A stretch of DNA of 64,000 nucleotides from a virus (lineage: Duplodnaviria; Heunggongvirae; Uroviricota; Caudoviricetes): positions 45,600-109,599 of the IMG/VR virus record IMGVR_UViG_3300020594_000001. One strand, written 5' to 3'. The position numbers and the translations under genes were made by a program. Of this stretch, positions 1 to 64,000 are shown piece after piece; within the stretch, counting starts at the first letter, position 1; every line of letters begins with the position of its first letter. The notes under the pieces are model-generated. The model saw nothing but the letters and a program-made list of their open reading frames with translations. It searched no databases and was not told the origin of the DNA.

Positions 1-116
1 GCGCAGGTTCAACGATTGCAGCGCGGTGCATGGTAAGAGTAGGGCTTTTGATTTGAAGCGCGGTAGCGCTCGATTTAGCGATTGCAGCGCTGAAATTGAA
101 GTTAAGCTTTTGCATG
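1..116 (-). CDS. hypothetical protein; only the N-terminal 38 codons are in the window
   Basis: ATG at 114..116 follows the conserved AGGTAAACATC leader. The N-terminus MQKLNFNFSAAIAK resembles the start of the 190..849 product, so the two may be paralogs. Confidence 0.4.
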
Positions 117-189
117 ATGTTTACCTTGTCGTTTTTGGTTTGTGTGTCGGGTTAGGTAGCGGGTTAGCTGCCCGCTACCTGATGCATGC

Positions 190-849
190 TTAGTTACCTG
201 CCCAGATATCGAACGTTGCATCGCTTGCGCTTTCGATCATGGCAATGAGCGCCCGTGTCGCGGGTGAATCGATAATTTCAGGGGTTTCGCCCTTGCGTGC
301 CATGGTTCCCGTGATACCCAGTGCGGGCAAGATACCGCCCTTGCTGTATGCCACGCTGATTTGCGTCGGGGCAGTTGCGGGGCTCATGTGTTCGCCCCCA
401 TTCAAAGCCCTAACCAGTGAAGTAGCGCGTTCAATAGCGGGCAAGTCATACCCGTTGCCCACAGCGGTTGAATGGGCTTTACGGGTAAGCCCTTGAAATA
501 TGCCCGCACGGTTTTTGGCATGGCACAGCGTGACTGCAAACGCCAGCAAAGCGCATTTAGCTGAGCCCTTAAGGTATGCAGCATCGCCCGACGTCATGAA
601 ACCGAGAAACTGCGACACGCGCAAAACCTTTTTAACGTTTGTGCTGGTTTCAATGTCTTTGGCAAGGGCGTCAAAATCGATGTTAAGGGCTTTTGCAGCG
701 TCGAATTGAGCGCCCGAGAAACCTTCGAGAACTTTGATACCGCGTTCGATATCTTGCTGCATGCCCTCAGCGTTGCGACGCACGTTATAAGCGGTGTTTG
801 CTTTGATCGCTGCGTTAATCAGGGTTTTTTGTGCTTTGATGTTTTGCAT
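190..849 (-). CDS. hypothetical protein, 219 aa (start trimmed to MQNIKAQ)
   Basis: ORF track 190..933. The internal ATG at 849 is directly preceded by the conserved leader AAAGGTAAACACC. Confidence 0.5.
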   Translation of the reverse strand: MQNIKAQKTLINAAIKANTAYNVRRNAEGMQQDIERGIKVLEGFSGAQFDAAKALNIDFDALAKDIETSTNVKKVLRVSQFLGFMTSGDAAYLKGSAKCALLAFAVTLCHAKNRAGIFQGLTRKAHSTAVGNGYDLPAIERATSLVRALNGGEHMSPATAPTQISVAYSKGGILPALGITGTMARKGETPEIIDSPATRALIAMIESASDATFDIWAGN

Positions 850-912
850 GGTGTTTACCTTTGTGTGTAGTGGTTTGTGTGCTGGCTTTGTTTTGAGCCA
901 GTAATGACATTT

Positions 913-947
913 TAATGCAAACGTTTTTTTCAATGCAAACGTTTTTT
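913..947. repeat. tandem direct repeat 2 x AATGCAAACGTTTTTTT upstream of the 849 gene start
   Basis: Two adjacent 17-18 nt copies are visible in the sequence. Each contains the self-complementary core AAACGTTT. Confidence 0.6.
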
Positions 948-1145
948 TAGTGTTTTAACGAAAAAACTTCAAATCTAGGGGTTTTCACTGATACCGGGGC
1001 GCTTTGCTTGCCCGGGCATGCTTGACCCTACGGGGCGCGGTCAGGACGCGCTTTCCCGCCCCGCTGAGCGGTCTAGGATGGGCTCGCCCCGGTGCGGCCC
1101 GGTCGGGCGTGGCGGGGTGCTGCGCCTAAACCGATGACCAGGGTT

Positions 1146-1207
1146 GTCGCCGAACATGCTGACCAGCGAAATGGCCGAATACGTGACCGTTTGGCGAGCC
1201 GAACACA
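1146..1207. repeat. cluster A of GCCGAACA(C/T)(G/A) repeats, 3 copies
   Basis: GCCGAACATG (1149), GCCGAATACG (1174) and GCCGAACACA (1198) match a second cluster at 3279..3377. Confidence 0.55.
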
Positions 1208-1587
1208 AAATGCATTTGGGATCAGGTCGGCGCTAGGCTCATCAACTCGTGGGATAAAAAATAGGCCCGTCAGCGCTTCAGAACTTCAAAGCGCTTCGGG
1301 GCCATAAGGAGGCTCACATCATGCCAATGTGATCGGACAGACATCTTCATTCGGGGGGCAGTTTCTCTTCATGCCCCAGGAAGTTGGAGTCTTCAGCACT
1401 TACCGCTTGCGCCCTTCGCGTTTTGGGTCAGTAGCGCGGGGCAAGCAGCGAATCGAAGAAACCGAAGTATGTGCGCCCGGGGCAGGATGCGCCCTTTCCC
1501 GCCCGTGGCTGCGTTTAAATGGGTCGGTCCATACCCTCATGACCCTGGAGGGTCTAAAACGCGTGGCGGGCGGGGAAAATGCAGGGC

Positions 1588-1707
1588 CTAGCGAAGTTGG
1601 CGAGCGATGCGTTTGTTGTAGGCACGCTCGCGCAGCAACCGCTGCGATCGGATCATCGTCACCTCAGCGTGCTCTTGCATAATTTCGAATCGTTCAATGG
1701 TCGTCAT
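1588..1707 (-). CDS. small hypothetical protein, 39 aa (MTTIERFEIMQEHAEV...)
   Basis: ATG at 1705..1707 is preceded by a GGAAG Shine-Dalgarno. It falls below the 60-aa ORF-track cutoff. Confidence 0.35.
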   Translation of the reverse strand: MTTIERFEIMQEHAEVTMIRSQRLLRERAYNKRIARQLR

Positions 1708-2233
1708 GGTGGGCTTCCTTTCACTTTGGAGTGAGTCATAAAAATTGAAGCTTGAGTGTCAGTTGTTACGGTAGGCACGCCAAACCCCTGTCAACCCCCG
1801 GGGTGGTGCTAGGTCGGTTTGCCTGAACCTGATCGACCGCAACCTCTTCGCTTTGCTGACCCTTGAAAGACCCTAAGACAAAAGACCCCTCGGGCGCGCG
1901 TGCGCGTTATATATATAAAGGAACTTATTTTTAAGAATTAGAAAGTTGTATATATAGAGGGGAAGCCAAAATCGTGCTAAGTCTGAATTTAGAACGCCTA
2001 CAACTTAGAAAATAATGCTGCGGCACAACGACTTACGTTAATTTTTACTAAGAAAGGAGGCGCGGCAAAGGAGCGCCGCTCTTAACCCTTTAAAAGCACT
2101 AAGGATGAAGCCTGCGGGAGTGAAACTGAGTGCGGCTTTTTCTTTTAAAGCACTAAGAGTTGCTTTTCTGGTCCTAAAGGCGGTCCTAAGCTCGCGGGAA
2201 AAGAAAAGCCCCTTTTCAGAGGCTTAGTTCTTT

Positions 2234-2470
2234 TTAATTGGTAAGGAGCTCGTCTGTCACCAACACCAAGTCCATCCAAGGACGCGTTGCGTCAGACTTG
2301 ACCATGAGTTGGTAGTCGAGTTGTTTACCGTCCTGGTAAAACTGGGTGAAATCGTGGTGGTCATCCGCTTCGATGGTGATGATGCGCCCATTGGGTAATT
2401 CCACTCGCAGGTTGTCGCCGGTCTGCATTTTGAGGGTGGTGGTGCCGTTGTTGTGTTCGAAGTAGCGCAT
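2234..2470 (-). CDS. hypothetical protein, 78 aa
   Basis: ATG at 2468..2470 with GGAGA Shine-Dalgarno; start trimmed from ORF 2234..2650. Confidence 0.45.
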   Translation of the reverse strand: MRYFEHNNGTTTLKMQTGDNLRVELPNGRIITIEADDHHDFTQFYQDGKQLDYQLMVKSDATRPWMDLVLVTDELLTN

Positions 2471-2481
2471 GATTGTTCTCC

Positions 2482-2583
2482 TTACCAGGGTTTGCCATGA
2501 ACCAGGGCGTGCAAAAGGATCGTCCCGCACGTCATGACTGCGATGCCGATAACGGTGAAGGCAATCAGTTTCAGGTTTTGCAT
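2482..2583 (-). CDS. small hydrophobic membrane peptide, 33 aa (MQNLKLIAFTVIGIAVMTCGTILLHALVHGKPW)
   Basis: ATG at 2581..2583. The product is a single predicted transmembrane helix. It lies between two minus-strand genes. Confidence 0.4.
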   Translation of the reverse strand: MQNLKLIAFTVIGIAVMTCGTILLHALVHGKPW

Positions 2584-2906
2584 GAGGCCACCCCTTGGTG
2601 AAAAGGCATCGGGGCGATAAACCCAATCTGGAACCCCACCCGCTCAGCATGCGTTAACGCAGCCCACTGCTGCGGACTCATCTGGAACGCTTCGCAAATT
2701 GCATCGACCAGATCAGCGTCACCCAACAACCGCCCGAACTCCAGGCAGATCAAATCACCCTCCACCAGCTTGCTGGGCCAGTAATCGTGCTTACGATCAA
2801 ATGCTAGGAGCTCTTCAACCGCTCGGTCATACGCGGGGTTGTTCAAGTCATAGTCTTTGGTGAAGGCGAGAACCCTCTGCGCGATCACCTTTCGTTGTGC
2901 TTGCAT
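2571..2906 (-). CDS. hypothetical protein, 111 aa
   Basis: Start at 2906 is preceded by the conserved leader ...CACACAAGGTAAACATCATG. Confidence 0.55.
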   Translation of the reverse strand: MQAQRKVIAQRVLAFTKDYDLNNPAYDRAVEELLAFDRKHDYWPSKLVEGDLICLEFGRLLGDADLVDAICEAFQMSPQQWAALTHAERVGFQIGFIAPMPFHQGVASCKT

Positions 2907-2966
2907 GATGTTTACCTTGTGTGCTGTCGTTATGAGGTGTCATCATGAGCGCCCAAAAGAGGCACT

Positions 2967-3097
2967 TTTCCCACTTTCGTTTCTTTACCCCCGGTTTTTC
3001 GGATACTTTTCTAAAAAATTTCCCACTTGAAGCGCCTAAATCCGATAGATATTGGGCGATCTTTCCCACTTTGCTAGGCGCGCAAAACCCACTTTTG
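2967..3097. repeat. four direct iteron-like repeats TTTCCCACTT(T/G)
   Basis: Copies at 2967, 3018, 3062 and 3086 lie inside a 1.1-kb non-coding region. Confidence 0.6.
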
Positions 3098-3278
3098 GGG
3101 CTAAAACGGGGTTTTCGGGGTGTAGGCGGGTCAAACCGAGGGGGGTTCGATTGCCTAAAGAGGGAGATAGGCCCGAGCACCAGGACAGGACGCCCAGCCC
3201 GTTAGGCAGTCTCTGGCGGTTGATACGCCTACACCTCTATACACGCGCAAAGGGGGCCTAATCGCTTACCAGGGATCT

Positions 3279-3377
3279 GGCCGAACACGTAGGCTGGGGG
3301 TGAGCCGAACATGAAAAAGGCTTATGGGCATTGGGGAAGGCGAGCCTTTCTATATACGGAAAGCTGGCCGAACACGA
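3279..3377. repeat. cluster B of GCCGAACA(C/T)G repeats, 3 copies
   Basis: GGCCGAACACG (3279), GAGCCGAACATG (3302) and GGCCGAACACG (3367). Confidence 0.55.
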
Positions 3378-4000
3378 AAGGAACTGGGCGCTAGGACGGC
3401 TTAGGCACGTTGACGTTTAAAGGCTTAGGAAGCGGAAAAATCTCTTATACGTCCGGTTATTGTTGTCATACGTCTGGTCCTATATCCGGTTATGTGGTTG
3501 CTTGTATATTCGGTTTATATGGTGTGTTTAAGCATCCTCTGTTTGTGTTGTTGATGAACCTCTCTATGGATTCCTTTCTCTATTCATTAACCGTCTCTTC
3601 TTTCTATCTGTTGTAGCTGTCGATATTGTTGTTGCTGGTCTTATCCGCACACTTTCTCTTTTCGTCATACGTTCTTTTTGGATTCGAGCTCGCCTGGTCA
3701 GTCTCTGTCTTCTCTTTCCCTCACGTCGAAATAGATTCGTTTTGCTTTGGTTGCTTTGCTTGAATCGCGCTTGCTTGCGCTTTTGGCGATCGACCTATGC
3801 CAGGGTATCGGTTTTGCTGAAAATCGCTTGTAGCGCGTTTAATCGGTTCTCTCGATACAATCGCGGGCGAAATTGCGGGGTTGCCTATGCTTGAAAAACC
3901 CCTTTAAAATCAATAGCTTACAATACGAGATTAACCCTTGCAAAAAAGACCCTTAAAATCAATGGGTTACGAGGGGTTTTCCTATAGGCTTTGCGGGCAT

Positions 4001-4030
4001 AAAAAAGACCCCACCTGTGAGGGGGTGGGG
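4001..4030 (-). terminator. rho-independent terminator for minus-strand transcription
   Basis: On the minus strand the hairpin CCCCACCC..GGGTGGGG is followed by TCTTTTTTAT. It closes the tmRNA-containing transcription unit. Confidence 0.6.
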
Positions 4031-4227
4031 CCGTGAAGAGTCTGTTTCCAGACTTAGGTAAACACCGATGCAAAGCGGTGTCTGGGTGAGGATAGCACAG
4101 CAGCTTTCGCTATAGGCTGATGGTTGCGCAAGGGCCTAGGGTTCCCTTCCGTTGTTCGGTCCCGCATAGTAGCCCGGGCGGGTTTGCAGCCCTTTGTCCC
4201 GGCGTTGCTTTCTGCTAAGAGGCAACC

Positions 4228-4314
4228 ATCATGTCTGCCAACGAGAAGGAATCGAACCTTCGCCTTCGACCTCGCGAGTCGTTGCTCTACCAAACGCGCA
4301 TCGTTGGCAGACAT
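4228..4314 (-). other. tRNA-like element, a degenerate cloverleaf with anticodon GCG (Arg-like), enclosed in a 16-bp inverted repeat
   Basis: On the minus strand: acceptor GCCAACG/CGTTGGC, D-arm GCGC-GTTTGGTA-GAGC, anticodon loop TCGCGAG, T-arm GAAGG-TTCGATT-CCTTC. Defects are C at position 33, one extra nt before the 3' acceptor strand, and no encoded CCA. The stem is extended by ATCATGTCT/AGACATGAT. Confidence 0.4.
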
Positions 4315-4595
4315 GATGATCCTGGTCTTTCTCTTCGCCAGGGCAGAAGCTGATGGTGTCGCACGCTCTACATCAGGGAGGGCCTACGCCATCACCCGGT
4401 ATCGGTCCAACCGCCAGCGGTCGGTGCGAAACTCCGTCAGGTTTTCACCTTCACCATCATGAAAAAGAGCGGTCCTCACCCTTGCACGTCTGGCGCACGT
4501 CCGGCCTTTCGTAATACTCGCCAGCAGGGTTGATACGGTTTTGAACGGGCCGCGCTCTTTCATGATGGCCCCGGGCATTCCCGGGGAACCTTTAC

Positions 4596-4925
4596 TTAGC
4601 AGTATTGTTCCTCTAATTCTTCAGCGAGTTTGGTTGCGCCTTCCAGCAGCGGTTCAAGCGAAACGTGATAATCAGCGATGACGTCGAAGCCGTCGTTGCC
4701 GTAAACGAGATAGACGGTAGCGCCGGGGTCTTTGTCATCTTGGTGGACGATCAAGGTGTCCTCGCAGGTGAGTCCGATGGCCGCCATAATGTCAGCGACA
4801 TTGCGTGAACGCTTGAGCGCGTATGCCTCGCCATCAAAGACCGATATGCTACGACCCGCAGCGATGACGTCTTGGGCGAGTTTTCGAACGATCTTGCGCT
4901 CGATTTGTTCGGTAGTCGGTGACAT
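4596..4925 (-). CDS. hypothetical protein, 109 aa
   Basis: ATG at 4923..4925; trimmed from ORF 4596..5111. Confidence 0.45.
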   Translation of the reverse strand: MSPTTEQIERKIVRKLAQDVIAAGRSISVFDGEAYALKRSRNVADIMAAIGLTCEDTLIVHQDDKDPGATVYLVYGNDGFDVIADYHVSLEPLLEGATKLAEELEEQYC

Positions 4926-4959
4926 GATTGTTTGCCCGTTGTTTGTTGATATGGCTCTA

Positions 4960-5220
4960 TCATGCGCCCGCAGATGAGGATGCGACATCGCGCAACAGCG
5001 CCTTGAATTGCTCTTCAGACAGAGGCTCTCCCGACAGCTCGCCCGGCTCAATGGTTGAATCCATGTAAGACCATCCGTTCCACCAGTCAGCGACATACCA
5101 TTTCGTTCCATCGCCGGGAACCGACCTGTCTAGCTTCACGAGCTCGCCATGCACGTTGCGGAAGATCATGCCCTCTTCGAGCTCGTATCGGCGCTCATAC
5201 CAGTCAATTTCCTTGCTCAT
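4960..5220 (-). CDS. hypothetical protein, 86 aa
   Basis: A strong AGGGGGAA Shine-Dalgarno lies immediately 3' of the tmRNA coding piece. Confidence 0.5.
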   Translation of the reverse strand: MSKEIDWYERRYELEEGMIFRNVHGELVKLDRSVPGDGTKWYVADWWNGWSYMDSTIEPGELSGEPLSEEQFKALLRDVASSSAGA

Positions 5221-5221
5221 G

Positions 5222-5662
5222 TGCTTCCCCCTACGTTGCGCTTCAATGATGGCCCCCGGCTTCTGTTGCCACCTGCCGGGGAAGGCCGTTACCGCTTAAG
5301 CAGCGGCACGGATGTAGTCGTCGTTGGCGTCTACAAGTTTTGCTTGGTTTATACGGCTCCGCTTGCCGAGTAGTTCGATTCGCTTCAGTATGTCTGTCGA
5401 AACCATGTCAGCCCCATCAGGAATTCCCTCGCCACTTTCGTCGGAGCAACCCGACTACTTGCTTCACTCACCAGTCCGTCGTTATGCGCACTTACGATAG
5501 GACTCGTGGGCCGTCTTGCCCCTCTATGGGCAGTCACGGAGGGAATTCCTGGTGGAGCTGGCGGGAGTCGAACCCGCGTCCAGACACCATTCACTGCACG
5601 TCTCGCGCCCCCCTCCGGCTAGAGGAAGTCGCACACTACCATCATCGAAGCGGGCCGGGCTT
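5222..5662 (-). ncRNA. ssrA: circularly permuted two-piece tmRNA gene: acceptor piece about 5550..5662, intervening hairpin 5416..5547, coding piece about 5222..5415
   Basis: The minus strand reads ...GGACGCGGGTTCGACTCCCGCCAGCTCCACCA (T-arm, acceptor 3' strand, CCA), ending at 5550. The tRNA-like 5' end GGGGCTGACATGGTTTCGACAG starts at 5415, after the CCA. A tag frame GCC AAC GAC GAC TAC ATC CGT GCC GCT GCT TAA (ANDDYIRAAA) lies at 5296..5328. A 14-bp complement links the coding-piece 3' end to the acceptor-piece 5' end. Confidence 0.7.
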
Positions 5663-5966
5663 GATACCGGCTTGTGCGTTATTTTGTTTTCGGGGTGGCC
5701 TGCCCCTCAAGCTAAAGGCTCGTATGCCTACGACACCACTGCACACAGTCTCGCGTTTCCTTCAACGCCGCCGCTTCGATGATGGTCCTGGTGCTTGACG
5801 TTTTCACAAGAGGCGCACCAGGAATACCCCTTGCTATGCTTCGGTTACATGACGGTCTCCGGTTCGTTCATTGTTCACCTTAAAGTTGTGTTGTCAGTAT
5901 AGGTATTGTGCGCTTTAGGTCTCGGAACGAACGCTCTTTACAACCACGGTGATCTGATTCTTCACG

Positions 5967-6200
5967 TCAATACCCCTGTTCAAGTGCCCATGCCTCAATG
6001 GCGTCGATGGTTTGTTGATCGACCTTGTGCCATTCACCCCGGACGTTTTCCAGCCCGCCCTCTCCCATCAGCAGCTCCAGGCTCCCGGTGTATTCACCAT
6101 GAACACCCTTCTTGCTGATAAAGCAGGATGGCCCGAACTCTTCGTTGCCCGCCTCGAATTCGACGGTAAAACCGTCAATCACAGTTTTTGCGTCCTTCAT
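5967..6200 (-). CDS. hypothetical protein, 77 aa
   Basis: ATG at 6198..6200 with a GGGGGAAAG Shine-Dalgarno. Confidence 0.5.
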   Translation of the reverse strand: MKDAKTVIDGFTVEFEAGNEEFGPSCFISKKGVHGEYTGSLELLMGEGGLENVRGEWHKVDQQTIDAIEAWALEQGY

Positions 6201-6436
6201 TCACTTTCCCCCAGTGGCCCAACTAAGTCGGTGAACGGATCAACAAGATCGTCGAATCGTTCAGCAAAGTGAGGCTCATCGAAAAGCCCGCAGTAGAACG
6301 CGGTTTCGATCGCCTCGCGCAGCGCTCGCAGCGCCTGCTTTTGGGCTGGGTCAAGATCGCATTCAAATCCGCCACCATTGGGTTGCGACGATACGCTGAC
6401 ATACGTATCGTTTTCTTGGTCATATTGAAGCTGCAT
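6197..6436 (-). CDS. hypothetical acidic protein, 79 aa
   Basis: Start trimmed to MQLQYDQ, ATG at 6434..6436, preceded by the leader GGCACTATGCACATAACTACATCAAAACAGGTAAATACG. Confidence 0.5.
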   Translation of the reverse strand: MQLQYDQENDTYVSVSSQPNGGGFECDLDPAQKQALRALREAIETAFYCGLFDEPHFAERFDDLVDPFTDLVGPLGESE

Positions 6437-6508
6437 CGTATTTACCTGTTTTGATGTAGTTATGTGCATAGTGCCCGCGACAGTCAGGCGCGTTTTGTGC
6501 TAAAACAA

Positions 6509-6528
6509 TACTGTATATTTAAACAGTA
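6509..6528 (+). promoter_or_regulatory. LexA (SOS) box, beta/gamma-proteobacterial type
   Basis: TACTGTATATTTAAACAGTA fits CTGT-N8-ACAG with palindromic flanks. It lies 11 bp upstream of the ATG at 6537. Confidence 0.6.
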
Positions 6529-6536
6529 TCAAGGCC

Positions 6537-6839
6537 ATGCCCAGATGCACTCTACAAACCTCCCACTCGTTCGGCCAACCCCGCATAGCGTGGTCTGCCC
6601 CGGTCGAGGTGCCTATCAAGCTGTCGACGCGAGAGCACGATAGGCTCAAGCGCGTCGTGTCATACCTGCATGTTCCCTACCAGGGCGACGGCAACCTAGA
6701 CGCCAGCCAGAAAATCGCTGCGCTGTATGAGCCTTACGTGCTTGCGTTCAACTCTGACAAAAGCATCGTCTTTGGTGGGTTCGAGGAAATCACCGGCTCA
6801 CGCTTCTACCAAAGCTGGCTTGTGAAATGGCTCGACTAG
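6537..6839 (+). CDS. hypothetical protein, 100 aa, plus-strand, probably SOS-regulated
   Basis: One of very few plus-strand genes. A LexA box overlaps its promoter and RBS region. Confidence 0.5.
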   Translation: MPRCTLQTSHSFGQPRIAWSAPVEVPIKLSTREHDRLKRVVSYLHVPYQGDGNLDASQKIAALYEPYVLAFNSDKSIVFGGFEEITGSRFYQSWLVKWLD

Positions 6840-6986
6840 CGTAGCGATGATATCCAGGTTCGCCTCGATATCCCGCAGGCAGTCAGCCGCTTGGGCGATT
6901 GCGCCAGCGGGCGACTTTGCCCGAAAGTTTCCGACCTCTGTGAGTCGCCCACCGTTCACACGGCACTGCACGATGTAGCTGTTCAT
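6798..6986 (-). CDS. hypothetical protein, 62 aa
   Basis: ATG at 6984..6986 with an AGGGAG Shine-Dalgarno. Confidence 0.4.
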   Translation of the reverse strand: MNSYIVQCRVNGGRLTEVGNFRAKSPAGAIAQAADCLRDIEANLDIIATLVEPFHKPALVEA

Positions 6987-7150
6987 ACCGCAATCTCCCT
7001 TATCCGAGACTCGAACCACTCTGCCCGCCCGTATGGGTCAACGCCAAGGCAAGGGTATAGCATCGCCAGCAGTTCACACATGCCACGTATGTATTCTGCG
7101 TTTGAAAAATCGCCCGCGAGAAGGGCGGCGTTCTTGATCGCGATTTCCAT
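6983..7150 (-). CDS. hypothetical protein, 55 aa
   Basis: ATG at 7148..7150; trimmed from ORF 6983..7231. Confidence 0.35.
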   Translation of the reverse strand: MEIAIKNAALLAGDFSNAEYIRGMCELLAMLYPCLGVDPYGRAEWFESRIREIAV

Positions 7151-7151
7151 G

Positions 7152-7556
7152 TCAGTCCTCAAAAGAAAGCGTTTCAAGCATGGCGATACACTCTTTGTCA
7201 GGCCCGCCATTGGATGCGATGTAAGCGTCATACCTGGCTTGATCCATCCAGTCTGCCTTGTTTATGCCAGCCAAGAAGGACAGATAGCTCGTCATGTGTT
7301 TTGCCAGATCAGGCGTCTCAACTTCCCAATGCTTTAGGTCGTAAGTCCCTTTGTAGGTTTGGCCGTTCTCCCACTCGACGACAAAGTCGGTCTTGTCGTA
7401 GGCACCATTCTTGGGCGCAGTGCCAGACCAAGTTTGAAGCAATGCATTGGCCTGCTTGAAAGTCGGAACGGTCAAAGGCAGGGCATCGCTCTGGTAGGTA
7501 TAACCCTCTTTGTAGGTGAAGGTGATGGCCTTGACTTTGATTTTTTCTGTTTGCAT
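7152..7556 (-). CDS. hypothetical protein, 134 aa
   Basis: Start at 7556 is preceded by the leader GGGCTCACTATAGAACCATCACATAACAAAACAGGTAAACACGA. Confidence 0.55.
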   Translation of the reverse strand: MQTEKIKVKAITFTYKEGYTYQSDALPLTVPTFKQANALLQTWSGTAPKNGAYDKTDFVVEWENGQTYKGTYDLKHWEVETPDLAKHMTSYLSFLAGINKADWMDQARYDAYIASNGGPDKECIAMLETLSFED

Positions 7557-7587
7557 TCGTGTTTACCTGTTTTGTTATGTGATGGTT

Positions 7588-7800
7588 CTATAGTGAGCCC
7601 GCAACGTAGGCGTCGACATAGCGCTCGCCATCCCAGACCTGTAAGCGGCGCGGGTCAATTGGCTGCGACGCGCTTCGTTTTGCCTCTTTCAGCGCGTCGT
7701 CATGGCTTGATGCGCCGATCATGACCCATCCAAAACTGCCTCGGTAGCGGTAGCTGGTCAGTCCCGGCGATGCCATAGGTCTGTCAGTGTGAGCGGCCAC
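7588..7800 (-). CDS. hypothetical protein, 70 aa
   Basis: Minus-strand ORF in the operon array. Confidence 0.4.
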   Translation of the reverse strand: MAAHTDRPMASPGLTSYRYRGSFGWVMIGASSHDDALKEAKRSASQPIDPRRLQVWDGERYVDAYVAGSL

Positions 7801-8114
7801 TACCCCTCGCAGTCGTCAATTTGGACATTGTGGAACTTCAGGCCGTTGATCGTGAAACTGCCACTCACAACAAACAGGATGCACTCATCCACAGACGTCT
7901 TACCGGGGTCAAGAAACTTTCCCGGATTGCCTATCTCCAGGGTCTCGCCGTTGGATGCCCTATAGAGGCCAGTCGAGTAGGCGCAATTGCGCAGCGCCGC
8001 TTCGTTATCCACCGTGAAGTAGCAGCTCAGAACGAGCATCTGACCGATGTTAGTTGACATATCCGATTCCATAAATGAAGTTGCTGCAGAATACAAATTG
8101 CGGACGTCACGCAA
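7800..8114 (-). CDS. hypothetical protein, 104 aa
   Basis: Minus-strand ORF contiguous with its neighbours. Confidence 0.4.
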   Translation of the reverse strand: MRDVRNLYSAATSFMESDMSTNIGQMLVLSCYFTVDNEAALRNCAYSTGLYRASNGETLEIGNPGKFLDPGKTSVDECILFVVSGSFTINGLKFHNVQIDDCEG

Positions 8115-8328
8115 GCTTCAATGGCGCTTGCATAGAATATGTGCCGTCGGGTCTAAGGTAAATTTCCAGCTTCGGATCGCCACCGTCAACGCTCAAGCAC
8201 AGTTCTACCGTCGCGTTCCCGGGCTCGCCATGTCGCACGAAATGATATGGCACCCCGAAGGCATCCATGGAATTTAGAATGTCGTTAAGACAGCCCTTAA
8301 TCTCAACCATCGGCGCTACTTTCATCAT
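8107..8328 (-). CDS. hypothetical protein, 73 aa
   Basis: Start trimmed to MMKVAPM; preceded by the leader GCGCACTATACAACCATCAACACAAGACAAGGGAG. Confidence 0.45.
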   Translation of the reverse strand: MMKVAPMVEIKGCLNDILNSMDAFGVPYHFVRHGEPGNATVELCLSVDGGDPKLEIYLRPDGTYSMQAPLKLA

Positions 8329-8669
8329 GAAACTCCCTTGTCTTGTGTTGATGGTTGTATAGTGCGCCCCAGCGCACGGCGCGCGCAGCAAAGCACTAAG
8401 TAGTCCAAATGAAAAGCCCGGGGTTCTCCCGGGCCTACCAGCTGTTCATAGATTCTTGGCGGGATGACGCTTCCGTCTCAGCAATCACCCCGATTCATCG
8501 GGGCCAGCGCCTTGGCGCAGCGTCTTGCGCAGTTCGGTCGCGCTGTGCTGTTCCATGCCGCTCGCAGACGGGCGCTGGCAAGGACAGACGAAGTGCGACG
8601 ACGATCACGAAAAGGATTGGTATCACTCGATTCCTTGGTGCAGAAGCGTGTCGTGAAGTGGTGCGGCCA

Positions 8670-8921
8670 TTAATCTGTCTCCCGCTCAATTAGATATCGG
8701 ATCAAGTCGCGGTCGTTTTCGATCATGCCTGCGACAGCCTTGTGAACGCTCAGTTCCAGCTGTTGCTGCGCTCGAACCTGTGCCATGGTGCCTAAGTTTG
8801 CCCCCGCATATGTGCAAGCTTTCGCATCAACAAGTATGGCTTCCAGGTTGCCGTCTGTGCACCTGGAAATGAAGCCGAACAGAATTCGGCCCAGCGCTTC
8901 GCTTGAAAGTTGTTTGCTCAT
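8670..8921 (-). CDS. hypothetical protein, 83 aa
   Basis: Minus-strand ORF. Confidence 0.4.
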   Translation of the reverse strand: MSKQLSSEALGRILFGFISRCTDGNLEAILVDAKACTYAGANLGTMAQVRAQQQLELSVHKAVAGMIENDRDLIRYLIERETD

Positions 8922-9112
8922 GATGCTTGCAAGTTCTCCACAATAAAGAAACGCTCTTCTTCACCGCGCCTGGGAACATACCCCTGGGTTGAACGCCCCA
9001 AAAGTCGCCCAGTCCGACAGCACTTCCAGTTCGTTTGGTCGCGCTCGGGGCTAGGATGCACATTCATCTTGCCGACCGTGGCATAGAATTCGTCCTTGGT
9101 AACTTCTCTCAT
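8918..9112 (-). CDS. hypothetical protein, 64 aa
   Basis: Start trimmed to MREVTKDEFY, ATG at 9110..9112. Confidence 0.35.
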   Translation of the reverse strand: MREVTKDEFYATVGKMNVHPSPERDQTNWKCCRTGRLLGRSTQGYVPRRGEEERFFIVENLQAS

Positions 9113-9315
9113 GACTTCTCGCCCTTGACCACGTCCATGACATCGAAGATCAAACCGTTCTTGACTGCGGCAGAACCAGGGTTGTTCTCGCACAAGTTGA
9201 TGATGTAGGCAACGCCGCCCATGTCGGGAATTCTGGCGTTGTGGCAGAGGGTGTCGTAGATTCCGAGCTCTTTGGCACGCTTGATGATTCTGTCGATACG
9301 CTTAACTTTCTGCAT
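9109..9315 (-). CDS. hypothetical protein, 68 aa
   Basis: Start at 9315 is preceded by the leader ...GACAAGCAAGGTAAACATCATG. Confidence 0.5.
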   Translation of the reverse strand: MQKVKRIDRIIKRAKELGIYDTLCHNARIPDMGGVAYIINLCENNPGSAAVKNGLIFDVMDVVKGEKS

Positions 9316-9376
9316 GATGTTTACCTTGCTTGTCGTTCTTGATGGCTCCCATTGTGCTCACGGGAAACAGGCGTGC

Positions 9377-9622
9377 TCAGTCGATACGCTTGCTATTACC
9401 TAAGATCGCTGCGTTGATGCACTCGCGCTCGTTAGGCCCACGCACGATGCGTCGACCAGATACGCCGTCAGGAGACCCACGCTCGCTTTCCCAGAAGGTA
9501 AGCCACATGCCGTTTCGATCGAAGTCGAATTCGGCGCTTCGGTGCATAATCAGCCACTCCAGGCGCTCAGATTCGGTAACCTCGCGAGTAACCATCATCG
9601 CTTCCCTTTTCGGAACATCCAC
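9377..9622 (-). CDS. hypothetical protein, 81 aa
   Basis: Minus-strand ORF. Confidence 0.4.
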   Translation of the reverse strand: MDVPKREAMMVTREVTESERLEWLIMHRSAEFDFDRNGMWLTFWESERGSPDGVSGRRIVRGPNERECINAAILGNSKRID

Positions 9623-10131
9623 GCTTCAGTCGAAAGCGTCGGGATCACTTCATCGTCGACGTAGGGCTCAAGGACAATCGACTTATCAGTGAAAGTCTTG
9701 TATTCGTCGAACAGCACGACCGCGCCTTTGGCAAAGATGATCGAGTGGATTTCATCGCTTTGCATGCCATAGTGTGTGCCCGCCTTATAGACCCGGGATT
9801 GTGAGAAGCATCGGCGCACCCCTGCTTTCTCCTTGTTGTAGTGCCCCTGCTTGCCCTCATAATGAATGGCGGAAGCCATATAGGCGTCACCCGCACCACT
9901 TTCACCACTTTCATACCAAAGAATCTGATTCACCTCGCCCTGCAAGACCTTACATTTGAAGGCAAAGCGATGCGAGTGGGGTGTGATCAGCGTGTCCTGG
10001 TTGCGCGTCATTTCAAAGAGGCGCACGCAGCTGCCATCCGCAGCAGGGTCGCGCACCATCCACGACACCAAGCCAGGAACGATGTAGTTGTAGATGGGCG
10101 AATGCAGATCGTCGAGTCGTAAATCAATCAT
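9595..10131 (-). CDS. hypothetical protein, 178 aa
   Basis: Start trimmed to MIDLRLDD, ATG at 10129..10131. Confidence 0.45.
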   Translation of the reverse strand: MIDLRLDDLHSPIYNYIVPGLVSWMVRDPAADGSCVRLFEMTRNQDTLITPHSHRFAFKCKVLQGEVNQILWYESGESGAGDAYMASAIHYEGKQGHYNKEKAGVRRCFSQSRVYKAGTHYGMQSDEIHSIIFAKGAVVLFDEYKTFTDKSIVLEPYVDDEVIPTLSTEAWMFRKGKR

Positions 10132-10441
10132 GGGCGCTCCGAAGGGCTTCGAGCATCTGGCGCTTTTCAGCTTCGAGCTTGTTCTGGTCGATGCCAAAGA
10201 AGCCCGCGATCAGGTCTTCCTTGGATTTATAGATGGGGAAGAGCGCATCGCCCTCGCCCCATTTGGAAAGGATGACGTTGTCTTCTTCCAGCCATTCCAA
10301 GAATTCGCCCACCGTTTGGTTTGCGCCTTTTAGCGCCTGGAGTTTTTCGTGTTCTGGATATTGCACGGTCAATCCCCTTTTGCTTCGAACTCTTTGATAA
10401 GCGAATTCATCCAGGCGTGACGTCCCGGTTGAAAGCTGCAA
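10124..10441 (-). CDS. hypothetical protein, 105 aa
   Basis: Minus-strand ORF. Confidence 0.4.
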   Translation of the reverse strand: MQLSTGTSRLDEFAYQRVRSKRGLTVQYPEHEKLQALKGANQTVGEFLEWLEEDNVILSKWGEGDALFPIYKSKEDLIAGFFGIDQNKLEAEKRQMLEALRSAHD

Positions 10442-10689
10442 TCCGCCTGTCTGACGCTTCGGAAGAAATCGCGATGATGGGAAAGCAGCCAGTCTTCATA
10501 AAAGTTGAAGCGGCCAAGCCGACACCCAATGAGTCGACGCAATCTGTGTCCGAGTTCGACCTGCTTCGCCTCCTGCGCCGCAGCTGCGATTGCGAAGCAG
10601 ATAAATTTTTGAGAATCGCCGCGTTCATGTTGCTTGCGCGTATGAGCCAGTCTTTTCTTGGCACGCCGCAATAGCTCTGATGATTTCAT
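10369..10689 (-). CDS. hypothetical basic protein, 106 aa
   Basis: Minus-strand ORF. Confidence 0.35.
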   Translation of the reverse strand: MKSSELLRRAKKRLAHTRKQHERGDSQKFICFAIAAAAQEAKQVELGHRLRRLIGCRLGRFNFYEDWLLSHHRDFFRSVRQADCSFQPGRHAWMNSLIKEFEAKGD

Positions 10690-10943
10690 GCGGATATCTC
10701 CTGCTCGGGCTTACGCTGCCTCTTAACAGTCAGCGCCGCCACGAACTCGCTCGGGTTTGCGACCATATAGTCGATCAAACCCATAGAGGCCATTTCATCG
10801 ACATATCGCTCGTCAAACTGTTCGTTCAGGAGCGCGTATAGCTGCCCGGTGATGATCACCTTGTCGTCGTAGGCTTTTGCCTCAGCTTTGGACCTGAAGA
10901 CGGTGCCGTCGTGGCCCAGATATGCGGTAATTCGTTGTGCCAT
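10686..10943 (-). CDS. hypothetical protein, 85 aa
   Basis: Start trimmed to MAQRITAYL, ATG at 10941..10943. Confidence 0.4.
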   Translation of the reverse strand: MAQRITAYLGHDGTVFRSKAEAKAYDDKVIITGQLYALLNEQFDERYVDEMASMGLIDYMVANPSEFVAALTVKRQRKPEQEISA

Positions 10944-10954
10944 GGTTTTCTCTG

Positions 10955-11296
10955 CTACCTTTTGAGCGGTGGTAATGAACCGTGATGGTCTCGAAACTGC
11001 ATCGGCGTAGCGAATACCGAATCGGTATCGCGTGGAAGCCTGAACTGGTCGAACCGGGGCGACTTTGCTACGTTTGCACGGTAGATGGCAGCACCCGCGC
11101 AGTGAGCGCCGTTGATGGTGTGGCATGGCATTTCGTGGTCGCCATGCGCGGTAAATATCCAATCGTCGATAGACGCGCCGCCCAGCCAGCCATTCAGTGC
11201 TTTGCGCGACCACGGGCAGTCACTGCAAGGCGTTGTGTGCTGGCACTTTGCCTCGACCGCTTCGTCGCTGGTGATCAGTTGGCGCATGGGGTTCAT
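10955..11296 (-). CDS. Cys/His-rich, probably zinc-binding hypothetical protein
   Basis: Start trimmed to MNPMRQ. Motifs visible: CQHTTPCSDCPW, HGDHEMPCH, NGAHCAG. Confidence 0.4.
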   Translation of the reverse strand: MNPMRQLITSDEAVEAKCQHTTPCSDCPWSRKALNGWLGGASIDDWIFTAHGDHEMPCHTINGAHCAGAAIYRANVAKSPRFDQFRLPRDTDSVFATPMQFRDHHGSLPPLKR

Positions 11297-11433
11297 CCGA
11301 CGTGGTGTAGAGTCTTGAACATGCGCAGGATGCGCTCGGCTCCCACGGTCTGGATGATCTTGCGAATCGCTGCGACCTCGGCTTCCAGTTTGACCAGCTG
11401 TTCTTGAGCTTGGGTTCTGTTCATGAATTTCCT

Positions 11434-11661
11434 CTACTTGTTGAACCAAACGATGTGCGTGGCCCATTTGGGCCGTTCGCCAAAGCAGTCGTGGCTTCGG
11501 TGGTAACCGATTTGCCCATCCTCATAGACGCTGCAGGCCCAATAGCCAGAGCCATCGTCAGGAGTAATTGCGCCGACCTTCACATGGGCATGGAACTCGC
11601 CTGGAGTAAATAGCTCGCCATAGTCGGGGAGCGGCCAGAAGTTGCACGGGTTCAGGTTCAT
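11434..11661 (-). CDS. hypothetical protein, 75 aa
   Basis: Minus-strand ORF. Confidence 0.4.
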   Translation of the reverse strand: MNLNPCNFWPLPDYGELFTPGEFHAHVKVGAITPDDGSGYWACSVYEDGQIGYHRSHDCFGERPKWATHIVWFNK

Positions 11662-11673
11662 GACTCGGATACC

Positions 11674-12171
11674 TCAGTGGAACTTGACGAAGCCGCCCTT
11701 ACTGGCGAGCAGGAACGCTTGCTTGAACGAGCGGTATGTGTCATGGAAGTATTCACTTTCTCGCAAACTGGCAGGCCCGTATGTAAGAAAGTCGTTGTGC
11801 AGCTTCGCACTGGTGTCGGGGCCGACTAGACCTTCGCAGTCGCTGAAGTTGATCAACTCCCAGAAAGGCCCACCATTCGCTTCCCACGCGCCCCTGTCAT
11901 GTCTGCCATTGCTCGGCGCTGGATAGCCTGCAATTCTGGCCAGATCGTTGCGCCAAGCGTTGTAGCCGCTATACGAGCCAGCGCGGAAGCGAGTCTTTTC
12001 GCAGTCATCGACAACCCTGTATGCGCCTGTCTTGATGCCATCAGATTGATTCGAAGATTCAGGCTTGTGGACGAACAGGAATATGAACCCGCCCTCGTCT
12101 TCCATTTCTTCGGAAACCTCTGGAGCAACAAATTCGCCTAACTTCGAGTGCGCAGTGATACTCAGCCCCAT
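11674..12171 (-). CDS. hypothetical protein, 165 aa
   Basis: Minus-strand ORF. Confidence 0.45.
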   Translation of the reverse strand: MGLSITAHSKLGEFVAPEVSEEMEDEGGFIFLFVHKPESSNQSDGIKTGAYRVVDDCEKTRFRAGSYSGYNAWRNDLARIAGYPAPSNGRHDRGAWEANGGPFWELINFSDCEGLVGPDTSAKLHNDFLTYGPASLRESEYFHDTYRSFKQAFLLASKGGFVKFH

Positions 12172-12178
12172 GATTCCC

Positions 12179-12427
12179 TCAGATGCTGATGGTTTCGATA
12201 CCGTCGTCCGCTTGCGTAGCGGGCGCTGGCGCTTGTTTCTTGGCGTGACGCTTACTCAGGTTCACGTTCAGCGAGAAGCTCATGCCGGGGCGTTCCTCGA
12301 TCTTCTCGAAGCCCTCGCTGGATGCGATCACAAAACTGCGGCCCGTCGATGACTCGCCAAAGTTTTGGTTCAGATCGATTTCAAGGATGAGCTTGTCACC
12401 CTCAACGCGCTTGTTAACGCCTTTCAT
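12179..12427 (-). CDS. hypothetical protein, 82 aa
   Basis: Minus-strand ORF. Confidence 0.4.
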   Translation of the reverse strand: MKGVNKRVEGDKLILEIDLNQNFGESSTGRSFVIASSEGFEKIEERPGMSFSLNVNLSKRHAKKQAPAPATQADDGIETISI

Positions 12428-12660
12428 AGTTGTTCCTTTGGGTCAGATCCCGGTTTGTAGAAGTGCCCACCCGTCGTCCTACGGAACAGATCGACATCGC
12501 CAATGACGTGGTAGGTTTCAGCGCACAGAATGTTCGCTTTGCTGCGGCCCGTCACCATCACCGCGTCCATCGCTTCTTTGATCGCTTCGTCGAGCGTTTC
12601 GGCGCGCATGCGGCGACAGATACCGTCGCAAAACGAAATAATGAAAGGGCCGGTTTTCAT
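12424..12660 (-). CDS. hypothetical protein, 78 aa
   Basis: Minus-strand ORF with ATGA overlap to its neighbour. Confidence 0.4.
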   Translation of the reverse strand: MKTGPFIISFCDGICRRMRAETLDEAIKEAMDAVMVTGRSKANILCAETYHVIGDVDLFRRTTGGHFYKPGSDPKEQL

Positions 12661-13190
12661 GCAGCCACCTCTTCGCCCCTGCGCAGCAGGTTTTCCAGAC
12701 CCTCTTTGACCTGCCGCGAAGTCATGCGAAAAATCGCACCATCAGGCAGTCGCGAAGCCATCCAGCCCCGCCTTGCCAGGTCACGGGTCAGTCGATAGCT
12801 GTGCGGGCCGTAGGGCACGACGAGACCTGCCTTTGCAGGGCTGTCTTTGAGCTTCCGCTTCCATTCGTGGTGGGCAATAACTCGCTTGCGCCATTCGGCA
12901 GACGAGTCGTTCTGTGCGGGGTGCGCCGCGTTCAGAAGTGACATCGGGCAGTCGTAGTAATGCGGGTGCGCGGTCTCGTTCACGCCTTTGTAGCCCCAGC
13001 CATGACGCCCGCCCGAGCTCATGAGACACAGCCCGATCAGGCGGGTGCCGTCAGGACGGCTGAAAAGCTGCCAGAGGTGGTTGCCGACTACAGAGTGCTT
13101 GATAAGCGTGTAGCCTGGTGAGAGCGAAGTGTTCAGATACGCGACAAGTTGCGCCTTTGTGCGCCATTCGCTGCAGAACGTGGTGCCCAT
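12657..13190 (-). CDS. hypothetical protein, 177 aa
   Basis: Start at 13190 is preceded by the leader GCGCATCATTACACCATCGATAACGACACAAGGTAAACATCATG. Confidence 0.55.
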   Translation of the reverse strand: MGTTFCSEWRTKAQLVAYLNTSLSPGYTLIKHSVVGNHLWQLFSRPDGTRLIGLCLMSSGGRHGWGYKGVNETAHPHYYDCPMSLLNAAHPAQNDSSAEWRKRVIAHHEWKRKLKDSPAKAGLVVPYGPHSYRLTRDLARRGWMASRLPDGAIFRMTSRQVKEGLENLLRRGEEVAA

Positions 13191-13195
13191 GATGT

Positions 13196-13465
13196 TTACC
13201 TTGTGTCGTTATCGATGGTGTAATGATGCGCGTTCGATGCAGGCGCTACTGGCCCAGCGAACGGCACCACCTTCTCGTTCAAGCGCTGCCACGCGATGCG
13301 AGCGTTGCCTATCGCGAGCACAGGCGGTATCACTACCGCTTTGAGCAATCGAATCCCCATGCTGTCCAGAACCTGTTCCATCGCCTCTTGCAGGGTGTTG
13401 CCCTGCACCTGCGCGACCCCACGGTCTTGGAATCCGAATAAATACGTGTTCATGACGCCCCTCAT
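13196..13465 (-). CDS. hypothetical protein, 89 aa
   Basis: Minus-strand ORF. Confidence 0.4.
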   Translation of the reverse strand: MRGVMNTYLFGFQDRGVAQVQGNTLQEAMEQVLDSMGIRLLKAVVIPPVLAIGNARIAWQRLNEKVVPFAGPVAPASNAHHYTIDNDTR

Positions 13466-13554
13466 TGCAGTAAGTGCTTACTACAAGTATCATCCAAAGA
13501 AAGAGGCGCAACTGCGCCCCTTGCCTTGAATTTATAGTGCCGAGCGACTTAGTG

Positions 13555-13704
13555 CTATTGGCGTTCTGCTCGCTGCTGCTCGTAGTAGGGCCGTGCCCAC
13601 ACAACGTCGATGAACGCGCACACGATCATGGCAACCGCCATGAACCAGCCGCTGCCCGTGATGCCCAGAATTACGCCAAAGACAATCAGAAGAAACCAAA
13701 TCAT
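13555..13704 (-). CDS. small membrane protein, 49 aa (MIWFLLIVFGVILGITGSGWFMAVAMIVCAF...)
   Basis: ATG at 13702..13704; two hydrophobic segments; trimmed from ORF 13555..14022. Confidence 0.4.
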   Translation of the reverse strand: MIWFLLIVFGVILGITGSGWFMAVAMIVCAFIDVVWARPYYEQQRAERQ

Positions 13705-13711
13705 GGGTGAG

Positions 13712-14047
13712 TCAGTCCTGGGGAAAGAAGTCGCGAGGGGTGAAGCTTGCCTTTGGTTCGAGAATGATCGGTGCTGGCTGGCTCTGCGCAGGCACAGAGT
13801 ATCCATACCCCTGGCCCCGCCCGCTAAATGTCGGGTCGGGCGCAACATAGGGCGCTGGCTTGCGTGCTTCGCGCTCAATCCTCGATAGGATTTTATTGTT
13901 CTGCTTGACCATGGCGCATGATGCGCTGTTATCATGGCACACGAAACGCCCGCCTCCGACGTAGCGCGCGCCCCCATCTGCATATACGGGCAGTCCCGCT
14001 GCCGCCAACATCGCAGCGGCAATAGCCCTGTTAAGTGCTCTGTTCAT
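13712..14047 (-). CDS. secreted or lipoprotein-like hypothetical protein, 111 aa
   Basis: N-terminal signal-peptide-like segment MNRALNRAIAAAMLAAAGLPVYA. Confidence 0.4.
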   Translation of the reverse strand: MNRALNRAIAAAMLAAAGLPVYADGGARYVGGGRFVCHDNSASCAMVKQNNKILSRIEREARKPAPYVAPDPTFSGRGQGYGYSVPAQSQPAPIILEPKASFTPRDFFPQD

Positions 14048-14652
14048 TTTCGTGCGCCCCCTACAATAATGGCAAAGATTTGCTTTGCCTGTTCATAGTC
14101 TACCTCTGTTTCTATCCTGATCGTGTGGTTCGAATTCACTCGGGCATCCACGAATCTTCCGTCGCTATAGCAGTAGGCGGTGAACTCGTCGTTGTGACGC
14201 GTGCGGTGGACAAGCCCTGCATCGGTCAGAATGTCGCGCAGCCCTTCGGCAATGTCAGTTCTGGCCCGCGTGGCATTGTCGGTTTCCTCTACTGCCACTT
14301 CCATCGCCTGAAGCCATTCGAGGTAACCGGGCAGCAAACGCCGCTGAATGTCGCGGGCGATATGCTCAGGCTTCTTCTGAGCGGACACCTTGATTTCGCC
14401 ATTCAAGGTCAGGTGACTTTGCCCGCGCGGCAGAAAGTAGTTATTGAGCGCTTTTGTGTGCGCAAAACTGATGCCGAACTTGCCCTCCAGGCGGTATTGC
14501 CCAAAGCGCATCATGATGCCCGCCCACTTGTGCAGGCCGGGAAGCGCGATCACGCGATGCCCCCTTGACTCGGGGCCATAAAACTCGCTGACAGGCTGGG
14601 GCTCACCCCCGAGAATTTCCGCCACTTTTACGATTTTATCGTCGTAGTTCAT
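14044..14652 (-). CDS. hypothetical protein, 202 aa
   Basis: Start at 14652 is preceded by the leader ...ACACCATAGCAAATCTAGGTAAACAGCG. Confidence 0.5.
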   Translation of the reverse strand: MNYDDKIVKVAEILGGEPQPVSEFYGPESRGHRVIALPGLHKWAGIMMRFGQYRLEGKFGISFAHTKALNNYFLPRGQSHLTLNGEIKVSAQKKPEHIARDIQRRLLPGYLEWLQAMEVAVEETDNATRARTDIAEGLRDILTDAGLVHRTRHNDEFTAYCYSDGRFVDARVNSNHTIRIETEVDYEQAKQIFAIIVGGARK

Positions 14653-14658
14653 CGCTGT

Positions 14659-14949
14659 TTACCTAGATTTGCTATGGTGTATGCATTGTGTTCGACCCTT
14701 GACGGCACAAATCACGTCATGAAGATCAGCTTCCTTACCATCGTCTTCAAGGCCAATAAGTTCAATAAAAACGTCAAACGCCTGTTCATTGGTAAGTTCA
14801 ACATCTGTGTAGAAATACATGCCGAAGTCTTCGATCGGAATTCCGGGGTCATCGCCAACAGGGTCGACCCAGCCGTCTTCAGTAATTTCGGCCCAGCGAC
14901 AATGTGGTCTTATGCTGTTGTGCCCCATAGCCCAAAGAAACTTTTTCAC
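14659..14949 (-). CDS. hypothetical protein, 96 aa
   Basis: Minus-strand ORF. Confidence 0.4.
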   Translation of the reverse strand: MKKFLWAMGHNSIRPHCRWAEITEDGWVDPVGDDPGIPIEDFGMYFYTDVELTNEQAFDVFIELIGLEDDGKEADLHDVICAVKGRTQCIHHSKSR

Positions 14950-15266
14950 TTGATTACCCCCGCTGCGCGAAGCGCCTTACCCCAATATCGCTGACTACGC
15001 GCATCTTTACCCGGGTGTAAGCTGTCACTGATGACGTCGCCCGTCGACGGATCGGCGTAGGGACCATTCGATACCCAGCGCGGCACGCCACTTGGCTCAG
15101 ACGGGTATACGTAGCCGTCCCACTTAAGCTTGTGGACGAGCTCTTTGAAGGTGATTTCGGCATCCTCGAAAACAAAACCCCGCTCTTCGGCTTCGCCCGC
15201 CTCGATGCTCTCTTCGGTGTAAACCTCATAGGTTTGGCTGATGATTATTGGCATTGCGCGGGCCAT
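14946..15266 (-). CDS. hypothetical protein, 106 aa
   Basis: Minus-strand ORF. Confidence 0.4.
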   Translation of the reverse strand: MARAMPIIISQTYEVYTEESIEAGEAEERGFVFEDAEITFKELVHKLKWDGYVYPSEPSGVPRWVSNGPYADPSTGDVISDSLHPGKDARSQRYWGKALRAAGVIK

Positions 15267-15580
15267 TACTCGACGATTTCATAACCAAAGACTGCAGGCC
15301 ACTTGTCAACGGGCGTTGTCGACGATGCAAGGTAGAAGTCACCCGATATGTTTTGAACTTCCAGGCGCATGGTGGCCGCCCATACTTCGTCCTTGACAAT
15401 GGCGACATCCAGCCCGTAGCCCATCTGCGGCAGACCGAACTGGCCGCAGAGCATTGAGGCGGTGCGCTTGGATACCTTGCGCATGTGGTCCTTGCCATAG
15501 CTCCAGTGATTACCAACTGGGGGCAGGCCCGTCTGCTTGATCTTCATAGCCATGGCGTCACCTAGGCGTTCTTTGCACAC
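15266..15580 (-). CDS. hypothetical protein, about 95-104 aa
   Basis: Minus-strand ORF. A possible 49-aa gene (about 15562..15711, ATG after the leader GCGCGCACCATACAGGTATCAACAACGAAACAGGTAAACACA) lies just upstream. Confidence 0.4.
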   Translation of the reverse strand: MCKERLGDAMAMKIKQTGLPPVGNHWSYGKDHMRKVSKRTASMLCGQFGLPQMGYGLDVAIVKDEVWAATMRLEVQNISGDFYLASSTTPVDKWPAVFGYEIVE

Positions 15581-15753
15581 CAGCGGTATGCACGAATTAG
15601 CGGGCCTGATATGGATAGATCCCTCACTGCCGCAGCCAGGATTACTTCTTGGTCAGCACGCGACTGCAAAATGAAGTGCGCAAGTAGCCTGCGCTCATGC
15701 GATGTAAGCATTGTGTTTACCTGTTTCGTTGTTGATACCTGTATGGTGCGCGC

Positions 15754-16011
15754 TCAGGTGCGGCGCTCATAAAGCATCTTCCAGACGCGACCTTGCACAG
15801 CCTTAATATCCCGTTGTGCCCGCTCCAGGTCTTCCGTAAGTGCCATCAACTCCAAGTCTGTAGGCTTAACACCGGGCGTGGCAACCTTGCTTCCCACAGC
15901 CTCAAGCGAAGTCGCGACATAGACGCTCAGGAAATGCGCGAGCCTATCGAACTCGGCCTCAAGCGCCTTCCAGTCGTCGTCGTTCATGTCTTGCATTTCT
16001 TCAAGCGTCAA
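15754..16011 (-). CDS. hypothetical protein, 85 aa
   Basis: Minus-strand ORF. Confidence 0.4.
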   Translation of the reverse strand: MTLEEMQDMNDDDWKALEAEFDRLAHFLSVYVATSLEAVGSKVATPGVKPTDLELMALTEDLERAQRDIKAVQGRVWKMLYERRT

Positions 16012-16087
16012 AGCGGTCTCCTGTGCCAGGAAACCGCCCCTGGCGCGTTAAAATGGTGATGGGTATGCTTGGGTATGGGTAAGCCCG

Positions 16088-16444
16088 CTATGCGCCCAGA
16101 TTCGCTTCCTTGAGCGCGCTCAGCGCGTCGCGAAGTTCGCTTGCGCCATACTCAGCACTCTGGCGTGCCTCCGACACTTCCTCGTCAAGCAACTCGACCA
16201 GTCCGAGTAGTTCGTCTTTTGTCGCACTTGCACGCATCGCCTTGACCAGGGCCCTGAGCGCGTTCAGATGCTCAGAAAGAAAGTCTTCGCCGATAAAGCA
16301 GCCTTTTGCCTCCTTGATCTTGACGTCGACATGCTCCAGCTTTGTGAGCGATTGGCGTCCGTCAAGTAGCGACTCGATGACCCGACTTGGCAGCGTGCCA
16401 TGGATTCGGAACTGCTCTTCTGGCGTCAGTGAAGTCTGAAACAT
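16088..16444 (-). CDS. hypothetical protein, 118 aa
   Basis: Minus-strand ORF. Confidence 0.4.
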   Translation of the reverse strand: MFQTSLTPEEQFRIHGTLPSRVIESLLDGRQSLTKLEHVDVKIKEAKGCFIGEDFLSEHLNALRALVKAMRASATKDELLGLVELLDEEVSEARQSAEYGASELRDALSALKEANLGA

Positions 16445-16453
16445 GTCGCGCCC

Positions 16454-16678
16454 TTAGCAAGCGTAGAACTCTGGAAGGCCGTAGCCGCGATCTTGCGAAA
16501 GCTTGTGTTCAGCCCATGATTGCAGGACGGGCATGGAGAAACTGCCGTCCAGGGCGCGAATTTCGATGACGTCGCGTCCTGCCCAGTCTTTGCTGGGTGG
16601 CATTGCGACCGCATCGAGCTCACCACGCACGGTGACAAGGATGCAGCGACGCGCGGGGTCAATTTGTTGTGTTTGCAT
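16454..16678 (-). CDS. hypothetical protein, 74 aa
   Basis: Start at 16678 is preceded by the leader GGGCGCATCATAACCATACCGACATCAGAACAGGTAAACATCATG. Confidence 0.5.
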   Translation of the reverse strand: MQTQQIDPARRCILVTVRGELDAVAMPPSKDWAGRDVIEIRALDGSFSMPVLQSWAEHKLSQDRGYGLPEFYAC

Positions 16679-16741
16679 GATGTTTACCTGTTCTGATGTC
16701 GGTATGGTTATGATGCGCCCGTCGGTGAGGCGTTTTGCGCT

Positions 16742-16924
16742 TCAGAAAGCGTCCGGGTGGAATGCATCGGCAATCTGCTTACACATTTCGATCAACCGAT
16801 CGGCAGCACGGGCTTCTTCCTTGGACAGTTCTGCCAGATTGCCTTCGATGTTCTCAAGCTCGTCGCCACAGTCGCGCAACGCCGCGAGGGTGTTCTGGAA
16901 TCGGCAGTAGCTCATGTTCGCCAT
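16742..16924 (-). CDS. hypothetical protein, 60 aa
   Basis: Minus-strand ORF. Confidence 0.35.
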   Translation of the reverse strand: MANMSYCRFQNTLAALRDCGDELENIEGNLAELSKEEARAADRLIEMCKQIADAFHPDAF

Positions 16925-16935
16925 ATCTTTCTCCG

Positions 16936-17160
16936 TTAATTGGGGAGTTTGTCGAGCCAGCTTTCAAACCGGCCCCAAAGTTCGGGCCTGCGTTCGATGT
17001 TGCGGGCAAGCTCAGAGCGGGTGAGCCCGTCCTTCACGAGCTCTAAAAACAGCTCGGCCACACCAGCGACTTTTGCGTGCTCTTCGTAAAACATCTGCAT
17101 CTGGGTTTTCATGCTTCCTCGCTCCGAGCGCCGATTCGCTCCAGGTGCATGGCCTTGCAC
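16936..17160 (-). CDS. hypothetical protein, 74 aa
   Basis: Minus-strand ORF. Confidence 0.4.
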   Translation of the reverse strand: MQGHAPGANRRSERGSMKTQMQMFYEEHAKVAGVAELFLELVKDGLTRSELARNIERRPELWGRFESWLDKLPN

Positions 17161-17345
17161 TGGTCGCGATGAGCCTGGTAAAACTCCACGAGTGAGGGAT
17201 AAACCGGGCTGATTGCCTTGAGCTCTCCAGTTTTCTGCCAGTGCTCGGTATCAAACAGAAAGCAGCCTGTTTGGCCCGAGGTCACGTCGAGGCACTGAGT
17301 TGTGTAATTCGACACGCAGTATCCTGATTTCATGCGTAGCTCCAT
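17109..17345 (-). CDS. hypothetical protein, 78 aa
   Basis: Minus-strand ORF. Confidence 0.35.
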   Translation of the reverse strand: MELRMKSGYCVSNYTTQCLDVTSGQTGCFLFDTEHWQKTGELKAISPVYPSLVEFYQAHRDQCKAMHLERIGARSEEA

Positions 17346-17863
17346 GCACTAGGCTGAACCGCTTCGATCGCCGCTTTTTCCAGCGCCTGCAGCGCGACGA
17401 ATGCGTTCAGCGGGTGGTTTGTGTAGGGCAGAGCCTCAGTAATGCTTCCTGAAAACCCCCTGGCGAACCTCTCATTGATGAAGAAGTGCTTCACGCCCGC
17501 CGCTTCAAGAACCCGGATGGCATAGCGGGCGAATCCATTCGATTCGTCGACGTAGCCACCATCGCCGAGCTTCTTGTTGATCTTGCGCATGACTTTTACC
17601 GCCTGCTCCATTTCGCGCAGTGTCATCATGTCGCTGTGATTGCCCGACATGCCATGCCTGAACGCGTAGAGCTTTGGAGTCGCTTGGGTTTTGCAAACAC
17701 TATCGCCGCCACCTTGGCTGGTAATCTCCAGCTTGAGCCGGTCGAAATAGTCAGTCCCGAGATTGAAAACCCGCACATATACATGCGAGTATTCGCCCGA
17801 CTTCTCGCCCCAAATGTAGGCGTAGACATCTTTGTCTTGATCGAAATTGTCTGGCTTTTGCAT
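17330..17863 (-). CDS. hypothetical protein, 177 aa
   Basis: Start at 17863 is preceded by the leader ...CATTGATTACATAACGGGTAAACC. Confidence 0.5.
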   Translation of the reverse strand: MQKPDNFDQDKDVYAYIWGEKSGEYSHVYVRVFNLGTDYFDRLKLEITSQGGGDSVCKTQATPKLYAFRHGMSGNHSDMMTLREMEQAVKVMRKINKKLGDGGYVDESNGFARYAIRVLEAAGVKHFFINERFARGFSGSITEALPYTNHPLNAFVALQALEKAAIEAVQPSAWSYA

Positions 17864-17922
17864 GGTTTACCCGTTATGTAATCAATGACTCTATTGTGGG
17901 CGTTAGAATGCGGCGCGTGTCG

Positions 17923-18138
17923 TCATTCGCATTCGTCGCTCTGCGGGTTCGGATGGAGTCGCCCGCCCTGCCAAGCCTTTATCCAAGCTTTGACACGTCG
18001 GTAATCCTGCTCGCTGTAGCCCTGTTCCGCCATGACTTCTGCGACACGCGCCAGCCCTTGAACGAGCGGGCCGCGCTTGTTGCGCCACGCCCACCTGCGA
18101 AGCTGTCGCGCGTATTTGTAGGCGTCGTTCGCAGTCAT
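17923..18138 (-). CDS. hypothetical protein, 71 aa
   Basis: Start trimmed to MTANDAYKYA, ATG at 18136..18138. Confidence 0.35.
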   Translation of the reverse strand: MTANDAYKYARQLRRWAWRNKRGPLVQGLARVAEVMAEQGYSEQDYRRVKAWIKAWQGGRLHPNPQSDECE

Positions 18139-18140
18139 GC

Positions 18141-18371
18141 TCAACTGACGAAGCTCCAGCAAGTCCAGCCTTTGTCGTCGCTCATGACTTCGATTGTTTT
18201 GCCGACGTCGCGGTGGGTGAACTGGCAAGTTTTGTGGTTCTTACCGCCCCAGTGAGGCTTTCTGGTGTTGATGTCCTCTGTTGTGACTTCAAACCGCTGC
18301 ACGTAAATGTCATCGCAGCCGCCCCAAGCGTTGTTGCGCCTTGTAAGTTGCTTTTCAGTCAGTTTTCTCAT
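18141..18371 (-). CDS. hypothetical protein, 76 aa
   Basis: Minus-strand ORF. Confidence 0.4.
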   Translation of the reverse strand: MRKLTEKQLTRRNNAWGGCDDIYVQRFEVTTEDINTRKPHWGGKNHKTCQFTHRDVGKTIEVMSDDKGWTCWSFVS

Positions 18372-18553
18372 TTTTCACCCACTATCTTGATGCCCAGTTC
18401 CTTCGCAAGGGCAAGCGCTTGGCCCTTTGTGTTGCTCCACGGCTGAACCATATCCACGCAGTATTCGTCCACAATGCGCCACGCATTGACGAACCAGCCT
18501 CGCTTCATGTTGAAGCGCTCTTGGCGGTCTTTCTTGATGTATCCGACCTTCAT
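18368..18553 (-). CDS. hypothetical protein, 61 aa
   Basis: Start trimmed to MKVGYIKK. Confidence 0.35.
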   Translation of the reverse strand: MKVGYIKKDRQERFNMKRGWFVNAWRIVDEYCVDMVQPWSNTKGQALALAKELGIKIVGEK

Positions 18554-18765
18554 TACTCGCCCCCGTTGTATGCACGATTCATATAGGCATAGAAATACCT
18601 GGCCCGGGAGCCGTTCGCGTTCATGGGCTTGCGATACTTCCACTCGTCTGCAGCCGCGATGATGCGCTCGACCATCACAATGCCCAGCGTATGGAAGTCA
18701 GCGTTCAGGATGATGCGGTAGCGAGAGGCCAGATCGCTGGCTTGGCCCTTTGTCATGTGTGCCAT
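18553..18765 (-). CDS. hypothetical protein, 70 aa
   Basis: ATG at 18763..18765. The palindrome AATTGACTGATATGTCAATT (18781..18800) lies just upstream. Confidence 0.4.
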   Translation of the reverse strand: MAHMTKGQASDLASRYRIILNADFHTLGIVMVERIIAAADEWKYRKPMNANGSRARYFYAYMNRAYNGGE

Positions 18766-18774
18766 GGTTCGCCC

Positions 18775-19110
18775 TTACAGAATTGACTGATATGTCAATT
18801 GGACGCCCAGCGCGTCGGACAGGTCTTTGGTAATGGCGTGATGCGCATCAAACCCCAGGCCGTGATAGATCAAGGAATACCCACGCTCCCGGTTCGACAG
18901 CTTATGGCGGGTTGCTTTCGCAGCAGGCGCTGTAATCTCGACCAATTGGCGGTTGGCAGCGTCAAACAAAAACACGGCCAGATAGCGCGTGGTTCCTGGC
19001 GGACTGACCCACCGTGTCATGACATAGACGCGGCAAAACCCGTCGTATTGGGCGATCAGGTTTTTGATATCCTCTATCGCCCCTTCGCGGGCGCGGTCGG
19101 TCTGGCTCAT
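18775..19110 (-). CDS. hypothetical protein, 111 aa
   Basis: Start at 19110 is preceded by the leader GACGCGCACTATACACCTATTGAAAGCAAACCAATAGGTAAACCC. Confidence 0.5.
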   Translation of the reverse strand: MSQTDRAREGAIEDIKNLIAQYDGFCRVYVMTRWVSPPGTTRYLAVFLFDAANRQLVEITAPAAKATRHKLSNRERGYSLIYHGLGFDAHHAITKDLSDALGVQLTYQSIL

Positions 19111-19168
19111 GGGTTTACCTATTGGTTTGCTTTCAATAGGTGTATAGTGCGCGTCGAGCTACGGCGTG

Positions 19169-19381
19169 TTAGTGAAAAGCCCTAAGAACCTTTACGGTGC
19201 ATAGTTCGCGGTAGAGCGCGCTATTCAATACGGCGAACAAACTGAAATGCTCCCTTCTGCCGTCAGCATGCTCAATCTCCAGGCGACAAGAGCAATGACC
19301 GTCGCACAGGCGCGCCAAGAAACACACCCACGCGACGTAGCCTTCGCTGGGCTGAACGATGGGAATCTCGCTCAGCTTCAT
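19169..19381 (-). CDS. hypothetical protein, 70 aa
   Basis: Minus-strand ORF. Confidence 0.35.
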   Translation of the reverse strand: MKLSEIPIVQPSEGYVAWVCFLARLCDGHCSCRLEIEHADGRREHFSLFAVLNSALYRELCTVKVLRAFH

Positions 19382-20037
19382 TTGGATAGGCGCTCCAACA
19401 GCACGCTGTCGGGATTGGGATAGAACGTGTGCGGTTCCCTGCCCTCAACCATATCGAGCACTTTGAACGCCGCGACCGTGTTACCCGCCATTGTTCGGGC
19501 AGTTGCTGGGGTTTTGCCGCCCGCGACCAGCGCTTTAACCAAGTTACCATCGTTGCCCGTAGTCAGCTTTCCGTCAGCTTTGAGCACGTCGAGCGCGGTC
19601 TGCATCACGTTATTGAGCTTGGCAGTCTTGCCCTGGGCATACTCGATGAGGAACGTCACCCGGTTTTGCACCTTCACGCCCACGCCTTTGATGCGCTTGG
19701 CGGTCTCGAATTGCTTGTCAGCCCGGGCTTTACCTTGCAGCTTGAGGTCTGCCTTGCTCAAAAGCATGGCGTCGTCAAACCCATCAGCGAGGGTGTCGCG
19801 CAGCCGGTCGACCTTATTCGCGTAATGGCGACGAGGTTTCGCTACCCGCTTCTCGATAGGCTTGGCGGTTTCGTCGCCCGCTTCTTTACCCGGTGCATCC
19901 TCGATAACGACTTGCTCAAGGGGGGCAGCGCTGGCCTGGCTCATTAGGTCGGTCAGTTCGTCGCCATCGACGCCCAATGACCGCATCAGTTCGGTGAGGG
20001 TCGAATCCTCGATATTCTCGGTGGTGTTCAGTTGCAT
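19378..20037 (-). CDS. hypothetical protein, 219 aa
   Basis: Minus-strand ORF. Confidence 0.45.
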   Translation of the reverse strand: MQLNTTENIEDSTLTELMRSLGVDGDELTDLMSQASAAPLEQVVIEDAPGKEAGDETAKPIEKRVAKPRRHYANKVDRLRDTLADGFDDAMLLSKADLKLQGKARADKQFETAKRIKGVGVKVQNRVTFLIEYAQGKTAKLNNVMQTALDVLKADGKLTTGNDGNLVKALVAGGKTPATARTMAGNTVAAFKVLDMVEGREPHTFYPNPDSVLLERLSK

Positions 20038-20090
20038 CGTTTGCCCCTAAAAGTTCAATTTGACTGGAGTTTGCACCCCCGCTGTCGGCG

Positions 20091-20531
20091 CTACCACGAG
20101 CCCGCAATCTCGCTCGCTGCGCTACCCTGCTCTATAACAGGCACATCTGGATCGGGCGGGGTAAGCTGATTGCCAATTTCTTTGATCAGTGCCCCATCGC
20201 CCGTGGCCGCGCCATTGGCAAGCAAGAATCGCGAATAGCCAGCGACGCCTTCTTCAATCGTTCTGAAGTGTCGGGTCTCGGTGATGTCCTCAATTTGCTG
20301 TGGCTTGATTGGGTTGCCTTCAGGGTCAGTCGCTACATGGTTGAACACCCGAAGAACCACAGGCTTTGCAACCGAGTCTGGCGCTTCTTCCGCTATCTCG
20401 ACGCTGACTTTGACGCGCAGTTCGACCACAAAGCGATCATTCGCGAACTGCTTCAATGTGCGTTCAGTGTCAGCCATAGCCTCTACCATTTCGCAGGGGA
20501 TTGCTTTGCCGTTAAAGTAAAGTGTTTTCAT
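20091..20531 (-). CDS. hypothetical protein, about 146 aa
   Basis: Start trimmed to MKTLYF, ATG at 20529..20531. Confidence 0.4.
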   Translation of the reverse strand: MKTLYFNGKAIPCEMVEAMADTERTLKQFANDRFVVELRVKVSVEIAEEAPDSVAKPVVLRVFNHVATDPEGNPIKPQQIEDITETRHFRTIEEGVAGYSRFLLANGAATGDGALIKEIGNQLTPPDPDVPVIEQGSAASEIAGSW

Positions 20532-21198
20532 ATGCCTTATTTGCATCCGGTAATTCACGTCTGAATAGCTGCGTGACAGGATCGTTAAACACAACCTGCT
20601 GCCCGCGCAGCATGAAATTATTACGCTTCAAATCAAGGCGATACCCGCTTTTCTCAATGAACTCGGCAAGGTAAAACAGCGCCTCACAAATCGGGGTATA
20701 GTCGTCGATCGCCGCCAGCGACCGTAGGATGCGCGCCTCTAATAGCCAGCCTTGCAGGTAGGCGACGTCGGAGCGCGGCTGGCGTGCCGCTATCTCGTTG
20801 GCGCAGGCCATCAGCCTACCCACCCAGTCGGATTGCTCTACGCCAATACCCTGCCGAACACAAAAATCCCCTACGCCAGGGGCTTGCCGAATAGAAATTG
20901 CTGGGCGCTTGCCAGTAGCTGGCCGAATATCAGTCAGTCGCTCACAGCGCAGCAAGTAGCTATCACCAGAAATCTTGCCGTATGCGTCCAGCAGCACGGG
21001 AAAGAAGTCGAACCGCCCGTCGCACAACTCATTGAAGAACCTGTATTGGGCGATGTCGCAGGTGATCTTGTAGACACTGGCTTCGTCGCACTCGAACGTT
21101 GCCCCCATCAGCCCCCTGCCCACCATGCGTCGCCCCTTGAGCAAGGGGTGCTGCAATAGCTGGCGGTCGGGGTTGCTCCGAAAGTTGTAGAACGACAT
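20512..21198 (-). CDS. putative protein-kinase-like protein, 228 aa
   Basis: N-terminal Gly-rich GRGLMGATFECDEASVYKI, and LDLKRNNFML resembling the HRDLKxxN catalytic loop. The resemblance is weak and needs profile confirmation. Confidence 0.35.
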   Translation of the reverse strand: MSFYNFRSNPDRQLLQHPLLKGRRMVGRGLMGATFECDEASVYKITCDIAQYRFFNELCDGRFDFFPVLLDAYGKISGDSYLLRCERLTDIRPATGKRPAISIRQAPGVGDFCVRQGIGVEQSDWVGRLMACANEIAARQPRSDVAYLQGWLLEARILRSLAAIDDYTPICEALFYLAEFIEKSGYRLDLKRNNFMLRGQQVVFNDPVTQLFRRELPDANKAYENTLL

Positions 21199-21521
21199 TA
21201 AAACGTCCCTGTGACGCCAAATGTGTGCAGCGCTTCCTTAATAGTTCCGCACTCAGATGCTTTCAGAGAAAGAAACAAATCCAGCACGTCTTGAGGTAGC
21301 TCCTTGTAATATCCAGAGCCCCACAGAATTGAGCCACCAATGCCTTCAGTTGTTGACCAGTATTGGACAACCTTCGTGGCCCCAAGCTTATGAAGTTCTG
21401 GTATCGGCCAATAATTACCTCTGAAGAGCTCAGTTTCGTCTTCGTATTCACAGAAGTCGCTTCTGCCCGGACATTCCCTAACCGCTTCTATGCAAGATCG
21501 ATTGATGTATTTCGCGTCCAT
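21198..21521 (-). CDS. hypothetical protein, 107 aa
   Basis: Start trimmed to MDAKYINRS. Confidence 0.4.
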   Translation of the reverse strand: MDAKYINRSCIEAVRECPGRSDFCEYEDETELFRGNYWPIPELHKLGATKVVQYWSTTEGIGGSILWGSGYYKELPQDVLDLFLSLKASECGTIKEALHTFGVTGTF

Positions 21522-21552
21522 CACTGGTTCGCCTCGAAAAGAAAGACCTGGG

Positions 21553-21951
21553 TTATTCGTCGACCGAGAACATGGTGAAGCGCGGAAACATGAACTCGTA
21601 TTCTGCGACCGAGCCAAACGTGCCACCGTCCGTGCGCTGTCGCGATTTCATCCTTTCGAACACCTTCTGAATCTGCTCGCGCTCCGCTGCTTCCCGCGTC
21701 GTGTTCGGGATCGGACCGCCCTGGGCCCGGCGCTGCTTTGTCATAAGTGCACCGCACTTCACCGTGCTCAGGGACTTAATCTGCTCTGCGCACAAAGACA
21801 TTGTCGTTGCGCCCAGATACTTGGCATTTGCGGCGTCAACCATAAGCTTCGTGAGCCAGCCAGGGCGTGAAGCATTCTGATAAAGATGTTCGTCAGCGAG
21901 GGCGCTGACACGCTCGATTTCGCTAATGCTGATGGTGCTGTATGCATTCAT
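21553..21951 (-). CDS. hypothetical protein, 132 aa
   Basis: Minus-strand ORF. Confidence 0.45.
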   Translation of the reverse strand: MNAYSTISISEIERVSALADEHLYQNASRPGWLTKLMVDAANAKYLGATTMSLCAEQIKSLSTVKCGALMTKQRRAQGGPIPNTTREAAEREQIQKVFERMKSRQRTDGGTFGSVAEYEFMFPRFTMFSVDE

Positions 21952-21960
21952 TGCGCGTCC

Positions 21961-22197
21961 TTAAGTGGCAATAATTAAAACTTTGTGCTCTTCGTCAAGG
22001 TGAAAGACCAGACCACTTGACGGGCTCGGGGTAACTTCGTCGGTGGTCAAGGTGCATTTGCCACCAAGCTTCTTCACCAATGCCCAGATGATCTGCGAGT
22101 TATCATCCCAGTCCAGTCCCTGGATTGTTATTTCATTCGGCGGAATGCTCACGCTGCGTCGACCTCCCGATGAGTTATTGACTGGAAGTATCCCCAC
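21961..22197 (-). CDS. hypothetical protein, 78 aa
   Basis: Minus-strand ORF. Confidence 0.4.
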   Translation of the reverse strand: MGILPVNNSSGGRRSVSIPPNEITIQGLDWDDNSQIIWALVKKLGGKCTLTTDEVTPSPSSGLVFHLDEEHKVLIIAT

Positions 22198-22715
22198 TTT
22201 CTGGCGGCGAAGAATGCCTGCATCATCACGTCGACGTCATAGTCTGCCGCGTGGGCAGCGCCGGGGTCGTAGCTCACTTCAGTCGCAAAACAAAGCTCGC
22301 CCAGGTTTGGCAGCTTGCCCATGGGTGTCGCCCAGCGACCGTCGACCATCGTGTCGTAGCAATGATGCAGGCAACTTGGTAGCGAAAGACCCTCTCGCTT
22401 GAACTCGTGCGCCAAAAATGGCACGTCGAACCCAATACCGTTGTGAGCAACCACTTGATCACAGCGCGAAAGAACCGCATGCAGCTTGGGCGCAATCTCG
22501 CTCCATTTTGGCTCCATCGCCAAGTCCTCGAAACTGATCCCGTGAACCGCATGTGCCTTGGGGTCGATTGCGCGCTCAGGGTTGATGCGCTTGACGAACC
22601 CGCCCATCTTGGTGCCGTCATCGCTATAAAGAATTGCGGCGACTTCGATTATTCGGTGCCCAGTCGCCCAATCCAGCCCCGTAGTTTCCAGGTCAAGGCC
22701 CGCAATGATCGTCAT
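22149..22715 (-). CDS. DEDDh-family 3'-5' exonuclease (DnaQ-like)
   Basis: Exo I motif IIAGLDLETTGLD, Exo II HNGIGFDVPFL, Exo III HAADYDVD. Confidence 0.65.
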   Translation of the reverse strand: MTIIAGLDLETTGLDWATGHRIIEVAAILYSDDGTKMGGFVKRINPERAIDPKAHAVHGISFEDLAMEPKWSEIAPKLHAVLSRCDQVVAHNGIGFDVPFLAHEFKREGLSLPSCLHHCYDTMVDGRWATPMGKLPNLGELCFATEVSYDPGAAHAADYDVDVMMQAFFAARKWGYFQSITHREVDAA

Positions 22716-23113
22716 TTCAGATTGCCCTCTTTGTCGTATTTGCTCGATGGCATGCCGCGCATTGCGCCATACTTGTCAATGACGTCAGAAGCTGCTGCGC
22801 TGAACTCGTCGCAAATCTTTTCTGCAGGGTCTTCCTTGCAGTGGTCACCAGCGCGGTCCACGAACCTAAGTGCGACTTTGGCAAGCTCAGCGTCGCATGC
22901 TGAACGCCGTCGAGTTTCTGCCTCTTGTCGCAGCAGTGCCTTCGTTTCAGACAACAACGGGTCAGCACCGATATAGCACTCGATTGGCGCTTCGGGCCAT
23001 TCACGACGGCATACTTCGAAGCTGCCCTCGTTCCAAAGACGAAGCCAGACCTCGCCCTCATCGATGTCATGGCGCAGGGCAAACTGGATCGCATGAACTG
23101 CTGCATCGGTCAT
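22712..23113 (-). CDS. hypothetical protein, 133 aa
   Basis: Minus-strand ORF. Confidence 0.4.
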   Translation of the reverse strand: MTDAAVHAIQFALRHDIDEGEVWLRLWNEGSFEVCRREWPEAPIECYIGADPLLSETKALLRQEAETRRRSACDAELAKVALRFVDRAGDHCKEDPAEKICDEFSAAASDVIDKYGAMRGMPSSKYDKEGNLK

Positions 23114-23517
23114 TCTATTTTCTCCAAGAATTTGCGTTCGCCCGCCCTCATTGCTGCTTTCAGCAACCGTATATCGACAGGCATACCCTTGGACGCAAAG
23201 AAGCCAACAACACCCCTTGCTTCCCAGAGCGTGACGTGCTTACGCCCCATTTCCAGCGACGAAAGCTCAGCAGGCGTCATACCAAGCTCCCGTGACATTT
23301 CCATCAAGGTGGTGCCAGCGATGCAGCGTAACGCCCTGATAAGCAGCCCGATGGGTGCTAGTGGGCTTTTCATCCGCTCCAGGGGCTCTTGCGCCTTCGT
23401 GTAGCCCGCGATGAAAAATTGATCAACGCTCATATCAATGTATTCGTTCGACTCGGTGTCGTATCCGCTACTCCACTCTTTGAACGCTTCGTTCGCAAGC
23501 TTAGTCAGTTCATGCAT
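23110..23517 (-). CDS. putative helix-turn-helix DNA-binding protein
   Basis: Start trimmed to MHELTKL. The segment TLMEMSRELGMTPAELSSLEMGRK resembles an XRE-type HTH. Confidence 0.4.
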   Translation of the reverse strand: MHELTKLANEAFKEWSSGYDTESNEYIDMSVDQFFIAGYTKAQEPLERMKSPLAPIGLLIRALRCIAGTTLMEMSRELGMTPAELSSLEMGRKHVTLWEARGVVGFFASKGMPVDIRLLKAAMRAGERKFLEKIE

Positions 23518-23519
23518 TG

Positions 23520-25037
23520 CTATTCCTTCTCTTTGACCGCAACGGGCAACGGGCTGTATTTCGGTTTCGCTGCCTGCTTTGCCCGGATCACCTCGATCTT
23601 CGTCCACACCCTGGCAAGTTCAGCGTCGCCAGCATCGTGCATATTCAACGCATTGGCGAGGCACAGCGCTGCCAGCGTTGTCATAACCCCGCCAACCTCT
23701 TGGAAGGGCTCTCCCTTTGGGCGTCCGTAGACGTAATCGACCAGGGCGTGGGCGTCCTGGGCGGTGCAGCCCAGCGCTTGCACGAGCTCAAGAGACTCTT
23801 CGAGAAAGCGATGGTTACGCTCTTCACGATCGCCCGCGACAACTGGCCCAAAGCACTCCATGAGCCAGGGCTGAACGCGATTCTGGAAGGGTTCGCCAGT
23901 CTCCCAGATTGGCGAGCCCGCAGCCTTGTGCGCACAGCCTTCTGCGCGACAGTGGTCGCCGCGATCCTCGCAAACTTGATCGGATTTCAGCTTTAGCGCC
24001 ACACAATCATCCTGGGCTCTATACTCATACGCTGAGAAGCGTTCACGCCAAGCCTGCACTTCGCCAGAGGGCTGTGCGGCAACGGGGGCGATGTAGAGTT
24101 TTGACCCAGCCGGAACATGCTTGGCGTCGAACACGCAGTGAGTAAACGCGCCCGCAGTGACATTCGGCTCAAATGGCTGCGCCTCTCCCACCGGATCGAC
24201 GGGTTGTAGGCACGCCTCTTTAAATTGACGGATACCTTCGGCCTGATCGGCGAATGGAACACCGCCCTTGGTTACGACCAATTCAGGCACGGGTTTCACC
24301 GGCTCGGCAGTTTTCACAGCATCTTTGAACGCATCGCGGGTCTTGGCCATCCAATCATGCACTTCGTCTAAAGACGTCATTCCTCGACGTTTAGCAAATT
24401 CCCATTTCAACGGGTGGCTGGTCAGCGTTCCACGCTCAAGCTCCTCTTTACAAATAGCGAGAAAGTCAGCAGACATCGAATGTGACTTCACCGGCTCGGC
24501 GGGTTGTTGAAAAACAGGATCAGTAGAAACTGACACATGCCAATCTACCAATGCCTTTACCGCTTCTTTAGCATTTGGAAAACTATCAGCCGTGGAGTGT
24601 ATGTTTGTCAGCTCACGGTCTACAGCGTCTTTCCATTCGTTTGGCTCGGCGGGCTGTGGGGTGGTGTAAACCCTCACCGGCGACATAGAAGGTTGCAGCA
24701 TTGCGCCGTTATGGACTTCCACCTCAATGTCCGGGTATGTGTCGGTTGATGTGATATGTAGGGTTGCGCAAGCCTCCCCGCGCTGCTTAACCAGTTCACG
24801 GTATTTCTCAGCATCTTCCTTATCCAAAGCGTTGCGGGATCGAGCAAAATCAAACCCGTGCTTGAATGTTGCACGCTGCTGCCGGGCGTGGGCGATGAGA
24901 CGTAATACCGTGCTCTTGCGATACGCGGGTTCTTGGTCAATGAATCCGCTATCGTTGGTGGTCTCATACAAGCAGTCATGTTCAGGCAGTTCTATTTGCG
25001 CCTCGAACTCGGCGCGGTCTTTGTCTTGTTGGGTCAT
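23520..25037 (-). CDS. large hypothetical protein, 505 aa, with PAEP-type internal repeats and an all-alpha NTP-pyrophosphohydrolase-like C-terminus
   Basis: Repeated QPAEP/AEPVKP segments. The C-terminal FLEESLELVQAL...YGRPKGEPFQE is MazG/dUTPase-like; this is a weak call. Confidence 0.4.
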   Translation of the reverse strand: MTQQDKDRAEFEAQIELPEHDCLYETTNDSGFIDQEPAYRKSTVLRLIAHARQQRATFKHGFDFARSRNALDKEDAEKYRELVKQRGEACATLHITSTDTYPDIEVEVHNGAMLQPSMSPVRVYTTPQPAEPNEWKDAVDRELTNIHSTADSFPNAKEAVKALVDWHVSVSTDPVFQQPAEPVKSHSMSADFLAICKEELERGTLTSHPLKWEFAKRRGMTSLDEVHDWMAKTRDAFKDAVKTAEPVKPVPELVVTKGGVPFADQAEGIRQFKEACLQPVDPVGEAQPFEPNVTAGAFTHCVFDAKHVPAGSKLYIAPVAAQPSGEVQAWRERFSAYEYRAQDDCVALKLKSDQVCEDRGDHCRAEGCAHKAAGSPIWETGEPFQNRVQPWLMECFGPVVAGDREERNHRFLEESLELVQALGCTAQDAHALVDYVYGRPKGEPFQEVGGVMTTLAALCLANALNMHDAGDAELARVWTKIEVIRAKQAAKPKYSPLPVAVKEKE

Positions 25038-25213
25038 CAACCTTCCTTTAAATCACGAAGTTGCCCTTGCCAATCACAACCCATGCAGCAGCATTCGGCA
25101 TCGTCATCATGGGCTTTGCTGGAGTGGCAATAAAAACTGCCCGTGTTCACGTCATACGCAGTTCGCTCGTAGACCAGCAAATTGTCCGATCCGCAGTTAG
25201 GACATGTTTTCAT
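25037..25213 (-). CDS. zinc-ribbon protein, 58 aa (CPNCG...CHSS...CCCMGC)
   Basis: ATG at 25211..25213. Its TGA stop overlaps the downstream ATG, suggesting translational coupling. Confidence 0.4.
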   Translation of the reverse strand: MKTCPNCGSDNLLVYERTAYDVNTGSFYCHSSKAHDDDAECCCMGCDWQGQLRDLKEG

Positions 25214-25670
25214 GACTCCCCTCGATACGGCGGCGGGTAACTTCCCAGATCTCTACCGGGCCGTCCTGCGAATACACGGCGGCGTAATGCTGGATTTCCT
25301 CCCACGCCCGGTCACGCGTGCCTTCTGCCGCTGCCACAATGATTCCGTCTTGGGTAATCTGAAATTCAGCGTCCGCAGACATGGCGGTCTGGCAATCCGC
25401 AGACTCATACGTCGCTGCGAAGATTTCAGGCTTGCAGGGGTAGTGCTCGCCCTTAACACCGCGAATGATCCAATCACCGATACTGGCAACCATAAGACCC
25501 TCCAGCGTGCCTATCTCGACGTAAGAGCCTTTTACCCATCCGTCTGCTGCGTGTGCATGACCGTTGTGAAGGAACGCCTGCACCTCGTCAGCATTCTCGC
25601 CAGTCCACTGAATGGCTTCGATCACTACAGGCTTCTTGCGAAAGCGAACGGGTGCGTTATCCGTTGTCAA
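25197..25670 (-). CDS. hypothetical protein, 157 aa, probable TTG start
   Basis: A strong AAGGAG Shine-Dalgarno lies 7 nt upstream of TTG at 25668..25670. Confidence 0.45.
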   Translation of the reverse strand: MTTDNAPVRFRKKPVVIEAIQWTGENADEVQAFLHNGHAHAADGWVKGSYVEIGTLEGLMVASIGDWIIRGVKGEHYPCKPEIFAATYESADCQTAMSADAEFQITQDGIIVAAAEGTRDRAWEEIQHYAAVYSQDGPVEIWEVTRRRIEGSHENMS

Positions 25671-25935
25671 CGATCTTCTCCTTTACAGTGCCCACAGGGC
25701 CAGCCAACTCCAATCCGAGCAGGTCTTCAACGCGGGCGTCGCGCCATCGCATGTAGGTTCGCGAATAAAAGTTGTAAGGGTCGGGCGAGAACTGAGTAGT
25801 TTCCTCTTGGACCTGGAGCACGAGGGTGACCCGCTTATGAATGAGGCCGCGCACGTCAGGGCGATATCGCGTTTCGCCAGTGAGCTTGTCAGTCATCGCC
25901 TTTATCTCCGTTGTCGCCCCAGAACATGTAACCAA
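25657..25935 (-). CDS. hypothetical protein, 92 aa
   Basis: Minus-strand ORF. Confidence 0.4.
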   Translation of the reverse strand: MVTCSGATTEIKAMTDKLTGETRYRPDVRGLIHKRVTLVLQVQEETTQFSPDPYNFYSRTYMRWRDARVEDLLGLELAGPVGTVKEKIVDNG

Positions 25936-25980
25936 TGAGAATTCCCATGAACAGCGCGACCACCACCGACAGATCGCTCA

Positions 25981-26421
25981 TTACTGCACCTCAACCTTCG
26001 CGCAATACTTACCCTTCCAGCTGCGGTAAGCTTCCCGAAGTGCGGTCGGCGGCTTCGGGTTCGACTCTTTGTAGTCTCGACGGCGACGTGCAGCCACGGC
26101 GATCTTCTCCGAGACACACATGATGATCACTATCAGTGCATACGCGACTGCTAACAACGCAGCCACCCCAAGTGGTGGAATCAGAAATGCCCCGAGAATT
26201 GGGTATGGGAAGCCATCCGTCGAAAGCGCCATATAGAGAGAGAATGTAATCCCGCTATACATCGCCAGGAATAACCCAGCCAACAAGAGCACCTTGAACC
26301 CGCCCCAGATCAGCGCGCGGGTGAACGCGCAGATATCAGGCTTGGCGATGTATCTCCAATTTCCCCAACTCACAGCGAAGCGAAACGTCTTAGAGTTGCG
26401 GTCAATTTTGATGGTCTTCAT
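25981..26421 (-). CDS. integral membrane protein, 146 aa
   Basis: Several hydrophobic helices, for example LLLAGLFLAMYSGITFSLYMAL and LGAFLIPPLGVAALLAVAYALIVIIM. Confidence 0.45.
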   Translation of the reverse strand: MKTIKIDRNSKTFRFAVSWGNWRYIAKPDICAFTRALIWGGFKVLLLAGLFLAMYSGITFSLYMALSTDGFPYPILGAFLIPPLGVAALLAVAYALIVIIMCVSEKIAVAARRRRDYKESNPKPPTALREAYRSWKGKYCAKVEVQ

Positions 26422-26436
26422 GGTGTCCCTTGTTGA

Positions 26437-26850
26437 TTATTTGAATTGTGCAGCCCGCATGTCGGCTTGGTAATGAGTGCGCCAGTTTTTGGGCAAGTTC
26501 CCTGCTTCGACCAGATAGCGCAGCACCTCGCTATCGTCGTATTCGGTGTAAGGCGTGCCCCACTGGATCAGGTGTGCGTCTTTGTGAATCTTTCGTAGAA
26601 TGAACGTGTATCGACGCTTTTCATTGATCCACGGCGCGCGCTCCCAGCTTTGAGGCCGGGGTTCTTTGGCGCTGGAGCCCTTGGGCCACTTAAATGGCGT
26701 GCCACCGCGATTACCGCCGATCGCGACTTCGTGCCAGCGCTCGCCATCCCAGTAGCGGTTCGTCGTGTATCTGGAGTAGCCACGCCGGGTTACGTAAACG
26801 TCGGGCTTCGGTGGCGTTTCGGAATGCCAGTCGTATCGAATGGTGCTCAT
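26437..26850 (-). CDS. hypothetical protein, 137 aa
   Basis: Minus-strand ORF. Confidence 0.45.
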   Translation of the reverse strand: MSTIRYDWHSETPPKPDVYVTRRGYSRYTTNRYWDGERWHEVAIGGNRGGTPFKWPKGSSAKEPRPQSWERAPWINEKRRYTFILRKIHKDAHLIQWGTPYTEYDDSEVLRYLVEAGNLPKNWRTHYQADMRAAQFK

Positions 26851-27077
26851 GGTGTCTCGGGCTGCTTTGATGGGAACGGAAGAACGTCGTCGTGAAGGAT
26901 CTTTGCTTGGCTGAGGTTGTCGAGCGCCTTGATGACGTGGTCATCACCAAAGCGACCGCATTCATCAGCCAGAATCCCCACAACCTGATAGGCTTCAGCG
27001 CAGATTCGCTCCAGTTCAGCGATGCGTTTCAAAGCGCTGCCAGAGACGTAGCCCTTAACCTTTCGGGTTATCTTCAT
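26847..27077 (-). CDS. hypothetical protein, 76 aa
   Basis: Minus-strand ORF. Confidence 0.4.
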   Translation of the reverse strand: MKITRKVKGYVSGSALKRIAELERICAEAYQVVGILADECGRFGDDHVIKALDNLSQAKILHDDVLPFPSKQPETP

Positions 27078-27283
27078 TTCAACGCCCTCACCCGCTCGAC
27101 AAACTCTTCGGGCTGAACAGGAAATCCCCCTTCGCCCGTGAAGCTCAGTTGGCCCGCTTCGAACAGTTTGTCGAATTCGCGCTTGGCCTTGGCTTTGTTG
27201 AAGCCCATTTCTTCAGCGAAGATTTGCACCGCTTTCTGGTAGTCCAGCGCGGTAAGAAGCTGTTTCTCGTAGTTCATAGTCAA
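27074..27283 (-). CDS. hypothetical protein, 69 aa
   Basis: The palindromic motif at 27309..27327 lies upstream. Confidence 0.4.
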   Translation of the reverse strand: MTMNYEKQLLTALDYQKAVQIFAEEMGFNKAKAKREFDKLFEAGQLSFTGEGGFPVQPEEFVERVRALK

Positions 27284-27308
27284 GTAGAAAGAGTGGTGTC
27301 CAAGCCAG

Positions 27309-27327
27309 TATAGTGAGCGCTTACTTT
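27309..27327 (-). promoter_or_regulatory. palindromic phage motif AGTAAGCGCTCACTATA
   Basis: The minus strand reads AAGTAAGCGCTCACTATACTGG. Intergenic. Confidence 0.5.
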
Positions 27328-27682
27328 AGTTTTGGCGCAAATATTCATAAGCGAGTTTGCGAATTTCCCAATAGTGATCGGGGGCCGCTGGCCCGGTGCT
27401 CACGTCGTGGGCAAGATCACCGATGTTGCGCAACACTTCTTGCATCCGCTCATTCTCTTTCTTGAGCTTAGTCACGTAGTTGCCGTAACCATCCAGCACA
27501 TGGCGGCAGTCAGGGTTATCACAAATGTGGTCGGCGGTCTCCCAAAGCACACCCATCAGATAGACGTCCTTACGGCGCAGATTGCGCTTGCCCAGCTGGT
27601 GGGCAAGGTCGCTGGGCGCTGAGATAACTGCCTGGACTTGCATACGCATGGAATACCCACACTTGGGGCAGGAATAGGTCAT
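27326..27682 (-). CDS. Cys-rich hypothetical protein, 118 aa (CPKCG ... CDNPDC)
   Basis: Start trimmed to MTYSCPKCG. Confidence 0.4.
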   Translation of the reverse strand: MTYSCPKCGYSMRMQVQAVISAPSDLAHQLGKRNLRRKDVYLMGVLWETADHICDNPDCRHVLDGYGNYVTKLKKENERMQEVLRNIGDLAHDVSTGPAAPDHYWEIRKLAYEYLRQN

Positions 27683-27695
27683 CGGCAGTATCTCG

Positions 27696-28004
27696 TCAAT
27701 CCAGCCCGGTTTCGGGCGGTGCCACGCGGTAAAGGCGCGCAATTTCTTCGAACGCCAGCGCCATCTGCTCGCGACGCGCTTGCGACCTCGGAAGCCAGAA
27801 CGTAATGGCTGAGCGGTCATCATCCATGGGGGGGTGATGCAGTCGCTCAGACGAATGCAGGATCAGCTGAACCCCGTGGTAATCGATACCTGTGTTCGAG
27901 CGCTTCACGGTCGTGAGCACTTCACTGGTTTGCTCTTGGCTGTAAACGTTTATACGCATGGTTTGATCCCTTTCACCACGATTCAGTGACGACTTCACTG
28001 CCAC
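27696..28004 (-). CDS. hypothetical protein, 102 aa
   Basis: Minus-strand ORF. Confidence 0.4.
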   Translation of the reverse strand: MAVKSSLNRGERDQTMRINVYSQEQTSEVLTTVKRSNTGIDYHGVQLILHSSERLHHPPMDDDRSAITFWLPRSQARREQMALAFEEIARLYRVAPPETGLD

Positions 28005-28167
28005 ACTGAGCGCAGTTAAAGCCCTTCGTTACTTCGGTGCTGCCCGAAATGTCTTTGCCCTGGTAAAGCACCCGCACCTCATGCGGCATGTATTCGTTTA
28101 CACCGCCACAGTTTCGACACGTAATGCGTTTTGCAAGACTCATATCTTGCGCTACGATTTTCGGCAT
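27973..28167 (-). CDS. zinc-ribbon protein, 64 aa (CRNCG ... CAQCG)
   Basis: Two CxxC pairs; lies immediately downstream of rtcB. Confidence 0.45.
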   Translation of the reverse strand: MPKIVAQDMSLAKRITCRNCGGVNEYMPHEVRVLYQGKDISGSTEVTKGFNCAQCGSEVVTESW

Positions 28168-29367
28168 CTATGCCCCCTTCACGCAAAGAATCTGCTTCAG
28201 GACGTGAACCACTTCAACCAGGTCGCGCTGGTTTTCCATCACTACGTCGATGTCTTTGTAGCTACTGGGAATTTCATCCAGAACCGCATCATCTTTTCGG
28301 CACTCGACGCCACGCGTTTGCTCTTCGAGGTCAGCGACGCTGAAAAGCTTGCGTGCTTTACTGCGCGACATCTTCCGCCCTGCCCCGTGTGAACATGAGC
28401 AATACGAATCCAGATTGCCCTTTCCACGCACGATATAGCTCTTCTGGCCCATCGAACCAGGAATGATGCCCAGATCACCCTCACGAGCTCGAATCGCACC
28501 CTTGCGAGTCACCCAAAGGTTCTTGCCGAAGTGGTTTTCGCGTGCCACGTAGTTGTGATGGCAGTTGATCGCTTCCTGGGTAATGGTGAACTCAACGGGA
28601 ATGTGTCGTCGCAGGGCTGCGATTACCGCTACCATCATTTCAGCCCGATTTTCCAAGGCGTATGCTTGGGCCCACTCAACTGCCTCCATGTAATCGTTGA
28701 AGTCGTCGGTGTCTTCAGGAAGGTATGCCAAATCGCCATCAGGCAAGTGAATAAAGAACCGCTCCATCGTGCGCTTAGCCTTTGCGATGTAGTGGTTACC
28801 GATCATGTTGCCGATACCACGCGAGCCCGAGTGCAGCATGATCCAGACATCGTCATTCTCGTCAATGCAGAGCTCAACGAAGTGGTTGCCGCTACCCAGA
28901 GTGCCAAGCTGCGCGGTAGCTTTCTTCGCAGCTTTGTGGGCGCTTTCGCTGCCCCGCTCGCCGAAAACTTCCTGAACACTTGGAGGGACATCAAGTATCG
29001 TGGCTGGCCCCCTGCCCTGCTTGTGCGCGCCACCGGCACCCAGCGGCACGTCGCGCTCAATCTGATGACGAATGCTCACCAGTGAATCGGGCAGATCAGA
29101 CGCCTTCAGAGACAGGCGCACAGCGTTCATGCCGCAGCCGATGTCAACACCGACAGCGGCGGGGATAATTGCCTTATCAGTGGCAATAACCGAACCAATC
29201 GTCGAGCCCTTCCCTGCATGAACATCGGGCATCAACGCAACGCCATTGCCAGCGATGAACGGGAGCCGCGCGAGGTTCTTGGCTTGGTTCAGCGCTTCTT
29301 CCTCGATATCGTCGGTCCATACTTTAATGGGGCGAGGCAGGGTCTCGTCGTGAATCACTTTCATCAA
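28168..29367 (-). CDS. rtcB: RtcB-family RNA 3'-phosphate ligase
   Basis: Family motifs MPDVHAGKGSTIGSV, CHHNYV and SHGAGR; 399 aa. Confidence 0.8.
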   Translation of the reverse strand: MMKVIHDETLPRPIKVWTDDIEEEALNQAKNLARLPFIAGNGVALMPDVHAGKGSTIGSVIATDKAIIPAAVGVDIGCGMNAVRLSLKASDLPDSLVSIRHQIERDVPLGAGGAHKQGRGPATILDVPPSVQEVFGERGSESAHKAAKKATAQLGTLGSGNHFVELCIDENDDVWIMLHSGSRGIGNMIGNHYIAKAKRTMERFFIHLPDGDLAYLPEDTDDFNDYMEAVEWAQAYALENRAEMMVAVIAALRRHIPVEFTITQEAINCHHNYVARENHFGKNLWVTRKGAIRAREGDLGIIPGSMGQKSYIVRGKGNLDSYCSCSHGAGRKMSRSKARKLFSVADLEEQTRGVECRKDDAVLDEIPSSYKDIDVVMENQRDLVEVVHVLKQILCVKGA

Positions 29368-29539
29368 TTATTTCTCCATGAATTGCGTCATACCACTGTC
29401 TATGCTCATCATATTGAGCACACCAAGGCATATGCGGGTGCGACTCAGGGCGACCGTTTAGCGACCACGCATGACCGCCGCAATTGCAAAAGTTCTTAAA
29501 CGTCCGCAGCTTTAATGCGTCATCCCTGGTCATTACCAA
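29324..29539 (-). CDS. hypothetical protein, 71 aa; overlaps the rtcB start so its own start is uncertain
   Basis: ORF track only. Confidence 0.25.
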   Translation of the reverse strand: MVMTRDDALKLRTFKNFCNCGGHAWSLNGRPESHPHMPWCAQYDEHRQWYDAIHGEIIDESDSRRDPASPH

Positions 29540-29874
29540 GCGCCCCAGTTTGGATCGGAAGCTGATTCGTGCACACGAATATCAACGAGTATTTCGGCAT
29601 CGTTATCATCCACGTCAACACGCGCTATTCGCTGAACAAGATAGGGTTTCAACCCCGAGCCCACGAAAAAGCGAAATACGAATCCGCAGAACACCATGTC
29701 GATATAGTCAGCATGCTTCCAGTCTGCGTCCGAGGCGATGAACGTTGCGCGCCCTGATTCATCTGCTTGTCGTAGGTAATCAAGCGCTTCGTGGATCAGA
29801 CCGAAACACGTAATCGATCTTATGTCATCAGGCCAGTCGAAAAGTTGCTTCGCTAGATGCACCCGAAACGTCAC
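29533..29874 (-). CDS. hypothetical protein, 113 aa
   Basis: Minus-strand ORF. Confidence 0.4.
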   Translation of the reverse strand: MTFRVHLAKQLFDWPDDIRSITCFGLIHEALDYLRQADESGRATFIASDADWKHADYIDMVFCGFVFRFFVGSGLKPYLVQRIARVDVDDNDAEILVDIRVHESASDPNWGAW

Positions 29875-30161
29875 TGTGTCGCTCCGTCGCCTCGGTAAAC
29901 AATCTGGCTGTTCTTGGCGGGAAACTCAATCTCGTCTGCTGTCTTGAGTATGGCTTGCGCCAAGAGGCGCATGTATGGCGCAGGGTGAGAAATGCGGACT
30001 TCGCCAAACCACTCTTTAGAAGCAGAGTCTGTGGTGCGAATAATGACGCTACCCGGAAAATCAGGACAAGGCCCTACGTCGATCGACACATCTTCCTTAT
30101 CGACATAGACCTTTCGAACCACTTCAATTACATAGTCGCTTTTGCTCATGCCTGCCACCAC
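29871..30161 (-). CDS. hypothetical protein, 96 aa
   Basis: Minus-strand ORF. Confidence 0.4.
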   Translation of the reverse strand: MVAGMSKSDYVIEVVRKVYVDKEDVSIDVGPCPDFPGSVIIRTTDSASKEWFGEVRISHPAPYMRLLAQAILKTADEIEFPAKNSQIVYRGDGATQ

Positions 30162-30586
30162 TCGACTTTCTTCATCCGTTTGGTCATTCCGTTCTCCAGC
30201 ATCAGGTGTGATCCATAGTCATGACACACAAGCTTGCCATTGAGTAACCCGTAGTTCTGACGTTTGAAATCAGTTAAGAACACGGGCATCTTTTCTGGAT
30301 ATTGACGGTCTTGGGCAGGCACTGTGCGCTTCATAATTAGCACCGAGCCACACGGGCTAATCTGCTCGCATGGCGCAAACCAGCGCTCGAACTCGGTGCC
30401 CTGAACTCGGTGCCATGTCTCCCATTCGACGACGTTCTGAAAGTTTCCCGCGCTGTCTTCGACCTTGATGACGCTGTTAGGCAGCAAGCGACTGCTGAAC
30501 GTCGTCCTGCTCATGCCTGAGCCTAGCTCCTGGTCGCACAGAAGACGAAACGCCTCTTTGTGTATAAAGCTGTTCTCACTCACCAC
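30146..30586 (-). CDS. hypothetical protein, 146 aa
   Basis: Minus-strand ORF. Confidence 0.4.
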   Translation of the reverse strand: MVSENSFIHKEAFRLLCDQELGSGMSRTTFSSRLLPNSVIKVEDSAGNFQNVVEWETWHRVQGTEFERWFAPCEQISPCGSVLIMKRTVPAQDRQYPEKMPVFLTDFKRQNYGLLNGKLVCHDYGSHLMLENGMTKRMKKVEWWQA

Positions 30587-30855
30587 AAATCCTCCGAGAA
30601 CAAACAGTGTTCGGGGCCAGTTTTGACTTTAATCTGGCCCGCAGCTTTGGCAATCTGGCCTCCCTCGTATCGGTCGACAAATCGCCCATAGCTTGTTAGA
30701 AAGCCCTGGTCTGCAGCGTTCTCGCTGCTCTCGCCATTGCGCCCGTTATCTTCATGCATCATCCAAATGACATGGTGATGGCGGTTTGGCGCGGGAAGCG
30801 CATAGAGTTCGCCGTCTGGGTGCCTGATTGCGGCAGCGACGATCACCTCAGCCAT
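30580..30855 (-). CDS. hypothetical protein, 91 aa
   Basis: Minus-strand ORF. Confidence 0.4.
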   Translation of the reverse strand: MAEVIVAAAIRHPDGELYALPAPNRHHHVIWMMHEDNGRNGESSENAADQGFLTSYGRFVDRYEGGQIAKAAGQIKVKTGPEHCLFSEDLW

Positions 30856-31072
30856 AGAAGAACCCCATCAAGAACATTGCGACAACCCCGCCTCCAATCC
30901 ACGCAGGAACCACCGCGAAGGGAATGCGGTCTTTCAAAATCGCGAGGTGCATCACCAGAAAACCGCCCGCGACCCAAGTGAGCCACATTATTGGGAAAAC
31001 AGCGTGCGCCATTTCAGACATACCTCGTTTTGGACAAAAGATACCAGCGACGCCCATCAGCGTCCTTGCCAT
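30848..31072 (-). CDS. small membrane protein, 74 aa
   Basis: Hydrophobic segments GFLVMHLAIL and VVPAWIGGGVVAMFLMGFFYG. Confidence 0.4.
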   Translation of the reverse strand: MARTLMGVAGIFCPKRGMSEMAHAVFPIMWLTWVAGGFLVMHLAILKDRIPFAVVPAWIGGGVVAMFLMGFFYG

Positions 31073-31475
31073 TGCCGTTCTGGGAATGCAACGCCAAATA
31101 AGCGCTTACTTTCCACCCGTCGGTTGCGTGGCCCTGCTCGGTGGCTGCAGCAATAAGCATCGCTTCTGCCGCCTCTTCCCCTCCCTTGCTCCACCTGGGT
31201 GGCAGGTCAACTTCGGTGTAAAACTTGAACAACTCTCGCTCCATGGTTTTGCCAACGCGATCAAGACCACGCACCGTGCATTCGATAGCGGGGCGAGCCT
31301 GAAGCGCCGAAAGCGCCCGAGAAAACTCCTTATGGCTGATACGCAGTTCCACGAACTCGGTTCTACTACTTCTGTCTTCAATTCTGATGGTTACGCCGTC
31401 TTCACCGTCTTCGCACCCACCGATCTTCGGATAACTAATACTTAGGGTTGCATCTATTTCTTTGCTAAAAGACAC
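31014..31475 (-). CDS. hypothetical protein, 153 aa
   Basis: Minus-strand ORF. Confidence 0.4.
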   Translation of the reverse strand: MSFSKEIDATLSISYPKIGGCEDGEDGVTIRIEDRSSRTEFVELRISHKEFSRALSALQARPAIECTVRGLDRVGKTMERELFKFYTEVDLPPRWSKGGEEAAEAMLIAAATEQGHATDGWKVSAYLALHSQNGNGKDADGRRWYLLSKTRYV

Positions 31476-31695
31476 CGTAGCTCTCCTGTGTTTTCTTTGC
31501 TTGAAACTCGCGCTCTTGCTCGATCATTTCGCAAGCTGCGGTATTCATCATTTCATCAACCGTGTCCAGGCTGAACGAGTGGTGTCTACGCTCACCACCC
31601 CAGCCCATACCACCGCTAATAAGCGATGCGGCCTTTTCCACCGCGCTCATGCGCTCCGACATGATCAGCTCTTCGAGCTCTGCCAGGGCGTCCAT
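31465..31695 (-). CDS. hypothetical protein, 76 aa
   Basis: Minus-strand ORF. Confidence 0.4.
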   Translation of the reverse strand: MDALAELEELIMSERMSAVEKAASLISGGMGWGGERRHHSFSLDTVDEMMNTAACEMIEQEREFQAKKTQESYGVF

Positions 31696-31922
31696 CAGTC
31701 TGCTTCTCCGACAATGCAGCCCATTCCGGTCTTGAAACCTAACTCGTTCTCGACCCCGAAGATGATTACGCGGTCACAAACAATTTTCTTTTTAATGGGC
31801 TCGCTGTATAGCAACTTGCCGTTATACGAGACGTTCAGGGTGTCATTCAGGCGCAGGTGTATGGGCCCCACCTGCGCGTCCCTGAGTATCTTGAAGCCCC
31901 TGCTTTCGAGAAGAGAAACCAT
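31695..31922 (-). CDS. hypothetical protein, 75 aa
   Basis: Minus-strand ORF. Confidence 0.4.
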   Translation of the reverse strand: MVSLLESRGFKILRDAQVGPIHLRLNDTLNVSYNGKLLYSEPIKKKIVCDRVIIFGVENELGFKTGMGCIVGEAD

Positions 31923-31963
31923 GCCTGCACCTCATGAAGCCCGGGCGAACCCGGGTTTGATCG

Positions 31964-32821
31964 CTACCTTACGTTGACAAAGGGCAGTGCCGACCCAGGG
32001 ACCATGGTTGCGGGCAATTTTCCGTCCCACTTATCGACCGCGTTCAGGCTGACCAGATTGGTGTTTGCCGCCAATGCTTTCGCCCGCGCTTCGATTGCAT
32101 ACGCTTCAGCGTCGCCCATAACCTTGATTGCCTCCGCTTCTGCATTTGCTTCTTTAAGTCGGGATGTGGCGCGTCCCTCTGCTTGGGCTACCGCAATCTG
32201 GGCATTCACCAATTCACTCTGGAGGTTCTGGTTCTTGGTGGCGATTTGGACTTCTGCCAACATGCGCTGCTCGACCGAATCTTCGTATGCTTGAGAAAAA
32301 GCGATTTCCTCAATCTGAACTCCCGCTAGTTGAATGGCGGGCACCGACTTAAAATCAGCCTTGAGTGCTTCAAGCACCTGTCGCCCGAAGCTTTCTCGCT
32401 CCTTAATCGCGTTCATGGCCGTGAATTTGCCAAAGACGTTTTTAACCACGTCATAGGTCTTCGGTTCGACCACCCGCGCTTGTAAGTTCCCAGCGGTGCC
32501 ATACTTCGTGTAGACATCGGCAACATGCGCGTCGATCACACTCCACGTAACCGACACGCGCATGGTCGCAGGCTGTTGGTCAGCACTGTAACCTTCGAGA
32601 TCTGTGAAGGTCAGCTTGGTGTCTCGTGTTGAAATGAACTTGACGTCTTCGATGAATGGCGTCTTGAAGTGCAAGCCCGGGTCGGCTACGTCGGTTACCT
32701 TGCCATAGCGTAGCTGCACCGCCCTTTCACCCTGGTCGACGGTGTAGAAGCTCCCGAACGATGCTGCTGCGATGATTAGACCTGCCAGAATGGCGAAGCC
32801 TGCGATCAGATGTGCTCTCAT
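31964..32821 (-). CDS. SPFH/band-7 family membrane protein (HflC/prohibitin-like)
   Basis: N-terminal transmembrane segment, then the SPFH core (YTVDQGERAVQLRYGKV ... ) and a C-terminal coiled-coil-like region. Confidence 0.65.
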   Translation of the reverse strand: MRAHLIAGFAILAGLIIAAASFGSFYTVDQGERAVQLRYGKVTDVADPGLHFKTPFIEDVKFISTRDTKLTFTDLEGYSADQQPATMRVSVTWSVIDAHVADVYTKYGTAGNLQARVVEPKTYDVVKNVFGKFTAMNAIKERESFGRQVLEALKADFKSVPAIQLAGVQIEEIAFSQAYEDSVEQRMLAEVQIATKNQNLQSELVNAQIAVAQAEGRATSRLKEANAEAEAIKVMGDAEAYAIEARAKALAANTNLVSLNAVDKWDGKLPATMVPGSALPFVNVR

Positions 32822-32823
32822 TT

Positions 32824-32937
32824 ACGTTTTGTTCCCTTATTACGGTTGTTGAATAGACCAATGACGCGCACCGCACCCACGACAAGTAGCGCCGTGAATA
32901 CAGCGAGCCCGATGATTTGAAGAATGACTCCCATAAC
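32824..32937 (-). CDS. small membrane peptide, 37 aa (MGVILQIIGLAVFTALLVVGAVRVIGLFNNRNKGTKR), probably coupled to the SPFH gene
   Basis: Its TAA stop overlaps the SPFH ATG in a TAAATGA arrangement. Confidence 0.4.
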
Positions 32938-32955
32938 TCACCTTATAGTAAGTGC

Positions 32956-33534
32956 TTACTCTAATTCGGAGACGAAAAGATCGCTGGTTTTGTCGAGGGC
33001 TTCCCCGCAGAACGTCGCCAGCTTGCCAAGCTTTATAGTCTCGTCTTTGTTAAGGAAGTATGCAGACCTATTGATGACCAGCTTTGTCACCAATTTGCCC
33101 TCAATAAGCACCAAGCTGGCTTCAATCTGGACTCCCCCTGGCGCGTCACTGACGACTTCAAGTGGGGCTACTTCGGACTGAATGGGCTTTGAAGGTGGCT
33201 TCGTGGGTGCGTTCTTGGTGTAACCACCGTTGATACTCCCGAGCGGAAATTCGTGCTTAACCGCTTCTGTCACGAACGCCTCCAGACTGTCCTCGCTGAC
33301 GTAGACAGCCCCATCGGGCAGCTTCGTAGTGGTCATCTTGGCCCATGCGGGCGTGTTCGTTCGTGTTGACCGTTTGCCGCGTGAGTAGTTGTGTATGAAC
33401 GCGGTCCAGTAACCCTGGGGTAGGTCGCTATCGAGCGTGGACTTGATCAGCGTGGCGCTTTCAACAACGGTATACCAGCGCTTGCCATCCTTGTCAGTAA
33501 TCATGATTGGAACTCGGGTTGGGTCAGCATCCAA
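32956..33534 (-). CDS. hypothetical protein, 192 aa
   Basis: The palindromic motif at 32945..32961 lies in the short gap after its stop (towards the SPFH operon), not upstream of its start. Confidence 0.45.
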   Translation of the reverse strand: MDADPTRVPIMITDKDGKRWYTVVESATLIKSTLDSDLPQGYWTAFIHNYSRGKRSTRTNTPAWAKMTTTKLPDGAVYVSEDSLEAFVTEAVKHEFPLGSINGGYTKNAPTKPPSKPIQSEVAPLEVVSDAPGGVQIEASLVLIEGKLVTKLVINRSAYFLNKDETIKLGKLATFCGEALDKTSDLFVSELE

Positions 33535-33860
33535 TCAATCCAGCGCAGACGCACTGCCCTGAAGTCGACCTCATACTCATTCGCCCACACTTCATCATGG
33601 CGCACATACCCCTGATCCGCTATCCACCTCTCCAGGGTATTGACCCGGGGCCAACCAAGCAGGCCATTAATGAAACCCCTGACGCTATCTTTAGCCGCCC
33701 TGGTTTTAACCTGATTGTCCAAAGAAGTTTGCGGATGCCCCAAATACTTGGAGACGACCGCTTCAGCTGCGAGACATATGTAGCGCTCGCGTCCGCTTTC
33801 GATTAGCTTTCGCGCGCGAAGCAGAATTTCGCGCTTGGTTAATGGTCGACCACGACTCAT
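33501..33860 (-). CDS. hypothetical protein, 119 aa
   Basis: Minus-strand ORF. Confidence 0.4.
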   Translation of the reverse strand: MSRGRPLTKREILLRARKLIESGRERYICLAAEAVVSKYLGHPQTSLDNQVKTRAAKDSVRGFINGLLGWPRVNTLERWIADQGYVRHDEVWANEYEVDFRAVRLRWIDWMLTQPEFQS

Positions 33861-34174
33861 TGCGTTACTCCTTTCTCGACTTGCGATGCCATGAAGCTCA
33901 AAAGCTCTTTGGCGCTCATTTGGCCTGATTCGAATTCGTCGGGTATCGGGCCAGCGTATTTGATTCGAACGGCAGTGCCACCCCGCGTAATGCCCTTGAT
34001 CAGCGCGATGCTTTTGCGCGGATGAAGCTCGTAAGTGATGGTGGTGCCGTTAAGCGTAACGACGTCGTAGCTACCGTCACCATTGTCAGTTTCGACCCGA
34101 AACGCAATCGACAGCACATTGGTTTCGGGGGAGCCACCCCCGATGACTTGGCCTACCTTGAAGTCTGTCAGCAT
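33857..34174 (-). CDS. hypothetical protein, 105 aa
   Basis: Minus-strand ORF. Confidence 0.4.
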   Translation of the reverse strand: MLTDFKVGQVIGGGSPETNVLSIAFRVETDNGDGSYDVVTLNGTTITYELHPRKSIALIKGITRGGTAVRIKYAGPIPDEFESGQMSAKELLSFMASQVEKGVTQ

Positions 34175-34183
34175 GACGCCCTC

Positions 34184-34882
34184 TTACGCTGCGTCAGCAA
34201 CCGATTCGGGCGTGTCTTCGTCGTTCGCAGCGCCCTTGGGTGGCAGACCTGCTTTCTTCAGTTCTGCAAGAATGTTTGTCGTTACCGGAACGAGCGCGAA
34301 GCCACGCACGTCGTCATTCAGATCGCTGATGCCGACGATTTCCTTCAGTTCGGGGATTGCGATGTAGAAGTCGCGAAGCGTTTTAGCGGCATGAAGGTTC
34401 GACCGCATTTGGCTGATGAACTCTGGCAGGCTGTCACATATCTCTTTCAGCCGACGTTCCAGCGCTTTAAGACGACGCCCCTCGTTGGCGGTCAGGGTGA
34501 CAGGAAGGAGTTTGCTGTAACTGCCTGACGGTCCCGAAACCTCAATGTAGTCTCGATACCCGCATGTGAGCTTAATATTCAGTTGTGCGCCCGACCGCTC
34601 AAACCGCAAGGTGGGAAACTCAAGCTCTTCAGATTGACGTTCCTTCGCGGTGCGGTAGGTGAAGGTCGCAACGGTGTCGCTCACGAGATACTTCTGTATC
34701 GCTTCGTCTTTTCGCGCTTCGAAGTAGGCTGCGTGGTGCTTGGCAACCATTTCTTGCGCAAAAGTCCGGAATTGCGCTTGCAGGTCTTCAATACGCTTCT
34801 GGAAAGTGGTTCGGACCACTTTCTCAAGAATGCTGTTGCGCAACTCAGCGGACATCCGCTTCAGGGATTCTTTGACTGCCAT
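34184..34882 (-). CDS. hypothetical protein, 232 aa
   Basis: Minus-strand ORF. Confidence 0.45.
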   Translation of the reverse strand: MAVKESLKRMSAELRNSILEKVVRTTFQKRIEDLQAQFRTFAQEMVAKHHAAYFEARKDEAIQKYLVSDTVATFTYRTAKERQSEELEFPTLRFERSGAQLNIKLTCGYRDYIEVSGPSGSYSKLLPVTLTANEGRRLKALERRLKEICDSLPEFISQMRSNLHAAKTLRDFYIAIPELKEIVGISDLNDDVRGFALVPVTTNILAELKKAGLPPKGAANDEDTPESVADAA

Positions 34883-34906
34883 GCTTGCTCCTGGTGTGAA
34901 GATGGA

Positions 34907-35341
34907 TTACGCGCCGCGACGCAGCTTTGTCACGGTGTCGATCAGTTGGGCGGTGCCCATTTCTTTAAGTCTGACGTGTCGCTCCCGGCCCCCGTCAAAC
35001 AGCGCAAACGAGTCGTTGACCGTCATCGTTGCAGCTTTGATTTCACGTATGAGGTCGATACGAAGGAGCATCAGGTTCCAACGCGAATCGAATATCGACG
35101 TGGCGACATACAGCGAGGTGATCGAGTCCTCTTTGCTGCCCGCAACGTATTCAATGACCTTGCCTGGGAAAGCGTGGTGCCCGAACAGGCAAACATGCCC
35201 GCCCTCGTAGCTACGAACCCAGAAGCCCTCCTGGGCAGCGTCAGGCACCTCAACCAGGTAGCGCAACATCGACTCGACGGTCTTTTCGTCGCTCAAGGGC
35301 TTGATGTCGCGGTTAGCGCGAATCAACAGATTTTCAACCAT
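34907..35341 (-). CDS. hypothetical protein, 144 aa
   Basis: The motif at 35343..35365 lies upstream. Confidence 0.45.
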   Translation of the reverse strand: MVENLLIRANRDIKPLSDEKTVESMLRYLVEVPDAAQEGFWVRSYEGGHVCLFGHHAFPGKVIEYVAGSKEDSITSLYVATSIFDSRWNLMLLRIDLIREIKAATMTVNDSFALFDGGRERHVRLKEMGTAQLIDTVTKLRRGA

Positions 35342-35365
35342 TGTAAGTAAGCTCTCACTACAAGT

Positions 35366-35791
35366 TTAGAGTAAAGAAAAGCCCTTTGAATTCAGGGTTT
35401 TGATGATTTCGCGCAACTTTGCGCGCACCGCTTCGAGCGGGTTTACCTCGTCTTTATAGTCAAAGACATGGTTGATTGCGTTCTGGCCAGACCTAAACAT
35501 GGTGTAGGTAAGCCTGCCGGCATGATTGTTCACCAAGCGAACAAGCGCCCCGCTCGTTTCGTGCCAGAACACGATCTTGGTTTCTGGCGCTCGGCGGTTC
35601 TCGTTCATCTGCTCAATGGCAACCAGAAAGTCGCCGTCGACCAGACCGCCTACAGCTGACCATAGGGTGTCAATCCCGCACCCATACTGCGCGGCGGTGA
35701 TCTTCCCAGAGGTGCGATCGAGCTCCAAGCGCTCAATCGTTTCATAGGTCTTGCGCACGATTTCCTCGTGCAGGGTCGGGGTTTCGCTCAT
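35366..35791 (-). CDS. hypothetical protein, 141 aa
   Basis: Minus-strand ORF. Confidence 0.4.
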   Translation of the reverse strand: MSETPTLHEEIVRKTYETIERLELDRTSGKITAAQYGCGIDTLWSAVGGLVDGDFLVAIEQMNENRRAPETKIVFWHETSGALVRLVNNHAGRLTYTMFRSGQNAINHVFDYKDEVNPLEAVRAKLREIIKTLNSKGFSLL

Positions 35792-36432
35792 CAGTGATAA
35801 ATAACGGGTTGCCCCGTGTATTCCTCGGTAAGTTTCATCTTCGCAGCATGCTCAACCGCACGCTTCTCGACAATGCTGCATAGTGACTCCACCCGATCGG
35901 CAATGTCGACCTGGAAGCGCGGAATTCGGTAGACCTTGGGCGCGACCTGGGGCATGAGGCATAGCCCCTCAATGACCAGGGCCAGATGGTCGATGAACGG
36001 GCGCGACAGCGAAGCCTTGCCCTCTTCTGCGATCAGAGGGATTGCTGGGCTAACCAGCACCACCGTAGAGAAGTGGCGATTCAGCACCTGCATACAGTCG
36101 TCGGTATAGTCGTAAAGCGCGCGCTCGTCCTTGGGGGTGAGCATCGCTTGACCAATCTCGACCATGGTGTAGGCCATCAGGTCGATGGGGGTTCTATCTG
36201 TAACGAACAGCTGCGCGCCAGCATTGCTGTATAAGCGGTCAAATTCGTCAAGAATTCGACGCTGAACCTCCAGTCGCTTGCCCATGGGCAAGGTTTCGCT
36301 TGGGGAAACCCCCATGGCTTTAAAAACCGCAGACGCGGTAGTTTGCACAAAGGGAATGCCCTCGTATTCTGCAAACGCCCGCGCCAGGGTGGATTTGCCT
36401 GTGCGATGCGAACCTGACAAGCCAAGACTCAT
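35791..36432 (-). CDS. P-loop NTPase, putative nucleotide or nucleoside kinase-like
   Basis: Walker A motif GSHRTGKSTLA near the N-terminus. Confidence 0.5.
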   Translation of the reverse strand: MSLGLSGSHRTGKSTLARAFAEYEGIPFVQTTASAVFKAMGVSPSETLPMGKRLEVQRRILDEFDRLYSNAGAQLFVTDRTPIDLMAYTMVEIGQAMLTPKDERALYDYTDDCMQVLNRHFSTVVLVSPAIPLIAEEGKASLSRPFIDHLALVIEGLCLMPQVAPKVYRIPRFQVDIADRVESLCSIVEKRAVEHAAKMKLTEEYTGQPVIYH

Positions 36433-36851
36433 TTTGCAGCCACTTCCTCGCCAGTCCAGCCGTGCTCACGCAGCACCCGAGCAATGTCGGGTTTGCGGTA
36501 GCCCTCGGGCTTGAGAATCTTCCCATCTTCGCGACGAATGACCTTGCCGTCGACCACTTTGCTCATGTTCGAGCGGTGAACCTCGTCCCATAGCTCTTGC
36601 ATGGGAAAGCCACAGCTTTCGCCATACTCGGTAATGACCTTGATCATGTCGATCAAGCCATCAGCAACCTCGACAATGTCGCCCGCTTCGCGCGCAAGAC
36701 GCGTTTCTTTAAACTCTTCCTTGATCAGTTCCCACTGCATTTCCTCGCTTGGATAGACCAAGGTAGGTGAATCAGGGAACGGCTTGTCGCACGCCTCCAT
36801 GAATTCGATGTTGTCTTCGAAGGGGTTGTTAGCGTAGTGTTCGCTGCCCAT
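36429..36851 (-). CDS. mazG: MazG-like nucleotide pyrophosphohydrolase
   Basis: The EExxE...D array EEFKETRLAREAGDIVEVADGLIDMI is typical of all-alpha NTP-PPases. Confidence 0.6.
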   Translation of the reverse strand: MGSEHYANNPFEDNIEFMEACDKPFPDSPTLVYPSEEMQWELIKEEFKETRLAREAGDIVEVADGLIDMIKVITEYGESCGFPMQELWDEVHRSNMSKVVDGKVIRREDGKILKPEGYRKPDIARVLREHGWTGEEVAAK

Positions 36852-37696
36852 TATTTGTTCCAGTGAATGATTTCAAGCTCTTTTCGATGTTGTATCCACC
36901 CTTCCAGATTTCCGTGCAGGTGGGGGTTGCACCATGAACCGTCGGGGTTCTTTCGGTCGGGGGTTGCAACGTGTTCAGCGGGTGATGCGTGCAGCGGGCG
37001 CGAGCCCACAAGACGGTCGTAAAGCGCCATGTCCTTGTCGGCGCTAGGCGTCTTTCCGTCGTGGGTCATATATGAGACCCGTGCGTTGCGAGCGGTCGAA
37101 ATGCCCTTAAGCGTCGCGATGTCATGTTCTAGCTGAACTCGCTCACGGGCGCTTACGTAGGGCAGGTGCCACTGTCCCGGTTTCAGTAACTTAGGCTTGC
37201 TGGCGGCCAATGCTTCGCGAAAACTGCGCGCCTCTACCTGGATTTCGGGCTGGGCGTCGGAGTGGTCCCGAAGCTCAAAAAAGTTATCCCAATTGGTGGA
37301 TGAAACCACCACGCAAATGTTCGAGAACCACTCAGTTGGTCGATTCGCCCATTGCTTGTGCAGACCTAGCTCTGCGAGCTCCTGGCAACCCCGCATCACA
37401 TACTCAGCCATGTCGTGCCAGATGAAGCGGGCGCGTTCCAGAGCCTCCCCAGTCAAACACTCTTCTGAAGCCTGCATCCCGGGCTGGTTAAGTCCATACC
37501 GAATGGGCTCCACAATCGCCTCTTTAGCCCGTCTTATCTGTCGCGCCACTGGGATCGCTCGCGACGAAGATGCATTTCTGCTGAACACCCGATGGGTCAT
37601 AAAGTCAGCATGCACGAACCGTGGGTGTTCCGTTTCCAGAGTCGTCATACGGTGACCGTATTCTGAGACGCTGTCCTCGATAACTTTCACATACAT
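36851..37696 (-). CDS. thyX: flavin-dependent thymidylate synthase ThyX
   Basis: ThyX signature RHRxxxxxxS is present as THRVFSRNASSSR; 281 aa. Confidence 0.7.
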   Translation of the reverse strand: MYVKVIEDSVSEYGHRMTTLETEHPRFVHADFMTHRVFSRNASSSRAIPVARQIRRAKEAIVEPIRYGLNQPGMQASEECLTGEALERARFIWHDMAEYVMRGCQELAELGLHKQWANRPTEWFSNICVVVSSTNWDNFFELRDHSDAQPEIQVEARSFREALAASKPKLLKPGQWHLPYVSARERVQLEHDIATLKGISTARNARVSYMTHDGKTPSADKDMALYDRLVGSRPLHASPAEHVATPDRKNPDGSWCNPHLHGNLEGWIQHRKELEIIHWNK

Positions 37697-37980
37697 TACG
37701 CAGCCACCTCGTCACGAACCTGCTTGGCGGGCTTGAAGGTGATAACCTTCTTCTCGGCGATTTCAACAGCTTCACCCGTGCGGGGGTTGCGCCCGGTGCG
37801 GGCAGCACGGGTCTTTTGCTCGAACTTGCCAAAGCCCTGAAGGTTCACGAGATTGCCCTGAGCGACCTCGACGCGAATGCGGTCGCACAGATCGCCCACC
37901 AGCTTCTCGGCAAACGCTCGATTGGTGCCACTTACGCTCGCAAGATACGCTGCAAGCTCCTTCTTGGTAATGACTGCCAT
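37696..37980 (-). CDS. HU/IHF-family DNA-binding protein, phage-encoded
   Basis: Motifs [14 protein letters not shown] and FKPAK are HU-family arm sequences. Confidence 0.7.
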   Translation of the reverse strand: MAVITKKELAAYLASVSGTNRAFAEKLVGDLCDRIRVEVAQGNLVNLQGFGKFEQKTRAARTGRNPRTGEAVEIAEKKVITFKPAKQVRDEVAA

Positions 37981-38000
37981 TGTTGGTCCTTTCAAGTGTT

Positions 38001-38024
38001 AAAAAAGCCAGCCAAAGGGCTGGC
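38001..38024 (-). terminator. rho-independent terminator after nrdB
   Basis: On the minus strand the hairpin GCCAGCCCTTTGGCTGGC is followed by TTTTTT. Confidence 0.6.
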
Positions 38025-38075
38025 GTTACGGGATTTATAGTTAGCGACGACTATCGCCCTTCGCACAAGGCATCG

Positions 38076-39071
38076 TCACCACTGCAGAGCGCCCACCTGA
38101 TACGTCTTGACCTTGCCTTCGAAGAAATTGGTCTCGTTCTTGTTGACCTTGGCGAACTCTTCGACCCACTCGCACGGGTGTTTCACGCCCGGGTAGATTG
38201 GCGACATCCCAATGAGGCCCGCGCAGGTATTCGCGCGCACCTTGATGTAGTCACTGACAATCTGGTCTGTCAGCCCCAGAACCCCGCCCTTGATCGTGTA
38301 GCAGCCCCAGGTCGTTTCGAGCTCGACCGCAGCTTTGAATAGCTCGACCGCGTCTCGATAGAACTGCATATCGAAGATTTCGGGGCACTCTTGCTTAAGC
38401 CCATGGAACATCGCGGCGAAAAAATGAAGGTGGCAGACTTCGTCCTTTTGGATGAACTTGATCATGTCCGAGCTGCCCAGCATCTTGCCGCGCTTGGCCA
38501 GGGTGTAGAAGTCCAGAAAGCCCGAGTAGAAATACACCCCTTCGAGGATGACGTTGGCCACTACTGCCAAAGCAAAGTTTCGGGGGGAATACTCTTCACG
38601 CAAGATGCGCGACTGGCGCATGATGTATTCGTTCTTCGCTGCCAGCACCCCGTCGCGCTCGAACGTCATGTAGACAGCCATAGGATCAAGACTCACCGTC
38701 TCGATGAGTGTTGCGTAGCTGTTGACGTGGTTCACTTCTTCGAACGCTTGGCGAGCAAGCCCCATCGACACTTCGGGGCTCGTGATCACTGCGCCGATGT
38801 TGTTGGAAAGGTTGTTGAACTGAATGCCATCCAGGTTCGACAGGAACGCCAGCGCCTTGTCATACATGTTGCGCTCAGCTTCGGTCAGGTCGTTGTTGTA
38901 GCACTGGCGCTCTTTGGACAGATCGACCTCTGCGGGGAACCATGTGTTCGCGCACATCTGATCGTAGTAGTCCTTCGCCCACGCATGCTTCAGGGGTGAA
39001 ACCATCATCAGGTCAGACCGTGGGCCATCGATGATGCGTCGGGCGTTTACGATGTCTTGATACTTGTTCAC
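38076..39071 (-). CDS. nrdB: ribonucleotide reductase small subunit (class I, NrdB-like)
   Basis: Iron-ligand ExxH motifs and EGVYFYSGF; 331 aa; adjacent to nrdA. Confidence 0.8.
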   Translation of the reverse strand: MNKYQDIVNARRIIDGPRSDLMMVSPLKHAWAKDYYDQMCANTWFPAEVDLSKERQCYNNDLTEAERNMYDKALAFLSNLDGIQFNNLSNNIGAVITSPEVSMGLARQAFEEVNHVNSYATLIETVSLDPMAVYMTFERDGVLAAKNEYIMRQSRILREEYSPRNFALAVVANVILEGVYFYSGFLDFYTLAKRGKMLGSSDMIKFIQKDEVCHLHFFAAMFHGLKQECPEIFDMQFYRDAVELFKAAVELETTWGCYTIKGGVLGLTDQIVSDYIKVRANTCAGLIGMSPIYPGVKHPCEWVEEFAKVNKNETNFFEGKVKTYQVGALQW

Positions 39072-39075
39072 CTCG

Positions 39076-39333
39076 CTACTCTCCCGGTCGGGCTACGGCG
39101 CGCACAAGGGCCATGAAGCCAGTTTGGATGTCAGTCTTGGCGATTGCTGCCCAACGGTAGGGCTCGCCATTCAACACTCCACCTGATTGTGCTGCCGTCT
39201 CGCGAAGATGGTCGAGCACACGTTCGTGCAGTGCCAGAATCTCCGCTTCCTTCTGCTTGACTTCGTTCATCAGGTCGATTTCAGCCTGAGTCAACTCGCG
39301 ATACCCATTGATTTGTCGGTGCTGGTTGTCCAC
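39076..39333 (-). CDS. hypothetical protein, 85 aa
   Basis: Lies between nrdA and nrdB. Confidence 0.4.
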   Translation of the reverse strand: MDNQHRQINGYRELTQAEIDLMNEVKQKEAEILALHERVLDHLRETAAQSGGVLNGEPYRWAAIAKTDIQTGFMALVRAVARPGE

Positions 39334-39337
39334 TGCG

Positions 39338-39553
39338 TTACTCCATGAATGCGCTGACGCGCTCGTTTAAGCACTGAACGAGCAGCGCCATAAGAAAGTG
39401 CTGACGCGCAAGGCGCATCTGTTCTGGTATAGGAACGCTGTCAAACTCGTCACTCTCGACGAATGCATTCAAGCTGTGCAGCCGGCAGCTGGCTTCGCTA
39501 AGCTCAGCAACAACCCTCTGTTGATATGGGGCTAAGTCTTTGTATGACTTCAT
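39338..39553 (-). CDS. hypothetical protein, 71 aa
   Basis: Minus-strand ORF. Confidence 0.4.
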   Translation of the reverse strand: MKSYKDLAPYQQRVVAELSEASCRLHSLNAFVESDEFDSVPIPEQMRLARQHFLMALLVQCLNERVSAFME

Positions 39554-39572
39554 GTATTCCTCAGTAAGAAAC

Positions 39573-39613
39573 GGGGCGTCATACGCCCCTTTATAGTGAG
39601 TGCTTACTTACGT
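39573..39613 (-). promoter_or_regulatory. phage motif (AAGTAAGCACTCACTATAAAGG) followed by hairpin GGGGCGTATGACGCCCC
   Basis: It lies between the nrdA stop and the next gene. The motif-plus-hairpin arrangement recurs at 43098..43140. Confidence 0.5.
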
Positions 39614-39614
39614 T

Positions 39615-41900
39615 TCACTGACAAGATTCGCAATCAGGATCGGAGATAGAGCAAAACTTCGCTTCTTCCTGAACAGGCTTTTCAGCCTTTGCAGCAACCT
39701 CGTCGACGTCGACCACCTTCCTACGCAAGTAGTAGGTCGTTTTCAGACCACTACGCCATGCATCCAAGTAGATATCCGACAAATCACGCCCGCGCATGTC
39801 GTTGCCCACGAAGATGTTCACGCTCTGCGACTGATCGATCCATTTCTGGCGCTTTGCGGCAGTTGCGATTACCCACTTGGCAGCAACTTCGAACGCGTGC
39901 TTGACGAGAAAGCCATGCAGCGCGCTGGGCGCGATGACGGTGAAGTCGCCCGACAGGTTCTCTTTCGTGTATTCGAGCTCGTAAGGCGGCTCGATGCTGG
40001 GAGTTACGCCCGCGATGTTGGCAATGGTCGCGGTCGGAGCAATCGCCATGACGTTGCTGTTACGCATGCCATTGCGCATCACTTTAGATCGCAGCCGAGC
40101 CCAGTCAAGACGTTGGGTATCATCGCGCGCGGTATTGATCGGAAGAATACCAAGCGACCACTTGCTACCCTCGAAAGTCTCGTATGCACCTCGCTCCAGG
40201 GCGAGGTCGCAAGACGCTTCAATTGCGTAATATGAAATTCGCTCAAAGAGCGCGTCTTGCAACTCGACGTTCTCAGCACTTTCCCAGTCGATCTTCAGCT
40301 TAGCAAGCATGTCGGAAAGACCCATCACGCCCAAACCAATGGGGCGATGCTTCAGGTTCGACGTGCGCGCCCGCTCACTCGGGTAAAAGTTCAGGTCAAC
40401 CACGTTGTCGAGCATTCGCACTGCAGTGCGAGTTGTCTCGCGAAGCTTTTCGTAGTCGATCATGCCGTGCGCGACATGCCTGGACAGATTGATGGAGCCC
40501 AGGTTGCACACCGCGCTTTCTTCATCGCTGGTGTTCAGCGTGATTTCGGTGCACAGGTTTGAATTGTGGACTACGCCGACGTGTGATTGGGGATTGCGAC
40601 GGTTCGACTCGTCTTTGAAGGTGACCCAGGGGTGCCCCGTTTCCCATAAGCTGGTGATGACCTTGCGCCATACCTCTGCAGCGGGCAGCTGGTTCACATA
40701 CGCGCCTTTCTGCTCCAATTCCACGTAGCGCGCCTCGAACGCGTCGCCATATAGTTCGTGAAGCTCGGGATAGAGGTTTGGCGAGAAGAATGACCACATG
40801 CCGCCCTCTTCGACCCGCTTGAAGAACAGGTCAGGCATCCACCCAGCAGGGAAGATGTCATGGGCGCGCCGACGTTCGTCACCAGAATTCTTCTTGATAT
40901 CGCAGAAGTCCATGAAGTCAGGGTGCCAGGGCTCAAGGTAAGCTGCGAATGCGCCATTGCGCTTGCCGCCCTGGTTGACGGCTACCGCTGTGTCATTGAA
41001 GATTTTCAGGTAAGGAACGACGCCCGCTGACTTACCGTTGGTGCCCTTGATGACGTCGCCCGCGCCACGAACGCGGGTCCAGTCGGTGCCAATACCGCCC
41101 GCCCACTTGGAGAAGATCGCGCACTCGGTGATGGTTCCGAAGATCGATGCGTATTCGTTCTGCCCGTGCTCAGCCACCAGGGTGTCGCTCACGGTATTTA
41201 GGTAGCACGAGCTCATTTGGCTGTGTGGCGTGCCCGAGTTGAACAACGTAGGGGTCGAGCTCAGAAAATCGAACTTCGAAAGAACGTTGTAGAACTCGAT
41301 TGCCTGCTCGGTTACTGACGAACAATTGAATGGCGTATCGGGCGTGCGATGCAGGGGGTCACGAAGCGCCAAGCCCATCGCCACACGCATGAGAAAGTGC
41401 TGCGGCATTTCGATAATGGGGGCTTTCTTCTGGCCGGGCTTCTGTGCAGCGCGAATAAGGTAACGGTCAGCAACGGTTTGGAGGCCCAGGTAGTCAAACT
41501 GGTAGTCCCGGCCAGGAACAATCGCACCATTCAAAGCATCTAGGTCGAAAAATGCGAGCGTGCTGTTCAGCCTGCCTTCTCGAATGCCTTTGGCGATGTA
41601 ATCGCGCAGGTGGGGGTATTCGACCGCTCCACCCGTGACTTCTTTGTAGACTTTCATCAGCAGCAATCGCGCTGCGACGTAGGTGTAATCGGGTTGCGCC
41701 CGGGAAATGAGCGAAGCAGCAGAAATAATCTGTGCGTCGTGGATGTCGCTTGTTTTGATGCCATCGAAGAACTGGGTGCTGATCTTGACTTCAAGCTCGC
41801 TTTGCGAGACATCCAGACCCTCGCAGGCAAAGGCGCTTAGGCGCTGAATCTTTGCGATATCCAGCGGCTGCGTGCTGCCATCGCGCTTAGTGACGTGCAT
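39615..41900 (-). CDS. nrdA: ribonucleotide reductase large subunit (class I, NrdA-like) with N-terminal ATP-cone
   Basis: ATP-cone VTKRDGSTQPLDIAKI, the RNR catalytic core, and a C-terminal CESC pair; 761 aa. Confidence 0.85.
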   Translation of the reverse strand: MHVTKRDGSTQPLDIAKIQRLSAFACEGLDVSQSELEVKISTQFFDGIKTSDIHDAQIISAASLISRAQPDYTYVAARLLLMKVYKEVTGGAVEYPHLRDYIAKGIREGRLNSTLAFFDLDALNGAIVPGRDYQFDYLGLQTVADRYLIRAAQKPGQKKAPIIEMPQHFLMRVAMGLALRDPLHRTPDTPFNCSSVTEQAIEFYNVLSKFDFLSSTPTLFNSGTPHSQMSSCYLNTVSDTLVAEHGQNEYASIFGTITECAIFSKWAGGIGTDWTRVRGAGDVIKGTNGKSAGVVPYLKIFNDTAVAVNQGGKRNGAFAAYLEPWHPDFMDFCDIKKNSGDERRRAHDIFPAGWMPDLFFKRVEEGGMWSFFSPNLYPELHELYGDAFEARYVELEQKGAYVNQLPAAEVWRKVITSLWETGHPWVTFKDESNRRNPQSHVGVVHNSNLCTEITLNTSDEESAVCNLGSINLSRHVAHGMIDYEKLRETTRTAVRMLDNVVDLNFYPSERARTSNLKHRPIGLGVMGLSDMLAKLKIDWESAENVELQDALFERISYYAIEASCDLALERGAYETFEGSKWSLGILPINTARDDTQRLDWARLRSKVMRNGMRNSNVMAIAPTATIANIAGVTPSIEPPYELEYTKENLSGDFTVIAPSALHGFLVKHAFEVAAKWVIATAAKRQKWIDQSQSVNIFVGNDMRGRDLSDIYLDAWRSGLKTTYYLRRKVVDVDEVAAKAEKPVQEEAKFCSISDPDCESCQ

Positions 41901-41977
41901 TTTGTTCCTTCTTAAACGTGGAGGTGTGTCGGTCGATTGTAAGTAAGCGCTCGCTTACACTTCAAACCAAAAGATTG

Positions 41978-42493
41978 CTACCAGATGCCAGCGTTGTCTC
42001 CGTGCGGGACACACAAGTCATCGTCTTTCTCAGACAGCGGTGACCCTGGATCGTCGCATGCCTCGTCGAAAATCATTGTGGTGAATTCTCCTCCAGTTAA
42101 AGCGGCGTCGTGGCGAAACTTGACTCGCCCACCACATTCACAAATCTTTCGAAGAAGTTCTGCCGATCCTTTATCTGTGATTAAGTTCAGAGTGACCTCT
42201 ATTTCGCCGCCAGCATTTCTGACGGAACATTCAGAACGCATAATAACGGCACTAGCTTCGGCGCTAGACGCAGCTATCAAGCCCGGTAACACAGACTTTC
42301 CCATTCTTCTTGCAGTGTAGGTGCTACCAGAAATGGCGTGAAATTCTTTAGGCTTTGTGGAGGAAAGATCCAACCACGACGGAAACGGCTCATGTCGCGG
42401 TGACGGCGAATAATAAGTCAATTCATCATCTTCCTTCGCGCTCCCCAGGATACTCTCGATCGAGCCATCAAAGATGCTAGGTTTCTTGATCAT
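41978..42493 (-). CDS. hypothetical protein, 171 aa
   Basis: Minus-strand ORF. Confidence 0.4.
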   Translation of the reverse strand: MIKKPSIFDGSIESILGSAKEDDELTYYSPSPRHEPFPSWLDLSSTKPKEFHAISGSTYTARRMGKSVLPGLIAASSAEASAVIMRSECSVRNAGGEIEVTLNLITDKGSAELLRKICECGGRVKFRHDAALTGGEFTTMIFDEACDDPGSPLSEKDDDLCVPHGDNAGIW

Positions 42494-42495
42494 AG

Positions 42496-43071
42496 TTAAG
42501 CTGTCACTCTCATTGCGCGATACATGGCGATCGCAGCCTTGAATTGCTCGGTTTGGATTCCTGCGTTAATGACTGCAACCGCGTCCGCAAGGTGTTCGTT
42601 CGCCTTGGTGGGCACCATCTTCCCGCCCCGCTTAGTCATCAGCCAGGGCGCTGCCGGAAAGCGAGTCATGGCTTCCTCGATCATTTCTTCTTTGGCAGCG
42701 TGGCGTGATCCGCAAAATAGTTGCTTTACGTCTTGGGGAAATACTTGGATGAGCGGGACCGGGCAGTTGGTTAGCACACCCGTAACAAGCCCTGAGTTGA
42801 AGTTCGCGCTCGCGTAGCCCTTGGGGTCGCAGAATGGGATTTCACTGATTACGAACGACGCGCCTTCGCATGCTTTCACAAAGCCATTTCGCACAATATT
42901 TGCCCTGCGAAGGTCGTCGGAGTCTTTGCGCACCCCTTTCTTGGTTTCGGGCTCAGTCTTGATCAGAATCAAGTCTTCCACGTCGTAACTCTCACTGGCA
43001 ATATCGACCTGGGCGATGGCAATGCCAAAGTTGGCCGTCGACGGGTCAACACCCACAACTCGAATCTTCAA
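42496..43071 (-). CDS. RuvC-like Holliday junction resolvase
   Basis: N-terminal RVVGVDPSTANFGIAIA matches the RuvC catalytic Asp motif. Confidence 0.55.
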   Translation of the reverse strand: MKIRVVGVDPSTANFGIAIAQVDIASESYDVEDLILIKTEPETKKGVRKDSDDLRRANIVRNGFVKACEGASFVISEIPFCDPKGYASANFNSGLVTGVLTNCPVPLIQVFPQDVKQLFCGSRHAAKEEMIEEAMTRFPAAPWLMTKRGGKMVPTKANEHLADAVAVINAGIQTEQFKAAIAMYRAMRVTA

Positions 43072-43087
43072 AACAATCTCCGTTAAG

Positions 43088-43531
43088 TTACCAACTGCCC
43101 CAATTGGGGTTTTCCTTATTTATAGTGAGCGCATCACTCGCTTGTGCCTCGGACTCAGCGCGCTCACGCTCCAGGGAAGCGCCAAGGTGTTCGCGAGATT
43201 CAAAGCTGTTAATCGCTTGGAGCAGAACGTCTTTTAGACTGGAATCGAAGATGTCCAGCGCATTGTTCGGCCCAACCCATATAGTCGACCCATCCGAGTA
43301 ATCGGCAAAGCAAAGCCTCCACCCGACTATCGATGCGTCAAGCTCGGCACTCTGTAGATCGAGAGCTTCTTCCCCAATGTATGAATGAAGGGTAGTTGCG
43401 CCATACCTTGTCGTCGCCGAAAGACGACAAGGGCAGGCAAGGCGAAATTTAAACGGTTTGGCGTCGAGAAGCCTGGTTATTTCACCGACCCATTGTTCTG
43501 GCGTTAATGCCCCAAGAATTTCGTCACGCAA
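43088..43531 (-). CDS. hypothetical protein, 147 aa
   Basis: The motif at 43121..43140 lies just 3' of its stop. Confidence 0.4.
   Translation of the reverse strand: MRDEILGALTPEQWVGEITRLLDAKPFKFRLACPCRLSATTRYGATTLHSYIGEEALDLQSAELDASIVGWRLCFADYSDGSTIWVGPNNALDIFDSSLKDVLLQAINSFESREHLGASLERERAESEAQASDALTINKENPNWGSW
43098..43140 (-). promoter_or_regulatory. phage motif (GCGCTCACTATAAATAAGG) followed by hairpin CCCCAATTGGGG
   Basis: Intergenic, between 43088..43531 and the RuvC-like gene. Confidence 0.5.
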
Positions 43532-45491
43532 CGAGCGCCCCTTCTGCGTATGAGCCGTCAGCTTCCTTTGTCATTGTGGCTACTGTATCTATCCAGTCGC
43601 GCAAATCGTGGTGCGATATGACCAGCACCGTGCCTTTTTCCCGCGCGCGACGCTCCAGCACCACCATCAATCGCTCCAACCCCGCCACGTCCAGGGCTTG
43701 GTCGATTTCGTCACCAATGAAGAGGTTGATGGGCTTAACCGCCCGCGAAGCCTGCAAGTCTTGCAGCGCCATCACAGTCGCCAGTCTGGTTCTACGCTTT
43801 TCACCGCCAGACAAGAGCCCGAATGTGCCCCCGCCATTGATATGGCTCACCGCGATGTTGAACTTCTCGCGAACCTCGCCCTTAGCAGTCTCGCCCAGCG
43901 TCGACCAGACTGCGTTGATCTCGCCGTCAGACATGATCGACAGGTAATCTTGCGTGCGCTCGTTCAGGAAGGGTGTCACCGTGTCAAGAATCTGGGCGCG
44001 CACCCCTGCAGGGCTAAAGACCTGCGCGACACATTTCGCCACCTCCAGCTTTGCTTCGAGCGCCCCGGTGGCGACGTCTGCCTTGCTAATGTTTTCCAGC
44101 GTCTTCGCAATTCGCTTTTCGAGCATTTCGAGCGCTGTGGTGCCAGGGTTTGCCTCGGTCATGAATGTCTCGGCCTGCGCGACCATACCCTTATATCGCG
44201 TCATATGCGAGCCAAGGGTCGCTTTCATGTCACCCGCTTGGCGAAGCAGCGCACTGATGCGCGAATACTCAGCGGACACCTCTGAGACGTCAGGAATCGC
44301 CCGCTGCGCCACCGCAACGCCCTCTTCAAGCGCAACCACCTCATTGGCGATCTGGGCGTGCTCCTCGCGTTTTACGCGCACCTGCTCAAGCTGCGCTTTC
44401 AATCGTGTGGTCGCGTGTGCCACGTATTCGCCAAGCTCTTCCTCGGTGTGGGGCTTGCCACACTCTGGGCAGGGCTTCTTCATTTCTTCAGGCGCATTCT
44501 TAACCTGCTCTTGTGTGCGCTTGGCTTGCTCAGCGTGCTGGCGAAGACTGTTAGTGACGTTCGATAGTCGTATCTGTGCGTTGTGCAGCGCTTTCTGAGC
44601 GTCCTGGTATGCTTGCTGCGCGGGCTTTGCGCCCTCCAGGGCCAGCGAGCATTCCTGCAGCTTGTCATTGAGCTCATCGACATTGATGGCTTTATATTGA
44701 GCGCCCAGGGTTGTGATTGTTATCTTGAGAGTTTCTGCCTCCCTTAATGCCTCTGCTTTGCGCGTCGCCCTTCCCTTTTCGAATTCGTCGACCTCTGCCT
44801 TAATCGACTCAAGCGATCGCTCGTCACTACGCAGGGAGGTCACATTGGCTTCCTTCGACGATTGAACGACGTCCATTTCCCGCTTGACGTCATTCAGTTC
44901 ATCGCGCGCCAACTCATACGCCTGTTCAAAGCGGTTTATGCCTGCCGCCTCTTCGATGATCGCCTTCAGAGCCTTGTCAGTCATGTTGGGCAGGTCAGGG
45001 GTAGCCTCCTGGCCCGCGTAAATTGCCGCCACGAAGACCTCGCGCGAGCACCCAAGAATTTCCTCGATGAGGCCCTGGGTATCTTTGTCTGTCGCCAGGG
45101 TGATGTCTGCCCAGCCATCAGCACCAAATTTCTCGACACGCACCGCGTTCTTGTGGACTTTGTGCTTGCGGTAGCGACTCACGCGGTAAAGTTGTCCGCC
45201 GTCATCCAGCTCGACAACCACCTCGCAGTTTTTCTTGGCTTTGTTGTTGATGACTGAGTCGCCCGTTTCACCCCGCGCGGTCGCGTTGAACAGACACCAG
45301 CTGAGCGCGTCGACGATGCTGGACTTGCCCGCGCCGTTCGGGCCTTCGATAAGCACAAGCCCGCGCTCGCACAGATTCAGGGGCGGACATTTCCCGCCAA
45401 TCGCGAGAAAGTTCTTTATTATCAGAGTATTAATGTTCATTCGAGCGGGCTTCCCCAGATTGTTTTTGCCACCATAGCCACCTGTCGACAT
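43524..45491 (-). CDS. sbcC: SbcC/Rad50-like recombination ATPase
   Basis: N-terminal Walker A GPNGAGKSS, a long coiled-coil middle, and a C-terminal Walker B/D-loop LFIGDEIDQALD. Confidence 0.75.
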   Translation of the reverse strand: MSTGGYGGKNNLGKPARMNINTLIIKNFLAIGGKCPPLNLCERGLVLIEGPNGAGKSSIVDALSWCLFNATARGETGDSVINNKAKKNCEVVVELDDGGQLYRVSRYRKHKVHKNAVRVEKFGADGWADITLATDKDTQGLIEEILGCSREVFVAAIYAGQEATPDLPNMTDKALKAIIEEAAGINRFEQAYELARDELNDVKREMDVVQSSKEANVTSLRSDERSLESIKAEVDEFEKGRATRKAEALREAETLKITITTLGAQYKAINVDELNDKLQECSLALEGAKPAQQAYQDAQKALHNAQIRLSNVTNSLRQHAEQAKRTQEQVKNAPEEMKKPCPECGKPHTEEELGEYVAHATTRLKAQLEQVRVKREEHAQIANEVVALEEGVAVAQRAIPDVSEVSAEYSRISALLRQAGDMKATLGSHMTRYKGMVAQAETFMTEANPGTTALEMLEKRIAKTLENISKADVATGALEAKLEVAKCVAQVFSPAGVRAQILDTVTPFLNERTQDYLSIMSDGEINAVWSTLGETAKGEVREKFNIAVSHINGGGTFGLLSGGEKRRTRLATVMALQDLQASRAVKPINLFIGDEIDQALDVAGLERLMVVLERRAREKGTVLVISHHDLRDWIDTVATMTKEADGSYAEGALVA

Positions 45492-45820
45492 GTCTCAACA
45501 TCGAACATACCTATGTGACAATCGGATTTTGGAATGTTCAGCTTCTGTGCCAGTAGCTCATATGCCCGGCTGCGGGTGAATGCGCCCGTCTTCCAGAGTG
45601 GGTCGAACGCAGCATGCGCCCGCATCTTTGCACTTCGCAGAGCCCCGTTTGCCAGTCGACCCAAGGGCTTATCAGTGCCTTTATGGCAACCGACATACGC
45701 ATCGCACGGCGCGCACAGATAGAAAAGTTGCTCGAACAAGTCTGGACGATGCGGGTATATCTTGCGCCCCGTCACAAGGCTGCTTGGCCCCCTGCAGTAT
45801 GAGCACTGAACAATTCTCAT
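45437..45820 (-). CDS. zinc-finger protein, 127 aa
   Basis: Start trimmed to MRIVQCSYC. Cys clusters CSYC ... CAPC. Confidence 0.4.
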   Translation of the reverse strand: MRIVQCSYCRGPSSLVTGRKIYPHRPDLFEQLFYLCAPCDAYVGCHKGTDKPLGRLANGALRSAKMRAHAAFDPLWKTGAFTRSRAYELLAQKLNIPKSDCHIGMFDVETCRQVAMVAKTIWGSPLE

Positions 45821-46026
45821 AGTTGGACCTTCATCAGCGCAATTGCGCCCGCCAGTGGGCAACAAACATGAAACAGCACGACGAGCATTTCTCTCGTGCT
45901 TCCCGGGGGTGCTTCCACCCACAATTGCAAGTCAAAGAAGGCGAATGCAAAAAGCGATAAGAGCGGAAGCGCGATGAACACCAAGGCGAAGCCGTTGATA
46001 ACTCCCTCTTTAAACGCATTGCTCAT
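45817..46026 (-). CDS. small membrane protein, 69 aa
   Basis: Hydrophobic segment GFALVFIALPLLSLFAFAFF. Confidence 0.35.
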   Translation of the reverse strand: MSNAFKEGVINGFALVFIALPLLSLFAFAFFDLQLWVEAPPGSTREMLVVLFHVCCPLAGAIALMKVQL

Positions 46027-47105
46027 AGCGATACCCCCGCGACTGAAAGAATTCGAGCGCACGCATCATTGACAGCCTTCTTGTCACTGAATGCCTGTGC
46101 CGCAATGTAGTGTTCTACGCTCTTGAAGATCGATGCTCCACCGCTGACGGATGCGCTGACCCCGCCCTCACGCGTCACCCTCGCTTTTGGCATTGATCGA
46201 ATCAGAACGCCCTTGGCTCCCCAGGAGATAAGTTCTGCACGAATTGCCTCGATTTCGCTATGGGCAGACTTTTCAGTCTTTACCCTCACGTAGTTGCCGT
46301 CGACCATCAGAGGGACGTCCTCTGACTCGAACTCAGCCAGCTGATCGAGGTCGAGAAACTCGGGAAGGTGCGATTTGAAGAACTTGACCGTATCGTCATG
46401 CACTAGCAGAAAGCCCGCCTTAGTGCCCACGTCGGACCAGGTGTGATGCGCCAGCGCACCAATCGAATAGACCTCGCCGGGGAATTGTTTGTAGTTGTGG
46501 TAATGACCTGACAGAATACGCTTGAAGCCGCGCTCTGCAAGCCAAGCGGGGTCAATTCCGGTGTCAGGCAAGCCCTGGATCACTCCGTTTACCGGAGCGT
46601 GAATGATCAGCGTATATTCGCCAACGTTTGGCCCCAGAAGCTCTGCGACACGAACAATTTCAGCGTGTAACGAAGACACCTTGTCATACCAGGGAATCAT
46701 CGCAACCTTGTCGTCGGTAAAGACTTCGGTCGCATTGACGATTTCGACCGCTTCAGTCTCCAATGCAGTCACCGCACTGGAAAGGCGCTCTGAGTCACGG
46801 CGCGCAAGGTCATGGTTGCCCGAGATAATTCGAAACTCGAAACCCCGCTCCGTCAATTCGGTAAGCGTGTCGAGCACCGGGTTGAGCACCAAAGGTGACA
46901 CCTGGCCGCGAGTGTGGAATACATCGCCACCACAGTAGATGCGGTTTCCCCCCGCCTTGCGAGTTTCTTCCGCGCAGCGCTTGAGCTCGCCAAGCAACCC
47001 ACGCAGGCGCAGACTCACCCCATCAGGGTCATCCTCACTGAAGCTACTCCAAGCGTGGAAGTGCGGGTCAGAGAACAGGCCAAATGGCTTTTTCATAGTA
47101 AGCAC
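46023..47105 (-). CDS. sbcD: SbcD/Mre11-like nuclease
   Basis: Calcineurin-like phosphoesterase motifs DPHF, GGDVFH and GNHD; adjacent to sbcC. Confidence 0.75.
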   Translation of the reverse strand: MLTMKKPFGLFSDPHFHAWSSFSEDDPDGVSLRLRGLLGELKRCAEETRKAGGNRIYCGGDVFHTRGQVSPLVLNPVLDTLTELTERGFEFRIISGNHDLARRDSERLSSAVTALETEAVEIVNATEVFTDDKVAMIPWYDKVSSLHAEIVRVAELLGPNVGEYTLIIHAPVNGVIQGLPDTGIDPAWLAERGFKRILSGHYHNYKQFPGEVYSIGALAHHTWSDVGTKAGFLLVHDDTVKFFKSHLPEFLDLDQLAEFESEDVPLMVDGNYVRVKTEKSAHSEIEAIRAELISWGAKGVLIRSMPKARVTREGGVSASVSGGASIFKSVEHYIAAQAFSDKKAVNDACARILSVAGVSL

Positions 47106-47115
47106 TTACTCCAAA

Positions 47116-47517
47116 TCACTTGTAAAAAATATGACCGCCATGGGTCGCTACCACCGTATAGTGACTCGCCCAATAAGGACGCACATTCTGCGCATGGAAG
47201 TGCGTCGCACCTCCGACCACGCGGGGCAGCAAACCCCAAAGCGCCAACTGGGCGAGAACCAAAGACCTGCCCCACGCTTCGGGCTCTTTGCGTAGATGTT
47301 TCTTATTGACCCATGCGCCCCGCTCTGTTGCCCTTACGCGCGTCACAGTCCATGAGAACTGCTTTCGCTTCAAGACCACCGCGCACACTTGATCAGGGCG
47401 GTATTGCGCTCGATTCAAAGTGACATTTGCCACTGCAATTTGGCCGACCAGAGGTTCGCCCCGGCTTTCAAAGAATAGATTGCTTGCCAAACACAGCAGC
47501 GCGCTTGTTAAGAACAT
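47116..47517 (-). CDS. SleB-type cell-wall hydrolase (Hydrolase_2 family), possible lysis or peptidoglycan-remodelling enzyme
   Basis: ESRGEPLVGQIAVANVTLNR and THFH resemble the SleB/CwlJ family. Confidence 0.5.
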   Translation of the reverse strand: MFLTSALLCLASNLFFESRGEPLVGQIAVANVTLNRAQYRPDQVCAVVLKRKQFSWTVTRVRATERGAWVNKKHLRKEPEAWGRSLVLAQLALWGLLPRVVGGATHFHAQNVRPYWASHYTVVATHGGHIFYK

Positions 47518-47559
47518 TGTGGTTCGCCCGTTGTTTTGGTTAGTTATAGTGTCCCGCGA

Positions 47560-48033
47560 CTAAGTCGGAACCCTAAGCATCCACTCCAGGCGCTCTTTCT
47601 CAGTCAATCGGTCGATCGTCTGCATAAACATTGGATCGATCAACCATTGGCGCGAACCGCCCTTGCGCTTTGCGCCGCTATGGCCTGTGAAATCCCAGGG
47701 GTCTTTTCTGCGGTGGGCGAAGTAGTCGTTGACGCTAATTAGGTAATACATTGCGACGTTCTTAGGGTCGATATTGCGGCTTTCCCGCTTCGACACCGCA
47801 ACCCCTAGAAACTCAGCGCCCAGCATCTTGAGCCAGCCATCTAACACAGCGTCAAGCGCCCAAGCGCCTTGCATCTTGTGAACTTGTTCATCGGGTAAGC
47901 GAGCGGCAAAATAGACTTTCTTGCCGCTCGCATATACCCGAAACTCCCCGTAGAATGCGCCACGATTGGTCATTCTCTTGGACTTGTAAGCACCTGATTT
48001 GTGCGTTTTGTAGTCAGCGGAGAGCTTATACAT
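47560..48033 (-). CDS. hypothetical protein, 157 aa
   Basis: Minus-strand ORF. Confidence 0.4.
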   Translation of the reverse strand: MYKLSADYKTHKSGAYKSKRMTNRGAFYGEFRVYASGKKVYFAARLPDEQVHKMQGAWALDAVLDGWLKMLGAEFLGVAVSKRESRNIDPKNVAMYYLISVNDYFAHRRKDPWDFTGHSGAKRKGGSRQWLIDPMFMQTIDRLTEKERLEWMLRVPT

Positions 48034-48036
48034 GCC

Positions 48037-48381
48037 TTACCAGCTTCCCCACGCAGGATGCTGGGACGAGGCGGGCGGGCGAGCTACTGGCGCATGCGCT
48101 TTGGCTGGCCCTGTTCCAGACACTTCGCCCAACTCCTTCTGGCGCTTATGTCGGGCCTTCTCGCCAGAGAGAATTGCCCGCTCAGCGTCTTCATGGTTGT
48201 CAGCAACCCAGGCGGCGATCAGTTCCTCCACCTTCTCGTCGACCGAAACAACGTTGGCAGCGACGCACCAGACCAGATAGCCCGGGTCTTTCTTTGCAAG
48301 CTGCGCGCCAGACAATCGCTCGCTCTTGTATTTCCCGAAAGAAACGATCCCATCGCTCAGTATGCGGTTAAACGGGCGCAT
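48037..48381 (-). CDS. hypothetical protein, 114 aa
   Basis: Minus-strand ORF. Confidence 0.4.
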   Translation of the reverse strand: MRPFNRILSDGIVSFGKYKSERLSGAQLAKKDPGYLVWCVAANVVSVDEKVEELIAAWVADNHEDAERAILSGEKARHKRQKELGEVSGTGPAKAHAPVARPPASSQHPAWGSW

Positions 48382-48730
48382 GCTCGATAATCTCCAAATA
48401 TATGACAGTCACCTTAGAATCTTCGCTGCACTTGTGCGGCCCGTAGCGCTTGATCATGCTTTGCGTTATGCGCTGGGCTGCAATGTCGGGGCTAAACTCT
48501 GAATGATTGTGGTTTTGACTGCCGTGCTTGATTGCCATATCGCGAAGTGAGCCAGAGTCGACGTCGGTGATTCTTGCCCTTGCTATGACCAGCGACCGAG
48601 CGGTATTGACCATTAGCACACGGTCGCCCGCCTTTACACGCTTAGTCCAAGCGACGCCCAGGCGAAATGTGTTGAAATTGCCGGTGAACCCAATCAGTGG
48701 CGGCGAGAAATCCAAAGCATACTTTTCCAT
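48368..48730 (-). CDS. hypothetical protein, 120 aa
   Basis: Minus-strand ORF. Confidence 0.4.
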   Translation of the reverse strand: MEKYALDFSPPLIGFTGNFNTFRLGVAWTKRVKAGDRVLMVNTARSLVIARARITDVDSGSLRDMAIKHGSQNHNHSEFSPDIAAQRITQSMIKRYGPHKCSEDSKVTVIYLEIIEHAPV

Positions 48731-48783
48731 AGCTCCTCCTAGAGTAAAAAAGAAGTGCGCCCAAACGACGGGCGCACTCTATG

Positions 48784-49791
48784 CTACGGGGTTGCCAAAG
48801 CTTTCAATTCGCTTAACAGACCTTCACTTTCTATGTGCTTTATCAACGGCTTGCGGTGATACCTCTTGCCATCCGTCCATGTCAGGTAAGCGCCGCCCTG
48901 CTCGATCCGGCCAAGAGCGATCGCAGAATCCAATAGAGCACCCGTTACGTCGAAGTATGCAACCCCATCCTCTTCGAACATCATGTTCAGCTTGAACTCT
49001 TGAAACGGTCGAGTAAGCTTGTTCTTTACCGTCTTGATAGTGATGGTCTGGCCCACGAACTCTTTGCCTCCCTTAACCACCTCCATGATCTTGGAGCGCG
49101 TCAGCGACAGCCGGGTCGTTGCGTAGAACTCCATGCTAGAGCCCCCGGGCGTCGTAGTCGGGTCGCCATAGACCACACCGGGCTTCTGGCGAACTTGGTT
49201 CAGATACAGCACTGTGAAGTTGTATTGCTCAGCCAGCGCTGCCATCGACTTGAGCGTGGTCGAGGTGATCCGCGCCAGCGCGGTCGTGTCGTTCATGTTC
49301 AATTCGTCGAGGTCTTTACCGATAGTGCTTTCGGTATTGCACGAAGCAATAGAGTCCAAAACGAACAGAATGGGTGCGGTGGGCGGGATTGCCTTGCTGT
49401 TTCGAATAGCCTGTGCCGCCTTCGCAATGCCAGTATTGGACTTCTCCCAGGTCGTGGGCTGCTTGTAGATCCAGTAAGGAAATTCGTCTGACAACCCCAC
49501 GTTCTTTGCAAGGCGCAGATCGAACGTTTTTTCGTGATCGTGGAAGCCCGCGACACCGCCCGCTTTCTGAGCTTGTGCCATGATGTGCGTGGCGATTGCA
49601 GTTTTTCCCGCTGAGCTTGGGGCAAAGATTTCCATCAGCCTGCCTTGGGGGATTCCCCCCTCAGCTTTACCACTGATGATTTGGTTTAGCAAGGGGATGC
49701 CCATATCGATGTAATGGGTAACCCCCTGGTTCTCGTGGTTCTCACCTACCGCGCCAAGCAGGGCCTTGGCGAGGTCTTCGACTGCTGTCAT
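48784..49791 (-). CDS. RecA-superfamily ATPase (phage UvsX/RadA/Sak4-like recombinase)
   Basis: Walker A APSSAGKTA and Walker B ILFVLDS; 335 aa. Confidence 0.55.
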   Translation of the reverse strand: MTAVEDLAKALLGAVGENHENQGVTHYIDMGIPLLNQIISGKAEGGIPQGRLMEIFAPSSAGKTAIATHIMAQAQKAGGVAGFHDHEKTFDLRLAKNVGLSDEFPYWIYKQPTTWEKSNTGIAKAAQAIRNSKAIPPTAPILFVLDSIASCNTESTIGKDLDELNMNDTTALARITSTTLKSMAALAEQYNFTVLYLNQVRQKPGVVYGDPTTTPGGSSMEFYATTRLSLTRSKIMEVVKGGKEFVGQTITIKTVKNKLTRPFQEFKLNMMFEEDGVAYFDVTGALLDSAIALGRIEQGGAYLTWTDGKRYHRKPLIKHIESEGLLSELKALATP

Positions 49792-50063
49792 GCTTTATCC
49801 TTTTCAGGGGGTTGTTGGTGATTCAATGTCACCGCGTTCTTGGGCGAGTAGGTCATACTCTGCGTGTTGATGACGCACCCACTGAACTGAGGTTGCTCAC
49901 GAAGCGCGACCAGAATGTCGTGCAGCTTCATGTAGATCATCGTCACCGAAAAGCCAACTACGCCCGCCCCTGTAGTTATAGGATCAAGATCGGTCAGCTT
50001 CGCCACGATGACGTATGCCGCCATCATGAACACCACATAGTGATCGTCGAACAGTTTCTTCAT
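49788..50063 (-). CDS. small membrane protein, 91 aa
   Basis: Hydrophobic segments VVFMMAAYVIVA and GVVGFSVTMIYM. Confidence 0.4.
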   Translation of the reverse strand: MKKLFDDHYVVFMMAAYVIVAKLTDLDPITTGAGVVGFSVTMIYMKLHDILVALREQPQFSGCVINTQSMTYSPKNAVTLNHQQPPEKDKA

Positions 50064-50986
50064 TCTTTTCCTTCTAACCGTTTTTCAAGAGGCGCGAACC
50101 ACTCGTCGAAATCGCGTAATATGCTTTGAAAATTCAGCTTCTCGCACAACGCCCGGAAGTTGTGCTTGTTGAGCTCTGGCTTGAGCACTCTTACGTTGGC
50201 AGGAGGCGGTGCCTTGACGTCCTGCAGGCTCATCAGCTTCATGTTGCGCGCAAAGGTCGCCCTGCCCTCCGGTGACGCGAGATTCTTGTGCTTGACATAC
50301 TTCGGAACAAATATCCCTTCGTCAACCTGCCGAAAGAACTCGTCAACGGAGCCGAACTCAGCGAGAATTTCGGGTGCAGTCTTCTTACCTATCTTGGGCA
50401 CTCCATCGATGGAATCACTTTCATCGCCTATTAGCGCCTTGCCCTGGATGTAGGACATGCCATCTTTGTAGCCCGTCATTTCGAAGTAATTCAGGGGGGT
50501 GAATTTCTTGTCGTTGATGGGGTCGACCCACTGACAGTCCGGCCCAACCAGCTGCGACCAGTCAGTGTCTGACGACACGAGGCGCACCAGCGAACCACCA
50601 CTTGTGATGCGACGTGTAAAGTAACCCGCTAGGTCATCTGCTTCTTGGCAGGTCGCGTAAACTTGGTGAATGCCCATCCAGGTCAATGCCTTTCGCAGGT
50701 ATGGAATCTGCGCTTCGCGGGTTCGCTTGCGCTCTGCCGATTCGGGGTCGTCCAGCGCCTTCTTCTCCCTCCCCGATTTGTATTCAGGAAACAGGTCATA
50801 GCGCCACTGTGCACGCCCGTCCCATAACACCAGGGGCGACCATCCGGGATTACGAGTTACCAGCGCATGCACCTCTTTGGCAAAACCAAAGATCGCCTGA
50901 ACCTGGAAGTGCCCAGCGGTGAGTTTATTTGCGCTGTGATGAGCATAGACGCGGTTGCTTGCGTCTACGATGATCGTGTTCGTCAT
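50060..50986 (-). CDS. 5'-3' exonuclease / flap endonuclease (FEN-like)
   Basis: N-terminal PIN-like region with acidic residues, plus H3TH DGVPKIGKKTAPEIL. Confidence 0.65.
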   Translation of the reverse strand: MTNTIIVDASNRVYAHHSANKLTAGHFQVQAIFGFAKEVHALVTRNPGWSPLVLWDGRAQWRYDLFPEYKSGREKKALDDPESAERKRTREAQIPYLRKALTWMGIHQVYATCQEADDLAGYFTRRITSGGSLVRLVSSDTDWSQLVGPDCQWVDPINDKKFTPLNYFEMTGYKDGMSYIQGKALIGDESDSIDGVPKIGKKTAPEILAEFGSVDEFFRQVDEGIFVPKYVKHKNLASPEGRATFARNMKLMSLQDVKAPPPANVRVLKPELNKHNFRALCEKLNFQSILRDFDEWFAPLEKRLEGKE

Positions 50987-51041
50987 TCAAGTTCCGATAG
51001 AAATGGGCGGGCTTTCGCCCGCCCGGTTGCCCAGAGGGCGA

Positions 51042-51890
51042 TTACAGCCCTTCTATTTCCTTCAGCAGTTCGTCCATGCCCGATGCGTCGCTGTCAGCAG
51101 CGGTCGTTGCCGCCGCAGGCGCGTCCACCTTCGTTTCGGTCACCGTCTCGGGGATGTCATTGGTGCCGTCAGCACCCATGTCGTCCAGTTCAGCGGCAAC
51201 CGAAGCCAGGTCAGGCTTGGAGCTTGCGGGGCCAGACAGCAGACCCGCAACTTGCTTGAGATTCGCCAGCGCGCGGCGCTCTTGCTCGACGCTTTCTTGC
51301 TTCACGTAGTCGTCGAGGTCGGTCGCTTGCTTCATGATCGCTTCGGGAAGATCAGTCTTGCGACTGGAAGCCTGCAGCGAATACTTGGTCTGCAGACCCT
51401 TGCCCGTGCGTTCGATGGTGATCGCGCGGCCCTGCTTGAGCGCCAGAATCTCTTCGGTTCCCCACTCGCCCATGATGCTGAGCAACTGCGAGAACACATT
51501 GGGCGAAAGCTCCAGAATGGCAGCTTCGATCTTTTCGCCGCCCAGGTTGACCGCGTTCAGCAGAACACGACCAGCCGCCTTCGCGCCCTCGATGGTCTGC
51601 TTCACTTCGTCATTGGGCGAGGTCATGATGCCGTGCTGGATGGCATCACACACTTGGCAGGGTTGACCGAAGGTCTTGTCGGTGCAGACGTAGACCGCCT
51701 TCAGCTGGCCCTTCGTGTCTTTGATGAAGTGTTGGCCGAAGTCGTGCCAGAATTCGCCATCGGTATTGCCATCCCAACGGGGCAGAATGCGCCACGTCGA
51801 GGTGCCCTCGGGCGGTTTGACCGTGCGGCCACGGTTGTTGGACTGAATGGCTTGCTTCTTTTGGTTGATAAGGTCGAGCAGTTTGGACAT
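51042..51890 (-). CDS. putative single-stranded DNA-binding protein with acidic C-terminal tail
   Basis: CQVC Zn-like pair and acidic C-terminus DSDASGMDELLKEIEGL, in a replication-gene context. This is an inference only. Confidence 0.3.
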   Translation of the reverse strand: MSKLLDLINQKKQAIQSNNRGRTVKPPEGTSTWRILPRWDGNTDGEFWHDFGQHFIKDTKGQLKAVYVCTDKTFGQPCQVCDAIQHGIMTSPNDEVKQTIEGAKAAGRVLLNAVNLGGEKIEAAILELSPNVFSQLLSIMGEWGTEEILALKQGRAITIERTGKGLQTKYSLQASSRKTDLPEAIMKQATDLDDYVKQESVEQERRALANLKQVAGLLSGPASSKPDLASVAAELDDMGADGTNDIPETVTETKVDAPAAATTAADSDASGMDELLKEIEGL

Positions 51891-51932
51891 AGAGTGTTCT
51901 CCGTTCTGTGTCTTTTGGCGTGTTGTGCATCG

Positions 51933-51978
51933 TCGAAAGTGAGTGCTTACGAAGTATAGTAAGCACTCACTACGATAC
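51933..51978. promoter_or_regulatory. double (inverted) copy of the phage motif: AGTGAGTGCTTAC-N8-GTAAGCACTCACT
   Basis: A 13-bp inverted repeat in the intergenic gap upstream of the SSB-like gene. Confidence 0.5.
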
Positions 51979-51987
51979 AGACGCCCG

Positions 51988-52758
51988 CTAGGCTGCGCGC
52001 TGACGCATCGCTTCCATGATTGCCTCTTTCTGCGCCTTCAGTTCGAGCACTCGCACCTGCCCTTCTTTCTCTTTGCGGCGATCGCGCGCCACTTCAAGCA
52101 GCATGTCTTTGCGCTGATCCATGGCGCGCTCAGCGATATCGGCCAGTTTCCAGATGCTGTGCGCGTCGATCAGCTTTTGCTGCGCTGCAGCGTAGCGCGG
52201 GTCGGAGGTTACTTGGCTTTTCAGCTGGGCTTCGGTAGTCTTCTTGCCCTCGTCGTTCGCCTTGTTGCGGTAGTGCGCGTCCAGCTGTGCCTCAAGAATC
52301 TCGACCTGGCTCTTAACCCGGTCATACTGGCGACGCGCATTGACCGTCTGCTCTGCATAGTGCACGTAGAGGGCGGCGTGCTTGATCATGTCGTTGTCCA
52401 GGTCTGTCGGGCTGATCGCTACGTCCCGCTTAAGCTCGCTGGCATCGACGTAGGATTTCAGAGCGGTGCCATCCTTCTGCTCGACAGCTTTGCCGGTGTG
52501 GATGGTGGGCTCTTCAGCAGTTGCCTTTTCCCGCTCTTGCTGGGCAGCAAGTTTGGCTTTCTCCTGCAGCAGTTCCTCTTCGCGCTCTCGGGCTTTCACC
52601 TCTGCAGCAACTTCGAGCGCTTTCGCGTCTTCTGCCGGAGGCACTTCGACTGCCGCAGCCGTGGGCGTTTCCGCAGTGGTGTCGCTGCCCTTTATATGGG
52701 CGTCAACGCTGGACAGAAATTCGTCCAGTTCCATGTCAATATCCAGATTCTCGCTCAT
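51988..52758 (-). CDS. acidic coiled-coil protein, 256 aa
   Basis: Glu/Lys/Ala-rich heptad-like sequence. Confidence 0.4.
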   Translation of the reverse strand: MSENLDIDMELDEFLSSVDAHIKGSDTTAETPTAAAVEVPPAEDAKALEVAAEVKAREREEELLQEKAKLAAQQEREKATAEEPTIHTGKAVEQKDGTALKSYVDASELKRDVAISPTDLDNDMIKHAALYVHYAEQTVNARRQYDRVKSQVEILEAQLDAHYRNKANDEGKKTTEAQLKSQVTSDPRYAAAQQKLIDAHSIWKLADIAERAMDQRKDMLLEVARDRRKEKEGQVRVLELKAQKEAIMEAMRQRAA

Positions 52759-52766
52759 GCGATTCC

Positions 52767-55700
52767 TCAGTTGGTTAGTTCTGCGATTTGGGCGCAGGTT
52801 TGTTGAAGCAGCTTGATCTTGCTCGCGTCGAAGTAGATGGTGCTCGGATTCATTCCAAAGACGATGCTGGCGTCCAAGGCGGGATCGAAGATTGTCTTGC
52901 CCACTAACTCTGTGGGGTTACCCTTGGTCGACGGGGCAAAGTAGCGAATGGCATTACCACCCATGGCGACAATGACGGCGGGCTTGAGAATTTCAATTTC
53001 CCGAGCCAGATACTTTGAGCAACCATTGATTTGCTCTGTCGAAAGCACCTTCTGCTCTTTTGGTTTTACTGACTTCACCAGGGAAGTGTAGTAACCGTCG
53101 TTAGGACTGAGACCCGCGTCTTTGAGCGCCGCGCGAACCGCGTCACCAACGTCGCCCGACAGCATTTTTCCGTCTTGCGCTTCCTTCCAGTTGGGGGAGT
53201 CGAACACCATCATGAAGCGTGGCTTCTTACCCATGCTGGGCGTGGGGTGCTGCCCGCCAGACAACGAGCAACCGTCGCAAACACGCATTTCTCCGATGAT
53301 TTCTGCAATCTTCAGCTGAGCGATACGGTCGGCATTGAGCCCACGGTCCGCCTTCACTGCGTCAACGGTGTATCCCGGCATGAGTTCCAGGCGGTCTTTC
53401 AGTCGGTCAGGGTGCAGCGCAGGCAAGCCGTCGCCAAGCGATGCAAAAGCGCCCACCTTGCGTAGCACCTCTTTGTGGCGCACGTTGATTTTGCCCGCGA
53501 CGGTGCTCTTGGCGACCTCTTCAAACTGATCGAACGACTCGAAGGGTTTACCCTGGGCAGCGCGCACCTCAAGAATCTTCGCAGCCACGTTTACGCTGAT
53601 ACCCTTGATGGCCTGGAATGGCGCATAGAGTGTGCGTTCACCATCGATTGTGATTGTGTCGGACGACTTATTGATATCCGGTGGCAGCACGTCGATCCCG
53701 TGCGTCTTGGCGTCCATCATGATGGGCGCAAGCTTGTCGTCATCGTCGACCACCGACATAGACGCCGCATAGAACTCAGCTGGGTAATAGACCTTGAGCC
53801 ACATCATCTGATAGGAAATCAAGGTGTATGCGAACGCGTGGGACTTATTAAAGCAATACGCGGCAAAGCCCTCGATGTCGTTCCAAAGTGCCTGCGCATC
53901 AAGCTCACTCATGCCACTGGCGACTGCGCCATCGATGAACTGTTGGCCCATCGTTGCCATCTTGTCCTTGTCTTTCTTACCGATCGCTTTACGAAGCCCG
54001 TCAGCTTCTGCGCCGGTAAACCCGCAAAGGTCGACCGCGATTCGGGATACCTGCTCTTGGTAGACCGTAACCCCGAATGTTTCGCGCAGCGCGGGTTCGA
54101 CCAGCGGACTGATGTAGCTGGGCAGTTTCTTGCCTTGCTTAACTGCGATGTATTGATCCATCAGCCCCGCGTCGATTGGACCCGGACGAAACAGTGCTGT
54201 CGCGGCGGCGATATCCTCGAACGTCAGAGGCTCTAACACCGCCAAATCTTTCAGCAGCTTGCGCATGCCCGAGCCAGAAAACTGAAACACGCCCACCGTA
54301 TCGCCTCGACCAAATGCTTCAAGCACCTTACGATCGTCCAGCGGCAGCGCCAGCAGGTTGATCGTCTTATGATGGCGCTCTTTGATATAGCGACGGGCAT
54401 GCGCAAGCACGTCGAGCGTAGACAGACCCAGAATGTCCATCTTGACGAGGCCGAAGTCTTCAACCACGCTTTTATCCCAGTTCACCACCGGCAGCGCACC
54501 CTCTTGACGCTGCATCACCACCGCGCGGGTGTTGATGTCATCGTGCGCGACAATGACGCCCGCTGCGTGCTGCCCCAGGTTACGCATGTTCCCTTCGAGC
54601 GTCGTCGCATGGTTCCATATGACGGGATGCTCAGCCTTGAACTTTGCAATATCTGGCACGCTCGCCGCAGACTCTTCGAGCGGAAGCGAAACCCCGTGCT
54701 CCTTCTCCATTTGCTTGGAACACGAATATTCGTAGGGCTTCAGACCATGCACACGGGAGACGTCCCGAAGTGACGAAGCGGAGCCCAGGGTCGAATAGTT
54801 CGAAATGCCCGCGACTTTGGCGCGACCAAACCTGCCCACGATATACTCGACGACTTCGCCTCGTCGTGAGCTCATGAAGTCCATGTCCACGTCAGGCAGG
54901 TCGATACGGTCGGGATTGATGAAGCGTTCGAACAGAAGGCCAAACCGAATCGGGTCTAAGTCTGTAATGCCAAGCAGGTATGACACCAATGAGCCCGCAG
55001 CTGAACCGCGACCAGGGCCAACGATGACGTCTTGCGCTTTTGACCAACCGACAATCTCTTGAACAAGCAAGAAGTAGTTCGAGAACCCGAGGCGTCGCAG
55101 CACGCCAAGCTCATACGCCAAGCGCTCCTTATACCTCTGCATATCTTCGGGCGCGGGCTTGTGGCCCAGCACTTCACTACCAAAGCGTTTTACCCAGCCT
55201 TCTTTGCAGCGCTCTAGCAACGTCTTGAATGCGTCTTCAGCCATATGGGGCAGCGACGCAGGCATCTTCTCGAAGCGATAGAAGCACTGCTCGACAATCT
55301 GATCCATGGACGCGAAACTTTGCTTAACTTCATCGCCATTCATTCCGATACGGCGGGCGGTCGAAATCATTCGCGTCGCGAGCTCTTTGGGGTCATCGAA
55401 GCACCAATCCCGGGTAGCTGGCACAGGCAGCTGGGGAGAGCCCATGGTGTATGTTCCAGAGCTTGTGATGGCCCTGAGAACATCATGGCTTGCAGCTTGG
55501 TCGCTTGATGCATAAAAGCGCGGGTAGCCCGCAATCAGCGGTAGCCCACGACTGCGGGCGCATGCCAGCGCTTTGCGGTTGAGCGTGTCGAACAACATGC
55601 TCTGAACCGGCGTAATCTCGATATAGAGCGGGTGTTTCTCCGACAGCGCTTGGACGATTTCGCCTGCCTTGGGGTGATGAAACAGGCAGAATAGGTCACC

Positions 55701-56135
55701 CGTTGTGACAATCACGTCTTCAAGCGCCAGCACCTGTGAAAGCTCGGTGCGGGCATGGTAGTAAAACTGGTCAGCGCTGTTTGCCTTAGACAGCAAGCCC
55801 ATCAGCGACCGCAAACCCGTCTCGGTCTTTACGTAAACCTTGATTTGAAAAGAGTGGTTTCGAACCTCAACCGCGCCCTCTTTCTTCTTTTGCTGAGCGG
55901 TGGGCGGGCGATAAGTTGCGCTGTCATATACACGAAGCGTGCACCCAAGAACAGGGGTAATGTCGTGCTTCTTGCAAGCAGACGAGAATGCGGGCAAGCC
56001 CGATATCGTCATGGTGTCTGTGAGCGCGATCGATTTGAAGCCCAACTCTTTGGCGCGCTCAACCATCGGCACCACCTGCAAGATTGACTCCCCGACAGAG
56101 TGATCAGACCGAACAGACAGTGCATGTTGTAACAC
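52767..56135 (-). CDS. dnaE: DNA polymerase III alpha subunit (DnaE-type)
   Basis: N-terminal PHP domain and the palm region GPGRGSAAGSLVSYLLGITDLDPIRFGLLFERFINPDR; 1122 aa. Confidence 0.85.
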   Translation of the reverse strand: MLQHALSVRSDHSVGESILQVVPMVERAKELGFKSIALTDTMTISGLPAFSSACKKHDITPVLGCTLRVYDSATYRPPTAQQKKKEGAVEVRNHSFQIKVYVKTETGLRSLMGLLSKANSADQFYYHARTELSQVLALEDVIVTTGDLFCLFHHPKAGEIVQALSEKHPLYIEITPVQSMLFDTLNRKALACARSRGLPLIAGYPRFYASSDQAASHDVLRAITSSGTYTMGSPQLPVPATRDWCFDDPKELATRMISTARRIGMNGDEVKQSFASMDQIVEQCFYRFEKMPASLPHMAEDAFKTLLERCKEGWVKRFGSEVLGHKPAPEDMQRYKERLAYELGVLRRLGFSNYFLLVQEIVGWSKAQDVIVGPGRGSAAGSLVSYLLGITDLDPIRFGLLFERFINPDRIDLPDVDMDFMSSRRGEVVEYIVGRFGRAKVAGISNYSTLGSASSLRDVSRVHGLKPYEYSCSKQMEKEHGVSLPLEESAASVPDIAKFKAEHPVIWNHATTLEGNMRNLGQHAAGVIVAHDDINTRAVVMQRQEGALPVVNWDKSVVEDFGLVKMDILGLSTLDVLAHARRYIKERHHKTINLLALPLDDRKVLEAFGRGDTVGVFQFSGSGMRKLLKDLAVLEPLTFEDIAAATALFRPGPIDAGLMDQYIAVKQGKKLPSYISPLVEPALRETFGVTVYQEQVSRIAVDLCGFTGAEADGLRKAIGKKDKDKMATMGQQFIDGAVASGMSELDAQALWNDIEGFAAYCFNKSHAFAYTLISYQMMWLKVYYPAEFYAASMSVVDDDDKLAPIMMDAKTHGIDVLPPDINKSSDTITIDGERTLYAPFQAIKGISVNVAAKILEVRAAQGKPFESFDQFEEVAKSTVAGKINVRHKEVLRKVGAFASLGDGLPALHPDRLKDRLELMPGYTVDAVKADRGLNADRIAQLKIAEIIGEMRVCDGCSLSGGQHPTPSMGKKPRFMMVFDSPNWKEAQDGKMLSGDVGDAVRAALKDAGLSPNDGYYTSLVKSVKPKEQKVLSTEQINGCSKYLAREIEILKPAVIVAMGGNAIRYFAPSTKGNPTELVGKTIFDPALDASIVFGMNPSTIYFDASKIKLLQQTCAQIAELTN

Positions 56136-56145
56136 CTATAACCCC

Positions 56146-56772
56146 TTATGATTCGTTGTGGTAATACAGCTTTGTAGTATTGCTATCGATGCGAGGATTG
56201 AGCGTCATCAAGCCCGCAGCGTCTTCGACGCCTATCCCAAGCTCTTTGAAAACGCGCCAGATCAATGACGCCTGGACCGACGCTGAGCTCGATGCCCAGC
56301 CTAGGGCAGATTGGAGCGCTGCCTTCGCTTGTGCCTTGGAAACAGGAACACGGTTGGACAGCAGCAGATACATCGTGCTGGCGGTGCGTTGGCTGTCATT
56401 TGGGAATGGGTTCTCGCCATTGGCAAGCGCCTGGGCAATGAAAGTCTCTTTCCTGAACATTGCCCGCATCATCTTGCCCACCGCTGCAGGAACGCTGTCG
56501 ATCAGCGCTTTCTGTGTGGGCGTCGGTGCCCAGCGCGCGCGGGTCGCCCGCTCGACTTTCACCTCAAGAGGTCTGGGCTGCGCAACGCGTTCGACCGGGT
56601 CATTAACCGCGACCATTGTGCTGAAGGTCAGAATGAGCTCTGGATCGCCAATCCTCGATAGGACGGTGCGAGACACCGACACACACGCATTTGCGCTGGC
56701 GCATGTGTTGCATTTGGGCGACCGCACGCTAAACACGCTGGGAATGCCAAAGCACCCCGGTTGCCTAAGCAT
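56146..56772 (-). CDS. hypothetical protein with N-terminal Cys cluster; candidate anti-sigma partner
   Basis: Cys cluster CFG...KCNTCASANAC. It overlaps the sigma factor stop by 8 nt, suggesting translational coupling. Confidence 0.3.
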   Translation of the reverse strand: MLRQPGCFGIPSVFSVRSPKCNTCASANACVSVSRTVLSRIGDPELILTFSTMVAVNDPVERVAQPRPLEVKVERATRARWAPTPTQKALIDSVPAAVGKMMRAMFRKETFIAQALANGENPFPNDSQRTASTMYLLLSNRVPVSKAQAKAALQSALGWASSSASVQASLIWRVFKELGIGVEDAAGLMTLNPRIDSNTTKLYYHNES

Positions 56773-57448
56773 GAATCTTCACCCCCAACACGGTGTCGAA
56801 CTCCTGCGCGATGCCGCGCATTTGCTCGCGGGAATAGCCTAGGTAACGCCCGATAAGACGAACCGACAGCTTTTCGCTCGGATTGCGACGCTTAGCGCCA
56901 CCCGCAATGTGCTTGTGAATGGCAGCGAGATATTCTTCGTGCGCGTCCATAACCGCCTGGGTCGGGGCCATGATTTCACGAATGATGCGCCGGGCCTCTG
57001 CCGATAGGCACCTAATTCGCTCTGAAATTTCGACGCTACGCACTGCCAACTGCTCGACGCTCAGCGTGGTGTCGGCCAGGTATTGCTCGGGGGAAAACTC
57101 GTCTTCGTCGTCCTCCCCAGACATTTCGCTAAAAAGCATCACCCCATGCAGGGCTCGCTCTTCGATGCGCTTGTTGACATAGCGGTTCACGTTGTTAAGC
57201 ACCGCCCGCCCCATGTAAGCGCTGAATGTGATGCCCAGGCCAGGCTTATAGGTGCGCAGTGCCTCAGCGTAAGAAAGACACGCCTCTTGGAACAAGTCTT
57301 CGTATTGAATGTTGGTCTTTGTCGCAAGAACCCGCGTGTGGATGGTCCTGGCGAGCTTGTGGATTAAGCCTTTCTGGGCTTCGAAGCTGGTGTCAAAACC
57401 ACGCCCCACCCCGGGGCGTGATCCTGATTGTTGAAGTTGAGTGCTCAT
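56765..57448 (-). CDS. sigma-70 family RNA polymerase sigma factor (regions 2 and 4)
   Basis: Region 2-like EDLFQEACLSYAEALRTYKPGLGITFSAYMGRAVLNNV and a C-terminal HTH LSVRLIGRYLGYSREQMRGIAQ. Confidence 0.5.
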   Translation of the reverse strand: MSTQLQQSGSRPGVGRGFDTSFEAQKGLIHKLARTIHTRVLATKTNIQYEDLFQEACLSYAEALRTYKPGLGITFSAYMGRAVLNNVNRYVNKRIEERALHGVMLFSEMSGEDDEDEFSPEQYLADTTLSVEQLAVRSVEISERIRCLSAEARRIIREIMAPTQAVMDAHEEYLAAIHKHIAGGAKRRNPSEKLSVRLIGRYLGYSREQMRGIAQEFDTVLGVKIHA

Positions 57449-57465
57449 GAGGGCTCGATGAAGGG

Positions 57466-58629
57466 TTAGCCAAAAATGCGCGCAGCGACAGCGTCGACAG
57501 CTTCCTTATCCACGCGGGACAGTTTGTTGGCAAAGCAGACCGCGAGTCCTGCGCGGTAGCTACCCTTCATGAGACCGATACGCGATGCTGCGATCAGCGT
57601 GCGCGGGCTAATCGGGGCGCTGATCTTTGCGCCTTCGAACTGCTCGCGAACCCGGTTAGCGAAATCGACCATCTTCTTGGCGTCCGCCAGGGCGATGCCG
57701 CCCTGCTTGACCAGAATCTGCTCTTCGCGATCGGGGGCCATATACTTCATTTCCAGCACCATATGGAAACGGTCGTAGTTGGCGGCGTTCTGGATATTGG
57801 TGCCCTGATACAGCCCGGTTTCGTCGCCCGAGCCGTTGGTGTTGCCGGTCGCCACGAAGCGAAAGTTCGGGTGTGGGCGAATGATCCGGTTGGCAGCGTC
57901 CGCCTCTTTGATGACCAGGGGCTTTCCCTCAAGCACGGGCTGATACACTGCCAGCACCGATGGCAACGCGAAATCGTATTCGTCTGCCAGATACACCCAG
58001 CCGTTTTTCATGGCTACCGCCAAGGGGCCAAGCTCGAAGATTGTTTCGCCAGCGCGAGCGGTCCATTGGCCGACGATATGGGATTCTTCGGTGTTCAAGG
58101 TATGCTGAACACGAATCAGCGGTCGCTGGGTGCGGGCCGCGACTTGCTCGACCGCTGCAGTCTTGCCTACGCCCGCGTGGCCCCACGAATAGAGGGGGAT
58201 GCCAATTTCGAACGCCATCAGCATGTTGCGCAGCGTTTCGTTGTCGAACACGTAGTTCTTGTCGATGTCCGGTATCATTTCTGCGTCGTCGCCTCGATCG
58301 AAGACGGTGACAGGAATGGGCTCGCCGCGCTTGTTCAGAGCAGTCTTGTCGTCGCCCAGGTCAAACAGCACATGCATGGGCTGGCGGGTTACACCGCCCA
58401 CACTGGTCGTCATTTCCGTAACGGTGCTGGCCGCGCCCTCTTCCTTTGTCGCCCCGTCTTTAAGCGCTTGGCGACGTGCAATCTCTTCTTGCGCCTCACT
58501 GCTGAGCAATTCAGCGCCCGGGTAGGTGTCTTTGTATTCCTGCAGTGAGACCTCGGGATGCTCCTTCCTCAAGTGCGCCGAAATGACGTGGACCTTGGCA
58601 CCACAGATTTTGCAATCGATTTGAGACAT
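57466..58629 (-). CDS. MoxR/CobS-like AAA+ ATPase with N-terminal zinc ribbon
   Basis: Walker A GHAGVGKTAA and Walker B WVYLADE; N-terminal CKICG...H..H. Confidence 0.6.
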   Translation of the reverse strand: MSQIDCKICGAKVHVISAHLRKEHPEVSLQEYKDTYPGAELLSSEAQEEIARRQALKDGATKEEGAASTVTEMTTSVGGVTRQPMHVLFDLGDDKTALNKRGEPIPVTVFDRGDDAEMIPDIDKNYVFDNETLRNMLMAFEIGIPLYSWGHAGVGKTAAVEQVAARTQRPLIRVQHTLNTEESHIVGQWTARAGETIFELGPLAVAMKNGWVYLADEYDFALPSVLAVYQPVLEGKPLVIKEADAANRIIRPHPNFRFVATGNTNGSGDETGLYQGTNIQNAANYDRFHMVLEMKYMAPDREEQILVKQGGIALADAKKMVDFANRVREQFEGAKISAPISPRTLIAASRIGLMKGSYRAGLAVCFANKLSRVDKEAVDAVAARIFG

Positions 58630-58754
58630 GTTTGCTCCGTAAAAATAGCGTGAGCGCTCACTTACAATCTTTCTTATAGTAAACGCTTACTTCAAGACGT
58701 GGATATTATGCAGCAAAACCGAATTTGGAGATAGTGCTTACTCCAAATATTGGG

Positions 58755-60683
58755 CTAATTTTTCACAAGCAGCTTTTTGATTTCCCGTATCACTGTCCCG
58801 GGGAGGTCACTAACGTTATTTAACGTCACGCACTTCGGATAGTATTTCTTGGGGTCGCTGGTCTGAATGCCGATGCCCAAGACCTCGATTCCACCCTTCT
58901 CTGCATCCTTGACGGCACCCTTGAGGTGGGCGTGTAAAAGACCACTGTCATGGGCGCATGCGGGCTTGCCATCAGAAAGAACCATCAGTATCTTTCGTTT
59001 CTCGCGGCGCTGCGATAAGCGGGTTGCCGCAATCTGCACGCACTCGCCATCGACGTTATTGCGCAACAGTCCGTGCTGGTAAGAACGGTTGCCCAGATAA
59101 GCCAGCCGGTTCTTCACTGTTGGCGTCACACGCTCGGCAAAACCCTTAATAATGGGCATATTCAACGCTTCATACCGCGCATACGTAACGCCCAAGCGTC
59201 GGGCTTCCGAATGGGCTTCAGCACTAAAATCCCGCCCCGTGCTGAAGCCCAACACCTCAGTCGAGATTCTTATTCGTTCCAGCACAGAAGCCAGCGCATA
59301 AGCGGTTTCCGAAGCAACTCGAATGCGGTTGTTAGACGTCATCGAGCCAGAGCAATCGATCAACAGCGTCACCGCGACATCGTTTGCGGTGTGTTCATGC
59401 TTGCGTCGAAACGCTCGCTCATCGTTGAACGAGGTCAGGCGCGCCAGAGCGGTGGCGTTGATGCGCCCTGAGCGATGGCCTGCAGTCCAGATTGACTTGC
59501 TCATAGAGGCAATGGCGCGCTCCAGGTCTTTTTGCAGCGGACCCACCATATGGTCAACCCGATCCTGCATGTCTTTGACGCTCGCCTCGTGGAACTCGCC
59601 CGCATCAAGCGGCTCGATTTTGTCGTGATCGGTCGTCCACACTAGATACTTCGCATCACGCGCAGCGCGCGCGCTGACATTGCTCAGCACTTCGTCCAGC
59701 TTCTTATCAAAGCCTGAAAGCTCTGATGAGTCGGACAGTTTTTTCTTTGGCTTCTCTGACGGTTTTTCATCTTCGCCCGGCTTCTCGTCACCTTCAGAGC
59801 CTTCGTCGTCGTCGTCAGTGCTTTCGTCGCTTTCGTCAGAATCGTCGCTTTCGTCGCTTTCGTCAGAATCGTCAGAGTTGTCTTCCCCGTCCGTTGACTC
59901 CGCTTCTTCAGATTCCAAGTCTTCAGATTCCAAGTCTTCAGATTCCGGGGCCTCCTTTTCGCGCTCTTTCTCGCCACCCTTGGCAGATTTTTTCTTAGAC
60001 TTGTTGCCCTTGGCCGTCTTCTTGCTCTCGCTGGGCGAATCGCCATCAGCGTCGCCCTCTTCAGAGTCTTGATCGAGAAGCTTTGCTGCGTGCTTGGCTA
60101 CCCGTAAAGCATCGGCGCTGGAAGCGATCTTTGGAAGCTCGCGGGTCAAGTATTCGCCTACCTTGGACATCGGCTCTTCTACAATCGACCACTTGTCCTC
60201 CATGTAGTCTTTATAGATGGCCTGCCCCGCCAGCGCACGCACAGCAGGGACCATCACCGCCCCCACGACATCTTCGCCGCCTTCTGCAATTTTCTTGTCT
60301 GTATAGTTTTGCAGAAAGAAGCGACCGACGCTGGAAAGGTGATTTCCACTACCAGGGAATACCTCAGCCATCCTCCGCTCTACGAAGGTGTCTTCGATCA
60401 GGTTGTGTAAACCAGCAACACCCTGCTTACTGGCTTGATCAATAACGCTTACGTCTGAAAAGAGCGCGTGACCGACCTCATGGTCTAAGAACCCTTCGAT
60501 GGCATCCAAGAATTCTTGCGACGCGTCATCAGGGATATAGGGAATATTGATAAGCTCAATTTCCCCCGACCTTGTGTATTTTGTATATGCTTTACTACCT
60601 TGCTGCGTTACCTTTATTTTTTTCCGCGCCAGCATAGCCACTACCGCACTGACTTTTTCACGCACCAAGATAGATTTTTTCAT
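58755..60683 (-). CDS. CobT-like vWA-domain protein with long acidic Ser/Asp/Glu repeat linker
   Basis: C-terminal vWA MIDAS VTLLIDCSGSM, and a DSDESDESDDSDESDES / LESEDLESEDLESEE low-complexity region. Confidence 0.55.
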   Translation of the reverse strand: MKKSILVREKVSAVVAMLARKKIKVTQQGSKAYTKYTRSGEIELINIPYIPDDASQEFLDAIEGFLDHEVGHALFSDVSVIDQASKQGVAGLHNLIEDTFVERRMAEVFPGSGNHLSSVGRFFLQNYTDKKIAEGGEDVVGAVMVPAVRALAGQAIYKDYMEDKWSIVEEPMSKVGEYLTRELPKIASSADALRVAKHAAKLLDQDSEEGDADGDSPSESKKTAKGNKSKKKSAKGGEKEREKEAPESEDLESEDLESEEAESTDGEDNSDDSDESDESDDSDESDESTDDDDEGSEGDEKPGEDEKPSEKPKKKLSDSSELSGFDKKLDEVLSNVSARAARDAKYLVWTTDHDKIEPLDAGEFHEASVKDMQDRVDHMVGPLQKDLERAIASMSKSIWTAGHRSGRINATALARLTSFNDERAFRRKHEHTANDVAVTLLIDCSGSMTSNNRIRVASETAYALASVLERIRISTEVLGFSTGRDFSAEAHSEARRLGVTYARYEALNMPIIKGFAERVTPTVKNRLAYLGNRSYQHGLLRNNVDGECVQIAATRLSQRREKRKILMVLSDGKPACAHDSGLLHAHLKGAVKDAEKGGIEVLGIGIQTSDPKKYYPKCVTLNNVSDLPGTVIREIKKLLVKN

Positions 60684-60719
60684 TGTGAACTCAAAGCTTG
60701 ATTAACGAATAAACGTAGT

Positions 60720-60935
60720 CTATGAGTTAAGTGTAGGAACATCCCACTTACTAATAATGGCTGCAGAACCTAACGCGTCGAACATTACATAGAAGTCTTC
60801 GTTGGCGGCGGTTCGACACGGAACGAAGGCAGTGGAACCCGCATACACGGGTTGCCTGCTGCTGTCTTCGAACGCTTGAACAAACTCTGCCGCTACATCA
60901 TGGCTAACTGCTTGAATAAACACAAATGACTCCAA
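60720..60935 (-). CDS. hypothetical protein, 71 aa
   Basis: It is the last gene of the minus-strand array. A divergent motif pair lies upstream. Confidence 0.4.
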   Translation of the reverse strand: MESFVFIQAVSHDVAAEFVQAFEDSSRQPVYAGSTAFVPCRTAANEDFYVMFDALGSAAIISKWDVPTLNS

Positions 60936-61003
60936 AGGTTAAAGGGACTGCTGAAAGTGTAGTAAGACAAAATTAACAATTCTTTGGCAAATATGTTGGA
61001 CAA

Positions 61004-61046
61004 TTTATAGTTAGCGCTTGCTTTATCAAGTAAGCACTAACTATAC
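61004..61046. promoter_or_regulatory. divergent pair of the phage motif (TATAGTTAGCGCTTGC / GTAAGCACTAACTATA)
   Basis: It sits between the divergently transcribed genes 60720..60935 (-) and 61091..61420 (+). Confidence 0.5.
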
Positions 61047-61090
61047 TTCTACTACGTCATTCGACATGACTTTTTTATGGGAAGCCACCC

Positions 61091-61420
61091 ATGGCTTCCA
61101 GGGGAGCGCTTATGGCAAGTAAGAAAGGGGCTAACGTCCCGACCGCCGCTGACATCCTCAGCGAGGCGATAAAAAACTCGGGCGATAAGCTCAGCAGTGT
61201 GGGCCAAGCAATGGGCTTCAAAAGCCACTCTGCCATCTGGCAATATTGCAAGGGCACAACCGGCATACCGATATCAACAGCTATCAAACTTGGGCTCGCA
61301 GCCGGTATGACGCATGAGCAAGCCCAGGAATTCTTTCTCATCAACATGCGGGAACGTGACCCAGAATTATATGCAGCTGTAACAACTGTAATAAATTCTG
61401 CCATCGCGGCGCGGGGCTGA
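61091..61420 (+). CDS. helix-turn-helix transcriptional regulator (Cro/CI-like)
   Basis: LSSVGQAMGFKSHSAIWQYCKG resembles an XRE-type HTH. It is plus-strand, next to the int/xis module. Confidence 0.5.
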   Translation: MASRGALMASKKGANVPTAADILSEAIKNSGDKLSSVGQAMGFKSHSAIWQYCKGTTGIPISTAIKLGLAAGMTHEQAQEFFLINMRERDPELYAAVTTVINSAIAARG

Positions 61421-61425
61421 TTATA

Positions 61426-62073
61426 GTGCCAGTGGAGCCGCACATGAACATAAATCAGCTTCCAGGCAAGTGGCGTTGCACACTTTTACAACAATCTCCG
61501 ATCTGGGGCAGGCCGGTCGACAGCATTTCCCACCTCGATTTGCGCATTTTTCTGCGCCAACACTGGGGCACGCAGTCGTATAACCACGCTCTTGCCGAGG
61601 TGGGAGACCTTATCAGCGTGGTTTGGGACGCTATGCTTGCGGGCGCTATAGAGGGTGCCCCGAAGATCATTTATTTCGAGCCGCCCTCGCCCAGGTTGAC
61701 CGTCGACGAACTTATCGCATGGCTGAGCAATGCATCGATTGAGCGGCGTAGGGCAATTTTGTTCGCCCTGGAAGCAAAGCGCTCGATTAAAGAAACGGTG
61801 GAGCTTTGTCACGATGACCTGCGTTCAATGAAATTAAGCCCGTTGGCAAGTGACATAGTGCGCTCGATGGTTAGGAACCTGCATCTGGACTACGTCTTTT
61901 GGGAACGCTCGGCGCTTACGGGCAAGCCAATGCCTCTGATCGGGCTGGCAGATTCAGTCACCGACGTAAGCCAGGGGATCGGGTTTGATGCCCTACGACG
62001 CCTTTACGACGATCTTCTGGTTGTGGATCGGCATGCAGACCTTCGTAGCTTCGCCACGCTCGTATATCACTAA
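61426..62073 (+). CDS. hypothetical protein, 215 aa
   Basis: Plus-strand ORF 6 nt after the regulator. Confidence 0.4.
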   Translation: MPVEPHMNINQLPGKWRCTLLQQSPIWGRPVDSISHLDLRIFLRQHWGTQSYNHALAEVGDLISVVWDAMLAGAIEGAPKIIYFEPPSPRLTVDELIAWLSNASIERRRAILFALEAKRSIKETVELCHDDLRSMKLSPLASDIVRSMVRNLHLDYVFWERSALTGKPMPLIGLADSVTDVSQGIGFDALRRLYDDLLVVDRHADLRSFATLVYH

Positions 62074-62098
62074 AAGTAAGCACTTACTATAAATTGGG
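62073..62098 (+). promoter_or_regulatory. phage motif AAGTAAGCACTTACTATAAATTGGG in plus orientation upstream of the excisionase gene
   Basis: Intergenic, 21 bp before the ATG at 62119. Confidence 0.45.
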
Positions 62099-62118
62099 AT
62101 GTCCTGATTGGAGTCCCA

Positions 62119-62412
62119 ATGAGCCCTACCGAAATTGTTCTGAAGCAGTTCCCCAATCGTGTTTCTTTGTCTGTGGCAGAAGCGGGCGCGGCCCTGGGCT
62201 ACGCTCGCCAAACCACCTACAACCTGAAAGCGAAAGGGAAATTTCCCGTCAGGATCAGCTTCGCGGGCAAGACTCCGATCGTCCATCTGCACGACCTCAT
62301 CAGCTTCCTAGAGGGCTTTCCCGCTTCGAACGATTCCAACTTCACCCCAGCACCCAAGAAGAAAGGGCGTCCCTCGAAAGCGGACGCCCTTCGCAAAGCA
62401 GGGGTGATCTAA
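62119..62412 (+). CDS. AlpA/Xis-family excisionase or DNA-binding protein
   Basis: LSVAEAGAALGYARQTTYNLKAKGKFP is a MerR-like winged HTH of the AlpA type. It overlaps the int stop. Confidence 0.6.
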   Translation: MSPTEIVLKQFPNRVSLSVAEAGAALGYARQTTYNLKAKGKFPVRISFAGKTPIVHLHDLISFLEGFPASNDSNFTPAPKKKGRPSKADALRKAGVI

Positions 62413-63506
62413 GCGACTTTCGTTGCTTCGCTGCGGTTGGCGGCGACTCGCTCCGCCATCTTCTGAGCCAAGAATTTGGCGTTCAAATGAGTGTATCGCC
62501 TCAGCTGACGGTAGTCACGGTGCCCAGTAACTGCCGCTGCCTCCACTAAGCTCATACCCAAGTCTTCGAAAAGTCTGCTCGTCGCTTCATGGCGCGCGTC
62601 ATGCAGACGCAAATCTTTGAATAGTTGTGGGTCGGGGGCGATGCCCTGCTCCAGACACTCTTTCTCATAGATTTCTCGGGCACGCTTTCGCGCACGACCA
62701 AATGCCTGGGTAAGCGAGTCAGCTGCCACACCAAAAACCCTTCCTTCCTTGCGATCCCCGATAACTTCGCGTAGCACTTCTGCAACACCGGGCAGGATCG
62801 GAATCGTTCGATCATCGCCATTCTTGGTGTCGGGCAAAAACACTGTCGCGTCTCGTAGGTTAACGTGCGGGATTTCCATTTCAGCAGCTTCACCTCGGCG
62901 CATCGCGCTATTAACCGCCACATAGAGAAACGCTTTGAGCGCTGGTGAATTGCTTGCCTCGACGATCTTTGTATATTCATAGTCCGCCTCGTTCATTTCA
63001 CAAACGAAACGCCTGGTTCGCCCCTTTGGGGCGGCGGGGCGTTTAAGACCTTCTATGGGATTCTTGAGGCCCTTGAAGTCGTTGCATTCCGATATGGCGA
63101 AGTTATAGAACGACGAAATCATCCCTAACTCGCGAATGACTGTCCCTTTGGACACCGTCAGCAGTCGAGTGTTTCGGTATTCGCGAAAATCGGACAATCC
63201 ACAATCGAGCAACTCTTTGCGCGCCAAGGGCAATCTCTTCAGCCGCAAGATGAAGTTGAGCTCCTGCTTTGCACCCTTTTTGGACGGCACGGCCTTCTCC
63301 TGGCAATAGTCCAAAAGGTCGTAGAGCCGCTTTCCCTTAAGGTGCCGCATGTCGACAAAGGTCTTTTCCTTAATCGCCTTCTCAGTCTGTTCCGCCCATT
63401 CTTCTGCTTCGCGGCGGGTGGGGAAGGTTTCTGATAACGACGGGGTGCCCTTAACCCGCACCTTTGCCCTGAACTGGTATGGGCCACGCTCTTCAATGAC
63501 AGCCAT
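62409..63506 (-). CDS. int: tyrosine-type phage integrase
   Basis: C-terminal catalytic motifs LHDARHEA and TGHRDYRQLRRYTHL (R..H..R..Y); adjacent to a tRNA. Confidence 0.85.
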   Translation of the reverse strand: MAVIEERGPYQFRAKVRVKGTPSLSETFPTRREAEEWAEQTEKAIKEKTFVDMRHLKGKRLYDLLDYCQEKAVPSKKGAKQELNFILRLKRLPLARKELLDCGLSDFREYRNTRLLTVSKGTVIRELGMISSFYNFAISECNDFKGLKNPIEGLKRPAAPKGRTRRFVCEMNEADYEYTKIVEASNSPALKAFLYVAVNSAMRRGEAAEMEIPHVNLRDATVFLPDTKNGDDRTIPILPGVAEVLREVIGDRKEGRVFGVAADSLTQAFGRARKRAREIYEKECLEQGIAPDPQLFKDLRLHDARHEATSRLFEDLGMSLVEAAAVTGHRDYRQLRRYTHLNAKFLAQKMAERVAANRSEATKVA

Positions 63507-63590
63507 AGCTCAATCTCCGATAAAAAAGTCTTCGCTTTGTTATAGGAGTCGCTGTCCCAAAAGTGTCCCAAATAATGTGCTAACTGGCTC

Positions 63591-63630
63591 TAAAAGCAAA
63601 AATGCACTTAGGGGAATTAACCCTAAGTGC
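63591..63630 (-). terminator. rho-independent terminator downstream of tRNA-Val
   Basis: On the minus strand the perfect 10-bp hairpin GCACTTAGGG-TTAATTC-CCCTAAGTGC is followed by ATTTTTGCTTTTA. Confidence 0.55.
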
Positions 63631-63652
63631 ATGATTTTGCGTAACTTCTAAG

Positions 63653-63728
63653 TGGTGGGTGCTACAGGGGTCGAACCTGTGACCTACGCCTTGTAAGGGC
63701 GCCGCTCTACCAACTGAGCTAAGCACCC
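63653..63728 (-). tRNA. tRNA-Val (anticodon TAC)
   Basis: Manual cloverleaf on the minus strand, GGGTGCTTAGCTCAGTTGGTAGAGCGGCGCCCTTACAAGGCGTAGGTCACAGGTTCGACCCCTGTAGCACCCACCA, with an encoded CCA. Confidence 0.85.
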
Positions 63729-63887
63729 CGGGGCCATCTGCAGCGGGCAAACACGCAACGTGCCTGCCCGGCGATATTGCCATGCGAACCTGCCAAGGTT
63801 TACCCCGTTCAGGTTCGCCTTTTTGGGGCCACTTCGTGCCAAAAAAGCCTAAGGATTATAGCCCGCTGGCCCTAGGCACGCAAACGC

Positions 63888-64000
63888 TTAGTTGACGGCG
63901 TCTTTCAGGGCCTTGCCAGGACGGAACTTGGGCACGCGAGCCTTCTTGATCTTGATGGCTTCGCCGGTGCGCGGGTTGCGGCCGGTGCGGGCGGCGCGCT
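63888..64000 (-). CDS. host HU/IHF-family DNA-binding protein, C-terminal part (gene continues beyond the window)
   Basis: Translation ...[33 protein letters not shown] in a GC-rich, host-like flank. Confidence 0.6.

Follow-up and report, generated by a model that had tools for sequence, protein, structure and literature searches.

A GC-rich non-coding spacer in a tailed phage with a predicted terminator, a probable folded minus-strand tail and putative promoter elements

Introduction

What a GC-rich stretch of several hundred nucleotides without a credible open reading frame (ORF) is doing between two genes of a tailed phage is the question raised by a locus in IMG/VR record IMGVR_UViG_3300020594_000001, of which 64,000 nucleotides (positions 45,600–109,599; hereafter the window, whose own coordinates are used throughout) were analysed. 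A preliminary description of this DNA, made by eye, noted a GC-rich region at 950–1700 with internal repeats, several stable hairpins and a strong Shine-Dalgarno (SD) sequence in front of a three-codon ORF, and proposed a structured RNA, such as a riboswitch, an attenuator or a large ornate RNA, or else a decayed gene.

Several classes of element bear on these proposals. Large ornate RNAs are several hundred nucleotides or more in length and have an elaborate fold that is conserved in many genomes and supported by covariation. An attenuator requires a leader ORF upstream on the strand of the regulated gene, together with overlapping terminator and antiterminator hairpins. Small RNAs derived from 3′ untranslated regions (3′ UTRs), exemplified in enterobacteria by CpxQ, SroC and DapZ, are stable species that share the terminator of their mRNA, have a defined 5′ end and act on targets in trans. 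The middle promoters of T4 are activator-dependent and have a MotA box ~12 bp upstream of the −10 element. Elements that act on the nascent transcript are represented by putL and putR, two similar sequences downstream of early promoters, whose RNAs are ~70 nt long and form two defined stem-loops (PMC9378689). Short minigenes with an SD sequence are translated, with effects on cells (PMC2490762).

The reading preferred here, held tentatively and at a little less than even confidence, takes the region to be a non-coding regulatory spacer specific to this lineage, composed of a structured 3′ UTR and terminator followed by a promoter-leader cassette, and rejects a riboswitch, attenuator or dead gene. 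In a large lytic-type phage, the spacer would link the end of one minus-strand transcription unit with the beginning of the following one. The first unit would consist of a 39-aa ORF (1707–1588), an untranslated tail of ~335 nt and a terminator (1303–1254); the tail, predicted to fold as a three-way junction plus a long rod, probably makes the short transcript more stable and insulates it, and perhaps gives rise to a small RNA of the 3′-UTR type. After the terminator, the second unit would comprise three boxes (1206–1149), a diverged repeat module A (1130–1012), operator-like repeats with a sigma-70-like promoter (945–909) and a 219-aa gene. Computation shows the lack of coding signal, the excess of GC, the terminator, the strand specificity of the excess folding, both repeats, the recurrent box and the fact that relatives lack the region; from there we infer transcript start points, what the tail does and which elements serve as promoter or operator. 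If this reading is right, the locus has an ordinary phage regulatory architecture of terminator, promoter boxes and operator repeats with a lineage-specific GC-rich insert, and its recognition mainly aids the annotation of a ~110-kb orphan phage.

Results and Discussion

Composition and Coding Status

The segment at 985–1587 is, as had been judged by eye, richer in GC than its surroundings (60.9%, compared with 54.5% for the window), and it is the most GC-rich stretch of ~600 nt in the window; 603-nt windows average 54.5% (sd 2.6, maximum 61.2), and only 0.1% of them reach the value of this segment, which is compositionally foreign. Contigs from four or more samples carry the region with identical sequence, which rules out an assembly artefact. 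When the ends of the region were read, no terminal inverted repeats or target-site duplications marking a mobile element were seen.

The initial view that no ORF in this DNA can be trusted holds for 950–1587, where coding signal is absent in all six frames: in a codon-usage scan of this interval no frame exceeds 0.04 per codon (neighbouring genes, 0.16–0.33), and every ORF inside the region has a negative codon score and a GC2 of 0.59–0.67, against 0.41 in real genes. The span drawn at first, 950–1700, is non-coding as far as 1587 and beyond that takes in a probable real minus-strand gene (1588–1707). A decayed or frameshifted protein-coding gene is scarcely credible. Relatives of the phage do have a gene at this position, and between 1092 and 1682 a single TAA (1305–1307) interrupts the otherwise open plus frame 0; against this, long open frames are expected at 61% GC, the codon scores are negative throughout, the GC1/2/3 pattern is non-genic, and the longest ORF (117 aa, plus strand) has no homologue, with 0 matches at E ≤ 0.001 among 1.84 billion protein representatives. 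Searches by tblastn with the regulator proteins of the relatives likewise found nothing in the region and no remnant in the window.

Strand Context and the 39-aa ORF

About 110 of the 116 called genes, including both neighbours of the spacer, are on the minus strand; the called plus-strand gene nearest to the spacer is at 6609. A small minus-strand ORF of 39 aa (MTTIERFEIMQEHAEVTMIRSQRLLRERAYNKRIARQLR; 1588–1707) is preceded by an AAGGAAG ribosome-binding site 7 nt upstream, has a codon score of +9.0 (0.23 per codon) and is annotated as a gene on identical public contigs; it is probably the coding part of a transcript whose tail fills the spacer. No family match was found for this ORF, and an exact-sequence look-up returned the identical contigs only. 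One relative, L006, has a small ORF in the same position, with no BLASTP similarity between the two; conservation of the 39-aa ORF in the relatives was not detectable, which counts against the preferred reading.

A Predicted Terminator and a Probable Folded Minus-Strand Tail

Downstream of the 39-aa ORF, a GC-rich stem-loop on the gene-bearing strand (GGCCC...AAGCGCUU/AAGCGCUG...GGGCC, 1303–1264) is followed by a U-run (UAUUUUUUAU, 1263–1254) that exists on the minus strand only. The element as a whole (1254–1303) has a folding energy of −23.2 kcal/mol (z −3.9; 1 of 200 shuffles as stable); a simple terminator scan did not pick it up. In sequence and fold it is an intrinsic (Rho-independent) terminator, at which the minus-strand transcript would end.

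Excess folding is also found upstream of this element. Minus-strand RNA running from 1587 to 1250 has a z of −4.06, with none of 100 shuffles as stable, and removal of the terminator (1587 to 1306) leaves a z of −3.22 (2 of 200 shuffles as stable), whereas the plus strand of the same two intervals gives −1.64 and −1.39. Background minus-strand windows of 338 nt have a mean z of −0.84 (sd 1.03, minimum −3.14, n = 64), so that the tail lies ~2.5–3 sd past the genomic background, which is suggestive and not decisive; its excess folding is the most extreme among 13 non-coding stretches tested on both strands. The stable hairpins ascribed to the whole region are accordingly present in 1250–1587 and missing from 950–1249, which folds no better than shuffles (z +0.2), and the proposed structured RNA survives as a clear excess of structure in 1250–1587 on the minus strand, not on the plus strand for which it was put forward.

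Minimum-free-energy and centroid structures of the tail are nearly identical; the fold is a thermodynamic prediction from a single sequence, no homologue that bears the region having been found. Domain 1 (1491–1587, minus strand) is predicted to form a three-way junction closed by CCCGCCCG/CGGGCGGG, with a GACCC-UCCA-GGGUC hairpin. For its core (1484–1580), z is −2.85 in the plus-strand sense and −2.0 in the minus-strand sense, so that domain 1 by itself indicates no strand; the better plus-strand folding of module B, the repeat module that contains this domain (−2.85 vs −2.02), counts against the preferred reading. Domain 2 (1316–1490, minus strand) is predicted to form an irregular rod of ~175 nt, containing a long hairpin at 1390–1460 (z −2.8) and, at 1355–1377, the GGGGCA...TGCCCC hairpin that had been singled out by eye, here confirmed with a z of −2.5. 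The stretch CCUCCUUAU, predicted to be single-stranded, is immediately 5′ of the terminator.

Two candidate relationships of the tail were rejected. The minus-strand sequence GCAUGAUGU...CCUU, considered as an antisense seed for the conserved start cassette of the phage, forms duplexes whose energies (−18 to −22 kcal/mol) are typical of the background (mean −19), so this idea is not supported. Homology of domain 1 to the post-ORF hairpin of L006, through shared UGAGGG and AUUAAACGC, was dropped, since 96 of 500 shuffles score as high.

Comparison with Rfam 15 gave no match of the region at gathering score to any family, whether riboswitches, GOLLD, ROOL, HEARO, OLE, group I/II introns, 6S or sRNAs. 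At that score, cmscan of the whole window found only a permuted tmRNA and two tRNAs, all outside the region; in a permissive scan of 850–2300 (E ≤ 10) the best match (E = 0.12) was to a eukaryotic snoRNA, whose 22.5 bits fall short of the cut-off (60) and amount to noise. The combination of no Rfam hit and no covariation across homologues, which the preliminary description had named as refuting its proposal, applies in a weak sense, the related phages found being without the region. The class of large ornate RNAs (GOLLD, ROOL, HEARO) is a poor fit in other respects as well, for the region is absent from the relatives found and the collections scanned, and only 338 nt of it show excess folding. 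With 3′-UTR-derived small RNA systems the locus has in common a short coding region, a long folded tail, an end made of a GC-rich hairpin and U-run, and the unpaired CCUCCUUAU before the terminator; it differs from CpxQ, SroC and DapZ in that the sequence is an orphan of one phage lineage and pairs with the conserved start sites no more stably than background sequence does.

The Plus-Strand Shine-Dalgarno Sequence and Mini-ORF

As first described, AAGGAGG (1306–1312) is followed on the plus strand, after 8 nt, by ATG CCA ATG TGA (ATGCCAATGTGA; 1321–1332), encoding MPM*. In the minus-strand reading the same DNA is GGCAUGAUGUGAGCCUCCUU, just 5′ of the terminator. The chance probability of the combination is ~0.02 by rough estimate, hence only mildly unexpected; AAGGAGG occurs twice per strand in the window. 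The start context ACATCATGC equals the recurrent start site of the phage, CAAGGTAAACATCATGC, which is present at six minus-strand genes.

The interpretation originally attached to this motif, a plus-strand leader peptide of an attenuator, is not supported: the SD sequence and MPM* are antisense to transcription and have neither a plus-strand promoter nor a terminator nor a downstream gene, the sole terminator being on the minus strand, and three codons contain no regulatory codon run. In form the motif is that of a minigene, with the SD sequence at functional spacing before an ORF in the range of 2–8 codons (1306–1332). It resembles lambda bar and other 2–8-codon minigenes (PMC2490762) in its strong SD sequence, proper spacing, three-codon ORF and location in phage non-coding DNA, and differs from them in being antisense to essentially all transcription. 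A plus-strand structured RNA with a translated MPM*, whether as leader-peptide attenuator or as bar-type minigene, is highly improbable. The AAGGAGG-N8-ATG arrangement in the preferred start context of the phage, the effects known for translated SD minigenes, and the plus strand of the relatives, which is transcribed at this position for a divergent regulator gene, all speak for it; a scan of the plus strand upstream of the mini-ORF found no promoter-like site, the plus strand offers no alternative hairpins and no folding above background, and three codons are too few for the sensing of amino-acid supply by which classical leader peptides work. Most likely, the plus-strand SD sequence and ORF are a by-product of the minus-strand sequence.

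Two Diverged Repeat Modules

The first of the repeat pairs reported by eye is present, as CGCGCTTTCCCGCCC at 1047–1061 and CGCCCTTTCCCGCCC at 1490–1504. Together with GCGTGGCGGG, found at 1107–1116 and 1561–1570, it lies within two collinear direct-repeat modules of ~120 nt on the minus strand: module B (1465–1591), which comes first in transcription order and contains tail domain 1, and module A (1012–1130), the second copy of the GC-rich module, which starts at TAGGC after the last of the promoter-like boxes. The local alignment of A with B scores 36.5, against 22.7 ± 3.6 for shuffles (4 of 500 as high), and the two are mutually the best non-self match among 3192 windows (42.3, next best 35.3). 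Module A has no excess folding (z +0.1), and the A/B consensus fold is weak (13 pairs, −14 kcal/mol), with no convincing common structure. The second reported pair, GACCCTACGGGG (1024–1035) and GACCCTGGAGGG (1541–1552), exists but is not collinear with the other repeats and is taken to be a chance match between hairpin halves.

No further copy of the modules was recovered. A compact third copy after the box cluster at 3288, spotted by eye, was outside the top windows and not significant, and was dropped. An exact-anchor scan of genome contigs with a strict module pattern gave no match; 57 anchor matches in metagenome contigs and, with a loose pattern, 49 in genome contigs were confined to the anchors on inspection and are attributed to chance. 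A two-sequence nhmmer profile of the modules had a best E of 0.13, and viral contigs scanned by exact anchors contained no real further copy.

Pairs of similar transcribed elements invite comparison with putL/putR of HK022 and nutL/nutR of lambda (PMC9378689), and the modules might be cis-acting elements of the nascent RNA, each transcribed early in its unit, that modify RNA polymerase to read through downstream terminators such as 1303–1254. In both cases there are two related copies on the transcribed strand, one after a promoter-like element and one before a terminator; here module A directly follows the box cluster and module B is ~160 nt upstream of the intrinsic terminator, and the putL/putR elements are likewise paired after early promoters (PMC9378689). 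Such a role is nevertheless very unlikely. The modules, at ~120 nt, are longer than put elements and have no shared two-stem fold, module A lacks excess folding altogether, no promoter is evident in the 39-aa ORF, upstream of module B, and the modules have no sequence similarity to put, nut or anything else known; no boxA- or boxB-like motif was seen on reading their sequence.

A Mosaic Locus among Relatives

The relatives that were found (L004, L005–L008) have homologues of the 219-aa gene with 75–82% amino-acid identity, and the region is absent from all of them. In its place they carry a divergent gene of 91–120 aa with a sub-threshold match to RHH_1 (E = 0.0048), and the neighbourhood of the spacer is highly mosaic. 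No sequence similar to the region was found in phage, plasmid, viral, metagenome or genome collections. BLASTN of the region gave nothing among phage records or plasmids, tblastn of the neighbouring gene gave nothing against phage records, and for the upstream genes of 111 aa and 78 aa the phage itself was the only match; viral contigs contained no match to a 26-nt pattern conserved in the AT block, and protein-pattern scans of viral and metagenome contigs yielded no further relatives.

Since the segment is foreign in composition and occupies the place of the relatives' regulator gene, it is read as a putative mosaic replacement of that small gene. The arrangement recalls mosaic RHH (CopG/Arc/Mnt-type) repressor modules, in that the weakly RHH-like gene of the relatives adjoins TGCA-containing repeats upstream of the 219-aa homologue; the window keeps comparable repeats and promoter layout, but the repressor gene is replaced by GC-rich non-coding DNA.

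The incoming DNA might be essentially neutral filler: illegitimate recombination would have brought a foreign GC-rich fragment into a hypervariable regulatory region, its hairpins and repeats would be functionless, and the working parts would be limited to the terminator and to promoter and operator motifs that were already there. This is somewhat unlikely, though it accounts for the atypical composition, for the mosaic neighbourhood in which every relative found lacks the region, for the failure to find similar sequence in any collection, and for the half of the region without excess structure and the modules without a common fold. It sits less well with folding of 1587 to 1306 that is strand-specific, does not depend on the terminator and exceeds that of every other non-coding gap tested, with the retention of two collinear modules on the same strand, which is unlikely by chance, and with a sequence that is real and identical across samples.

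A farther-reaching reading is that minus-strand 1587–1250 is an undescribed structured regulatory RNA of phages, possibly one of dual function that includes the 39-aa ORF, that the modules act in cis on termination or read-through, and that RNA control replaces the protein repressor of the relatives. We consider this unlikely; were the 335-nt tail and the modules to act as RNA, the locus would be an RNA substitute for a protein switch and an instructive instance of module exchange in phage regulatory regions.

Promoter-Like Boxes and a Candidate Operator

Under the preferred reading of a regulatory spacer, the DNA downstream of the terminator would start the second unit. Three tandem copies of a 24–25-nt box are found there on the minus strand (1131–1206), with RTRTTCGGC at 1206–1198, 1182–1174 and 1157–1149, each followed by N10-GTCA; the last copy continues into TTTAGGCGC. 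The RTRTTCGGC box (GTGTTCGGC) is recurrent in non-coding DNA of the phage and its relatives, usually with N10-TATAGAG..TAGGCC after it, and it recurs at 3375–3280 in the window and in L004 and L006, in those places followed by N10-TATAGAG-TAGGCC. The boxes at 1157 and 3288 have CCCTGGTmAkCG..TTAGGC in common. The copies at 1206–1149 have GTCA where a TATA-like −10 element is expected, so they may not be active promoters. As in the MotA-dependent promoters of T4, a 9-bp box, GTGTTCGGC, precedes a TATAGAG-like element by 10 bp and is found repeatedly in non-coding DNA; the box sequence, however, is unrelated to that of MotA, the copies stand in tandem clusters of 2–3, the three in the spacer have GTCA for TATA, and promoter activity is putative.

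Regular spacing of the boxes would also suit an element that acts as DNA, a protein-binding array such as origin-type iterons or enhancer-like sites bound by a phage transcription factor, formed by the three boxes and the CCCGCC...GGGCGGG inverted repeats that flank them, beside an AT-rich block at 1740–2230. Consistent with such an array are the three evenly spaced direct repeats (24–25 bp), partial conservation of the adjoining AT-rich block in relatives (77% identity over 1875–1983), a turn of the cumulative GC skew near 4200, and the stem of module B, which is as stable or more so on the plus strand, as fits a symmetric DNA element. The array is decidedly unlikely all the same: at its other sites the box precedes a TATA-like element and TAGGCC, an arrangement that is promoter-like and not origin-like, no replication initiator gene is adjacent, and the strand asymmetry of folding favours a role at the RNA level for 1250–1587.

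Closer to the 219-aa gene (190–849), two 18-nt direct repeats (AAAACGTTTGCATT; 909–945, minus strand) overlap a sigma-70-like promoter candidate with TTGCAT at 938–933 and TAAAAT at 914–909, separated by 18 nt; these hexamers fall under the threshold of the promoter scan. An equal layout is found in L004, where ACAATTGCAC is present three times with TTGCAC-N17-TAATAT. The interval 909–945 is probably where the 219-aa gene has its operator and promoter. Two recurring motifs, the GTGTTCGGC box and the start cassette CAAGGTAAACATCATGC, provide testable handles on the organisation of transcription and translation in a little-known phage group.

A short plus-strand block at 976–984 (TAGGGGTTT) bears a weak, tentative likeness to the ribosome-binding region of L006's divergent regulator gene (TATAGGGGTTTAAAAATG); homology to the relatives ends just right of this block.

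Composition, Coding Potential, and Conservation

The sequence between 985 and 1587 is foreign in composition to the phage that carries it: its GC content (60.9% vs. 54.5% for the window) falls in the top 0.1% among all 603-nt windows, in agreement with the preliminary description of 950–1700 as GC-rich. That description trusted no open reading frame here, which holds for 900–1575, where a codon-usage scan detected no coding signal in any frame, but not for the whole span, which takes in a probable small minus-strand gene (1707–1588). All ORFs in the region have negative codon scores, with a non-genic GC1/2/3 pattern. A decayed gene, previously proposed as an alternative, is contradicted by the lack of homologues, the negative codon scores and the lack of a tblastn trace: the nearly open frame at 1092–1682 gives an Arg/Gly/Ala-rich translation with negative codon scores, a 117-aa plus-strand ORF has zero homologues among 1.84 billion representative proteins, and tblastn with the regulator proteins of related phages detected no remnant at the region. 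A pseudogene is the least credible of the readings considered.

Two collinear GC-rich modules of ~120 nt, A (1130–1012) and B (1591–1465), lie on the minus strand of the region; their conserved anchors are the repeats 1047–1061/1490–1504, which had been noticed earlier and are real, and 1107–1116/1561–1570. The modules align with a score of 36.5 (shuffles, 22.7 ± 3.6; 4 of 500 as high), a moderately significant similarity, and are reciprocal best non-self matches among 3192 windows on both strands, with no third copy in the window. The GACCCT... pair reported alongside them is present but out of collinearity with the other repeats, and is regarded as chance.

The region occurs in identical copies on contigs of at least four public samples and so is not an assembly artefact. 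Judged by alignment, it is not conserved: contigs of related phages (L004 and L005–L008) align to the window over the minus-strand gene for a 219-aa protein (190–849), and none of them aligns across 950–1590. Anchor-based scans for the modules in viral, metagenome and genome collections returned chance matches only, and no homologue containing the region was found in the collections searched. In a search of 5.8 billion clusters, the 219-aa protein itself has only three diverged relatives, those encoded on these contigs. At the region's position the relatives carry one divergently oriented gene (91–120 aa), whose two versions are 35% identical, one with a sub-threshold ribbon-helix-helix match. 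L006 and L007 additionally align over 1875–1983, within an AT-rich block (1740–2230) that, especially in this part, contains TATATATA repeats and three GGGTC repeats. The block is 77% identical to L006/L007, exceeding the identity of the adjoining coding gene, and its 41-nt core (1942–1982) has 93% identity with L004 13500–13540, at a different position and in inverted orientation; the block probably represents a conserved promoter or other cis element.

A Predicted Folded Tail and Intrinsic Terminator on the Minus Strand

The minus strand carries the genes (110 of the 116 called in the window by a simple codon-usage gene call). On this strand a 39-aa ORF (1707–1588; ribosome-binding site AAGGAAG) is followed by an untranslated tail of ~335 nt, predicted to fold into a three-way-junction domain (1587–1491, inside module B) and, beyond it, a long, irregular rod (1490–1316); the hairpin previously noted at 1355–1377 is present. 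Single-stranded CCUCCUUAU, the complement of a plus-strand Shine-Dalgarno sequence, separates the rod from a stem (1303–1264) and UAUUUUUUAU, which together make a clear intrinsic terminator as defined by sequence (−23.2 kcal/mol, z −3.9). MFE and centroid structures of the tail are nearly identical, and its folding z against dinucleotide shuffles is −4.06 (−3.22 with the terminator removed), vs. only −1.64 and −1.39 for the same two intervals on the plus strand. Background windows on the minus strand (n = 64) had a mean z of −0.84 (sd 1.03, minimum −3.14), and among the 13 non-coding stretches for which both strands were folded, the tail was the most extreme.

The region matched no Rfam family, whether the gathering score was applied or the scan was made permissive. 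What the preliminary description observed is confirmed in part, and the structured non-coding RNA that it proposed also stands in part, the region being non-coding and partly structured, but the structure belongs to the other strand, and nothing points to a riboswitch, attenuator or ornate RNA. Apart from the intrinsic terminator, and a minigene at the sequence level only, the region fits no known-family definition; the tail, as modeled, is therefore best described as an orphan of a familiar kind, namely a structured 3′ UTR of a phage or possibly a 3′-UTR small RNA.

We tentatively favor reading the region as a regulatory spacer, specific to this lineage, that sits at a mosaic junction. Transcription of the 39-aa ORF would yield a short RNA that runs on into the stably folded 3′ tail and stops at the terminator; termination would insulate the downstream 219-aa gene. 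That gene would be served by a promoter and operator repeats of its own, with a box cluster and a leader-like GC-rich module upstream of them. Module A shows no excess folding (z +0.1), nor does the whole of 1249–950 (z +0.2). Neutral filler in which the terminator alone is functional, an account that would leave the folding of the tail without a role, is rather unlikely. Modules acting in cis as put/nut-like RNA (compare PMC9378689) are quite improbable, since their fold and size do not fit.

Recurring Boxes and the Putative Promoter of the 219-aa Gene

Between the terminator and module A lie three tandem 24–25-nt copies of RTRTTCGGC-N10-GTCA (1206–1149, minus strand). Box clusters recur at 3280–3375 (minus strand) in the window, at 1213–1290 and 3606 in L004 and at 485–545 in L006, where two to three copies of GTGTTCGGC are usually followed by N10-TATAGAG and TAGGCC; T.TTCGGC is invariant in 13 instances. 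The layout of box plus N10-TATAGAG resembles an activator-box promoter, and GTGTTCGGC may be a phage-specific promoter or activator-site motif. The last box of the region and the box at 3288 have CCCTGGTmAkCG..TTAGGC in common, and module A begins at TAGGC behind that last box. Such tandem copies could form a DNA-level array for protein binding; as an account of a region that also holds a strand-specific fold, this is improbable. Under the favored spacer reading, the boxes would lie ahead of the putative promoter of the 219-aa gene, the last element in minus-strand order. Upstream of this gene, two 18-nt direct repeats overlap a weak sigma-70-like promoter candidate (TTGCAT-N18-TAAAAT), and L004 has a parallel layout of repeats and TTGCAC-N17-TAATAT.

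Elsewhere, 2889–4383 comprises 1.5 kb without credible genes, with many short repeats (TTGATTTTAAGGG..., boxes) and a terminator at 4032–4007; the part of L004 homologous to it (~900–1900) is packed with CTCTATATAGAGA palindromes. The folding z of 3701–4100 is about −2.9, both strands alike.

The Plus-Strand Mini-ORF and the Start Cassette

AAGGAGG-N8-ATGCCAATGTGA is present as first described, with AAGGAGG at 1306–1312 and the mini-ORF ATG CCA ATG TGA at 1321–1332. AAGGAGG occurs only twice per strand in the window, and its co-occurrence with the mini-ORF is mildly unexpected (chance ~0.02 by rough estimate). The mini-ORF has the start context ACATCATGC, which is that of the recurrent start cassette of the phage, CAAGGTAAACATCATGC, present at six minus-strand genes. 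No promoter-like site was found upstream on the plus strand, nor a plus-strand terminator or downstream plus-strand gene for the mini-ORF, nor excess plus-strand folding around it; the minigene or attenuator originally proposed (compare PMC2490762) is very improbable. Duplex energies for the minus-strand complement of the Shine-Dalgarno sequence as an antisense seed against the start cassette were unremarkable, and this candidate was rejected.

The cassette itself, (A)CAAGGTAAACAYCATGC, is a 16–19-nt translation-start element at 120, 854, 2911, 9320, 13195, and 16683 (minus strand), near-identical at these six genes and, in the distant relatives L004 and L006, at several more, which suggests common translational or 5′-UTR control of a gene subset.

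The Phage and Its Genome

The phage is large and lytic-type, encoding class Ia ribonucleotide reductase, an RtcB RNA ligase (28168–29367), a CobT-like protein and a DNA polymerase III alpha subunit (52767–56135, minus strand) with a C-terminal uracil-DNA glycosylase (UDG) superfamily domain (residues 971–1101). The polymerase shares only ~43% identity with its counterparts in Rhizobium RHEph10-like and Pseudomonas nickie-like phages (about 112–120 kb), which align full length, so that the fusion appears common to them. A permuted (two-piece) tmRNA at about 5205–5642 (minus strand; Rfam tmRNA_permuted, 106 bits at 5296–5612; ARAGORN tag peptide ANDDYIRAAA) lies between two complementary sequences, GATGATGG and CCATCATTG. 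Its ~88% identity to stretches in Bordetella phage PHB04 and Achromobacter phages Axy11 and JWDelta, there unannotated or labelled "hypothetical protein," points to a betaproteobacterial host.

Near the tmRNA, a tRNA-like element at 4228–4317 (minus strand; Rfam tRNA, 36.6 bits at 4237–4307), uncalled by ARAGORN and without a CCA end, is enclosed by a 17-bp acceptor-stem extension (ATCATGTCTGCCAACGA/TCGTTGGCAGACATGAT) and may be a processing substrate or tRNA mimic. A hairpin of ~110 nt at 4454–4566 (minus strand), closed by ATCATGAAAGAGCGCGG/CCGCTCTTTTTCATGATGG, overlaps a low-scoring ORF (4384–4578) and has the same ends, ATCATG...CATGAT, as those flanking the tRNA-like element and the tmRNA. 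Cumulative GC skew climbs from position 1 to ~4200 and then drops up to 8000, the end of the profiled stretch, with a likewise downward trend in coarse windows over the whole sequence; the turn at about 4000–4400, with minus-strand genes on either side, may mark a replication-related switch or module boundary.

Follow-up and report, generated by a model that had tools for sequence, protein, structure and literature searches.

A phased array of short direct repeats in a gene-free tract of a large temperate phage recurs beside terminase genes of unrelated phages

Introduction

What is the role of the gene-free, repeat-bearing tract that begins at position 2907 of the window, i.e., of the 64,000 nucleotides of phage DNA analyzed here? 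A preliminary description of this locus, made from its letters, proposed that it is a candidate replication origin or partition site. The question reaches beyond a single phage. Packaging signals and replication origins of large environmental phages can almost never be identified from sequence and are thought to be phage-specific, and a phased motif shared between phages would be a testable handle on genome recognition, on the pairing of satellites with helpers, and on the start of transduction. For the phage studied here, the array region described below offers one place at which to aim binding, terminus-mapping, and replication experiments. If the tract were an ordinary promoter/operator block, the finding would be routine.

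Genomic context of the tract

The window covers most of a large temperate siphophage-like element, with nearly all its genes on the minus strand. Independent contigs end 175-600 nt past the integrase gene (Table 1). The element had been credited with its own DnaE and recombination genes, and we did find DnaE, RecA, a gp32-like protein, a 5'-3' exonuclease, and SbcCD-like proteins, as well as ribonucleotide reductase, ThyX, and RtcB. The DnaE is 43% identical to that of phages resembling Rhizobium phage RHEph10 and Pseudomonas phage nickie.

The region of interest lies near the downstream end of a long leftward run of genes, and the 5.7 kb that surround it are unusually gene-poor. In line with the preliminary description, no convincing ORF is present in 2907..4000: all candidates have at most 110 aa, are of low complexity or odd composition, and lack a Pfam match. 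The gene-free tract is longer than first stated and reaches 4595 (2907..4595). The next gene probably starts at 4925, and its 109-aa product matches phrog_4158. The terminator noticed earlier at the right of the interval is genuine but stands on the minus strand, being read from 4032 to 4007. It closes the upstream minus-strand unit, which comprises the tmRNA, the small gene, and tRNA-like elements, and this places the tract between two minus-strand transcription units.

We found no relatives of the locus by blastn against 50,697 phage records, nor by searching IMG/VR for loci related to both flanking proteins. The 111-aa protein matched only itself among 5.8 billion proteins, and a pattern scan of metagenomes returned mostly (TTTCCCAC)n microsatellites and no relative of the locus. 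Contigs retrieved from Logan match the window at 100% identity. Two relatives retrieved through the tmRNA tag (L123 and L124) both have the tmRNA, and L123 also has RtcB; neither carries the non-coding tract or the motif, and they were set aside.

Table 1. Coordinates of the features discussed in the text (positions in the window)
Feature	Position	Strand	Remarks
Paralogous GCCGAAYAYR module	1097..1220		Sites at 1149, 1174, 1198; second ORF-poor region
Phased TTTCCCACTT array	2967..3095		Exact copies at 2967-2976, 3019-3028, 3062-3071; degenerate copy at 3086-3095
GC-rich segment	3119..3235		16-nt inverted repeat 3119-3134 / 3220-3235
Three GCCGAACAYG repeats	3280..3376		Exact at 3280, 3304, 3367
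T-rich tract	3410..3760	T-rich on plus, purine-rich in gene sense	Unstructured, low duplex stability
Two 28-nt direct repeats	3894-3921, 3943-3970	plus	82% identical, 49 bp apart
IHF consensus WATCAANNNNTTR (predicted sites)	3908-3920, 3957-3969	plus	Perfect matches, A/T run upstream
Intrinsic terminator	4007..4032	minus	GGCCCCACCCCCTCACAGGTGGGGTC then TTTTTTAT
tRNA-like element	4237-4307	minus
Two-piece tmRNA	5205-5642	minus
Protein with sigma-70 region 2 (ECF-like sigma factor)	56765-57448
Integrase	62409-63506		Right end of window
tRNA-Val	63653-63728		Right end of window, beside integrase

A phased array at the left end of the tract

Four direct repeats had been described at the left end of the tract. 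Three of them are exact copies of the 10-mer TTTCCCACTT, although the second starts at 3019 and not at 3018, while the fourth is a degenerate copy (AAACCCACTT), within which the 7-mer CCCACTT is exact at 3088. All sites have the same orientation, with start-to-start spacings of 52, 43, and 24 bp. The exact 10-mer occurs nowhere else in the 64 kb, and its three copies fall within 105 bp. Read on the minus strand, the sites are AAGTGGGAAA and precede the ATG at 2906 by 60-190 nt. The AA/TT dinucleotides of 2950-3130 have a periodicity of 10.5 bp that was equalled by 0 of 2000 shuffles, which points to intrinsic curvature of the array DNA.

We considered other identities for the sites. A dif-like core is absent from the region, and a check by eye showed that sigma-54, sigma-28, and ECF promoter readings do not fit the sites.

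Distribution of the array in other phages and satellite-like elements

We scanned IMG/VR for two copies of TTTCCCACTT separated by 25-50 nt, which returned 81 loci. The same scan with the reversed motif returned 85, and we therefore dropped the number of hits as an argument: only spacing, the non-tandem nature of the pairs, and gene context discriminate between the motif and its control. Spacings of the control pairs are all in frame (3- and 9-nt multiples), the pattern that collagen-like coding repeats would give. In contrast, 20 of the 29 dereplicated non-tandem TTTCCCACTT pairs in IMG/VR are spaced by 41-43 bp, and their spacers are unrelated. Across 24 unrelated units, the A/T content of the spacers has a period of ~11 nt. 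A further scan, of a genome collection, was uninformative, as it produced mostly tandem repeats of 8 nt and of 21-42 nt that contain the 10-mer by chance. A plain string search of the literature for the 10-mer returned only papers on the eukaryotic interferon-beta enhancer, and we provisionally regard phased TTTCCCACTT arrays as an undescribed class.

Arrays recur in ~25 unrelated families of phages and satellites, and ~15 of them adjoin terminase or portal genes. In one large family the array separates an Sf6-type small terminase gene from the large terminase gene, and the position between terS and terL is found again in independent families (L146, L165, L186, L190). Elsewhere it lies upstream of a Terminase_2-type terS (L138), at a DUF5681 TerS-like gene (L194, L160), at the start of TerL (L128) or near it (L173, L156), and between TerL and portal (L226, L324). 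The small terminases abutted by arrays belong to the Pfam families Sf6_terminase, Terminase_2, and DUF5681, and the large ones to Terminase_6N, Terminase_3, and TerL_ATPase. Most arrays outside the window sit in intergenic gaps at terminase genes, often of 70-170 bp, that contain no AT-rich tract. The proteins that flank the array of the window have no match in any array-bearing locus elsewhere.

A few arrays have other neighbors. One follows DnaB (L158), one lies between an HTH_36 gene and RusA and is followed by an AT-rich palindrome (L125), and one comes after a DUF927 primase (L253). The last of these, together with L285 and L301, stands beside a P4-type integrase in betaproteobacterial integrative elements, with a dif-like core alongside. 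Satellites that are packaged by a helper phage are expected to copy the packaging signal of that helper. Finally, arrays occur in both orientations relative to genes (L130 versus L146, L138, and L156), which argues that the array acts as a DNA site rather than as an RNA element.

Other sequence features of the tract

The direct repeats previously noticed near 3900 and 3950 are real and are 28-mers. Each contains a match to the IHF consensus (AATCAATAGCTTA and AATCAATGGGTTA), and these are two of only three such matches in the 64 kb. Both combine the consensus with an upstream A/T run, as expected of an IHF-binding site, and are predicted to be such sites. Sigma-70-like hexamers overlap the 28-mers on the plus strand (TTGCCT-18-TAAAAT and TTAACC-17-TAAAAT) and on the minus strand (TTGCAA-17-TAAGCT at 3942-3914). 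In the other loci, the IHF consensus is ~3-fold enriched within 300 nt of arrays, and in two of them (L226 and L253) it falls inside a spacer. The layout and orientation of L194 are those of the window, with a gene, then an array ending in AACCCACTTTT, then AATCAATGGGTTAC, and this arrangement is located upstream of a TerS-like gene and TerL. A comparison of L194 with the window revealed no wider homology.

The three GCCGAACAYG repeats described earlier were all recovered as exact copies. They have a paralogous cluster of GCCGAAYAYR sites (1149..1207), upstream of a gene that begins at 849. When 3197-3330 is locally aligned with 1097-1220, the score is 56, and shuffles give 24.5 +/- 3.7 (maximum 51). 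Hidden coding in this module was considered and rejected, as the substitutions show no third-codon-position bias and a stop codon is present in the B copy. A scan of IMG/VR for pairs of GCCGAAYAYR gave matches that are coding or unrelated tandem repeats. The simplest guess is that the module holds candidate binding sites of a second regulator.

Other claims about small repeats could not be confirmed. Instead of repeated small palindromes, the interval has a single notable inverted repeat, at the ends of the GC-rich segment (3119-3134 / 3220-3235). Its stem is absent from the paralogous copy at 1097-1220, and its folding is marginal (z of -2.0 on the minus strand and -2.4 on the plus strand). 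The short direct repeats TCCGGTTAT and TTCGGTTTAT are at chance level, GGTTAT occurring 17 times in the window.

The pyrimidine-rich tract, on the other hand, is real and wider than claimed (Table 1). Its purine fraction on the plus strand is 0.33, against a mean of 0.469 (sd 0.032) over the window, a difference of ~4.3 sd; its T content is 44%. At 3437-3736 it includes the 300-bp stretch with the lowest duplex stability in the 64 kb. However, A+T is only 59% in these 300 bp, which lie ~340 bp from the array and lack repeats of the 13-mer type, and spots of 60-120 bp that are more AT-rich occur elsewhere, at 1905 and 60954. We detected no helical periodicity in the T-rich tract. Phage nickie has a comparable gap of 1.1 kb (100392-101485), at a comparable distance from DnaE. 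This gap holds a sense tract rich in purines and an intrinsic terminator, with a repeat-rich GC domain ahead of the next gene. We found no comparable gap in RHEph10.

Cumulative GC skew, computed over ~67 kb of a genome of at least 109.6 kb, has its maximum at ~4.1-5.0 kb, just right of the interval. Its polarity is ambiguous: by the bacterial convention it would be that of a terminus, and coding-strand bias could also explain the skew. A scan for DnaA boxes found no cluster: the tract has one near-consensus box, and the total in the window is that expected by chance.

Possible roles of the tract

The features described above support the view that the whole tract is probably cis-acting DNA with repeated candidate protein-binding sites, and that it is neither a gene nor a structured RNA. 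The initial interpretation is thus supported in part: its general idea of repeat-bearing, cis-acting DNA stands, the origin that it names is one of several candidate roles, and the partition site is unsupported.

As to the nature of this control, we tentatively favor a packaging-recognition site in cis, resembling lambda cosB or SPP1 pac, as the most likely role. This preference comes from the other phages: the same array is found at terminase or portal genes in ~15 unrelated families and also in satellite-like elements. The core of the site (2967-3095) combines four TTTCCCACTT sites in the same orientation with curved DNA in which A/T runs recur every 10.5 bp. These sites would be occupied by a multimeric DNA-binding protein, with the DNA wrapped around the complex. 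Bending or opening would be assisted by the two IHF-consensus sites (3908, 3957) and by the T-rich tract (3410-3760), which melts easily. The packaging machinery would recognize the phage chromosome through the array, either by the HTH domains of the small terminase or by a partner protein, on bent DNA, and in this phage the site would have become uncoupled from the terminase genes. Repeated candidate sites on bent DNA, often with IHF, are what one expects of cosB or pac, and they are present here; the expected location at terminase genes is seen for the same motif in ~15 other families but not in the window.

The packaging reading has serious weaknesses. In the window and its extension by contig L001, terminase genes are absent from the 3.3 kb on the left of the array and from the 60 kb on its right, and the genes next to the array have no detectable relatives. 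Three assembled contigs (L001-L003) cross the array unbroken, and there is thus no sign of a physical genome end at this place. The small terminases of array-bearing phages are of different families, which makes it hard to accept that TerS specificity alone accounts for one 10-mer and points to another binder. A shared small terminase was rejected as the common factor, since an HMM built from array-associated Sf6-like TerS proteins, which carry a GRPSxY...ICxxI motif, has no match in the window or in L001. It also counts against packaging that some arrays stand by replication genes (L158, L125, L253) and that annotated relatives of array-bearing phages (MW202545, GB2A, PBR31, ppBeUSDA76-2, MW091528) have no array, their terS and terL abutting. 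In favor of packaging, the annotation of Caulobacter phage GB2A, which is related to the main family, puts its terminal-repeat boundary within the terS-terL area. The ends of short IMG/VR contigs fall within 200 nt of arrays 7 times, against ~2.8 expected, which is weak evidence for genome termini at arrays.

Two further readings, a promoter/operator block and a replication origin, seem to us equally plausible, and each is possible but rather unlikely. In the former, the tract would control transcription of the minus-strand operon (genes starting at 2906, 2470, 1707, and 849), which would need its own promoter downstream of the terminator at 4032-4007. The AAGTGGGAAA sites could be phased activator or repressor sites, or -35-like elements for the ECF-like sigma factor, with the proximal site overlapping the -35 position of a weak -10 (CATGAT, 2946-2941), and the GCCGAACAYG modules upstream of two operons could be the sites of the second regulator. 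The array stops 60 nt short of the ATG and is oriented towards the gene, as it is in most other loci; the minus strand has no consensus sigma-70 promoter, which fits a dependence on an activator or on a dedicated sigma factor, and among the gene products of the window is a protein with sigma-70 region 2. The duplication of the GCCGAAYAYR module upstream of a second gene is also consistent with this reading, and IHF sites are common at regulated promoters. However, arrays elsewhere occupy the terS-terL or the terL-portal gap, where the flanking genes are normally co-transcribed, and some have the opposite orientation (L146, L138, L156). In addition, the motif precedes no other gene in the 64 kb, unlike a sigma-specific promoter, and the three sites do not share a downstream -10-like element.

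In the latter, an initiator would bind the repeats, IHF would bend the DNA, and the T-rich tract would open. Alternatively, replication could be primed by an R-loop, a minus-strand promoter near 3914-3942 giving rise to a stable, purine-rich RNA:DNA hybrid over 3760-3410, as at ColE1 and T4 origins. Several features fit an origin. The 300 bp of lowest stability in the window lie in the T-rich tract, whose asymmetry between purine and pyrimidine strands is extreme in the gene-sense direction. Two IHF consensus sites and two kinds of clustered direct repeats are present, and cumulative GC skew has a turning point nearby. Moreover, the phage encodes replisome and recombination proteins of its own, some arrays elsewhere follow replication genes (DnaB, HTH_36, or DUF927), and nickie has the analogous gap with its purine-rich sense tract. 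The details fit less well. Iteron origins have at least three direct repeats of ~17-22 bp at a spacing of ~2 turns (~22 bp), whereas the core of the array is of 10-11 bp at 52, 43, and 24 bp, and that of GCCGAACAYG of 10 bp at 24 and 63 bp. We found neither a DnaA-box cluster nor, among the ~45 window ORFs scanned, a Pfam or PHROG match to Rep, O, or DnaA-like proteins that could be a cognate initiator in cis. The terminus-like skew polarity, itself confounded by the coding strand, the more AT-rich spots at 1905 and 60954, the lack of such a gap in RHEph10, and the location of most other arrays in short terminase gaps devoid of an AT-rich tract also argue against an origin.

A wider proposal is that TTTCCCACTT arrays, with 2-4 copies ~42 bp apart on curved DNA and sometimes with IHF, are a cis element of many unrelated tailed phages and of integrative satellites, read by one conserved factor for packaging or for a related complex; we consider this improbable. 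Under the same proposal, the window would be an example of the element sitting far from terminase genes, in a multi-part non-coding hub. If it were true, sequence could serve to predict packaging sites in different phage families and to pair satellites with the phages that help them.

A long non-coding RNA on the minus strand, from ~3914 to ~3400, that is structured or acts as a purine-rich sponge of Hfq or CsrA is very unlikely. It would fit the purine-rich, U-poor sense tract, which is extreme for the window, the intrinsic terminator that follows the similar tract of nickie, and a neighborhood rich in RNA genes (tmRNA, tRNA-like element). Yet 2907-4000 has no Rfam match, even with E up to 5, no terminator follows the tract in the window, and the sliding-window MFE z is ~0 on both strands over 3250-4000. 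With z values between -2.8 and +1.5 and no known family, a structured RNA is unsupported. Least credible of all is a partition (centromere) site of a plasmid-like prophage, as first suggested, or decayed, functionless DNA: clustered direct repeats are present and the related phage RHEph10 has ParA- and ParB-like proteins, but no ParA or ParB domain was found in the ~45 window ORFs scanned, the integrase gene of the element stands next to a tRNA gene, and decay is disfavored by the exact repeats, the 10.5-bp phasing, and the recurrence in other phages.

Comparison with known systems

The injection-stop-signal region of phage T5 is a large non-coding block rich in repeats. Like it, the tract is more than 1 kb of gene-free DNA with varied direct and inverted repeats in a large siphophage, the likeness being one of general layout. 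T5 is virulent and has long terminal repeats, whereas the element of the window has an integrase.

Origins that prime from an R-loop (ColE1 RNA II, T4 oriF and oriG) have a promoter-like element followed by a tract whose purine-rich transcript pairs stably, and the tract studied here has the same order of parts. However, the promoter, the transcript, and the hybrid are hypothetical in our case, and we recognized no processing signal of the RNase H type. The likeness to iteron origins with IHF (lambda ori, pSC101, R6K gamma) is in the combination of direct repeats, IHF consensus, and a tract of low stability within one non-coding region. In contrast with these origins, the repeat core has half the usual length and its copies are spaced twice as widely, ~340 bp separate the repeats from the AT-rich tract, neither a cognate initiator gene nor a cluster of DnaA boxes is found nearby, and the repeat occurs together with unrelated replication modules.

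The pac sites of SPP1 and SF6 have direct repeats (boxA/B/C) on intrinsically bent DNA with phased AT runs, which wraps the ring of the small terminase (PMC4737164). In SPP1 the site extends over the terS promoter and the beginning of terS, and even SPP1 and SF6 differ enough that their repeats show poor conservation. The array shares with them the direct repeats, the phased A/T runs, and the predicted intrinsic curvature, and the wrapping on an HTH ring that we propose would be of the same kind. It differs in that a single 10-mer is common to many unrelated phages.

The cosB site of lambda has the order R3-I1-R2-R1, in which sites of the small terminase gpNu1 are combined with an IHF bend. 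The R sites of lambda resemble CGTTTCCnTTCT, which differs from the sequence of our sites, and the latter are direct repeats at ~4 helical turns. We identified no cosN-like nicking site here, the sites of the window are away from terminase genes, and its IHF sites are ~840 bp from the array. Nevertheless, as in cosB, several short T/C-rich candidate protein sites are spaced by tens of bp and occur with the IHF consensus and with predicted bending, and in the comparison loci the arrays stand beside terminase genes, two of them (L226 and L253) with the IHF consensus inside a spacer.

Structured RNAs in and next to the gene-free tract

The gene-free tract contains a tRNA-like element recognised by the Rfam tRNA model, for which ARAGORN makes no call. 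Its acceptor stem is lengthened into a perfect 18-bp hairpin, CATCATGTCTGCCAACGA...TCGTTGGCAGACATGATG (folding z of -5.5), its anticodon loop reads UCGCGAG, without the usual U33, and there is no encoded CCA. A second long hairpin has a folding z of -3.2 when the minus strand is folded singly. It shares its ends, CCATCATGA...TCATGATGG, with the tRNA-like hairpin and so could have arisen as a second copy of the latter that has since decayed.

The phage also carries a two-piece (permuted) tmRNA, with relatives in two IMG/VR contigs, L123 (positions 6507-6878) and L124 (11095-11466). These RNAs are 88-89% identical to that of the window and specify the same tag. The first contig (94 kb) encodes, besides the tmRNA, three tRNAs and an RtcB gene with 73% DNA identity to the window's own. 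At least seven minus-strand genes of the window begin translation in a near-identical context, ACA(A/G)GGTAAACA(T/C)(C/A)ATG.

Features of the window and of the phage nickie locus
Feature	Position	Strand	Details
Genes with the shared start context	113, 847, 2904, 9313, 13188, 15709, 16676	minus	
Direct repeat pair AAACGTTTGCATT	905-945	minus	
Second ORF-poor block	933-2233		holds the paralogous GCCGAAYAYR module (1097-1220)
39-aa gene	1707-1588	minus	inside the second ORF-poor block
tRNA-like element	4227-4318	minus	Rfam tRNA, 36.6 bits
Second long hairpin	4454-4568		arms of 22 nt, 86% complementary, 71 nt apart
Two-piece tmRNA	5205-5642	minus	tag ANDDYIRAAA
Non-coding gap of nickie	L328 3393-4486 (Pseudomonas phage nickie 100392-101485)		1.1 kb

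Arrays in other phages and integrative elements

A second conserved element, approximately CGAGCGAnCGAGAC and partly palindromic, accompanies the array in the L130-type family and at loci L128, L140, L190, L146 and L324. It lies in the last spacer, before the final site, of terminase-associated arrays, in phages whose TerL families differ, and may serve as a cleavage site. The window has no copy of it. In three betaproteobacterial integrative elements, L253 (about 5380-5410), L285 and L301, pairs of TTTCCCACTT flank a dif-like core (..ATAAC-N5-GTTATGTTAAAT). Such pairs have as neighbour either a P4-type integrase or a primase of the DUF927 type, a setting that could be Xer-related or an attachment site. 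Pattern scans of genomes and metagenomes were swamped by the 8-nt microsatellites (TTTCCCAC)n and (TTTCTCAC)n, frequent in genomes of Bacteroidales, Desulfobacterales and others (loci including L209, L211, L221, L229 and L421-L441), which are unrelated to the phage arrays.

At the integrase side of the window, three independent assemblies (L333, L334 and L335) all stop 175-600 nt past the integrase, at or near a tRNA-Val (about 63.7-64.1 kb of the window). Either the element ends here, or variation in the flanking host DNA interrupted the assemblies.

Sequence organisation of the non-coding regions

Inspection of the sequence by eye revealed about seven (G/C)CGAT(T) motifs, one every 16-28 nt or so, at 3739-3867, and the AA/TT periodicity of 3760-4000 is maximal at 12 bp, with a peak that none of 2000 shuffles matched. 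The lowest duplex stability of the entire window at the 60-120 bp scale is found in the second ORF-poor block, at 1905-2025, a TATATATA-rich segment with a GC content of 23-32%. For the gene that starts at 849, the repeats at 905-945 provide a good predicted promoter of sigma-70-like type (TTGCAT-18-TAAAAT).

Within the gap of Pseudomonas phage nickie lie a 570-nt purine-rich tract on the sense strand and an intrinsic terminator (L328 3970-4012). A further domain of 370 nt holds about 10 repeats of the CCGCGG type, along with several long-range inverted repeats. The gene that follows this gap is preceded by two copies of TTGCAAGCGTTTA, a pair resembling the promoter-like one of the window.

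Follow-up and report, generated by a model that had tools for sequence, protein, structure and literature searches.

Long-stemmed hairpin units beside a permuted phage tmRNA gene as possible excisable RNA-processing linkers

What are the two structured elements that lie in the non-coding tail of a phage tmRNA transcription unit? A sequence-only reading of the window, by which we mean the whole 64,000-nt stretch of DNA that was analysed, had described a tRNA-like cloverleaf (unit 1) and a second hairpin (unit 2), each enclosed by inverted repeats. It offered a phage tRNA-Arg, a decoy or tRNA mimic, and a processing signal as explanations, and of these 'processing signal' and 'tRNA mimic' turned out to fit best. 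A third unit (unit 0) and a hairpin intervening segment within the tmRNA gene had both been missed. We propose that units 0, 1 and 2 and the intervening segment form one family of excisable, RNA-level processing linkers of the tRNA type, a reading to which we assign a probability of about 45%. Units of this kind recur beside tmRNA and tRNA genes in phages of Achromobacter-type bacteria, probably as cut-out RNA-processing spacers and not as working tRNAs. Read along the minus strand, the features of the locus are as follows.

5638..5786, minus strand: unit 0, with a 16-bp perfect stem (ACCAUCAUCGAAGCGG); founding member of the recovered family.
5239..5652, minus strand: permuted (two-piece) tmRNA gene; RF04321 match of 106 bits at 5296-5612; ARAGORN tag ANDDYIRAAA.
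5409..5560, minus strand: tmRNA intervening segment, a 22-nt, 91% hairpin (CAGCUCCACCAGGAAUUCCCUC / GAGGGAAUUCCUGAUGGGGCUG).
4596..5220, minus strand: two small protein genes, 4960-5220 (86 aa) and 4596-4925 (109 aa), supported by codon scores.
4569..4586, minus strand: small hairpin CCCCGGG-AAUG-CCCGGGG, a direct repeat of the tmRNA 3' hairpin region.
4454..4568, minus strand: unit 2, CCAUCAUGAAAGAGCG...CGCUCUUUUUCAUGAUGG; stem of about 16-20 bp with a 2-nt bulge; z-score -3.2.
4321..4342, minus strand: small hairpin adjoining unit 1 on its 5' side, CCUGG-(12 nt)-CCAGG followed by A and UCA.
4223..4321, minus strand: unit 1, a tRNA-like cloverleaf closed by a stem of 21 bp, of which 18 bp are perfect Watson-Crick pairs.
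4237..4307, minus strand: tRNA-like core of unit 1, found with RF00005 (36.6 bits) and relaxed ARAGORN.
4118..4127, minus strand: GCAACCAUCA, a perfect 10-bp alternative partner of the unit 1 3' arm (4222-4231).
4007..4032, minus strand: intrinsic terminator closing the transcription unit.

The units, the tmRNA and the flanking genes of the window all lie on the minus strand. The terminator consists of a 9-bp stem and a T-run (4032-4007), and no further strong minus-strand terminator was found between it and the tmRNA. The earlier placement of units 1 and 2 in the untranslated tail of the tmRNA transcription unit holds, and a transcript would presumably run through the whole region. The two small genes, 4960-5220 and 4596-4925, score +0.40 and +0.42 per codon and lie between two hairpin-CCA motifs, that of the tmRNA 3' end and that of unit 2. 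For the 109-aa protein there is a match to PHROG 4158 (1e-13); its homologues occur in unrelated genomic contexts without tmRNA or units.

Only 13 inverted repeats of at least 14 bp spaced within 250 nt occur across the 64 kb, and the three CCATCAT units are all among the top five. CCATCAT itself is 23-fold enriched at 4040-5800, which holds six of its 15 window copies. The word had also been placed in a gene-leader motif, but the leader CAAGGTAAACATCATG has only CATCATG in common with the units. Nor is it a motif beginning CCATCATG, as had been proposed: what is conserved is a CCA 3' end plus trailer after a small hairpin, and 'CCATCA' reads as a CCA 3' end followed by a UCA trailer.

The cloverleaf enclosed by an inverted repeat at unit 1 is real. 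Its repeat is perfect, as described, and slightly longer than the 16 bp reported: the arms (4227-4244 / 4301-4318) are 18 nt long and 100% complementary, with 56 nt between them. On the minus-strand RNA, U.G, A-U and G.U pairs extend the stem to 21 bp, the unit base UCAUCA/UGAUGG giving a U.G pair at the bottom of the stem. The whole unit has a folding z-score of -5.6. The 71-nt core alone folds no better than shuffled sequence (z-score -0.19), and its cloverleaf, at -18.9 kcal/mol, lies 3 kcal/mol above the minimum free energy of -21.9 kcal/mol. A hairpin and discriminator precede the unit, followed by UCA, a degenerate CCA, and not by CCA. This 5' flank is homologous to those of canonical units in the related loci L085 and L075, with identities over 4313-4349 of 92% and 86%, respectively.

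Is unit 1 then a tRNA gene? Infernal aligned RF00005 to 4237-4307 on the minus strand with 36.6 bits, above the gathering score of 29 (E = 4.8e-4 for the window). ARAGORN missed the locus at default and called a tRNA-Arg(gcg) at 4236-4308, with an 8-bp acceptor stem, when relaxed to a 95% threshold. The core has the anticodon loop UCGCGAG (GCG), a D loop with GG, and a T arm GAAGG-UUCGAUU-CCUUC that abuts the 3' arm. It keeps G18G19, A37 and the T loop UUCGAUU. Other core nucleotides are missing: the Infernal alignment has C33, G14, a deletion of position 9, and G12.A23 and A27.A43 mismatches. Both defects that had been noted earlier, C33 and the lack of CCA, were confirmed. A third, one extra nucleotide before the 3' acceptor strand, depends on the register chosen, as Infernal pairs CCAACGA/TCGTTGG with position 9 deleted. 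Among ArgRS identity positions, C35 is present and position 20 is U; A20 is the main ArgRS identity element in E. coli.

A working tRNA-Arg(GCG), the first of the options offered earlier, would decode CGC and CGU, its long stem being just a precursor helix that RNase III, RNase P and exonucleases take off before CCA is added. The score over the Rfam threshold, the relaxed ARAGORN call and the canonical T arm, G18G19, 7-nt anticodon loop and A37 all agree with such a gene. So do the codon usage of 23 window genes, where CGC and CGT make up 60% of Arg codons, and the tRNA clusters that adjoin tmRNA in related phages. We nevertheless consider it quite unlikely. C33 stands where U33 is near-universal, G14 replaces A14 and U20 replaces A20; either position 9 is absent or the acceptor stem has 8 bp; the D stem and the anticodon stem are mismatched; and the 3' strand encodes no CCA and continues into an 18-21-bp duplex, with the full 21-bp stem unbroken. 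Although 36.6 bits passes the threshold for an elongator tRNA, it is far under the 52-73 bits of the true tRNAs of the window and its relatives, and a homologue was found nowhere.

Because of C33 and the lack of A14, A20 and CCA, unit 1 is probably a mimic or relic and not a decoding tRNA-Arg. Most likely it provides the body by which a linker is recognised, whether as a tRNA mimic or as a tRNA that was captured and is decaying. It is the family member with the most tRNA-like interior. With a working tRNA-Arg unsupported, the idea that the locus adds to translation capacity is weak.

Unit 2 does have the imperfect inverted repeat described for it, with other dimensions: 22 nt at 86% complementarity (4454-4475 / 4547-4568, 71 nt apart) and not 17 bp. 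Its interior holds two hairpins and no tRNA signal, and T-like and D-like hairpins next to the arms are not evident. The CCA directly after the 4569..4586 hairpin forms the first three nucleotides of the unit. Its 3' arm and the sequence downstream (4443-4461) are 95% identical to L087. The relationship between units 1 and 2 that had been suggested holds. For a covariance model of the family to be a decisive test, the two share too little primary sequence. Searches for homologues of the unit 1 core and the unit 2 interior found none, so the structures of these two interiors are without covariation support of their own. For unit 1, an exact 21-mer had no match in IMG/VR, blastn against phages returned generic tRNA fragments only, and the overlapping ORF used as a protein probe matched only itself.

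These overlapping ORFs raise the question of whether the region encodes small proteins (4054-4314, 86 aa; 4384-4578, 64 aa), with the ATG of CATCATG as start codon and the hairpins regulating translation. In units 1 and 2 the ATG is preceded, at a distance of 5 nt, by AGGA or GGGG, and gene callers predict both ORFs. The ORFs are not credible, however: the unit 1 ORF scores -0.12 per codon, and the unit 2 ORF, weakly positive at +0.15, matches only itself and Arg-rich low-complexity proteins. Searches of 5.8 billion proteins and of 1.8 billion cluster representatives yielded no real homologue of either, Pfam and PHROG gave no match, and unit 0 has ATC at the start-codon position. We regard small proteins as very improbable.

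The linker reading gains from the two elements that had been overlooked. The interior of unit 0 has a variable centre between two hairpins, the D-like GCGUU-GAAGGA-AACGC and, abutting the 3' arm, the T-like GCCGG-UAUCAAGC-CCGGC. The end of the unit coincides exactly with the tmRNA 5' start (GG|UAGUGUG). The outer closing helix of the tmRNA, an inverted repeat of 5239-5252 with 5639-5652, competes with the unit 0 stem for one 3' arm. The tmRNA 3' hairpin (5253-5282) is followed by G-CCA|UCAUUG. The intervening segment, because it starts at the CCA end of the acceptor piece, has the design of the units. All five other tmRNA genes of this type in the phages examined (PHB04, Axy11, L005, L039 and L134) have a long hairpin that ends at ..AUGG|U(A/G)GU, with differing stem sequences. 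In L134 the permuted tmRNA (85 bits) has a unit as its intervening segment, and the L039 segment is built alike. Both show tRNA-type arms by eye (GGUUCGAAUCC as T loop, and in L039 also a D-arm-like stretch), with no tRNA model match reported. The window units are not such segments: unit 0 is on the 5' side of the tmRNA, and units 1 and 2 are on its 3' side at a distance of 0.7-1.0 kb. A tmRNA tag 20-mer occurred at 32 loci in JGI metagenomes, of which only L039 and L042 were real tmRNAs.

We next asked how widespread the units are. Searches for close relatives of the phage gave little: megablast and blastn against 50,697 phage records matched the tmRNA alone, the copies recovered by exact look-up were all 100% identical and came from three sequencing runs, and other flanking ORFs as tblastn queries gave distant matches or none. 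The units themselves extend beyond what had been described, to other Alcaligenaceae phages and prophages, where we found about 25 related units, often adjoining tRNA or tmRNA genes. Scans with the arm word added 12 canonical units, from IMG/VR contigs as well as from the genomes of Achromobacter sp. M1 and Orrella; the invariance of the canonical arms reflects this collection, as those units were found by searching for the arms. When 1.04 Mb were scanned without reference to the arms, 20 distinct CCATCA...TGATGG hairpins emerged, compared with 0-1 for 15 of 16 control hexamers and four for the remaining one. In 26 of 28 units from the window and its relatives, a small hairpin ends 0-1 nt before the CCA, as against 24% of 4,846 control CCA sites; units 0 and 2 share this arrangement and unit 1 has UCA.

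The family is built on stems of at least 12 bp with a CCAUCA/UGAUGG base and variable, compensated inner pairs. In an alignment of 13 members, pairing is kept in 98.8% of the cells of the long stem and T-like hairpin, and seven pairs are changed on both sides, which none of 500 shuffles reached. Stem covariation goes back to about four independent events. L087b has the same interior as L054 and L095 with fully compensated arms. Stem mismatches favour neither strand consistently. The units share their strand with the nearest tRNA or tmRNA gene in all seven cases and with the nearest Pfam-supported genes at about 10 loci. Sites away from tmRNA include the terminase-portal gap and early operons.

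Interiors are hypervariable between units, and MAFFT misaligns their variable centre. The T-like hairpin abutting the 3' arm and the D-like hairpin 1-2 nt past the 5' arm, the latter read by eye, are clear in unit 0 and about nine of 13 canonical members, as well as in unit 1, L145, L135 and L064b. Canonical T arms sit inside a 19-bp stem in L145 and inside about 14 bp (8 + 6 around a 2-nt mismatch) in L135, both with tRNA scores of only 24-28 bits. Canonical units as tRNAs were rejected, as Rfam finds no tRNA in the L064 units even at E <= 10; for most members 'tRNA-like' thus rests on topology. In L075 a tRNA-like gene (39.9 bits) begins inside the unit 3' arm, and L087 is similar, more weakly. 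GAAAGA-loop hairpins bear a resemblance, and only that, to lambda boxB/nut. A sigma-70 promoter composed of the small hairpin and CATCAT fits some relatives by eye and not the window, and was discarded. Rfam 15 contains no such family, so its description would be new.

Could the units instead be the debris of a decaying tRNA/tmRNA array, with unit 1 a tRNA pseudogene and the hairpins functionless by-products of shared acceptor-type ends (CACCAUC-A ... U-GAUGGUG)? CCAUCA / UGAUGG is identical to the acceptor strands of the L075 tRNA-like gene (GAUGGUG/CACCAUC), degenerate tRNA-like pieces are numerous in Axy11, L075 and L087, and unit 1 has lost its CCA. Decay is not expected to leave an 18-bp perfect repeat, however, and the stems reach 8-13 bp past the acceptor words, stay perfectly paired and show compensatory changes between phages. 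The retention of the hairpin-N-CCA context in nearly all units likewise makes this explanation unlikely.

The varied genomic contexts might also point to elements acting at the DNA level, either miniature transposable elements with terminal inverted repeats or hairpin recombination sites that shuffle tmRNA or two-ORF cassettes, comparable to integron attC sites or T4 promoter-stem-loop cassettes. The same unit, with 25 identical nt, is found on the 5' side of the tmRNA in the window and on its 3' side in PHB04; the two ORFs are flanked on both sides by a directly repeated hairpin and CCATCAT; and, like attC, the units combine conserved outer 6-7 bp with a variable inner stem and loop. Yet the flanks lack the target-site duplications of a MITE, and hypervariable interiors, the absence of identical full-length copies and a strict orientation relative to genes do not suit the transposon remnants that had been considered. 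The units are also asymmetric, with hairpin-CCA only on the 5' side and the T-like hairpin only at the 3' arm. As for attC, cores are CCATCA/TGATGG and GTTRRRY is absent, the stems of units 0 and 1 are perfect, and no transposase or integron integrase is near; the only integrase of the window (62409-63506) adjoins a tRNA-Val 58 kb from the units. We consider DNA-level elements improbable.

How might RNA-level linkers work? Each unit starts directly behind a small hairpin, 0-1 nt and CCA, a tRNA-style 3' end. Its body is the 15-21-bp stem, in whose CCAUCA/UGAUGG base the CCA end and trailer pair with a leader, around an interior that in many cases appears cloverleaf-like, with one hairpin 1-2 nt past the 5' arm and another abutting the 3' arm. 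Its end is the start of the next RNA, be it a tmRNA piece, a tRNA-like gene or an mRNA. Host nucleases for tRNA and stable-RNA processing would excise the linkers from a polycistronic phage transcript, by the route along which permuted tmRNA precursors lose their intervening segment. RNase III could attack the long duplex, RNase P, RNase Z and RNase E are further candidates, and the 3' side could be trimmed to CCA. The cuts would leave an upstream RNA with a protected hairpin-CCA 3' end and give the downstream RNA a defined 5' end. Anatomy, existence of the family, gene-wise orientation, covariation and the link with tRNA and tmRNA genes are observations; transcription of the region, its cleavage, the enzymes and a benefit for the phage are inferred.

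The continuous 15-21-bp stems point to a double-strand-specific nuclease acting first, and their length is compatible with the need of RNase III for about two turns of near-continuous dsRNA, which makes them candidate substrates. Permuted tmRNA transcripts are cleaved by tRNA-processing enzymes (PMC11915505), and the substrates of bacterial RNase P include tmRNA precursors, mRNAs and regulatory RNAs of phages (PMC4919922). Continuous extension of an acceptor stem without a -1 bulge hampers RNase P, at least the eukaryotic enzyme (PMC8457004), and the continuity of the unit stems would count against an RNase P route.

That phage regulatory RNAs are known RNase P substrates (PMC4919922) bears on one more explanation, in which the units give rise to small RNAs with a regulatory or decoy role. 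RNase P could release tRNA-shaped antisense RNAs, comparable to P1 C4 or P4 CI, that pair with repeated complementary words on their own transcript. Alternatively, the products could be tRNA decoys that soak up anticodon nucleases of the host, which would accord with the RtcB encoded by the phage (28168-29367). Words that pair with unit 3' arms do recur, as inverted and direct repeats, in mutually exclusive pairings: besides GCAACCAUCA for unit 1, a similar CACCAUCA at 4350-4357 fits the unit 2 3' arm. The 'anticodon' region is hypervariable, and units lie near CI-type repressors in early operons of temperate relatives. Against this, no target complementarity was found past the shared stem-base words, and units also occur between terminase and portal genes. 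The RtcB connection drawn by the sequence-only reading found no support, as the gene is 24 kb away and unlinked. We judge such RNAs to have a low probability.

If the linker reading is correct, the units are a bacterial-virus counterpart of tRNA punctuation, in which tRNA-shaped spacers starting at CCA would let host enzymes cut transcripts into tmRNA, tRNA-like RNAs and stabilised mRNAs. It would explain the defined ends of promoterless phage-borne two-piece tmRNAs, and link the intervening segment of permuted tmRNA to a wider family of free-standing elements. The signature (small hairpin, 0-1 nt, CCAUCA ... UGAUGG) could then be used as a covariance model for annotating long 'non-coding' phage stretches. 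More speculatively, Alcaligenaceae phages may use an undescribed modular 'cassette' grammar of hairpin-NCCA ends joined by tRNA-shaped, CCA-initiated linkers, with which a phage could string, excise and circularly permute tmRNA pieces, tRNAs, tRNA mimics and mRNAs using host tRNA-processing enzymes alone; we hold this to be rather doubtful. One linker on either tmRNA side in different phages would be a footprint of the tandem-duplication origin of permuted tmRNA genes. Excised tRNA-shaped bodies with a hypervariable 'anticodon' domain might have a further role as decoys or regulators.

Among known systems, YrlA is a bacterial Y RNA and tRNA mimic bound by Ro60/Rsr and often linked to rtcBA, with a tRNA-like domain and a long stem formed by its 5' and 3' ends. 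We took it as a lead because of the RtcB link. It was rejected: neither YrlA/Ro60, GOLLD/ROOL nor other Rfam families matched within 3500-6000 at E <= 10, and no TROVE/Ro60 was found among about 45 ORFs scanned. The topology is also opposite, as the closing stem of a unit continues the acceptor stem, with the T arm abutting the 3' strand, whereas that of YrlA continues the anticodon stem. RNase III stems, as in rRNA operons and T7 early-mRNA sites, are long near-perfect duplexes that flank stable RNAs or lie between cistrons, and cleavage there leaves hairpin-protected 3' ends. Unlike the units, the known sites of this type have no CCA-initiated base, tRNA-like interior or preceding minihelix-NCCA.

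Phage P4 CI RNA belongs to the same RNase P-processed regulatory type as C4 RNA and has repeated complementary targets on its transcript. The C4 RNA of P1 and P7 is a small structured RNA cut from a phage operon transcript by tRNA-processing enzymes, with repeated target words (PMC4919922, ref. 206). The units differ from both in having no sequence or Rfam similarity to them and no defined targets past the shared stem words. In mascRNA/MALAT1, MEN-beta, mitochondrial tRNA punctuation and plant t-elements, an embedded tRNA-like fold recruits RNase P/RNase Z and makes the ends of flanking RNAs. The acceptor stem of mascRNA is extended by leader-trailer pairing (PMC8457004; PMC4919922). These systems are eukaryotic or organellar, unlike the phage units, and mascRNA needs a -1 bulge, continuous extension impairing its cleavage, whereas the unit stems are continuous over 15-21 bp.

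The units resemble the intervening segment of permuted tmRNA, which spans from the CCA end of the acceptor piece to G1 of the coding piece. This segment forms a long hairpin as a prolongation of the acceptor stem, and tRNA-processing enzymes take it out (PMC11915505). Units 0, 1 and 2 differ from it in lying outside the tmRNA, preceded by a plain small hairpin and CCA and not by a T arm and acceptor strand, and units also occur far from any tmRNA. The segments of L134 and L039, whose tRNA-type arms were read by eye with no tRNA model match reported, have the exact design of the units.

The window is phage-like and carries almost every gene on the minus strand. Among the genes identified were a PolIII-alpha/UDG fusion, class I ribonucleotide reductase, SbcC/SbcD, RecA, a gp32-like protein, ThyX, a sigma factor, a CobS/CobT-like pair, RtcB and an integrase adjoining tRNA-Val. 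The fusion (52767-56135, minus strand) is a DNA polymerase III alpha subunit with PHP, NTPase, finger and HhH domains, joined C-terminally to a uracil-DNA-glycosylase-superfamily domain. The integrase is a tyrosine integrase immediately beside a full-length tRNA-Val(TAC) of 73 bits (62409-63728, minus strand); this site may represent the end of a prophage or an attP region, and hence the window could derive from an integrated or integrating phage. A 20-nt palindrome-containing motif, AGTAAGCACTTACTCCAAAT, has nine intergenic copies across the replication module (direct repeat D1; 13469, 32947, 35346, 47097, 51958, 58678, 58729, 61029 and 62075) and may be a promoter/operator serving either the phage's own sigma factor (56765-57448) or a regulator. 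The tmRNA was the sole part of the window resembling any of 50,697 phage records, with matches in Bordetella phage PHB04 and Achromobacter phages Axy11 and JWDelta. Because all copies of the window phage, found in three sequencing runs, were 100% identical, there was no close variant for comparison.

The sequence-only reading had described two inverted-repeat hairpins between the tmRNA and a terminator. Both hairpins and the terminator were recovered, together with a third hairpin which that reading had overlooked. We refer to these long-stem hairpins with a CCAUCA/UGAUGG base as units:

4032-4007: strong intrinsic terminator
4223-4321, minus strand: unit 1; perfect 18-nt inverted repeat (4227-4244 / 4301-4318) enclosing 56 nt, a 21-bp stem as minus-strand RNA, including two G.U pairs
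4454-4568, minus strand: unit 2; 22-nt, 86% inverted repeat (4454-4475 / 4547-4568) enclosing 71 nt
5296-5612, minus strand: permuted two-piece tmRNA gene (Rfam RF04321, 106 bits; tag ANDDYIRAAA)
5638-5786, minus strand: unit 0; perfect 16-bp stem enclosing 117 nt

Inverted repeats of 14 bp or longer within 250 nt number just 13 in the entire 64-kb window, and no terminator was predicted between that at 4032-4007 and the tmRNA. Just downstream of the terminator, inside an ORF-free stretch, CCTTTAAAATCAATAGCTTAC occurs twice (3901-3921, 3950-3970); these copies might be promoters or origin-type repeats. Positions 933-2234 and 2906-4000 together span more than 2 kb without a credible ORF and with reduced GC. 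The word CCATCAT, which had been thought common to the units and a gene leader, is enriched 23-fold in 4040-5800, but the leader motif CAAGGTAAACATCATG has only CATCATG in common with the units. This conserved translation-start leader, CAAGGTAAACATCATG(C), precedes at least six early genes (102-128, 836-862, 2893-2919, 9302-9328, 13188-13206 and 16665-16691, given in plus-strand coordinates for a motif that is read from the minus strand). Three copies are joined by a longer similarity of 44-59 nt (direct repeats D2, D4-D6), and the leader looks like a common ribosome-binding/leader cassette.

We weighed whether unit 1 is a genuine tRNA-Arg with a precursor stem. Its core (4237-4307) is indeed tRNA-like, matching the Rfam tRNA model with 36.6 bits (threshold 29). 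G18G19 and A37 are present, the anticodon loop has 7 nt and the T arm is canonical (GAAGG-UUCGAUU-CCUUC); CGC and CGT account for 60% of Arg codons in the phage. Against this stand C33, G14, U20, two stem mismatches, the lack of CCA and a missing position 9 (or else an 8-bp acceptor stem); the score also falls far short of the 52-73 bits that real tRNAs reach in the window and in relatives. ARAGORN called tRNA-Arg(gcg) only once its threshold was lowered to 95%. Taken by itself, the 71-nt core is no more stably folded than shuffled sequence, and the minimum free energy is 3 kcal/mol below that of the cloverleaf. Small ORFs were also considered: the codon score of the 86-aa ORF overlapping unit 1 is negative and 5.8 billion proteins include no homologue of it, and the 64-aa ORF of unit 2 matches low-complexity sequences only, so protein coding is unlikely. 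The suggested connection with RtcB was not borne out, as we found no link between it and the units.

Units are not confined to this phage. Scanning IMG/VR and one genome per species for the 3'-arm word, followed by a partner-arm test, gave 12 further units in viral contigs, the Achromobacter sp. M1 chromosome and Orrella sp. A canonical unit opens with a 15-bp arm, followed after 2 nt by a D-like hairpin judged by eye (GCGUG-GAUAGGA-CACGC; its variants are compensated); next come a hypervariable centre (0-130 nt) and a T-like hairpin (GCCGG-N8-CCGGC), which abuts the closing 3' arm. As the search had itself selected the arms, we added an arm-independent scan for any CCATCA...TGATGG hairpin of at least 12 bp across 1.04 Mb of sequence. 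It yielded 20 distinct units, the inner arms of several being quite different, compared with 0-1 hits for 15 control hexamers and four for one. Certain loci (L075, L085 and L087) carry non-coding unit arrays of 1.5-2 kb. The flank 5' of unit 1 is 92% identical to a canonical-unit flank in L085 and 86% to one in L075, and the 3' end of unit 2 is 95% identical to an L087 array; the interiors of units 1 and 2 are without homologues, so their own folds are without covariation support. Rfam 15 held no matching family. Both arm words also abut directly, with nothing between, in a perfect palindrome inside the PolIII gene (CCATCATGATGG, 53710-53729), probably by chance.

Across 13 members, 98.8% of stem cells are paired and seven pairs changed on both sides, an outcome reached in 0/500 shuffles; few independent events underlie the stem covariation. 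One L087 unit shares its interior with units in L054 and L095 while its arms are fully compensated. Unit strand agreed with that of the nearest tRNA/tmRNA gene in 7/7 cases and with flanking Pfam-supported genes at approximately ten loci; these are early-operon genes near CI-type repressors, RdgC or RecT/YqaJ, or lie at the terminase-portal gap. Orientation, asymmetric inner hairpins and covariation point to an RNA-level element, and a regulatory or decoy RNA was among the readings weighed. In two Achromobacter-type prophages, the Burkholderiales-2 RNA motif (RF02917, 95-99 bits; L070 7569-7642, L081 3574-3647) lies on the opposite strand, 1-2 kb away from units.

A DNA-level mobile or recombination element deserves note as well. 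In PHB04 a CCATCATCGAAGCGG hairpin sits immediately 3' of the tmRNA and shares 25 identical nt with the copy on the 5' side in the window, which puts the unit to different sides of the tmRNA in these phages; in addition, repeats bracket a two-ORF block. This suggests that, whatever they do as RNA, the repeats serve as recombination joints too.

The end of unit 0 coincides exactly with the tmRNA start (GG^UAGUGUG; carets mark boundaries), and its 3' arm has an alternative partner at 5239-5252, with which it can pair so as to close the tmRNA (inverted repeat I8). Within the tmRNA, the intervening segment (5409-5560) is a 22-nt, 91% hairpin beginning at the acceptor piece's CCA (I1). A long hairpin ending ..AUGG^U(A/G)GU was present in all such phage tmRNAs examined (PHB04, Axy11, L005, L039 and L134), with unrelated stem sequences. 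In L134 the unit is itself the intervening segment, ...CUCCACCA^UCAGCACAUUG...GGUUCGAAUCCUC-CAAUGUGCUGAUGAU^GGGGUAG, and L039 is built alike; CCAUCA thus comprises a 3'-terminal CCA followed by a UCA trailer, and UGAUGG a leader plus the first G residues. By eye, both segments (L039 2700-2830, L134 183-275) have tRNA-type arms with a GGUUCGAAUCC T loop, and L039 a D-arm-like stretch; a tRNA model match was reported for neither, and the annotations examined for both omit the element. In Axy11, several degenerate tRNA-like pieces occupy the 1.2 kb upstream of the tmRNA (3340-4600), and the annotated tRNA-Phe scores just 37 bits, with no ARAGORN call. A neutral remnant of a tRNA/tmRNA array was weighed for the window region.

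Outside tmRNAs, a small hairpin ends 0-1 nt ahead of the CCA in 26 of 28 units, as it does at only 24% of 4,846 control CCA sites. One such lead-in, GCCG-GAAAGA-CGGC-A-CCA^UCAUCG, amounts to a minihelix-NCCA. Unit 0, unit 2 and the tmRNA 3' hairpin keep this rule; in unit 1 the hairpin and discriminator are present, but UCA stands in place of CCA. In L075, a tRNA-like gene (5034-5157; Rfam 39.9 bits) with a class-II-type D arm and a 53-nt anticodon-loop insertion begins within a unit's 3' arm, overlapping its last 5 nt, so that GAUGG serves as acceptor strand (GAUGGUG/CACCAUC). Most family members do not score as tRNA and are tRNA-like in topology. A targeted pattern scan for canonical T arms within long CCAUCA stems returned L145 (19-bp stem, 28 bits, complete cloverleaf by eye) and L135/136/140/142 (24.5 bits), so unit 1 is not a one-off.

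The best-supported reading, in which we infer every processing step, is that units are linker elements excised by tRNA-/stable-RNA-processing nucleases. Excision would give hairpin-CCA 3' ends upstream and set 5' ends downstream. Precursors of tmRNA are known substrates of bacterial RNase P, as are operon mRNAs and regulatory RNAs of phages (PMC4919922). In MALAT1/mascRNA, leader-trailer pairing extends the acceptor stem and promotes tRNA-type processing, but RNase P is impaired there when the extension is continuous and lacks a bulge at -1 (PMC8457004), which argues that units would first need a double-strand-specific enzyme, e.g. RNase III, acting on their 15-21-bp perfect stems. The proposed excision would follow the same route by which these nucleases remove the intervening segment from permuted tmRNA transcripts (PMC11915505).
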